A stretch of DNA of 20,000 bases, taken from the IMG/VR virus record IMGVR_UViG_3300025889_000100; one strand, 5' to 3'. Of the stretch, positions 1 through 20,000 are shown in pieces. Position 1 is the stretch's first letter, and every line of letters begins with the position of its first letter. The position numbers were made by a program, and so were the translations under genes. Under the pieces are notes generated by a model. It was given only the letters and a program-made list of their open reading frames with translations, had not been told where the DNA came from and searched no databases. The stretch comes from an uncultured virus (IMG/VR IMGVR_UViG_3300025889_000100). Taxonomy: Duplodnaviria; Heunggongvirae; Uroviricota; Caudoviricetes.

Positions 1-2
1 GC

Positions 3-149
3 CGACCAGTTCCTGACCCGTCTGCAAATCCTGGATTTGAGCCTAATGTAGATAATTACATCGCTCAACTTGAAAATGAAATAGTTACTATTTCAACTAA
101 GTTAAACGATTTAATAGACGCTTTACAGTTGTATGGTTTAATTTTGTGA
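3..149 (+). CDS. 3' end of a gene, probably a virion fibre/structural protein (partial)
   Basis: Manual translation of frame 3 gives RPVPDPSANPGFEPNVDNYIAQLENEIVTISTKLNDLIDALQLYGLIL, ending at TGA 147-149. The C-terminal KLNDLIDALQLYGLI resembles the N-x-L-x-x-A-L-x-x-x-G-L-I ending of phage head-fibre-type proteins. Confidence 0.5.
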   Translation, partial: RPVPDPSANPGFEPNVDNYIAQLENEIVTISTKLNDLIDALQLYGLIL

Positions 150-153
150 TTAT

Positions 154-237
154 ATGAAATTATTCATATTGGCTATAATAGCCTTTGCTGTAGGTTTTCT
201 ATCTACATGGCTTGCAACAATTGATGAAAAATGGTAA
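154..237 (+). CDS. small 27-aa putative membrane protein
   Basis: Manual translation MKLFILAIIAFAVGFLSTWLATIDEKW*. One hydrophobic segment; starts 4 nt after the upstream stop, preceded by GTGAT. Confidence 0.5.
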   Translation: MKLFILAIIAFAVGFLSTWLATIDEKW

Positions 238-249
238 ATTCCAAAAGCC

Positions 250-291
250 AAAAAAAAGAGGGAAGGCGACCCAAAAGAGCCACCTTCCCTC
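250..291 (-). terminator. intrinsic-type terminator (15-bp hairpin followed by U8) ending the minus-strand block
   Basis: Minus strand reads GAGGGAAGGTGGCTC-TTTT-GGGTCGCCTTCCCTC-TTTTTTTT. The stem pairs fully with three G-U wobbles and begins at the stop codon of the last minus-strand ORF. Confidence 0.8.
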
Positions 292-433
292 AAATAGTCT
301 TAATTGACCAAATTTTCTGACATTCCCGACATTCCCACAACTTTACCTGTTCGGGAGAACCTACATAAAAACCCAATAGACGCTTCGCTAACGTCTTATT
401 GCCACAATACGGGCATTGTTGCTTCAATCCCAT
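290..433 (-). CDS. 47-aa zinc-ribbon protein (CPYC...CREC)
   Basis: Manual translation MGLKQQCPYCGNKTLAKRLLGFYVGSPEQVKLWECRECQKIWSIKTI*. The start overlaps the upstream stop (TAATG). Confidence 0.75.
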   Translation of the reverse strand: MGLKQQCPYCGNKTLAKRLLGFYVGSPEQVKLWECRECQKIWSIKTI

Positions 434-582
434 TACTGTCCATCTTCCTTGTTTCTCATCAATCTTCTCATATAATCTTCAACGCTGTCATCGGTGATAT
501 TTGTTCCACCAAATGCAGCGAAAAAGAGCAATAAGAGAACTGTTAAGAAAACAAGAAGAAAGAACCAATCCCAGCCTTCCAT
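433..582 (-). CDS. 49-aa single-pass membrane protein
   Basis: Manual translation MEGWDWFFLLVFLTVLLLLFFAAFGGTNITDDSVEDYMRRLMRNKEDGQ*. TAATG overlaps at both ends. Confidence 0.75.
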   Translation of the reverse strand: MEGWDWFFLLVFLTVLLLLFFAAFGGTNITDDSVEDYMRRLMRNKEDGQ

Positions 583-1175
583 TACCATTTCACCTCTAAT
601 TCTACAAACTTTTCTTTATCGACAGAAAATGCTTTGACAATCCCATTGTCTTGACCATATTTCCAAAGGTCATACACTAGTTGAGTATCTTTCATACAAT
701 ACTCAACGACTTCATCATATTGACCAGCCTTCCATAACTTAGGAGCATCAGCACTATCCATGAGTTTAAAATCATTCATTGTGCATTTAACTAAGTTACT
801 TAATGGGAATCTTTCACCATGTTCTTTGGTTAAGATTCTGCTAGTATCAATATATCTTTTATCTTCTAGATATTGTTTAATACAATAAATATCCATAGAG
901 TCTTTCAGAATAGGCAAATCAAATGCGGCAATATTATGTCCTAATAATACTCCACCTTTCTGAAAATGCTCATCTAAATCATACTTTAGTTCTCTTAAAG
1001 ACTTTACAATATGACCAGACTTAGCAAAAGAATCAACGGGTTCATCAACATAAACAGTTCCAGTATTTCCATCCCATGTAGCAACGGTTGATACTTGAAA
1101 CATATGCGTATTACCAAAACCGCCTATGTCATACGACATATTTTTTGTTTCGATATCAAGAGCCATTACTGACAT
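582..1175 (-). CDS. DEDD(y) RNase H-fold 3'-5' exonuclease (DnaQ/YprB-like)
   Basis: ExoI ALDIET, ExoII GHNIAAFDLP and ExoIII YCMKD motifs. Confidence 0.85.
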   Translation of the reverse strand: MSVMALDIETKNMSYDIGGFGNTHMFQVSTVATWDGNTGTVYVDEPVDSFAKSGHIVKSLRELKYDLDEHFQKGGVLLGHNIAAFDLPILKDSMDIYCIKQYLEDKRYIDTSRILTKEHGERFPLSNLVKCTMNDFKLMDSADAPKLWKAGQYDEVVEYCMKDTQLVYDLWKYGQDNGIVKAFSVDKEKFVELEVKW

Positions 1176-1180
1176 TTAAC

Positions 1181-1405
1181 TCAATCCTGCGACCAAAGTT
1201 TAGAAATCTTTTCTGTTTCTTTATCCACTTTAGGTTCTTCATCAACATCAATTCTTCGCTTTAAGAAGCAAACAATGTTACTGCCCGCTACTGTTAGCAT
1301 AGAACAACATTCCCAGCCATCAGCACCATATGTATCTAATGATTCTATAATTACTTTTGGCCCTTTTGATACTTCAAACACTAGGTATGTATTTTCCCAT
1401 TTCAT
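1181..1405 (-). CDS. small conserved protein, DUF4177-like
   Basis: Pattern MKWE...LDTYGADGWE...FLKR matches the DUF4177 consensus as recalled. Confidence 0.6.
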   Translation of the reverse strand: MKWENTYLVFEVSKGPKVIIESLDTYGADGWECCSMLTVAGSNIVCFLKRRIDVDEEPKVDKETEKISKLWSQD

Positions 1406-2904
1406 TTCTTTTCCTCTCCTTTAAATTTAATAAATACTGCTCGGCCTTGTTTTTCTATTTCAAATAGGTTTTCAATTGATTTGAAGTAGTTGTAAACACT
1501 AGCCTGACTTTTCTTGCTTTCTCTTTTCACTTCTGATAAGAAATCTTTTTTACTTATGAATCCGTCTTCATCTTTTTCCATAGCAACATAAACAGTCTTA
1601 AATGTGCTTAACATTGATTTTTCAGTAACCGAAGTTCGACGGACACGGAGGCTACGTTCAAGCCATGCGACAAGGGTTATATAACACTTTTCTGCAATCT
1701 GTCCTGCTTGTTCGACGTTTTTACCTGTAACAATGAATCTCTTATCTTTATCTCTAATGCTTCTTGCTTGAGATATAGAACATAAAACTGCCATCTTTTT
1801 AAGATTTTGATTCAGACGAGTAATAAATACATCAAGAATTTCCTTTACTTCCTTTCTTGAATCTGAAATATAGTTATCCATTTTATCATATTCATAGAGT
1901 AATCTATCTCTTGCTTCTTGAGTATAAGTCATTGTTTTCAACGGGTCGCAACCTACTTCAACAAATCTCTCTTTTACAAGATTGTAGATTTCAAATATAT
2001 TATTTGCAAATCTTTCTGTTGGTGGTTCTTCTCTTTCAGTTATTACACCAAACTGACTAATTAATTCTCTTCTAATTTTATCTTGAACGAAAGAAGGAAC
2101 ATCATGAACATACATAACCATTCTTGGTAATACACCTGTTGTAGCCATAATCTCTTGTAGGTTTCTAGGAGGATATGTCATAGCAACTACTGTTCTTTGA
2201 CAATAGCAATTAACTACTCCACCCTCTTTTAATTGTTTATTAATTACCCAAGATTCTCCAGTTAAAGAATTCATTAAGGTATTCAAATATACAATAGAAT
2301 TACCTTTGTGTTGGCTTTCCTTGAAGATACCCGAATACTCAAATTCATCCCAGTGGGCTATTCCGTTTCCTTCCAATGCCCCTGCAACTCTTTCATAATA
2401 AACATCTCCTATTTGTTCTCCATGTAATTCTGCTTCTTCATCATTTCTAATGATTTTCTTATCCATATAACCAATTAATGCAGCATCAGTATAATCAACT
2501 AAAGAGAAAACATCAAAGAAAGTATCTGCTATTTCTCCAGCATCTCTTAATTGTGGAGGATGTGTTCCTGTTTCGTTAATCTTTTTAAATACTGACTTAG
2601 TAATTGGGCCTACAAATCTCCAAAGTGTTGATTTACCTGTACCTGAAGTTTGAATCCAACACAAATGTATTCTAATATCATCAGTTAAATCACCGTCAGG
2701 TATATGCACAAAGTCTTTACATACTGCACTTAATAAATTATAATACATTAATAGTGCAGGAGTATCGTTATGCTTTGAGTAACTAGTTGCAGTATCAGCC
2801 CATGCTTTCATAATAGCAGGTAGTTCCGTTTTACTTACTGCGCCCATATCTTCTGTAAATTGCGCCCAGTAATCTTCTTCATTCATTTCATATTCATCTA
2901 TCAT
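1402..2904 (-). CDS. AAA+ ATPase, probable replicative helicase (MCM-related/DUF3987-like) with C-terminal winged helix
   Basis: Walker A TSGTGKST, Walker B AHWDEFE, putative Arg finger GVLPRM, C-terminal wHTH-like segment; located in a replication cluster near the primase. Confidence 0.7.
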   Translation of the reverse strand: MIDEYEMNEEDYWAQFTEDMGAVSKTELPAIMKAWADTATSYSKHNDTPALLMYYNLLSAVCKDFVHIPDGDLTDDIRIHLCWIQTSGTGKSTLWRFVGPITKSVFKKINETGTHPPQLRDAGEIADTFFDVFSLVDYTDAALIGYMDKKIIRNDEEAELHGEQIGDVYYERVAGALEGNGIAHWDEFEYSGIFKESQHKGNSIVYLNTLMNSLTGESWVINKQLKEGGVVNCYCQRTVVAMTYPPRNLQEIMATTGVLPRMVMYVHDVPSFVQDKIRRELISQFGVITEREEPPTERFANNIFEIYNLVKERFVEVGCDPLKTMTYTQEARDRLLYEYDKMDNYISDSRKEVKEILDVFITRLNQNLKKMAVLCSISQARSIRDKDKRFIVTGKNVEQAGQIAEKCYITLVAWLERSLRVRRTSVTEKSMLSTFKTVYVAMEKDEDGFISKKDFLSEVKRESKKSQASVYNYFKSIENLFEIEKQGRAVFIKFKGEEKK

Positions 2905-3596
2905 AGTTTCACCTTATCTTCTGAATTTAATACGTTAAGTATTCTGTCTGCTAATACTTTTCCAAACCCATCTAGTTTTTGTATGTCAAAACTAGTTTGT
3001 TCTCCTATTTCCATAACAGACCCAAAAGTATCAATTAATACCTTTGCTTTTTTATAGGATACGCCTTTGATGCTAGTTAAAATATCAAGTCTTAAATCGT
3101 CGGTGCTTATTCTCTTAAATACTTGTGGTCTTATAACTTCTCTTTCTATTGGTTGCATTTTACAAATCGCTGTAATTATCAATGACGCTTCTTCTTCGCT
3201 CTTTACCCAAAAGGGTTTTATATCCGTGTCTAATACAATTCTACCTATTGCTCCTAGAAATTTATTTGATAACATAATCTTTCTAGAAGCGATAGGTAAT
3301 TTGCTTTTACTGTGTTCAATAATATTGTATATTCCTTCTGATAAATCTCCATAGATAATTACAACATTGTTCTTGTAATGTCTATCCATATTATCTAATT
3401 GAGTCCATAATCTTTTAGACATTACAGACCCAATAAAATCTACAACAGACTTTGCTTCAAAGCATACATCAGCAAAAACATAATCTCCTATTTCTAGCCA
3501 TTTCTTTTCTGTTTGTATATTTAGAATTCTCGCTCGTTCTTCAACGAGTTTGACAATTTTAGAACCTTCTTTTTCTCTACTATCAATTATTAACAT
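2901..3596 (-). CDS. ERCC4/XPF-family structure-specific endonuclease with C-terminal HhH motifs
   Basis: IIDSRE, GDY and EAKSVVDF (ERKxxxD variant) motifs; IKGVSYKKA and LDGFGKVLA helix-hairpin-helix pair. Confidence 0.9.
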   Translation of the reverse strand: MLIIDSREKEGSKIVKLVEERARILNIQTEKKWLEIGDYVFADVCFEAKSVVDFIGSVMSKRLWTQLDNMDRHYKNNVVIIYGDLSEGIYNIIEHSKSKLPIASRKIMLSNKFLGAIGRIVLDTDIKPFWVKSEEEASLIITAICKMQPIEREVIRPQVFKRISTDDLRLDILTSIKGVSYKKAKVLIDTFGSVMEIGEQTSFDIQKLDGFGKVLADRILNVLNSEDKVKL

Positions 3597-4623
3597 TTGG
3601 AAACCTCCAACATTTACCTATACAATATCCTTCTGAAATAAGTTTATCACAAGAAGGAGTTTTGTAATTACCATGCACCGTAAAACGTGCGTGTTTTCGT
3701 GTTTGTCCTTCATCCCAGTCTAACCAGACTTCATCATTATTTTCAGCAATAGATTTAATCTCTTCAACAACCATATCTAAAACTTTATTCTTTTCTTCCA
3801 ATGAAGTGAGATTAGTTCGCAAAGTTAATAAATCCCGATACCAAGATACAAGATATGCTCTCGCTAAATGCGAAGGATTCTCCGTCATCACTGCGTTATG
3901 CAAACACGGCAACATTGGAAGTTTTCCTTCATAGAACGGAACGCTAACTTCTCCTTCAACTGCTTCAATGGGGGGTTGTTCGGGAAACTTGACCCTGCTA
4001 TTACCAACCTTTCTAAAAGGAATACTTCTTGACTTAGATGCTAACAGAATAATATCTTCAAGACTTAAACTAAGGTCATCATATAGCAAAGGAATACAGA
4101 AAAGAGAATTACCGTTCTTATCTGAAGATGACATATTAACAGTATTCGGAACTCTTCTTAAACGAGTCGTTTGCCCGACCCTATCATCTAATGTATTATC
4201 ATCTCCTACCTTTTCTTTTAAGATATTCTTGACCACTTTAAAATAAGCCTGTATATCTCGAATGTCCTGAGTTTCTTCACCATCTAAAAATAGATGAAAA
4301 CCTCTTCCAGAAAAGAATAAAGTATGCATAATATCATTCTCCATAACCCAATTCATAATTATCTTAACATCACGATATGCTTTATCGAGGTCATCATTAT
4401 GGCCGTCAAAATCTAAAAATATTCTGTTTAGAATTACAGAAGAATCAATCTGTGCTGTTTCACTAAAATGCTCAAAATCATATACAGTTGTATATACATT
4501 CATCTTATTGTTGTAGTCCTTAACGAATTTAATATAATCATTCTTCGTTAGAACTATTTTTCTTTTCATCTGTCTTGCGTTTTTCAGGTGGCTTCCCGCC
4601 CAAACTGCTCTCGGAAATTTCAT
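3583..4623 (-). CDS. archaeo-eukaryotic primase, catalytic domain fused to a PriL-like C-terminal Cys domain
   Basis: AEP motifs FLDFD, SGRGFH and RLRRVPNT. C-terminal LPC...H..R...YKTPSC...GYCIGKC resembles the PriL Fe-S domain. Confidence 0.85.
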   Translation of the reverse strand: MKFPRAVWAGSHLKNARQMKRKIVLTKNDYIKFVKDYNNKMNVYTTVYDFEHFSETAQIDSSVILNRIFLDFDGHNDDLDKAYRDVKIIMNWVMENDIMHTLFFSGRGFHLFLDGEETQDIRDIQAYFKVVKNILKEKVGDDNTLDDRVGQTTRLRRVPNTVNMSSSDKNGNSLFCIPLLYDDLSLSLEDIILLASKSRSIPFRKVGNSRVKFPEQPPIEAVEGEVSVPFYEGKLPMLPCLHNAVMTENPSHLARAYLVSWYRDLLTLRTNLTSLEEKNKVLDMVVEEIKSIAENNDEVWLDWDEGQTRKHARFTVHGNYKTPSCDKLISEGYCIGKCWRFPNVNN

Positions 4624-4909
4624 TTTTTATTCCTCCAAAATTTACTGTTGCTGTGTTCAGCATATTTTTTATTGTTCCTGCTACTTCTGCTTTAATGTGT
4701 GTAAGGCACATCTCTCTCAATATATCAGCATAGTAGTAGCCAACCATACTATCATTGATTTTTGTCTCTTTAACCATATCAAATCTTTCTATTAAATTCA
4801 TTTCAGAATAGATTTCATTTGATAGGTCTTCAATCGTTACCATGAGATTTGATATTTCATTAAATGTCCAAGGTCTTGCCTTTACTTTTAATTCAATTAC
4901 TTCTTTCAT
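4538..4909 (-). CDS. hypothetical protein
   Basis: Same-strand ORF preceded by GGAGG; 3' end overlaps the primase start by 86 nt. Confidence 0.65.
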   Translation of the reverse strand: MKEVIELKVKARPWTFNEISNLMVTIEDLSNEIYSEMNLIERFDMVKETKINDSMVGYYYADILREMCLTHIKAEVAGTIKNMLNTATVNFGGIKNEISESSLGGKPPEKRKTDEKKNSSNEE

Positions 4910-5057
4910 TTTCTTCCTCCATAGTCATTATCTTCATAATAAGAAACTCATTAAAAGACAATGGGGGTTGATAATTGAACTTTATTTTGTCATACAACTC
5001 TTTTAGTTCGGCTTTGTGATTTGTAATCTTCTCTCTTTTAACTAATATTTTTCTCAT
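4893..5057 (-). CDS. hypothetical protein (54 aa; start revised to ATG at 5057)
   Basis: MRKILVKREK... begins just after the stop of the Cas4-like gene, preceded by GGGTGTGA. The longer track ORF would overlap that gene. Confidence 0.6.
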   Translation of the reverse strand: MRKILVKREKITNHKAELKELYDKIKFNYQPPLSFNEFLIMKIMTMEEENERSN

Positions 5058-5061
5058 ATTA

Positions 5062-5967
5062 TCACACCCATGAATCTTCTTGTGCCGCATCACAAATACC
5101 AAAGTAAGAGCAATGAGCGCAAGTCTTGTAAAAGAACTTTGTAGGAAATGTATTTCTTTCATAGTGATGAATCAACTTAGCGATATTATTCATTACAGAA
5201 GTCATAGACCTTTTCTTTCTCTCTTCTGCATAAATGTAATTTGATGCTGGATAGTACCAACCCCAATGTGTTACTTTATCATTTGGGTCAAGACCATTCT
5301 TAATCATAACTTCATCGGTTGCATTCTCGATAAGTAATTCATAAAACGCCATTTCTTTTCTCATTGAAGTTGTTTTCCAATCTTTCCAAAGACCTGTTTT
5401 ATATTCAAAAGGAACAAGACCCCCATTCTCTCTAAAAATTCGGTCAATGATTCCTTGAATGTGAATTACATAATCTCTTTGAAGAGGAAACTTTGGATTG
5501 ATGTTTGCAGGGATTGTAATTTCAGCATCAAACTTTCCTTCATTACAAACTGGCAAGTATTCTTGTATCTTATCTTCTGACTTCGCTTCAATAAATCGTT
5601 GTGCTTCGAGCGATGCCACTGTTACTGAAATATCATAGTATTCATCAACAGGCATTAGTCCAGTGCAGTATTCCAAAATCTCACTATTGTTCATCTTTGA
5701 AGCCTTCTCAATATCAAAGTTATTGAAAAAGTCTTCTCTATGATTGTGTAATATTGTTCCTTTAAGCATAGCCTCCGTTTGGTCTTGAGGCATTCGCTGG
5801 ATATAAGAAAAGTCATATTTCTTCGGACACCAATCGAAAGAACCCAAAGAAGACTTCGTTATTTTCAAGATTGGTTGTGAAGGGTCATCATAATTTTCAG
5901 GCTTCCATTGGTAAGTGAACTCCCTCATCGAGGAAATCACCGCATTATATTTTTCATCGTTATTCAT
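5062..5967 (-). CDS. Cas4/AddB-like PD-(D/E)XK exonuclease with four-Cys Fe-S staple
   Basis: N-terminal WCPKKY, GTILH, GIIDRI and EYKTG motifs; C-terminal CAHCSYFGIC. Confidence 0.85.
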   Translation of the reverse strand: MNNDEKYNAVISSMREFTYQWKPENYDDPSQPILKITKSSLGSFDWCPKKYDFSYIQRMPQDQTEAMLKGTILHNHREDFFNNFDIEKASKMNNSEILEYCTGLMPVDEYYDISVTVASLEAQRFIEAKSEDKIQEYLPVCNEGKFDAEITIPANINPKFPLQRDYVIHIQGIIDRIFRENGGLVPFEYKTGLWKDWKTTSMRKEMAFYELLIENATDEVMIKNGLDPNDKVTHWGWYYPASNYIYAEERKKRSMTSVMNNIAKLIHHYERNTFPTKFFYKTCAHCSYFGICDAAQEDSWV

Positions 5968-5968
5968 T

Positions 5969-6856
5969 TTACCACCATTCGTCTAATTTCATTTGTAGTT
6001 TTCCTGTCCGTATTGAAGAAATGTCCCATTCCATTGCCTTGTAAATTGGCTTCGCTTTGTTTATCACTTCTTCTGCGTAGTGTTTGTAGTTGGGAATGTA
6101 ATCATTAAAATCTTCATACACTGTTCCCGAAACAAAATCTACTTGTCTTTTTTCTTTTGTGAGAGGGTGGGTGTAGGTATCATTAACACCCTGTACTTTC
6201 ATAAACAAGTATGAATCATCAAAAGTTTTGTCTTCTTTTTCCCAAGCATACAGAACCCCTGCGATACCTGAACCGATTGTGGGTTTCTTGTATTTAGTTG
6301 TTAAGAAGAATTTGGTTTCAGTTCCGCATTTATCACACCATTTAATCTTAAGGCATTCAGTTAAGTGGTGTTGCTTTTTGCATTCTGGACATTTAACCTC
6401 AAATCTTTCTTTACGCAAACGACTTCTCTTGATAATCTCTTTGTTTTCGATTTCACCATTGATAACATCATTGTATTTTTCATGTAAATACTTGTTGATT
6501 TCTTTCATATCTTTCTGTTCCACCCACATTCTCAATACATTTGTTTGTACTTCTTTTGCGAGTTTAGTTTCACTAACACGCTTTGCAGTAAAACCAGTCA
6601 TTGTGAATTTAGGTTCATCAAGCCAAACTCCATCCTCCCAAGATACTAAACCTGCGTTTCTATTCTTTGTTGTGCCAACACCTAATGCCGAAAAATACTT
6701 TTCAAATTCAAGAACAACAGGATGTTGTTCAAGATTTAATACATTAGGAAAGTGTTCACGAACTGAATCTTCAATCTCTTTGATTGCTGATTCAGCCTTT
6801 TCAATAGATTCAATCTGAACATAGATTGAATCCGTATGTCCATAAACTACTTTCAT
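5969..6856 (-). CDS. polB: family B DNA polymerase, C-terminal subunit (motif C, rest of palm, thumb); start revised to ATG at 6856
   Basis: Starts MKVVYGHTDSIYV after a GGTGA RBS at 6861-6865. Contains LEFEKYF, KNRNAG and GFTAKR; ends in PIP-like QMKLDEWW. Confidence 0.9.
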   Translation of the reverse strand: MKVVYGHTDSIYVQIESIEKAESAIKEIEDSVREHFPNVLNLEQHPVVLEFEKYFSALGVGTTKNRNAGLVSWEDGVWLDEPKFTMTGFTAKRVSETKLAKEVQTNVLRMWVEQKDMKEINKYLHEKYNDVINGEIENKEIIKRSRLRKERFEVKCPECKKQHHLTECLKIKWCDKCGTETKFFLTTKYKKPTIGSGIAGVLYAWEKEDKTFDDSYLFMKVQGVNDTYTHPLTKEKRQVDFVSGTVYEDFNDYIPNYKHYAEEVINKAKPIYKAMEWDISSIRTGKLQMKLDEWW

Positions 6857-6860
6857 AGTA

Positions 6861-7055
6861 TCACCATGCGTTTTCAAAATAGAGTTTGCCATCAGTATAT
6901 TGCATCAATTCCTGCTTGATTGTTTTAATGTCCTTTAATAAATCTGCAAACGTAGTATTCTCTTCATAGAGAATACCCAACTCGTTTTCAAGTCTCTTTA
7001 CTGTTTGCTTTAGATTTGCTACTTCTGCTTTTAATTCTTTAATTTCTTTACTCAT
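6861..7055 (-). CDS. small coiled-coil protein
   Basis: Heptad-like IKELKAEVANLKQTVKRLENEL; GGTGA RBS upstream; ATGA overlap with the previous ORF. Confidence 0.75.
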   Translation of the reverse strand: MSKEIKELKAEVANLKQTVKRLENELGILYEENTTFADLLKDIKTIKQELMQYTDGKLYFENAW

Positions 7056-7183
7056 ACTATCACCGTTACGATTGTTATAATGGTTATTATATTTACGATA
7101 TTTACCATCATCAATATCTTATTGCTTTTTGCTATCATAGCAAGAAGTTCTTCGAGAAGTTCATTGGTTTTGTCCATCATCAT
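7052..7183 (-). CDS. small protein with hydrophobic C-terminal anchor (about 43 aa)
   Basis: Manual translation MMMDKTNELLEELLAMIAKSNKILMMVNIVNIITIITIVTVIV*. Its stop overlaps the next ATG. The exact start among three ATGs is uncertain. Confidence 0.65.
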   Translation of the reverse strand: MMMDKTNELLEELLAMIAKSNKILMMVNIVNIITIITIVTVIV

Positions 7184-7325
7184 TCTCTTCACTTATCCTT
7201 GTAATAATAGCGTTCCTTTTTAGATTATTCATCATTTGAAATAATTCCTTTACTTCTTGTAAAGTAATATCCCATGTTTCTTCTGTATCATAAGATACTT
7301 CAACAGTTACAATTCTCTTCTTCAT
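7161..7325 (-). CDS. hypothetical protein (54 aa)
   Basis: Manual translation MKKRIVTVEVSYDTEETWDITLQEVKELFQMMNNLKRNAIITRISEENDDGQNQ*, with a GGAGG RBS upstream. Confidence 0.7.
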   Translation of the reverse strand: MKKRIVTVEVSYDTEETWDITLQEVKELFQMMNNLKRNAIITRISEENDDGQNQ

Positions 7326-7557
7326 ATAAATGCCTCCATTGTTCTTTAATTACCCAATGTCTGTTTCTTCTTGTTCCTACTGCAAAGGCATAAGGTTTCA
7401 ATAATGACGCTAAACGATTAGCCTTATAAACTGTTCCGTGTTCTTTTTCATAGAAAGAAACTATTTCTTCTAAATAGAAATTATCTGGATTTTCTATCTG
7501 TTTCAATGAATCAATTAACTTCTTTTTTATTCTGTAATTTCCTGAACTTCTTCCCAT
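7300..7557 (-). CDS. small basic protein, possibly winged-helix DNA-binding
   Basis: Starts immediately after the polB-N stop. Helical pattern followed by a short beta hairpin (AFAVGTRRNRHWVI). The fold is inferred. Confidence 0.6.
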   Translation of the reverse strand: MGRSSGNYRIKKKLIDSLKQIENPDNFYLEEIVSFYEKEHGTVYKANRLASLLKPYAFAVGTRRNRHWVIKEQWRHLYEEENCNC

Positions 7558-9228
7558 TTATTCCATCTCCTTTGCTTTAAATGCGGCTAAACGAATTGCT
7601 TCTCTTGCACTAGCAGTAATACTAGCGGCTAAATCTACATCAGCCCAACCAAATCCTTGAAAGGCAACAATGCCATAGAACGATGCCATTAATCTTTTTA
7701 CTGCCATTTGATTGTTATACCACTTGACATATTCATTTTTGTTATCATTCTCTCTTGCTTCTTTCATAAGACGCTTATATTCATTTCTTAATTCTTTTAA
7801 TTCAAGAACTGCTCTCGGTAAAAGGCCGAGATTATCTGTCTTATAATAGAGCATTTGTTCTCTATCAGTAATACTGAAATCTCTCGGTGTTAAAATATTT
7901 ACACCAAATTCTGTTGGTTCTTCTGACTTAGTTTCCCATGAAATGTTTCTAGCAATCATCATACTAGGATAAAGACCAGCAAAATCAAAAGCAGCAACAT
8001 TAAGATGTAATCCATTTGTTTCTTCACTTAATGGGTCATAAATCATAGCACCGTCATATTCTTGACGCTTCTCTACTTTTTCACCTGTTGGTGCAATCCA
8101 TGTAGCATTACGCATAAAATAAATTGAACCCATATGACTAGCATAAAAACAAGCATCGAATGGTGCAATCAATAATCTTTGTAGTGCGATAATTGCCTCA
8201 CTACAATAATTTAATTCATCCAATTCTACCATTAGTTCAACATCAACTAAAGCATACTTCAAATATGTATCAGTATCTTCTAACCATGCTCTACGATAAA
8301 ACTCGTTAGGGTCTGGAAACTTTTCTGAAACTAGTTTCTTTCGATTAAGAACTAATTCAGATACATAATCTAAACTCAATGAAGGTAAAGTTCCTCTTTG
8401 TGAATCATTCCATTGACGTTCAAAGGCCATGTCTAAATTGAGGGTAATGCGCCCCTTGATGGGCTGTTCGATACTTCCGAACCCCTTTTCACCATAAAGG
8501 AATTTGTAGCCGTTCTTCGTTGAAACAACGCCCTTTACTTGGCTTACAGGAGATATTACTAAGGGATTCAGACCCAAAGCACACGCTCGCTCAAGTAGTT
8601 TCGGAACATCAGCAAAATTACCAAACCATGAAATAAGCATATCTGGATTTTTGTCCTGAATTGTTTGCATAAAATTTTCAAGCATATCTTTTTCTGAATC
8701 ATACTGAAATAACGATACTTCATGATTATTATAATTGCTATATATTTCTTCATTGATATGAGTATCAGGAAACCATACCCATTGGTAATAAGTTTCATCA
8801 TAATTATCATACATTACAATAGTAGTAATACAATCGTGATATTGTCCACCTTGTTGCCATTCCATATCCCAATACCATTTACGCATTTTATATTCAGGCA
8901 AAGAACCTAAAGTATCAACTGCATATCTAAATGATAAAGGAACATCTGCTTCATATGTCTGAAGAAAACTCTTCTTTGCTATTTTAATATCTTTGGCAGA
9001 TTCAACATATACACGAATAAGTTTTGTTCCTTCAAGATTATACCAATTTCCTTCTTCATAAACAAAATCTCTTTCAATAAACTTTGAAGGTTTGTATGAA
9101 GTTGGCCGCTTTGAATTTACTGAGATGTAGAAATACGGTATAAAATTATCAACCTTTTGTATTAATTCTTCACCGTTTCTCCATGAAGTGTAAATTGTTT
9201 TTCCATTATCTAATGCACTAATTATCAT
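7558..9228 (-). CDS. polB: family B DNA polymerase, N-terminal subunit (N-terminal domain, exonuclease, motifs A and B)
   Basis: Archaeal-type PYFY and YEADVP...RY; ExoI WDME, ExoIII YALVD; motif A DFAGLYPS; motif B QMAVKRLMASFYG; ends ITASAREAIRLAAFKAKEME. Confidence 0.92.
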   Translation of the reverse strand: MIISALDNGKTIYTSWRNGEELIQKVDNFIPYFYISVNSKRPTSYKPSKFIERDFVYEEGNWYNLEGTKLIRVYVESAKDIKIAKKSFLQTYEADVPLSFRYAVDTLGSLPEYKMRKWYWDMEWQQGGQYHDCITTIVMYDNYDETYYQWVWFPDTHINEEIYSNYNNHEVSLFQYDSEKDMLENFMQTIQDKNPDMLISWFGNFADVPKLLERACALGLNPLVISPVSQVKGVVSTKNGYKFLYGEKGFGSIEQPIKGRITLNLDMAFERQWNDSQRGTLPSLSLDYVSELVLNRKKLVSEKFPDPNEFYRRAWLEDTDTYLKYALVDVELMVELDELNYCSEAIIALQRLLIAPFDACFYASHMGSIYFMRNATWIAPTGEKVEKRQEYDGAMIYDPLSEETNGLHLNVAAFDFAGLYPSMMIARNISWETKSEEPTEFGVNILTPRDFSITDREQMLYYKTDNLGLLPRAVLELKELRNEYKRLMKEARENDNKNEYVKWYNNQMAVKRLMASFYGIVAFQGFGWADVDLAASITASAREAIRLAAFKAKEME

Positions 9229-9229
9229 T

Positions 9230-9997
9230 TTAATTCCCCGATGTGAACGGTGCTTTTACTAATTTTCTATCTTCTGAAACAAGAAGTAGTGGAAACTCAT
9301 CTTTCACATAGAAATTAATTTTTGATTTCTTTGGAAAGAACTTATGTAGTGGCCCACTAAATTCTAATGTTGCAGGTTCTCCTGTATTCTGGTCAGGAGT
9401 AATTGTTTCTTTGTATTTATTCTGAATAGTAGAACCTGTTGAAAACTCAACAGAAGTTCCATCATAATCCAACTTATATGCACCATGCTTTGCTAATTCG
9501 CAAGATGAAATGCAATCTGCAAATACTGATTGTTCTAATGTAAAAGCACCTTCAAAATTAGAACTACCAAATTTAGGCAGGGTTTCTATTTCTTCGTCGT
9601 AAGAAATATGCTCAAGCATAGTATTAAGTCGAGTCAATACTGTCATGTTTGGATGATTAACAACCCTTGAAACAGATGCAGTTTTATTATCAGAAGAAAT
9701 CTTAAGAAAATCTTCTCCCTCAAATAAAGTCATGTCTCCAAACTTTTTGAGATATGGGAGAATAACTTGTGTATCACAAATAAAATCTCCATCTTCTGCA
9801 CCTAAAACCTGTAATGTAATATTCATTCCAAAGGTTGCATCACCATTCCAAAGATTAAGAATACGGCCTTCTAAATTCATATAAACATATGAACCCATAG
9901 AATTACTAGAGAATCCTGATGAAGTTAGGTATTTACCTTTTCCTTGAATACTCTCTAATGCTTCTGTAATATCTTTTGTGTTTGTTGCAAACTTCAA
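9230..9997 (-). CDS. PCNA-like DNA sliding clamp (divergent)
   Basis: 255 aa with two repeated alpha/beta domains, PCNA-like start (MKFATNTKDITEAL) and end (FPLLL...LVKAP); adjacent to polB and near RFC. Confidence 0.7.
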   Translation of the reverse strand: MKFATNTKDITEALESIQGKGKYLTSSGFSSNSMGSYVYMNLEGRILNLWNGDATFGMNITLQVLGAEDGDFICDTQVILPYLKKFGDMTLFEGEDFLKISSDNKTASVSRVVNHPNMTVLTRLNTMLEHISYDEEIETLPKFGSSNFEGAFTLEQSVFADCISSCELAKHGAYKLDYDGTSVEFSTGSTIQNKYKETITPDQNTGEPATLEFSGPLHKFFPKKSKINFYVKDEFPLLLVSEDRKLVKAPFTSGN

Positions 9998-10803
9998 ATC
10001 TTTCCCTCCTGCAATTCAGGAATACCGTTCCAAACGATATTTGGTGGCGTTCCTTGTCGAATAGTCCAGCGTGTTCCCACTAAGTTGCCATTAGTTCTTG
10101 AACCAATTAATTCAGCAACAAAGTGTATTTCACCCTTTACCTTTCTCTTAGAACAATGAATCTCTTGTTCTAGTTTTCCGCCCCAATCCTTCCATGCAGG
10201 TTGAATACCCGTAGCAACATTATCTACATACTTTTCAGTTTCGTGAGTAATATAAATTACATCACACTTTAGATTAAAGATTGCTTCAAGCAAATAATAG
10301 AAAGTTTTGTTTCGTGGGCCATACTGATATGGCATCATCTTTGTTACTATTGTTGGATTTGGATTAACTTTGTAAATACATTTTTCAAACCAAGTATCTA
10401 CTCCATCCATTACAAAAATAGGTTTTTCACCGTTTTCAATTTGTCCTCGAACATAACGAATAAAGTCATGTGAGTTTTGTTCAGACGCAGTAATATCAAT
10501 TTTGTTTTCTTTGTCTTGAACAATTGGGTCAAATACTTCAATACGTTCTGTTGCATCATGACATTCAATCCATGTAGATTCAACGCCACTATCCCAATCT
10601 AAAACATAAATCTTACGTTCTGGAAAATCGAGAGCAATACCAGTTTTACCTGTCTTTGGTTCTCCCCAAATTCCAAGAACCATTCGGCTCTTTCTATCCT
10701 TTCTTTTTTGTTCCATAATTTGACGAAAGCGTGAGTTAAATGCTTCTTGCTTTTGTCCAAAATTTGTCTTCTCGTCTTTATTTGTATTATCTGTTATTCC
10801 CAT
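9994..10803 (-). CDS. RecA-fold ATPase (Sak4/RadA-like, AAA_24); start revised to ATG at 10803
   Basis: Walker A GEPKTGKT, LDWDSG, Walker B FVMDG and YITHE motifs; GGTGA RBS at 10809-10813. Confidence 0.8.
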   Translation of the reverse strand: MGITDNTNKDEKTNFGQKQEAFNSRFRQIMEQKRKDRKSRMVLGIWGEPKTGKTGIALDFPERKIYVLDWDSGVESTWIECHDATERIEVFDPIVQDKENKIDITASEQNSHDFIRYVRGQIENGEKPIFVMDGVDTWFEKCIYKVNPNPTIVTKMMPYQYGPRNKTFYYLLEAIFNLKCDVIYITHETEKYVDNVATGIQPAWKDWGGKLEQEIHCSKRKVKGEIHFVAELIGSRTNGNLVGTRWTIRQGTPPNIVWNGIPELQEGKI

Positions 10804-11056
10804 AACTATCACCTAATTCATTTATATCTATATCTAATTCTTTACCATGCATCTTTGTCCATGCCATTACGATAGTTGCTAATTCTAATTTATCGCAAAT
10901 ATATCTTGCTTCCTTTGTTTGGAAATGCATCTTTAGCCAATAAGTTCCGTTTTCTTTCTCATTCTTTCTCCAAGTTAAGAAATCAACATTTGCTAAATCA
11001 ACGATATATGCATCGCCTTTCAAAAGGAATCTTTCTTCTTTTAAATCTGTTGTCAT
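10787..11056 (-). CDS. hypothetical protein
   Basis: Same-strand 89-aa ORF with a GAGG RBS. Confidence 0.75.
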   Translation of the reverse strand: MTTDLKEERFLLKGDAYIVDLANVDFLTWRKNEKENGTYWLKMHFQTKEARYICDKLELATIVMAWTKMHGKELDIDINELGDSYGNNR

Positions 11057-11147
11057 AAAAATTCCTCATTTAATAGGGCTTTGCACCCCTTTGACAGTCA
11101 TCACCAGCCTACTGTTACACTATCCTTTGATTTTAATTATTACCTAA

Positions 11148-12365
11148 TCAAAACCAATCTAAATCGTCTTCAACAATTTCAACTGTTTCTGGTGGCGCAC
11201 CAACACGGTTAGTTACCATTAATCCCGAAACATTGATTGTTACTGCATCAGCAACACCATCAACAATTCTTTGAGATGTTCGACCAACAACAATAACAGA
11301 AGAAGCAATTCCGAAGTCAATATCAATATGGCTAGGAATCCAACAAGTTGTGTAATTCTCACCATCTTCAACAAATTCAGCAGAAAGGTCACTAATGTTA
11401 ATAATTCGATTACCATTCGCAGTTGCGGTCATAGTAATACTATCAACAGAACCATCTGTAATAATAAATCGCTCTCTCGCAGGTAGAGTTTGTCGTTCAA
11501 TATGCGCTCTATCAACATCTGGAAGAGGAACAAGATGACTCTTGAAATTACTTGCTAAACAAGATTCAAAGTCAAAACTTGACATATCTCGATAATCGTC
11601 ACCTTCAGGGTCTACTTCAGTATTGAGCATAAGACTCTTTAAAGTCGTAGTTGTCATACCATAGATTGCAGAACCGTCATCACTAGGAATACATAGGAAA
11701 TGAATCCATTCATAACAATTAGGAGAAAAATCAACAGCAGGTTGATTCTTATATGAAAACATATATGTTTTCATTTCTCCACCTTCTAAAGAACCATAGA
11801 AAATACCAGTTCTTCGGAATTGTTCCAAAGGTAAAGGCTTTCCATAGTTTCGATTCTTTGCACCAGACATATATGTTGGTTGATTATCAAGAGGAATAAT
11901 GGTAGAGCCATCTTCTGTTTCTTCTGCACCATCAGGCAAAGAAGAAACTTTCTTCTCTTCATATTCATTGTTATGATAACGAGCAACAGTCCACGTATTA
12001 TCATCATTCTGTGTAGCAACAGCAACATGGCCGTCTTCTAATGCTCTATCAGAATCACGAAGATATTCTTCTTTTGCTCGATTACGATTCCAACTCATCA
12101 TATCTCTTGGTGCTTCTAAAGCAACAAAGAAACCAAATGCCTTCTTTACTAGAGAATTACTTCCAGTATTAGAAGAATTATTGCTTACTTTCTTCATACG
12201 TTGAACATTTCCAACATATCCACGCCATAGAGCGAGAGCGATTTGAGAATCCTCGCTTGTTGTGTTTTCCTTACAAATCTCCTTAAATTTGTCCATCGCT
12301 TCTTCGACAGACAGTTCAACAATCTTTGCGCCTATTTCAATTTCTTTTTTCAATTTTTCTTGCAT
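11148..12365 (-). CDS. probable ssDNA-binding protein (RPA/OB-fold); start revised to ATG at 12365
   Basis: N-terminal helical domain, OB-like C-terminal region (ITDGSV...RIINISD...VIVVGRT...INVSGL) and acidic-aromatic tail EDDLDWF; GGAAGTGA RBS. Confidence 0.65.
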   Translation of the reverse strand: MQEKLKKEIEIGAKIVELSVEEAMDKFKEICKENTTSEDSQIALALWRGYVGNVQRMKKVSNNSSNTGSNSLVKKAFGFFVALEAPRDMMSWNRNRAKEEYLRDSDRALEDGHVAVATQNDDNTWTVARYHNNEYEEKKVSSLPDGAEETEDGSTIIPLDNQPTYMSGAKNRNYGKPLPLEQFRRTGIFYGSLEGGEMKTYMFSYKNQPAVDFSPNCYEWIHFLCIPSDDGSAIYGMTTTTLKSLMLNTEVDPEGDDYRDMSSFDFESCLASNFKSHLVPLPDVDRAHIERQTLPARERFIITDGSVDSITMTATANGNRIINISDLSAEFVEDGENYTTCWIPSHIDIDFGIASSVIVVGRTSQRIVDGVADAVTINVSGLMVTNRVGAPPETVEIVEDDLDWF

Positions 12366-12398
12366 ACTTTTCACTTCCGTATTTCTTATTTTTTTGTC

Positions 12399-12409
12399 CT
12401 TTATATTAA
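12399..12409 (-). promoter_or_regulatory. possible archaeal TATA box upstream of the SSB-like gene
   Basis: Minus strand TTAATATAAAG lies about 35 nt before the ATG at 12365, at one of few intergenic gaps. Weak evidence in an AT-rich genome. Confidence 0.25.
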
Positions 12410-13312
12410 TTGCCCAACAAACCATGATACTAATACTCTTGGTGTCATAGTTGTTGAACGATATTCGCTTTCTCCTAATGTTCTTAGATATTTAAATTTA
12501 ACATTACTATCTAACCCATTCATGTTTATTACTGCATCGTGTAATCCAATACATATTTCTGAAATATCACGACCTGCATAAATCATATCATGGAGTATAG
12601 AAAGAACTGTTGTATCTTTATTAGTTATCAAATTAATTATTTTTACATATTCTTCTAATGAAATTTCACTTTGCTTTTTGAGTGAAATATTTGAGTATTT
12701 AGCGGCCTGTATTTCGGTTATCGCTCTCCTTAAGTCACCGTTTAGAGTGGCTATAAAGGAACTCAATTCATTATCATCAAATCCAGTTATTTCTTCACGT
12801 TGAAGAATACCTTTCACAACTTCCAATATTCGGTCATTGGATAAAGGTTTAAAATGATAATTAGCACATCTACTTTGGATAGGGTGAATGATTTTGTTTT
12901 TATTATTACAAGTAATAATAAAACGAATGTTATTCGCATAACGTTCCATGATTCTCTTCAAAGCATTCTGAGCATCATTTGTCATTCCTTCCATTTCATC
13001 TAGTAATAGAATCTTAAACGGAACATCACCGATAGTTCCTGTCTGTGCTATTTGTTTGATAAGGGTTCTAACAGTTTCAAGTTTCCTATCATCAGATGCA
13101 TTAATCTCAAAAAAGTTATCTGCCGCATTTTCTCCTAAAATAGAATAAGCCAGTGCTAATCCTGCACCTGTTTTACCTGTCCCTGCTCTCCCATAAAAGA
13201 GAAGATTTGGCATATCTTTTTCTTCAATCCATAATTCAGCATCCATTGTAAAATGTTCTTGTCCTACAATGTCGCCTATTCCTTTTGGTCTATATTTTTC
13301 TGTCCATAACAT
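12401..13312 (-). CDS. rfcS: replication factor C small subunit (clamp loader)
   Basis: LWTEKYRP, DIVGQ, Walker A GRAGTGKT, EINASD, Walker B LLDE, AQNALKRIME and SRC motifs. Confidence 0.95.
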   Translation of the reverse strand: MLWTEKYRPKGIGDIVGQEHFTMDAELWIEEKDMPNLLFYGRAGTGKTGAGLALAYSILGENAADNFFEINASDDRKLETVRTLIKQIAQTGTIGDVPFKILLLDEMEGMTNDAQNALKRIMERYANNIRFIITCNNKNKIIHPIQSRCANYHFKPLSNDRILEVVKGILQREEITGFDDNELSSFIATLNGDLRRAITEIQAAKYSNISLKKQSEISLEEYVKIINLITNKDTTVLSILHDMIYAGRDISEICIGLHDAVINMNGLDSNVKFKYLRTLGESEYRSTTMTPRVLVSWFVGQLI

Positions 13313-13314
13313 TT

Positions 13315-14175
13315 TTATTCACCATTAAAATAATCCGTTAAACTTCTTACCTCTATTCTGGTAGGAGTTCTTTTTGTTCTTCTTTCTTTTTCTTTTAAAC
13401 CCAAAAGTCTAGAATCACCATTGTTAAGTTTGCTTCTTACATACTTAGCAAAGCCTTCATCATTTAGTAATTGTTTTAGTACATTTACATTAGAATTACT
13501 AATGCCTAGTTTTCTTGCTAGGTATGGTTTCTTAGAATAAGATTTACGCTGAGGCATTTTTAATCTACCATAGTTTAGACCATCATGCCTATAGGCAAGC
13601 ATTTCATAAAAATACCTTTGACTCCATCTTCTCTTTACCACACTATCAATAAAAACTAATTTATTAGGATGCACGTTTTCACACAACCATGAAAGAATCT
13701 GAACATCGGGAGGTTTATTGTAAACTAATAATTCAGCCATTAAATCCCTATCAGTTTGCTTAAGATACTCCCTTACAAGAGAATAAGTATCTCTCTTGTA
13801 AAGAACTGGTTCTTCGCTTCTAGGGGCTTTATTCTTAATGGATTCCCTTAAATAATTTTTACCTCCTGCTCTTTTGATTTGACACAGGTTTTTGATTTCT
13901 TTTGGAACATCCTTTTCATTAATAGAGGTCAGAACAATCTGTCCTTTGTAATTTCTAATAACGAACAACACTTCTTCTTTCTTTGCTTTATGATGAATGT
14001 CTTCAATAATAATTCCATCATCAATTGGAATAGAGAATACATCTTTGATTCCCATTTCATTCGCATAAACAATAACAGGATTATTTACAAATGTCTTTGC
14101 TTTTGTTGATTTACCTGTACCTGTTTTTCCTGTTAGAAGTATTGGTCTGTTTCTTTTCATATTTGTTAATCCCAT
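13315..14175 (-). CDS. divergent RFC large subunit-like protein
   Basis: RPILLTGKTGTGKST, degenerate Walker B IIIEDIH, C-terminal PIP-like RSLTDYF; adjacent to rfcS. Confidence 0.65.
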   Translation of the reverse strand: MGLTNMKRNRPILLTGKTGTGKSTKAKTFVNNPVIVYANEMGIKDVFSIPIDDGIIIEDIHHKAKKEEVLFVIRNYKGQIVLTSINEKDVPKEIKNLCQIKRAGGKNYLRESIKNKAPRSEEPVLYKRDTYSLVREYLKQTDRDLMAELLVYNKPPDVQILSWLCENVHPNKLVFIDSVVKRRWSQRYFYEMLAYRHDGLNYGRLKMPQRKSYSKKPYLARKLGISNSNVNVLKQLLNDEGFAKYVRSKLNNGDSRLLGLKEKERRTKRTPTRIEVRSLTDYFNGE

Positions 14176-14573
14176 TATACTACACCTTTTATTTCAAATA
14201 ATCTTTCCATACCCTCTAGGGTTAAATGTTTCTTTTCTGAAATTATATCTACGCATTCTAGAAACGAATTCCATTCTCCCTTTGAATGAGGAAGATTAGG
14301 ATTCACTATTGTCTTTAGAAGATATAAGTTTTTGATTCCACCAATTCTCAGAATAGGCTTGCGCCTTGTAGAATGTTCTTCTGAGCGATATGTAGTTTCA
14401 ATACCGTGTTGTAATAGGCTACGTTGAACTGCTAAAAGAAATTTCGCATCGGCTCGAATATTTAATCTTAAACGTACTCTATATCCAATAGAGGAAGCAT
14501 CAGAAGAAACAATGTTTAAATCCATTTTTGTTGATGAAAGAAGAATACCACATAACATATCTTTACTAAACAT
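14175..14573 (-). CDS. LAGLIDADG homing-endonuclease-fold protein, degenerate active site
   Basis: GYRVRLRLNI strand and the K...F.....I...KHLTLEGM..L..IK tail typical of LAGLIDADG endonucleases. The namesake helix reads LCGILLSST, with no acidic residue. Confidence 0.7.
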   Translation of the reverse strand: MFSKDMLCGILLSSTKMDLNIVSSDASSIGYRVRLRLNIRADAKFLLAVQRSLLQHGIETTYRSEEHSTRRKPILRIGGIKNLYLLKTIVNPNLPHSKGEWNSFLECVDIISEKKHLTLEGMERLFEIKGVV

Positions 14574-15025
14574 TAAAGTTCCTCCACATACTTTGAATTA
14601 TCGGGCCAATAACCATTAGGGTCTTGGCTAGGATGCATTTCCCACCAATACATATGTGCGGGAGTAATTGTTTTATGACCAAGTTCTTCTGCATTTTCTT
14701 CTGCGGCAACAACTAAATCTTCAATTGCTCCTTCCATCCATACCTTTAGAAAGGCAATAAAATCTCTTGAAATAGGCATATCAGTATATTCTTTAACCAT
14801 AGCCCTTAGTGAAATTTTACCACTACGATTAAACTTAGGTAAAGAGGGTTTCTCAGGAATAATAAACTCTCCTTCTTCATTGAAGAATGGAACTAATTCA
14901 ACTTTCATTTTTCTTGGCCGACCTTGTGGATTTACAACATCCTTTAGATGAGCCATTCCTTCTTCTATGCGAATTACTGAATAAGTAATTCTATCGAGAA
15001 CAGTTAAATCTCCTTTCTTAATCAT
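14573..15025 (-). CDS. histone-fold protein with an extra N-terminal beta-rich domain
   Basis: Residues ~70-125 (LRAMVKEYTDMPISRDFIAFLKVWMEGAIEDLVVAAEENAEELGHKTITPAHM) follow the histone-fold pattern, including the A...A...G(R/H)KT(I/V) loop. Confidence 0.75.
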   Translation of the reverse strand: MIKKGDLTVLDRITYSVIRIEEGMAHLKDVVNPQGRPRKMKVELVPFFNEEGEFIIPEKPSLPKFNRSGKISLRAMVKEYTDMPISRDFIAFLKVWMEGAIEDLVVAAEENAEELGHKTITPAHMYWWEMHPSQDPNGYWPDNSKYVEEL

Positions 15026-15453
15026 TCTTCTTCCTCCTGTATTCCTTGCATTAGAACCGATTTTACAACTTCATAGTCTGCTTCTTTCTCAAGAACCTGA
15101 ATAGCCAGTTTGAATACTTGGCGTAGTCTATACATTTCATTAGTTGTTTGGGTCAATTTAGGAGTATTCCAAACTCTCTTTTGTTCTTCAAAGTCTAAAA
15201 AATCATCAATGTCGCTATCTTGAATTTTCAATTCCTTAAGAATCTTAACGTTAGTTTGAGTAAGAATTGCTTCTTCTCCATCCTCAATACGAATGTCATA
15301 TAGTCTTTTGTGTAAAAGAAAAAGTTCTCGCTGAATAGACCTAATCTTTCCATAATGAGTACCTATGAATCTCCCTACTCCTTTTCTAGACAATTTAGAA
15401 ATTTCATATATTTGCCCTTTATCATTTACTACATATCCATTTACATAAGTCAT
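15022..15453 (-). CDS. hypothetical protein
   Basis: 143-aa ORF coupled to both neighbours by 4-nt overlaps. Confidence 0.75.
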   Translation of the reverse strand: MTYVNGYVVNDKGQIYEISKLSRKGVGRFIGTHYGKIRSIQRELFLLHKRLYDIRIEDGEEAILTQTNVKILKELKIQDSDIDDFLDFEEQKRVWNTPKLTQTTNEMYRLRQVFKLAIQVLEKEADYEVVKSVLMQGIQEEEE

Positions 15454-16967
15454 TGTAATTCCTCCATTCTTTTTATCGTGTCAATATCATTGACGAATTT
15501 ATCCTCTCGAATCCTTTTGCATCTTGGAAACCTGAGAGAGAGATTTCCTTTAGCATCTTTACTTACCAAATCAGCACGTATTTCTAATACTGTGCGAGGT
15601 AAGAAATGATAAGTTCCGTCTTTGAAAGACTCGACATTCTTTCTTAGATTACTAGTAAGATTAATTAATTGTGTGTCTGTGAAGCCACTTCCGCACCATC
15701 CGACAGAAGTAAAACCATTATCTGATTTTACTGCAATTTCAAATGTAGCGAATACATTTGAGTTTTTCCCGTCGCCATACTTTGCTGAGATAATAACTAC
15801 ATCTAAATCAATTAGAGGTGGTTTATACTTAGCCCAGTATTTTGACCTTTTACCAGATTCATAAGGTGCATTTGCATCCTTTACAATAATACCTTCAAAA
15901 CCTTCGTTGATTGCTCTATTATAGAAAGCCATTACATCAGTCGTTGAACGCTCGGCTTGGTCAGGTAAAGTATTCATTTCTATCAAACGCTGAGAATAAG
16001 GTAAGTTCATTATTGTTACACCTTTATACATTAGACAATCAAATATAACCCACTTTACTGGGCATTTAGAAATCGCTTCAGTCTTATCTTTTGAATGTAC
16101 TCTTGTTGCAAGTTTAGAATGGGGCGCAGGTAATCCGTTTTCTACTGGATAAATTTCCCCATCAAGAATAAGATTATTAACCTCATAGTTTCGGACTATT
16201 TCTGCGACATCAGAAAACTGTTCTGTTACAATTTTTCCAGTGCGATTGAAAATAATCACGCTATTATCTTTCTTGTGAATTTGATAGCGATTACCGTCAT
16301 ACTTGAAATCCACAATTTTATTTGAAGGCCACTTATTCATAGGTATTGCTTTTGCGAGCATAGGTGAAACAAATGCGCCATGAGTTAAATTCATTGGTGG
16401 TTCTTCATTCATTTCATAGTATGAAATAACATCAGTCATACTATTAAAGTTACAGTGCTTTTTAACATCTGCAATCTTTTTACCATAGTGCTTTGCTAGT
16501 ACTTTCTTAAGTGTAGTGGATTGAACCCCGTTTCTTGGTGTTCTTAACCAATAACGAATAAACCACTTTACTTCAGTATCAGACATATTTAATAGATGTT
16601 CTTCAATCAAAGCAAATGAATTAGAAGTCATATTAGAACAGTCTAACTCAAGAAGAGTCTTGAAAGTTTTAATTGTGTATTTATTATCTTTCTGAGAATT
16701 ATCGAACCAATACATTGCTTCCCCTAAGTCTCCATAAGTATCATATTCTACATCAATTTCATCTTCAAACACATCGTAGATTTTAGCCATCCATTTCTTA
16801 GCCTTAGCCAAACCAATATTGTTTGGTGTTAATTCAAGAGACAAAATACTGAATAGTATTTGTTTATCTTCAAAACTCTCCATTTCCTTTGAAAGAAATG
16901 TTACCGCTTGAGTTGGAGTCATAGACTCGCTCGCTTCTAGTAATCTCGTTAATTTCTTCATTGTCAT
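15450..16967 (-). CDS. lig: ATP-dependent DNA ligase
   Basis: Motif I KYDGNR, LDGE, IFDCL, EGIIVK, WAKYK, DLDVVI, CGSGFTD and SLRFPR, plus an N-terminal DNA-binding domain (GDLGE). Confidence 0.96.
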   Translation of the reverse strand: MTMKKLTRLLEASESMTPTQAVTFLSKEMESFEDKQILFSILSLELTPNNIGLAKAKKWMAKIYDVFEDEIDVEYDTYGDLGEAMYWFDNSQKDNKYTIKTFKTLLELDCSNMTSNSFALIEEHLLNMSDTEVKWFIRYWLRTPRNGVQSTTLKKVLAKHYGKKIADVKKHCNFNSMTDVISYYEMNEEPPMNLTHGAFVSPMLAKAIPMNKWPSNKIVDFKYDGNRYQIHKKDNSVIIFNRTGKIVTEQFSDVAEIVRNYEVNNLILDGEIYPVENGLPAPHSKLATRVHSKDKTEAISKCPVKWVIFDCLMYKGVTIMNLPYSQRLIEMNTLPDQAERSTTDVMAFYNRAINEGFEGIIVKDANAPYESGKRSKYWAKYKPPLIDLDVVIISAKYGDGKNSNVFATFEIAVKSDNGFTSVGWCGSGFTDTQLINLTSNLRKNVESFKDGTYHFLPRTVLEIRADLVSKDAKGNLSLRFPRCKRIREDKFVNDIDTIKRMEELQ

Positions 16968-17097
16968 TTATCATCACTTCTTTATTTTTATTTACTTCTT
17001 TAATCAATTGTTTAAGCAATTGACTAATCCTTCCTTCATGTTTTTCTGAATATTCCCACATGGCATTAGCCAAGTATATCCAGTCATTCTTCTTCAT
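16870..17097 (-). CDS. hypothetical protein
   Basis: MKKNDWIYLANAMW... with GGTGA upstream; 3' end overlaps the ligase start by 98 nt. Confidence 0.6.
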   Translation of the reverse strand: MKKNDWIYLANAMWEYSEKHEGRISQLLKQLIKEVNKNKEVMINDNEEINEITRSERVYDSNSSGNISFKGNGEF

Positions 17098-17431
17098 CGC
17101 CAATCACCAATAAGAAACTTAAAAAGTTACTCATCATATTTGACAGAATATCCGCTTCTTCGATTTTACCAATCGCTAGAAGTTTATTCTGCAAACTAAT
17201 CATAGTTCCTTGAGTAATTGCAGGTGCAATCTTAGCAAGAGAACCATTCAATTGTATTTCCCAATAAGATATAAATGAGGCTCTTGCAAAGTAAGAAGCA
17301 TATCTTACATCTTGCTGTCCTGTATTAAACATCTCAAGGTATGAGCCGTGTAGTTTCTTTCGCTTTTCTTTGCACCAAGATGCAAACTTCTTATCATTAT
17401 TTGCTATTAAATATAATTTATTCATATTCAT
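17084..17431 (-). CDS. hypothetical protein
   Basis: Coupled same-strand ORF. Confidence 0.7.
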   Translation of the reverse strand: MNMNKLYLIANNDKKFASWCKEKRKKLHGSYLEMFNTGQQDVRYASYFARASFISYWEIQLNGSLAKIAPAITQGTMISLQNKLLAIGKIEEADILSNMMSNFLSFLLVIGDEEE

Positions 17432-17721
17432 TCTTCATCATCTCCGTATATTTTCATTTGTTCCTTTAGTATTTCATCTAGTAAAACACTTCTAATTCTA
17501 TCGTAGCATTTCTTTACATCTTCACGTTTCATTGTAGCCCCACGAAGTCCTTCACCTGCGGGAATATTTTTTCTAATATCAGCATATTGAGCAAATAAAT
17601 CAACCAATTCACTTGCTGAAAATTTAAACTCGTTAAATGCTCCTTCAGAATGCTTTCTTAATGCGTTTGCTCTCCGCAACGATTTTTTAACTTGGACATC
17701 ACTCATCCTCTTTATTCTCAT
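17428..17721 (-). CDS. hypothetical basic protein
   Basis: Coupled ORF with a GGAGG RBS. Confidence 0.7.
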   Translation of the reverse strand: MRIKRMSDVQVKKSLRRANALRKHSEGAFNEFKFSASELVDLFAQYADIRKNIPAGEGLRGATMKREDVKKCYDRIRSVLLDEILKEQMKIYGDDEE

Positions 17722-17920
17722 TTAATTTCCTCCTTAGTAAGTTTAAGACTTTATTAGCCTCATCAATATTCATTCTTATTCCTTTTCCTGTTGGTTTGTC
17801 TTTTTTGAACCAGCGAATATCAACTACTTCAACATTCCAATATGTTCCTGTTTGAATTACAATTTCTTCATCAGAATTTCTAACTACTGAACCTATTCTC
17901 TCAAGACTCAATTCATCCAC
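17699..17920 (-). CDS. PC4/Sub1-like ssDNA-binding protein
   Basis: VDIRWF...PTGKGI matches the PC4 signature (DIR.....PT.KGI). Confidence 0.85.
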   Translation of the reverse strand: MDELSLERIGSVVRNSDEEIVIQTGTYWNVEVVDIRWFKKDKPTGKGIRMNIDEANKVLNLLRRKLNENKEDE

Positions 17921-18303
17921 CCCTGTTTAAACTTCTTTAAATCCTGAGCAGAAGTAAAGTATCTGGGAACATCTAATTGGTCTAAACGATTAACAACCCA
18001 ACAAGTTCCACCTAATGAAGATATTTGAACAATTTCAAATTGACCTTCGTTTACTTCTAATACTTCAGAAGTATTAATTTCTGGAACTAAACCATAAGAC
18101 TTGGTTATCTCCTTAGCGATTTCATGAATGTTTTCTACAACATATTTTATGATATGCGCTCTTTGAATTGGAATCTTTGGGGCTACTGGGATTTGTAATT
18201 TACCAGTCATATTGCAGACTTTACATTTATTGCCCTCACAAATAGGACATTTAATCTCCGCTTTGTGTGGCGCAGGTAAAGTTACAGTAATTGCTCGTTT
18301 CAA
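17908..18303 (-). CDS. protein with a DnaJ-type Cys zinc-finger motif; probable TTG start at 18303
   Basis: CPICEGNKCKVCNMTG; GGGAGG RBS before the TTG, which overlaps the upstream TGA. Confidence 0.65.
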   Translation of the reverse strand: MKRAITVTLPAPHKAEIKCPICEGNKCKVCNMTGKLQIPVAPKIPIQRAHIIKYVVENIHEIAKEITKSYGLVPEINTSEVLEVNEGQFEIVQISSLGGTCWVVNRLDQLDVPRYFTSAQDLKKFKQGWMN

Positions 18304-18437
18304 TGAAAACCCTCCCAATAATAATCATCTTCCTCAAATTCCTCAACCTCTTCAGGTTCTGGAAAAAGATGTAAATGGTATAAATTAAGTGCATAAAGTA
18401 TTGCTATGCACAAAAATAAATAAAAGAAATCTCTCAT
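18300..18437 (-). CDS. 45-aa membrane-anchored protein with acidic tail
   Basis: Manual translation MRDFFYLFLCIAILYALNLYHLHLFPEPEEVEEFEEDDYYWEGFH*, with TGATG coupling. Confidence 0.65.
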   Translation of the reverse strand: MRDFFYLFLCIAILYALNLYHLHLFPEPEEVEEFEEDDYYWEGFH

Positions 18438-18556
18438 CAGTAAACCCCCATAATATTATTAACTCTTTCTTGAAGAGTATTTGCTAAGTTAGAATGACCT
18501 AATAAATTTAAAAGAGTAATAGCATCAGTACATACATTAATTAATCTATCTTCCAT
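18437..18556 (-). CDS. hypothetical protein (39 aa)
   Basis: Manual translation MEDRLINVCTDAITLLNLLGHSNLANTLQERVNNIMGVY*, with a GGAGG RBS. Confidence 0.6.
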   Translation of the reverse strand: MEDRLINVCTDAITLLNLLGHSNLANTLQERVNNIMGVY

Positions 18557-18558
18557 AT

Positions 18559-18987
18559 TTATTCCTCCACTATTTTTCTACCTAATATAGTTTTTACTTT
18601 TGAAGAAAGTTTATCGTTGTTCATACTTTGCAATAATAGTCTTATTTCATCATCTTCTACTGAATCAATAGTCTTTGAAATATCATATTGATTAGATTCA
18701 ACGTGATTAATAAAATCAGAAGGTAATTCAATTTGATGTTCTTCAACGTAATGAGAAAGACCTGAAGGCCAAAGATATACACCATCAACCATTTCAGAAC
18801 TACCGTTTATTTCTCCACATATCCTACAACGAGAAACTCCCCTATAAGAATAAACAAGAACACCATTAGATAAATAGTTCAACATTTTTTCAATGTCATA
18901 ATTGGCTTTATTAGAAATAGGCATAGGTAAATCAGGGTATGTATTGTTTATTGTATTCCAAAATCCTACTCTTTTAAGTTTTGGCAT
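18559..18987 (-). CDS. conserved hypothetical protein with probable Zn site
   Basis: YRGVSRCRICG...NGS...WPSGLSHYVEEH contains CxxC and HxxxH motifs. Confidence 0.75.
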   Translation of the reverse strand: MPKLKRVGFWNTINNTYPDLPMPISNKANYDIEKMLNYLSNGVLVYSYRGVSRCRICGEINGSSEMVDGVYLWPSGLSHYVEEHQIELPSDFINHVESNQYDISKTIDSVEDDEIRLLLQSMNNDKLSSKVKTILGRKIVEE

Positions 18988-18989
18988 AT

Positions 18990-20000
18990 TTATTCCCCCA
19001 TTAATACTGCTACATCTGTAGTCAAGAAAAGGTTTGCGATTGACATTGCTGCATTGAAACTTCCTAATGTTACAAGAAGAGGGTCAAAGATTCCTGCCTC
19101 TCTTAAATCACAAGAAACCCCAGTTACCATATTAATTCCCATATCTCTATTATCATCAAGAAGTGTATCATATCTATCAGCATCAATTCCTGCATTTTCT
19201 ACTAAAGCCTGTAAAGGAGCAGTTAAAGACTTATACACAATAAAATCTCCTTTCTGTTCAATGTCCAATGCCTTTCTTGCATTAAACAATGACTTTCCGC
19301 CACCGATAATAATTCCACCCTTTAATGCAGATTTAGTCGCATTTAGGGCATCATCGAGTCTTTCCTTAGTTTCTCTCAATTCAACGGTTGAGCCAGCACC
19401 AACATGAATAATAGCAACGCCACCCGCCAAACGAGCCAAACGACGCTTCAATCTTGCCTTATCCATACCCTTTGCATCTTCGACACTACCTCTTAGTTGG
19501 GCGATTTTATCTTTTGGATTACCTTCTCCGCCAATCAGAATTGTTTTCTCCTTCGATACCACAACCTTCAAGCAACTTCCAAGTTCTGTTAATGAAACTA
19601 ATTGAGGGTCATCCTTTGCTTCGTTAGTAAAAACTTTACCACCGACTAAAGATTGAATATCTCCTAATTCATCAATTTGAGCATCACCAAAATTGGGTGC
19701 AAGAATAGCCGCACATTGAATTGTATTTGCAACTACGTTAGCAATAAGATTGTTTAATGCTGAACCTTCCATACCTTTACACATAATTAATAAAGGCCGA
19801 CCTTGTGCAGAAGAAATCTCAAGAACTGGTAAAATATCTTTAAAGTTACGAATGTTTAGATTCGACATAAAGACAAGAGGATTCTCAAATACGGCTTCAC
19901 CATTTTCAGTATTTGCCATAAGGTGACTTAAGTAACCTTCATCTAACTCAATACCTTCTTTAACTTCAAGATAAGTCTTGTTTGTTTTAGATTCTTCAAC
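18990..20000 (-). CDS. groEL: group I chaperonin (GroEL-like), 5'-truncated by the window edge
   Basis: The frame is open to the window end (VEESKT...EGIELDEGYLS). Motifs APNFGD, RLARLAGGVAIIHVGA, ERLDDALNAT, GIIIGGG and GIFDP. Confidence 0.93.
   Translation of the reverse strand, partial: VEESKTNKTYLEVKEGIELDEGYLSHLMANTENGEAVFENPLVFMSNLNIRNFKDILPVLEISSAQGRPLLIMCKGMEGSALNNLIANVVANTIQCAAILAPNFGDAQIDELGDIQSLVGGKVFTNEAKDDPQLVSLTELGSCLKVVVSKEKTILIGGEGNPKDKIAQLRGSVEDAKGMDKARLKRRLARLAGGVAIIHVGAGSTVELRETKERLDDALNATKSALKGGIIIGGGKSLFNARKALDIEQKGDFIVYKSLTAPLQALVENAGIDADRYDTLLDDNRDMGINMVTGVSCDLREAGIFDPLLVTLGSFNAAMSIANLFLTTDVAVLMGE

Follow-up and report, generated by a model that had tools for sequence, protein, structure and literature searches.

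The window, a stretch of 20,000 nucleotides from an uncultured caudoviral record (IMG/VR IMGVR_UViG_3300025889_000100), encodes a family-B DNA polymerase (PolB) as two genes on the minus strand. The complete record comprises 93,195 bp (rated 100% complete) and yielded no other PolB, making the split enzyme the sole one found. The polymerase features are as follows.

7558-9228, minus strand: PolB N part, 556 aa, comprising the N-terminal domain, the 3'-5' exonuclease domain, the first section of the palm with motif A, and the fingers with motif B
7963-7986, minus strand: motif A, DFAGLYPS, aligned to Pfu DFRALYPS by HMMER
7672-7698, minus strand: motif B, KRLMASFYG, aligned to Pfu KLLANSFYG by HMMER
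6861-7557, minus strand: splitting insert with four small ORFs
6860-6865, minus strand: GGTGAT, a Shine-Dalgarno-like hexamer 3 nt upstream of an internal ATG at 6856
5969-6892, minus strand: PolB C part, holding the remaining palm, with motif C and KxY, and the thumb; longest ORF, 307 aa
6827-6844, minus strand: motif C, YGHTDS, aligned to yeast Pol delta YGDTDS
6650-6667, minus strand: KxY motif, KNRNAG, aligned to yeast Pol delta KKRYAG
6326-6391, minus strand: CxxC...CxxC zinc-ribbon-like insertion in the thumb, from an alignment of 22 split-clade C parts

The N part matched PF00136 (E = 6.6e-20, 71.8 bits) and PF03104 (E = 1.7e-8, 34.6 bits) above the cut-off of 23, and its PDB matches were Pfu, Pol delta and KOD. 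Exonuclease motifs were scored as DxE (Exo I), Nx2-3(F/Y)D (Exo II) and Yx3D (Exo III), and all three are intact (D121/E123, N204..D207 and Y325..D329), with every residue except N204 invariant in 22 aligned sequences. The motifs of family-B polymerases are textbook invariants. Motif A retains the metal-binding Asp415 and the steric-gate Tyr420, both invariant, and was counted as agreeing with the consensus DxxSLYPS with the single change of the usual Ser to Gly418 (7975-7977); Pfu has Ala at this site. Motif B is present, with Lys511, Ser516, Tyr518 and Gly519 kept, and departs from the consensus KxxxNSxYG by one residue, Ala515 (7684-7686), which replaces the Asn found at Pfu N492. The finger Arg/Lys residues are canonical.

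The C part also matched PF00136 (E = 1.4e-9, 37.7 bits; cut-off, 23), and the best PDB matches of its predicted structure were archaeal PolBs. Its true start is likely the ATG at 6854-6856, giving a protein of 295 aa; a start reading M[K/D/E]VVYGHTDS was kept in 22/22 aligned C parts, and the GGTGAT hexamer may act as the ribosome-binding site. Motif C carries His19 (6836-6838) at the position of the first of the two Asp residues of the consensus YxDTDS, and the catalytic second Asp, Asp21, is kept. In KNRNAG, Asn77 (6662-6664) lies at the second Lys of KKRY and Asn79 (6656-6658) at the Tyr, departing from that consensus at both sites. This register is gap-free against the halovirus PolB, at 19 residues from the LEFEK-type anchor as counted by hand rather than aligned by a tool. 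The spacing from LEFEK to KxY is one residue longer than in Pol delta and Pfu, and this extra residue leaves room for an alternative register with Lys76 at the sensor position. In the zinc-ribbon-like insertion the first Cys pair is invariant and the second is kept in at least 90% of the 22 C parts; the insertion is missing in P0001, an unsplit relative described below.

The four variant motifs listed by the first-pass annotation of this DNA are therefore real: all of them occur in the minus-strand translation, in a register set by solved PolBs. The span given for them, 6826-7990, encloses motifs A, B and C, but KNRNAG lies outside it. The claim that both metal-binding aspartates are retained was borne out by D415 in the N part and D9 in the 295-aa numbering of the C part, the latter invariant like the former.

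The two polymerase genes are separated by the insert, which contains the following ORFs, each searched for by tblastn in 80 related loci.

7300-7557, minus strand: 85-aa ORF, found in 17/80 loci
7161-7325, minus strand: 54-aa ORF, with matches in 68/80 loci
7052-7192, minus strand: 46-aa ORF, with matches in 64/80 loci
6861-7055, minus strand: 64-aa ORF, found in 19/80 loci

None of the insert ORFs had a Pfam match above the gathering cut-off; one gave weak coiled-coil matches below it, and an ESM Atlas look-up of the 54-aa ORF returned unnamed clusters only. The cut falls about five residues before motif C, and P0001 reads straight through the junction of the N and C parts. An intein was rejected, as the N and C parts form distinct ORFs delimited by stop and start codons and the insert has no Hint or endonuclease Pfam match; an intron or a frameshift as the cause of the split was rejected on ORF structure. 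With the motif A Asp on the N polypeptide and the motif C Asp on the C polypeptide, the active site would be built from both. The arrangement is shared by relatives. Among the best 80 of 570 IMG/VR relatives (64-100% identity), the C part lies apart from the N part in 57/57 loci having one, the remaining 23 showing no C part in the locus DNA examined. The gap between the two parts was 469 to 1938 bp where measured, in 20 loci, and reaches approximately 2.5 kb when taken from match coordinates.

We tallied codons at the odd positions across 85 related viral loci, with denominators that vary by position. Position 4 of motif A was Gly in 83/85, using all four codons, and Gln in 2/85; position 5 of motif B was Ala in 79/82, again with four codons, and Ser in 3/82. 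The first-Asp position of motif C was His in 65/65 (CAT in 53, CAC in 12), and both Asn residues of KNRN were present in 63/63, with AAT and AAC mixed. Because the residues are near-invariant while their codons vary synonymously, these data indicate purifying selection acting at the amino acid level. A regular-expression tally over the same best 80 of 570 relatives found YGHTDS in 60 loci, with 19 lacking a match and 1 in which the pattern hit by chance at a site not in the polymerase. Of the 60 loci with a motif B match, 59 read KRLMASFYG, and the other 20 lacked a match.

The distribution of these residues was then compared with that of the split. In an IQ-TREE phylogeny, the split clade was monophyletic (SH-aLRT, 99), and its sister (SH-aLRT, 99) consisted of two unsplit PolBs, P0001 (827 aa) and P0010 (780 aa), on contigs of about 85-93 kb. 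These two read DFAGLYPS/A, KRLSASFYG, YGHTDS and xMNRNAG. Next out (SH-aLRT, 100) were the unsplit P0002, P0003, P0006 and P0012, with DFKSLYPS, KRxVNAxYG, YGHTDS and KKNRYCG. Because P0001 and P0010, although unsplit, share this set, the residue changes do not track the split; the odd residues are a lineage-wide inherited trait of a large group of marine viral PolBs, both whole and split. The first-pass annotation had proposed aligning magrovirus and halovirus PolBs to see whether the changes follow the split, and had named as the result that would speak against its reading that the residues are common in unsplit, ordinary PolBs and the kinetics normal. The alignment gave this result as regards unsplit enzymes, with the haloviruses canonical, and the tempting link between the odd residues and gene splitting is wrong and is corrected here. 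P0001 and P0010 could be secondarily re-fused, and the residues would still not be tied to the split.

The same comparison bears on the suggestion that the odd residues stabilize or compensate for the split interface. The position of the cut, so close to motif C, would suit such a role, as would the poor palm portion of the C part when modeled alone (pLDDT below 50 at residues 1-18 and 48-94). However, the unsplit sisters have the same set, and more distant unsplit PolBs, with YGHTDS and KNRY, already have the His and the Asn. We rejected this explanation and regard it as scarcely credible.

On the tree, the changes accumulated in three steps. In the first, the Asp-to-His change in motif C and the Lys-to-Asn change at the second KKRY position mark a wide clade, mostly viral and mostly unsplit. 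In the second, Ser to Gly in motif A and Asn to Ala in motif B recur in several subclades of the His clade, and in the third the KxY Tyr became Asn in the ancestor that the split clade shares with its unsplit sisters. An IMG/VR search with P0001 returned more distant relatives only (28-47% identity), and L097, the one among them examined in full, has the split. When 185,579 species genomes were scanned for the pattern xxxxxGHTDS, a single relative turned up, its contig having been binned into an Altibacter MAG; from this one search pattern, the His clade looks essentially non-cellular. The PolB of the Rhodothermus phage RM378, in which YSHTDS is paired with INRY, fell outside the His clade, though this FastTree placement, like that of P0050, involves a long branch and weak support and was taken as a hint only.

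The first position of motif C and the second KKRY position were cross-tabulated in 196 full-length PolBs. Asp occurred with Lys or Arg in 130, His with Asn in 62, His with Ala in 1, His with Gly in 1 and Asp with a non-basic residue in 2. Stated by class, His-bearing PolBs had Asn at the second KKRY Lys in 62/64 and a basic residue in 0/64, and Asp-bearing PolBs kept Lys or Arg there in 130/132. The His/Asn pairing corresponds to 3 independent contrasts, all in one direction (p = 0.25). Motif B Ala occurs mostly with motif A Gly or Ala, with about 4 of 6-7 contrasts concordant (median p = 0.125), and the covariation tests had too few independent events for significance. A co-adapted active site, as the first-pass annotation proposed, is thus plausible from the His/Asn and Ala/Gly pairings, but the independent events behind them are few. 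In RB69, D621 (first Asp of motif C) and K706 (second Lys of KKRY) are reported to contact each other.

The residues replaced here have been studied in model enzymes. Mutation of the second KKRY lysine is lethal in yeast Pol epsilon. This lysine is a minor-groove sensor at primer position n-2 and is near-essential in RB69, phi29 and Pol epsilon; its replacement by Ala in RB69 and Pol epsilon (K706A and K967A) shifts the enzyme to the exonuclease mode and nearly abolishes synthesis (PMC4333401). The motif B Asn, RB69 N564 or Pfu N492, contacts the beta-phosphate of the dNTP (PMC3061061), and the KOD N491S substitution lowers DNA synthesis and raises specificity for TNA (PMC9738464).

With the first Asp of motif C and the second Lys of KKRY both lost, the polymerase might be catalytically dead or repurposed, like the "inactivated" archaeal B2 PolBs; motif C of the B2 and bacterial G2 enzymes is likewise described as holding one Asp and a conserved His (PMC7544198). 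We consider a dead or repurposed enzyme very improbable. Unlike B2 PolBs, the enzyme retains Exo I-III, both metal-binding Asp residues are invariant, it is the only PolB in a genome that also encodes a clamp loader, ligases and nucleases, and primer-independent PolBs (piPolBs) lacking the first Asp are highly active (PMC7544198).

Another possibility is that the substitutions alter fidelity, the balance of polymerase and exonuclease or metal preference, or relax nucleotide selectivity, so that the clade would be a functionally distinct type of PolB and not an equivalent restored by compensation. The strong phenotypes of the replaced residues in model enzymes (PMC4333401, PMC3061061, PMC9738464) and the strict maintenance of the odd residues are consistent with this. 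However, the steric gate, the finger Arg/Lys and the Exo motifs are canonical, the enzyme, being the only replicase of a 93-kb genome, has to replicate ordinary DNA with accuracy, and a sequence gives no measure of function; we therefore view altered function as rather unlikely. More doubtful still is an active site adapted to viral DNA that carries a modified or non-canonical nucleotide. The Ser-to-Gly and Asn-to-Ala changes strip two polar side chains from the dNTP pocket, and the virus may have its own RTPR-like class II ribonucleotide reductase (RNR), by a match below the family's cut-off. Against this, the same residues are found across many different viral lineages, and the search for nucleotide-modification genes that the first-pass annotation had called for gave none: among 130 ORFs of the 93-kb genome, most of them without a family and the negative accordingly weak, Pfam named no thymidylate synthase, hydroxymethylase, deaminase, DpdA/Que-type, PurZ-type, methyltransferase or glycosyltransferase gene.

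Judged from its sequence, the enzyme is most likely an active, proofreading replicase, with an activity that would rest on compensation among the replaced residues. His, Asn and Asn would stand in for the Asp, Lys and Tyr holding on to the primer terminus and the minor groove, and Gly and Ala for the Ser and Asn lining the dNTP pocket on its beta-phosphate side, such that two local networks of residues may have been exchanged for uncharged alternatives that compensate for each other. We tentatively suggest that the Asn/His pair could represent an alternative construction of the family-B primer-terminus site, in a large and abundant clade of marine viral replicases, although we would not yet favor this. 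If it is true, Asn and His replace the near-essential minor-groove-sensing Lys and its partner, the first motif C Asp, and in the split lineage the KxY Tyr and the beta-phosphate-contacting motif B Asn are replaced as well. Should the His or the Asn have taken over minor-groove reading and the positioning of metal A, different polymerase/exonuclease partitioning, metal use or tolerance of analogues might follow, and such enzymes would be a natural template for polymerase engineering.

Magroviruses are viruses of marine group II archaea. The genome is magrovirus-like, with a group-B-type gene set: Pfam named the split PolB, RFC (the clamp loader), two ligases, terminase, portal, protease and major capsid protein, and GroEL subfamily models matched above their cut-offs. 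Group B magroviruses are described as having a split DNA polymerase, RNR, a GroEL-type chaperonin, RFC, ligase(s), a caudoviral module and genomes of about 90-100 kb (PMC5434244), and the 93,195-bp genome shows this group B/B1 feature set, with the RNR match below cut-off. No AEP primase, MCM helicase, sliding clamp or SSB was named by Pfam (E <= 0.01 in the window, E <= 0.001 in the rest of the genome); homologs of these in magroviruses are reported to need profile-profile searches (PMC5434244). The closest named matches among deposited phage records were haloviruses, at approximately 24% identity, the published magrovirus genomes lying outside the named collections searched, and the C part, queried by tblastn, matched none of the deposited phage genomes at E 1e-3. 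Taken together, the split PolB probably serves a group-B-type magrovirus as its two-subunit, replicative family-B polymerase, with four unusual positions that were inherited independently of the split.

The split form has at least 570 relatives in IMG/VR. These enzymes belong to a clade common in ocean viromes that is without the second KKRY Lys, a loss always paired with the motif C His, and this suggests a specific pairwise dependency between the motif C His and the KKRY Asn. We found no mention of the YGHTDS signature in a literature search of open full text. The main text of PMC5434244 contains no word beginning "motif" and hence no description there of residue changes.

Like the PolB of the group B (B1) magroviruses (PMC5434244), the window's enzyme is cut within the catalytic domain and is encoded in a marine archaeal-virus genome of the 90-100 kb class. 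The unsplit magrovirus-type P0001 and P0010 share the same four variant positions but are single proteins of 780-827 aa without the zinc-ribbon thumb insertion. In contrast, the halovirus (Hafunaviridae) and T4-like PolBs, placed as related in published trees (PMC5434244, PMC7544198), are all canonical, with DxxSLYP, KTIxNSIYG, YGDTDS and KK(F/K)Y. Other natural two-gene PolBs include the Methanothermobacter PolB, variants of T4-like gp43 and that of RM378 (PMC3061061); the last, although also having a His in motif C and an Asn in its INRY, keeps the motif A Ser and the motif B Asn. The first motif C Asp is missing in the archaeal B2, bacterial G2 and primer-independent PolBs as well as in the window's enzyme; the conserved motif C His of B2/G2 was compared by description, and its position may differ from that in the window. 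Exo I and III are gone from B2/G2, which have a D(K/R) motif (PMC7544198), whereas all three Exo motifs are intact in the window's PolB. Finally, the KOD N491S variants Kod-RS and Kod-RSGA (PMC9738464) are changed at the same motif B Asn but are laboratory mutants selected for XNA synthesis and carry Ser, whereas the window's PolB has Ala as a natural, conserved state in a replicase.

The minus strand carries all long open reading frames (ORFs) of the window, among them the two that encode the family-B DNA polymerase (PolB).

7558-9228, minus strand: PolB N part, 556 aa, matching PF03104 and PF00136 over its first ~190 positions (Pfam)
5969-6892, minus strand: PolB C part, 307 aa, matching PF00136 positions 221-360 (Pfam)
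6854-6856, minus strand: conserved C-part start ATG, with GGTGAT three bases upstream
6650-6667, minus strand: KNRNAG, beyond the region first annotated for the unusual motifs, which contains the other three
6326-6391, minus strand: zinc-ribbon-like CxxC...CxxC insertion in the thumb, conserved in the split clade

The window spans positions 61896-81895 of a virus record 93,195 bp long, 100% complete per CheckV, in which the two parts are the only PF00136 matches. They are separated by ~660 bp containing four small ORFs (85, 54, 46, and 64 aa). The longest C-part ORF opens at 6892, overlapping the 64-aa ORF that precedes it. Conservation marks the internal ATG at 6856 as the start; in the related loci L024 and L066, a stop codon lies upstream and this ATG is the sole C-part start, and the sequence M-[K/D/E]-V-V-Y-G-H-T-D-S that it opens is kept in 22 of 22 sequences. 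The N-part end corresponds to KAKELG in the unsplit metagenomic PolB P0001, a cut ~5 residues before motif C, which places the catalytic Asp residues of motifs A and C on separate chains. The N and C polypeptides would join into one polymerase. When the C part was modelled alone, the thumb reached a pLDDT of about 90, and palm residues 1 to 18 and 48 to 94 stayed below 50; this ill-defined palm, from a shallow 22-row alignment, would fit a palm dependent on the N part. The best PDB matches of the model were archaeal PolBs and E. coli Pol II. The model was confident across the CxxC...CxxC insertion, which the unsplit sister P0001 lacks, in contrast to the split clade.

Motif register was set by HMMER alignment to solved structures. 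In Pfu, the counterpart of DFAGLYPS is DFRALYPS and that of KRLMASFYG is KLLANSFYG, so that Ala515 is the equivalent of Pfu N492 (KOD N491, RB69 N564). In yeast Pol delta, YGDTDS lies opposite YGHTDS and KKRYAG opposite KNRNAG; relative to Pol delta, the first Asp of motif C is replaced by His19, the second Lys of KKRY by Asn77, and its Tyr by Asn79. By hand count, a halovirus PolB and the C part share the same gapless register over 19 residues, from an LEFEK-type anchor to the Tyr position. This register against solved PolBs confirmed the first-pass annotation of unusual residues in the polymerase motifs. Invariant among 22 aligned relatives were motif A Asp415, Leu419, and Tyr420; finger Arg481 and Lys485; motif B Lys511, Ser516, Tyr518, and Gly519; motif C Asp21; and Exo I D121/E123, Exo II D207, and Exo III Y325/D329.

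IMG/VR contains at least 570 N-part relatives, of which the best 80 (64 to 100% identity) were examined; codons were tallied in these loci and five more.

Residues and codons at the replaced positions
Motif A position 4: Gly in 83 of 85, Gln in 2; GGT 47, GGA 25, GGG 8, GGC 3
Motif B position 5: Ala in 79 of 82, Ser in 3; four Ala codons used
Motif C position 3: His in 65 of 65; CAT 53, CAC 12
KNRN, each Asn: 63 of 63; AAT/AAC mixture

Synonymous codons vary freely and the amino acids barely at all, which points to purifying selection on the unusual residues.

The C part lay apart from the N part in 57 of 57 loci in which it was found among the best 80 of at least 570; in the other 23, no C part was found in the available DNA. 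The gap measured 469 to 1938 bp in 20 loci and reached about 2.5 kb when taken from locus coordinates. L097, a more distant split PolB, has the identical cut site and a different 280-bp insert. A search for longer C-part relatives recovered six unsplit PolBs of about 800 to 830 aa, on contigs up to 110 kb. Unsplit P0001 (827 aa) carries DFAGLYPS, KRLSASFYG, YGHTDS, and KMNRNAG, and unsplit P0010 (780 aa), from an exhaustive representative search, carries DFAGLYPA, KRLSASFYG, YGHTDS, and VMNRNAG; the unsplit PolBs P0002 to P0006 and P0012 have DFKSLYPS/T, KRxVNAxYG, YGHTDS, and KKNRYCG. Two halovirus PolBs from deposited genomes have fully canonical motifs. In a quick IQ-TREE search (LG+G4, N-part columns, 42 hand-picked rows), the split clade was monophyletic (SH-aLRT 99), with P0001 and P0010 as its sister (SH-aLRT 99) and P0002, P0003, P0006, and P0012 as the next branch outward (SH-aLRT 100). 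This branching order indicates that the motif C His and Asn77 are older than all three groups and that Gly, Ala, and Asn79 are older than, or independent of, the split. The tree places a single origin of the split within a lineage already bearing all four changes. The proposed link between the residue changes and the split was therefore refuted, since unsplit P0001 and P0010 carry the matching set and His/Asn77 came earlier; with such carriers, a role for these residues in the split interface is extremely improbable. One representative, P0050 (876 aa), has canonical YGDTDS and KKRY yet falls inside the His clade on a long branch (SH-aLRT 93); both positions may have reverted, which would favor His/Asn pairing, or the placement may be an artefact.

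We aligned 215 sequences (top representatives, alignment-search homologs, and split N parts), of which 196 were full-length PolBs scorable at both the first residue of motif C and the second position of KKRY. Asp was accompanied by K/R in 130 of the 196 and His by Asn in 62; His occurred once with Ala and once with Gly, and the two cases of Asp with a non-basic residue were both divergent and of doubtful alignment. On a FastTree phylogeny with motif columns removed, His changes three times and the basic residue is lost in all three independent contrasts, too few events for significance (p 0.25). The cultured Rhodothermus bacteriophage RM378 has a 522-aa PolB with YSHTDS and INRY. A pol-domain tree places this PolB within the Asp-type sequences, on a long, weakly supported branch; with that placement, it would add one more independent instance. 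For motif A position 4 and motif B position 5, the pairs in the 215 rows were S/N 102, G/A 63, G/N 18, A/N 11, A/A 4, S/A 1, and other 16. Motif B changes seven times on the tree, giving 6 to 7 independent contrasts, about 4 with motif A, ~0.2 against, and ~2 unchanged; this covariation is suggestive only (median p 0.125). The earlier interpretation is partly supported: the co-adapted active site is plausible, and the tie to the split falls. When prokaryotic genomes, one for each species, were scanned with a sequence pattern, only one relative emerged, from a contig assigned to a bacterial MAG, so the His clade appears essentially viral. That contig, L090, was assigned to an Altibacter MAG and encodes a His-type PolB, and row 2392 of Table S2 in PMC7544198, labelled as a Maricaulis MAG protein, is a His-type split C part listed there without remark. 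Both probably come from viral contigs that were grouped with bacterial genomes.

In RB69 polymerase, D621, the first Asp of motif C, interacts with K706, and the two jointly position metal ion A. The second Lys of KKRY (RB69 K706, phi29 K498, Pol delta K814, Pol epsilon K967) hydrogen bonds with primer base n-2 in the minor groove; RB69 K706A almost abolishes synthesis, and Pol epsilon K967A leaves spores inviable and an enzyme that degrades rather than extends the primer (PMC4333401). That our enzyme is dead, as loss of this lysine might suggest, is very improbable beside its retained Asp415 and Asp21, its intact Exo motifs, and its place as the only PolB of the genome. Motif C has two Asp residues in most PolBs, and primer-independent PolBs, in which the first is absent, are highly active (PMC7544198). 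RB69 N564 (Pfu N492) touches a beta-phosphate oxygen of the incoming dNTP (PMC3061061), and KOD N491S lowers DNA synthesis and raises TNA specificity (PMC9738464). A real functional shift is possible, if doubtful, in an enzyme with all Exo motifs intact. An active site adapted to modified nucleotides, one form of the altered nucleotide preference first proposed, is unlikely: Pfam identified no nucleotide-modification enzyme among the 130 ORFs of the genome, most of them without annotation. The most likely reading of the sequences is a compensated, still-accurate replicase, and its descriptive core is quite probable. In such a replicase, uncharged His/Asn/Asn would occupy the DNA-facing side of the KxY strand in place of the charged Asp/Lys pair and Tyr, and Gly/Ala would lie beside the triphosphate in place of the Ser/Asn pair. 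The remaining interest is that His/Asn replaces the Asp/Lys pair clade-wide, including a normally essential lysine.

Over the clade, the insert between the parts is about 280 bp at its shortest and about 2.5 kb at its longest.

7052-7192, minus strand: 46-aa ORF, core MMMDKTNELLEELLAMIAKSNKILMMVNIVNI.TI.T..., hydrophobic tail
7161-7325, minus strand: 54-aa ORF, conserved in 68 of 80 related loci
L097:7683-7963: 280-bp insert of L097, with a 68-aa ORF containing hydrophobic stretches

The 46-aa ORF was present in 64 of 80 related loci by tblastn (61 by strict pattern), with a mean amino-acid identity of 86%, above that of the polymerase, and 18/10/34 variable sites by codon position, of 42 each. 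This conservation and codon-position pattern show a genuine small tail-anchored protein under strong constraint. The 54-aa ORF matched no Pfam or NCBIfam family, and ESM Atlas returned unnamed clusters only. The 85-aa and 64-aa ORFs occurred in 17 and 19 of the 80 loci.

Compared by description, the genome matches the account of group B/B1 magroviruses in PMC5434244, with a split DNAP, RFC, nucleases, two ATP-dependent ligases, and a module of terminase, portal, protease, and MCP. A ribonucleotide reductase, RTPR-like but scoring below the family cut-off, and a GroEL-type chaperonin are part of the match as well. Further genes are given in coordinates of the full record.

G000:C1:80885-82426, minus strand: chaperonin, GroEL-type rather than thermosome-type (NF000592, 441 bits, above cut-off)
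G000:C1:84282-84839 and 85000-85851, minus strand, beyond the window: ThiF-family protein and TFIIB-type zinc ribbon protein, close to the RTPR-like reductase
G000:C1:53693-60265, plus strand, beyond the window: 2190-aa ORF adjoining tail genes, no Pfam match

The chaperonin gene is cut by the window end, its C-terminal 309-336 aa lying at window 18990-20000. Two further ORFs in the record, of 933 and 941 aa, belong to no family. Given the fit to PMC5434244, the split itself was already known. As for the residue signature, YGHTDS is absent from the searchable full-text literature, and the main text of PMC5434244 contains no word beginning with "motif". Other natural split PolBs, as described in PMC3061061, are cut at sites that differ from the magrovirus-type one. 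The B2/G2 PolBs of PMC7544198 likewise have one Asp and a conserved His in motif C, but they have lost Exo motifs that are kept here.

Follow-up and report, generated by a model that had tools for sequence, protein, structure and literature searches.

The locus and its genes

The window analyzed here is a stretch of 20,000 nucleotides of DNA from an uncultured virus and spans positions 61896-81895 in a virus record of 93,195 bp that is rated complete (IMGVR_UViG_3300025889_000100). At positions 14573..15025, on the minus strand, the window carries a gene for a 150-amino acid (aa) protein in which a KOW-like domain is joined to a histone fold. The open reading frame (ORF; 14573-15025, minus) translates without an internal stop, ends with the stop codon at 14573-14575, and has homologs in related loci; it is a real and conserved gene, and what a sequence-only reading of this DNA had noticed there stands. 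The motifs quoted in that reading are all present, namely, PIS at residues 84-86, GHKTITPAH at residues 116-124, the N-terminal sequence IKKGDLTVLDRITYSVIRIEEGMAHLKDV, and a tryptophan-rich tail, and the assignment of residues 70-125 to positions 14651-14818 is correct. The gene lies inside a long run of genes on the same strand with overlapping start and stop codons: its ATG shares 4 nt with the stop codon of the upstream gene, which encodes a 143-aa protein, and its stop codon shares 1 nt with the ATG of the next gene, which encodes a 132-aa protein. The genome contains one copy of the histone-fold gene, and a search for another histone fold there gave none.

The 143-aa gene (15022..15453, minus) is present in some lineages only. 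Preceding it is an ATP-dependent DNA ligase gene (15450..16967, minus; Pfam DNA_ligase_A_M, 1.1e-35), the upstream neighbor that is conserved by synteny, and in loci without the 143-aa gene, the ligase directly abuts the histone-fold gene. On the other side, the 132-aa protein (14175..14573, minus) is a single-domain LAGLIDADG fold without the catalytic acid. When a profile of this protein was compared with PDB, it matched I-PnoMI (E=6.5e-15), and among 13 diverse sequences of the 132-aa protein, none has Asp or Glu at the acidic positions of the LAGLIDADG motif, which agrees with the earlier description of a dead LAGLIDADG gene next to the histone-fold gene. Because its position is fixed across the related group, the 132-aa protein is a domesticated fold rather than a mobile homing endonuclease.

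The next gene (13315..14175, minus) encodes a 286-aa protein that has its P-loop at the N-terminus, shows weak matches to P-loop families of Pfam, and ends with a conserved L-x-E/D-Y-F motif, which, we presume, resembles a PCNA-binding box. A profile of this protein had no match in PDB, and its AlphaFold2 model is poor (pLDDT 64); the top Foldseek matches of this model are clamp-loader subunits of T4 and RFC (E from 4e-6 to 1e-4), so the 286-aa protein is probably a second, large-like clamp-loader subunit. It is followed by a clamp-loader ATPase that resembles the RFC small subunit (RFC-S; 12401..13312, minus; Pfam DNA_pol3_delta2, 7.3e-14; AAA, 7.3e-13; Rep_fac_C, 4.8e-5).

A magrovirus-like genome with a fixed order of replication genes

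The genome, with a GC content of 33-34%, encodes a split PolB, RFC, the ATP-dependent ligase, a RadA-like AAA_24 ATPase, and a chaperonin; a PCNA-like gene, with no match to a Pfam family, is named from its position and synteny only. Between the two parts of PolB (7558-9228 and 5969-6892, minus), a gap of about 660 nt contains three small ORFs. The N-terminal part comprises the exonuclease domain and positions 25-193 of the Pfam polymerase family, and the C-terminal part covers positions 221-360. Split DNA polymerase genes occur in group B1 magroviruses, according to the accessible text of Philosof et al. (PMC5434244). Further genes for replication or repair at 2901-3596, 5062-5967, and 582-1175 (minus) encode a nuclease of the ERCC4/XPF type that carries helix-hairpin-helix motifs, a Cas4/Dna2-like nuclease of the PD-(D/E)XK class, and an exonuclease resembling RNase H. 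A 73-aa protein (17699-17920, minus) matches PC4 (transcriptional coactivator p15, ssDNA-binding) at 24.6 bits (E=1.8e-5), slightly short of the cut-off of 25. The gene for a 142-aa protein (18559-18987, minus), flanked by the chaperonin gene and by small genes that precede the ligase, gives a weak match to DUF7919 that does not reach the cut-off (E=4.5e-5).

Magroviruses are tailed viruses assigned to marine Poseidoniales archaea, as described by Philosof et al. in 2017 (PMC5434244, accessible text) and in the ICTV profile of Aoguangviridae (PMC10768690). The features that distinguish the Magrovirales, that is, a genome of about 90-100 kb, low GC content, a near-complete archaeal-type replisome, and a chaperonin, are all found here, and the genome fits the description of a magrovirus-like virus, an assignment drawn from gene content and published descriptions rather than from a tree. 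Scans of genome contigs with the family alignment and with the viral chaperonin found no relative. The word 'histone' is not mentioned in the main text of Philosof et al. or in the Aoguangviridae profile (PMC10768690); a literature search found no paper on a histone in magroviruses, and none of the matches listed in a search combining Poseidoniales, histone, and virus describes the window protein.

In all 35 IMG/VR loci that were found with the protein, the gene order is ligase, histone-fold gene, dead LAGLIDADG gene, P-loop protein gene, and RFC-S, followed, as far as the contigs reach, by a 425-aa gene, an 89-aa gene, AAA_24, and the PCNA-like gene. Two genes are optional in this order: the 143-aa gene, which appears in some loci, and an acidic ORF of about 120 aa that follows the histone-fold gene in many. 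We also surveyed the neighborhoods of the 286-aa gene in the best 80 of its 281 relatives, counting the 74 loci with more than 1500 nt upstream. The 132-aa LAGLIDADG gene was present in all 74 and the histone-fold gene in 72; in the remaining two loci, the acidic 120-aa ORF alone occupies that slot, so that the histone-fold gene is dispensable in some lineages. Examples of the acidic ORF, which the window lacks, are L013:2384-2755, L017:5164-5547, L030:2287-2649, and L081:4246-4611. In magrovirus-like viruses, the histone-fold gene is thus a near-universal component of the replication module, present in a single copy.

A histone fold detected at the profile level

The histone fold (residues 70-126; 14648..14818, minus) consists of helix 1 (73-78), loop L1, helix 2 (87-114), and loop L2 with the GHKTI motif; within the same interval, L1 contains the invariant S86, and a very short helix 3 is located near P122-H124. 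With a single sequence, the similarity is marginal: Pfam family PF00808 (CBFD_NFYB_HMF) is matched with E=0.077 and 13.7 bits against a cut-off of 21.4, and the best match in PDB is HmvA with E=0.13. The E-value of the PDB search falls to 0.014 with a 6-sequence profile and, with a profile of 23 homologs, to 7.6e-9 for HmvA (PDB 8bdk; 29% identity), which is followed by H2B, H2A, NC2-beta, NF-YB, HMfA, and HMfB. This last search yielded 372 PDB sequences at E<=10, and the best 60 of these are histone-fold proteins throughout, except for one coiled-coil chimera. Of six individual family members, three match PF00808 (best E 0.0056) and one matches DUF1931, which we take to be another histone-fold family. 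The likeness to histone folds is therefore beyond chance, at the profile level only.

The AlphaFold2 model obtained with the 23-sequence alignment (pLDDT 92.2, pTM 0.55) shows the helix-loop-long helix-loop-helix topology, with helices at 73-78 and 87-114 (28 residues) and a rudimentary helix 3, where DSSP assigns only three helical residues (122-124). Foldseek aligns the model with 8bdk_A with probability 1.00 and an rmsd of 1.2 over 55 columns; HMfA (chain length 68) aligns over 61 residues with an rmsd of 2.0, and TAFs, CENPs, and Dpb4-Dpb3 are also among the structural matches. For the whole model, Foldseek found no match at E<=0.001, and neither did a comparison of the modelled protein with the viral structures of BFVD. 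Helix 2 of the window protein contains 8 acidic and 2 basic residues (net charge -6). Profile and model together bear out the earlier proposal that the virus encodes a histone fold in which helix 3 is very short and helix 2 acidic.

A helical bundle of the AAA+ lid type, or a chance resemblance, would undermine this assignment, and the sequence-only reading had named the former as an alternative. We rejected an AAA+ lid identity of the helical part, given that no such lid appears in either the sequence or the structure match lists, including the best 60 of the 372 PDB matches. The profile E-value of 7.6e-9, the matches of individual members to PF00808 and DUF1931, the alignment with HMfA, and the independent discovery of the family by Liu et al. 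with histone HMMs all argue in the same direction, which makes a lid or a coincidence exceedingly improbable.

HmvA, annotated as a 'non-canonical histone from archaea', is the best match of the histone-fold part in both sequence and structure and, like the window protein, has an extension after the fold. It differs in the lack of an N-terminal barrel and in the retention of the GRKT loop and the helix-3 Asp, and the two tails are unrelated in sequence. We take HmvA to be one of the C-terminally extended histones of Methanococcales, such as MJ1647. According to the accessible text of PMC11390915, MJ1647 bridges DNA, and the Methanococcales histones achieve this by means of a C-terminal tetramerisation domain. 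The same text (Schwab et al. 2024) describes alpha3-truncated histones, in which helix 3 comprises 3-4 residues and helix 2 is shorter by 4-5. The window protein resembles these prokaryotic and 'phage' histones, as portrayed there, in a helix 3 of about three residues and in the loss of the RxTxxxD motif; however, its helix 2, with 28 residues, is not shortened by 4-5, and it has an N-terminal barrel where they have a C-terminal tetramerisation helix.

Loss of the nucleosomal histone signatures

The canonical RVS and RKT-x4-D motifs had been described as altered in the window protein, and the 23 homologs show that this is a property of the family. Position 84, the site of the L1 arginine, is occupied by Ser, Gln, Pro, Thr, or another residue and in 0/23 by Arg; position 117, where the 'RKT' of L2 would have its arginine, has His or Asp in most sequences; and position 124, the Asp of the clamp, is His in 22/23 and never Asp. 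S86, which follows the lost L1 arginine site, is kept in 23/23. Basic residues are conserved at positions 87 (Arg or Lys in 17/23) and 78 (Lys or Arg in 22/23), position 119 is Arg, Lys, or Thr in 22/23, and Lys/Arg is retained at 118-119. The stretch from L2 to helix 3, R-I-x-P-x-H, aligns with TRIIPRH of H2A, with the His common to both.

The net charge of the histone-fold domain is -4 in the window protein and ranges from -4 to +5 across the 23 homologs; the pI of the whole window protein is 5.3. Thus the L1 arginine, the RKT with its Arg-Asp clamp, and the basic character of the protein are all missing. Under the definitions of the Arg-Asp clamp and the nucleosomal histone signatures in the accessible text of PMC13260811, the family protein is therefore not a nucleosomal histone, and the loss of the canonical DNA signatures makes a nucleosome-forming role appear unlikely from the sequences.

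These features bear on two further readings. The first is a viral chromatin protein, which would compact the genome of the virus or package it, either inside the cell or within the capsid: the fold itself is that of a histone, HmvA, its nearest relative of solved structure, carries the label of a DNA-binding protein, and, if our placement of HmvA in the same class is right, the DNA bridging reported for MJ1647 in the accessible text of PMC11390915 points the same way. A domain that is not basic, the loss of the signature DNA-contact residues, the location of the gene in the replication rather than a structural module, and its lack in 2 of the 74 related loci render such a function distinctly improbable. 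The second is an antagonist of the host histone that acts by forming heterodimers defective in DNA binding. The retention of the handshake helices along with changed DNA-contact residues would suit such a dominant-negative partner, but in Poseidoniales, the presumed host order, the sole histone gene encodes an acidic quadruplet that may not bind DNA (accessible text of PMC13260811). According to that text, the order has only these covalently linked quadruplets, which leaves little room for an outside partner, and we consider this reading highly improbable. Among the three functions raised in the sequence-only reading, namely, organization of viral DNA, poisoning of the host histone, and a replisome accessory, the poisoning looks least likely.

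The barrel, the linker, and the tail

The N-terminal domain (residues 1-58; 14852..15025, minus) is modelled by AlphaFold2 as an SH3/KOW-like beta-barrel with strands at 7-10, 13-21, 24-29, and 38-41 and a conserved G35-R36 in the loop that reads GRPRK in the window protein. Its top structural matches are Spt5 KOW domains, one of them from an archaeal Spt5 with 26% identity; less than 1 Z unit separates these from Tudor, chromo, and other SH3-like barrels, so the KOW assignment is not specific. The Pfam KOW family (PF00467) was matched by none of 6 members at E<=10, a search in which the HMMER filters may drop very weak matches. Given the rival barrels and the lack of a Pfam KOW match, the evidence reaches 'SH3-like, KOW-like' and no further, and we keep this label. 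Unlike Spt5 and NusG, the window protein has no NGN domain and no KOW match at the sequence level, and Tudor and chromo barrels match its barrel equally.

In the GRPRK loop (14921-14935, in the region of residues 31-35), Gly35 is present in 21/23 homologs and Arg36 in 18/23; the G-R-P-R-K sequence, in our view, resembles an AT-hook core. We rejected as chance a local likeness of residues 30-55 to the methyl-CpG-binding domain of MeCP2 (E 0.3-1), since it did not gain with profiles and the model places the segment in the barrel. Likewise, a PIP-box-like sequence, KVELVPFF at residues 41-48, was discarded because Leu44 occurs in 6/23 only and the segment lies within the barrel.

The barrel is connected to helix 1 by a Pro/Lys/Arg-rich basic linker (residues 59-69; 14819..14851, minus), where pLDDT dips to 78. 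The net charge of the linker is +3 in the window protein and 0 to +9 across the 23 homologs, and it is basic in most of them. The C-terminal tail (residues 127-150; 14576..14647, minus) is aromatic and acidic, with the conserved residues W127, G138, Y139, W140, P141, and Y146 and a net charge from -8 to 0 across the 23 homologs. It is modelled with pLDDT 90-94 in the AlphaFold2 monomer and closes with a short helix (141-149); judging from this model, the tail could fold back onto the histone fold and block pairing. The model and the fold matches thus agree with the SH3/KOW-like N-terminal barrel, the Pro-rich linker, and the Trp-rich tail proposed earlier.

The barrel raises the question of a transcription factor, that is, a protein that would control viral gene expression by means of an Spt5-KOW-like barrel and an NC2/NF-Y-like fold, with promoters or the RNA polymerase of the host as its target. 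The match to Spt5 KOW, with 26% identity to the archaeal protein, is compatible with this explanation, as are the matches of the profile to NC2-beta and NF-YB and the nearby PC4-like gene (17699-17920). Set against these are the Tudor, chromo, and SH3-like barrels within 1 Z unit, the lack of a Pfam KOW match, and the neighborhood, which consists of replication genes with no adjoining transcription factor gene, so that we regard a role in transcription as rather unlikely.

A diverged branch of the VKHFP family

The family is small. Among 1.84 billion representatives, searched exhaustively with phmmer, 38 family proteins with lengths of 55-182 aa reached E<=0.001, and an intact frame is kept in 108 ORFs of related loci that show 33-100% identity to the window protein. 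A tblastn search of annotated phage records gave no match to the window protein, and PHROGs contain no family that matches it. In two proteins, P0036 and P0043 (103-106 aa), the fold and the tail are present and the barrel is replaced by an unrelated short N-terminus; these may be barrel-less variants or cases of mis-called starts.

In the text accessible to us, Liu et al. (2025, hLife, PMC13681535) sorted viral histone-fold proteins mined from IMG/VR into six named clusters. One of these, the viral KOW histone-fold proteins (VKHFP), is defined there by a histone fold joined via a long loop to a KOW-like barrel, the architecture that the AlphaFold2 model and the fold matches show for the window protein. 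The VKHFP alignment in the supplement of Liu et al. comprises 17 sequences, two rows of which are letter-identical to ORFs from our related loci, L090 (identical to L091) and L093; moreover, three VKHFP-bearing contigs in their metadata are among these loci. The IMG/VR relatives with this domain architecture thus include published VKHFP proteins, and the gene product is a member of the VKHFP family. With the VKHFP it shares the barrel, the long loop, and the histone fold, a length of about 150 aa, and the same genomic slot; it differs in its distance, being 35-39% identical to L090, L091, and L093 (BLASTP E about 2e-30), and by these identities represents a new member in a diverged branch. The suggestion that the window holds the best candidate for an undescribed system accordingly fails, given that the same family was published in 2025. 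The main text of Liu et al., as distinct from the supplement, which may hold such information, gives no host, genomic context, or function for VKHFP, and among the matches listed in a literature search, no other paper mentions VKHFP. The ordered replication-module context of the VKHFP gene is therefore a new addition that is apparently unreported.

Possible roles in viral replication

The location in the replication module favors a replisome-accessory or DNA-organizing reading over virion chromatin. Our preferred explanation, to which we assign a rough probability of 0.4 and which is accordingly tentative, is that the protein assists viral replication as a DNA-binding dimer, serving as an accessory or DNA-architectural factor distinct from a nucleosome. 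We infer that the protein would pair through the histone-fold handshake, yielding a dimer that would bind double-stranded DNA, or bend it, through its L1-L2 sites (Ser86, Arg/Lys87, and Lys/Arg118-119) and the two basic linkers. Barrels and acidic tails, in turn, would tether the dimer to nucleic acid or to replication partners. DNA binding is suggested by the retention of Ser, Lys, and Arg in L1-L2 and by the linker, basic in most homologs; counting against it are the near-neutral or acidic fold and the loss of the L1 arginine and the Arg-Asp clamp. The case for a role in replication, which comes from synteny with replication genes, is circumstantial.

The overall role would be akin to that of Dpb3-Dpb4, a replisome-attached pair of histone-fold proteins that serves DNA polymerase epsilon of eukaryotes as an accessory. 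NC2-beta, NF-YB, and Dpb4-Dpb3 are among the matches of the family; however, H2A, NC2, NF-Y, and Dpb3-Dpb4 are obligate two-chain heterodimers, whereas this genome has one histone-fold gene. Alternatively, the protein might be an adaptor that connects proteins without binding DNA, in which the fold would serve solely as a pairing module, as in TAFs and CENP-X, and the barrel and acidic tail would recruit components of replication, for example, PCNA, the ligase, the clamp loader, or the dead-LAGLIDADG protein. The Ser and the Lys/Arg residues kept in L1 and L2 and the basic linker that precedes helix 1 speak against such an adaptor, which we consider unlikely if far from implausible.

Returning to the DNA-binding accessory, in a more specific version, the histone-fold protein and the dead LAGLIDADG protein would together shape DNA in the magrovirus replisome, as one architectural unit coupled to replication. 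Here, the histone-fold dimer would act as a DNA grip associated with the polymerase or the clamp loader, like Dpb3-Dpb4, and a LAGLIDADG dimer would provide sequence-specific DNA recognition, for example, at the origin. We view this combination as quite doubtful. If true, this would extend replisome-attached histone-fold factors beyond eukaryotes for the first time.

Implications

The advance made here is incremental: the architecture was already known, and a role is proposed only. In the accessible text of Liu et al., the description of VKHFP covers the fold only, and the present analysis adds a defined biological setting, the replication module of viruses whose assigned host group ranks among the most abundant archaea of the ocean. 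The fixed order of the gene with those of the ligase, the dead homing-endonuclease fold, and the clamp loader leads to a testable hypothesis on the handling of viral DNA in an archaeal virus equipped with its own replisome and argues against equating every viral histone fold with chromatin.
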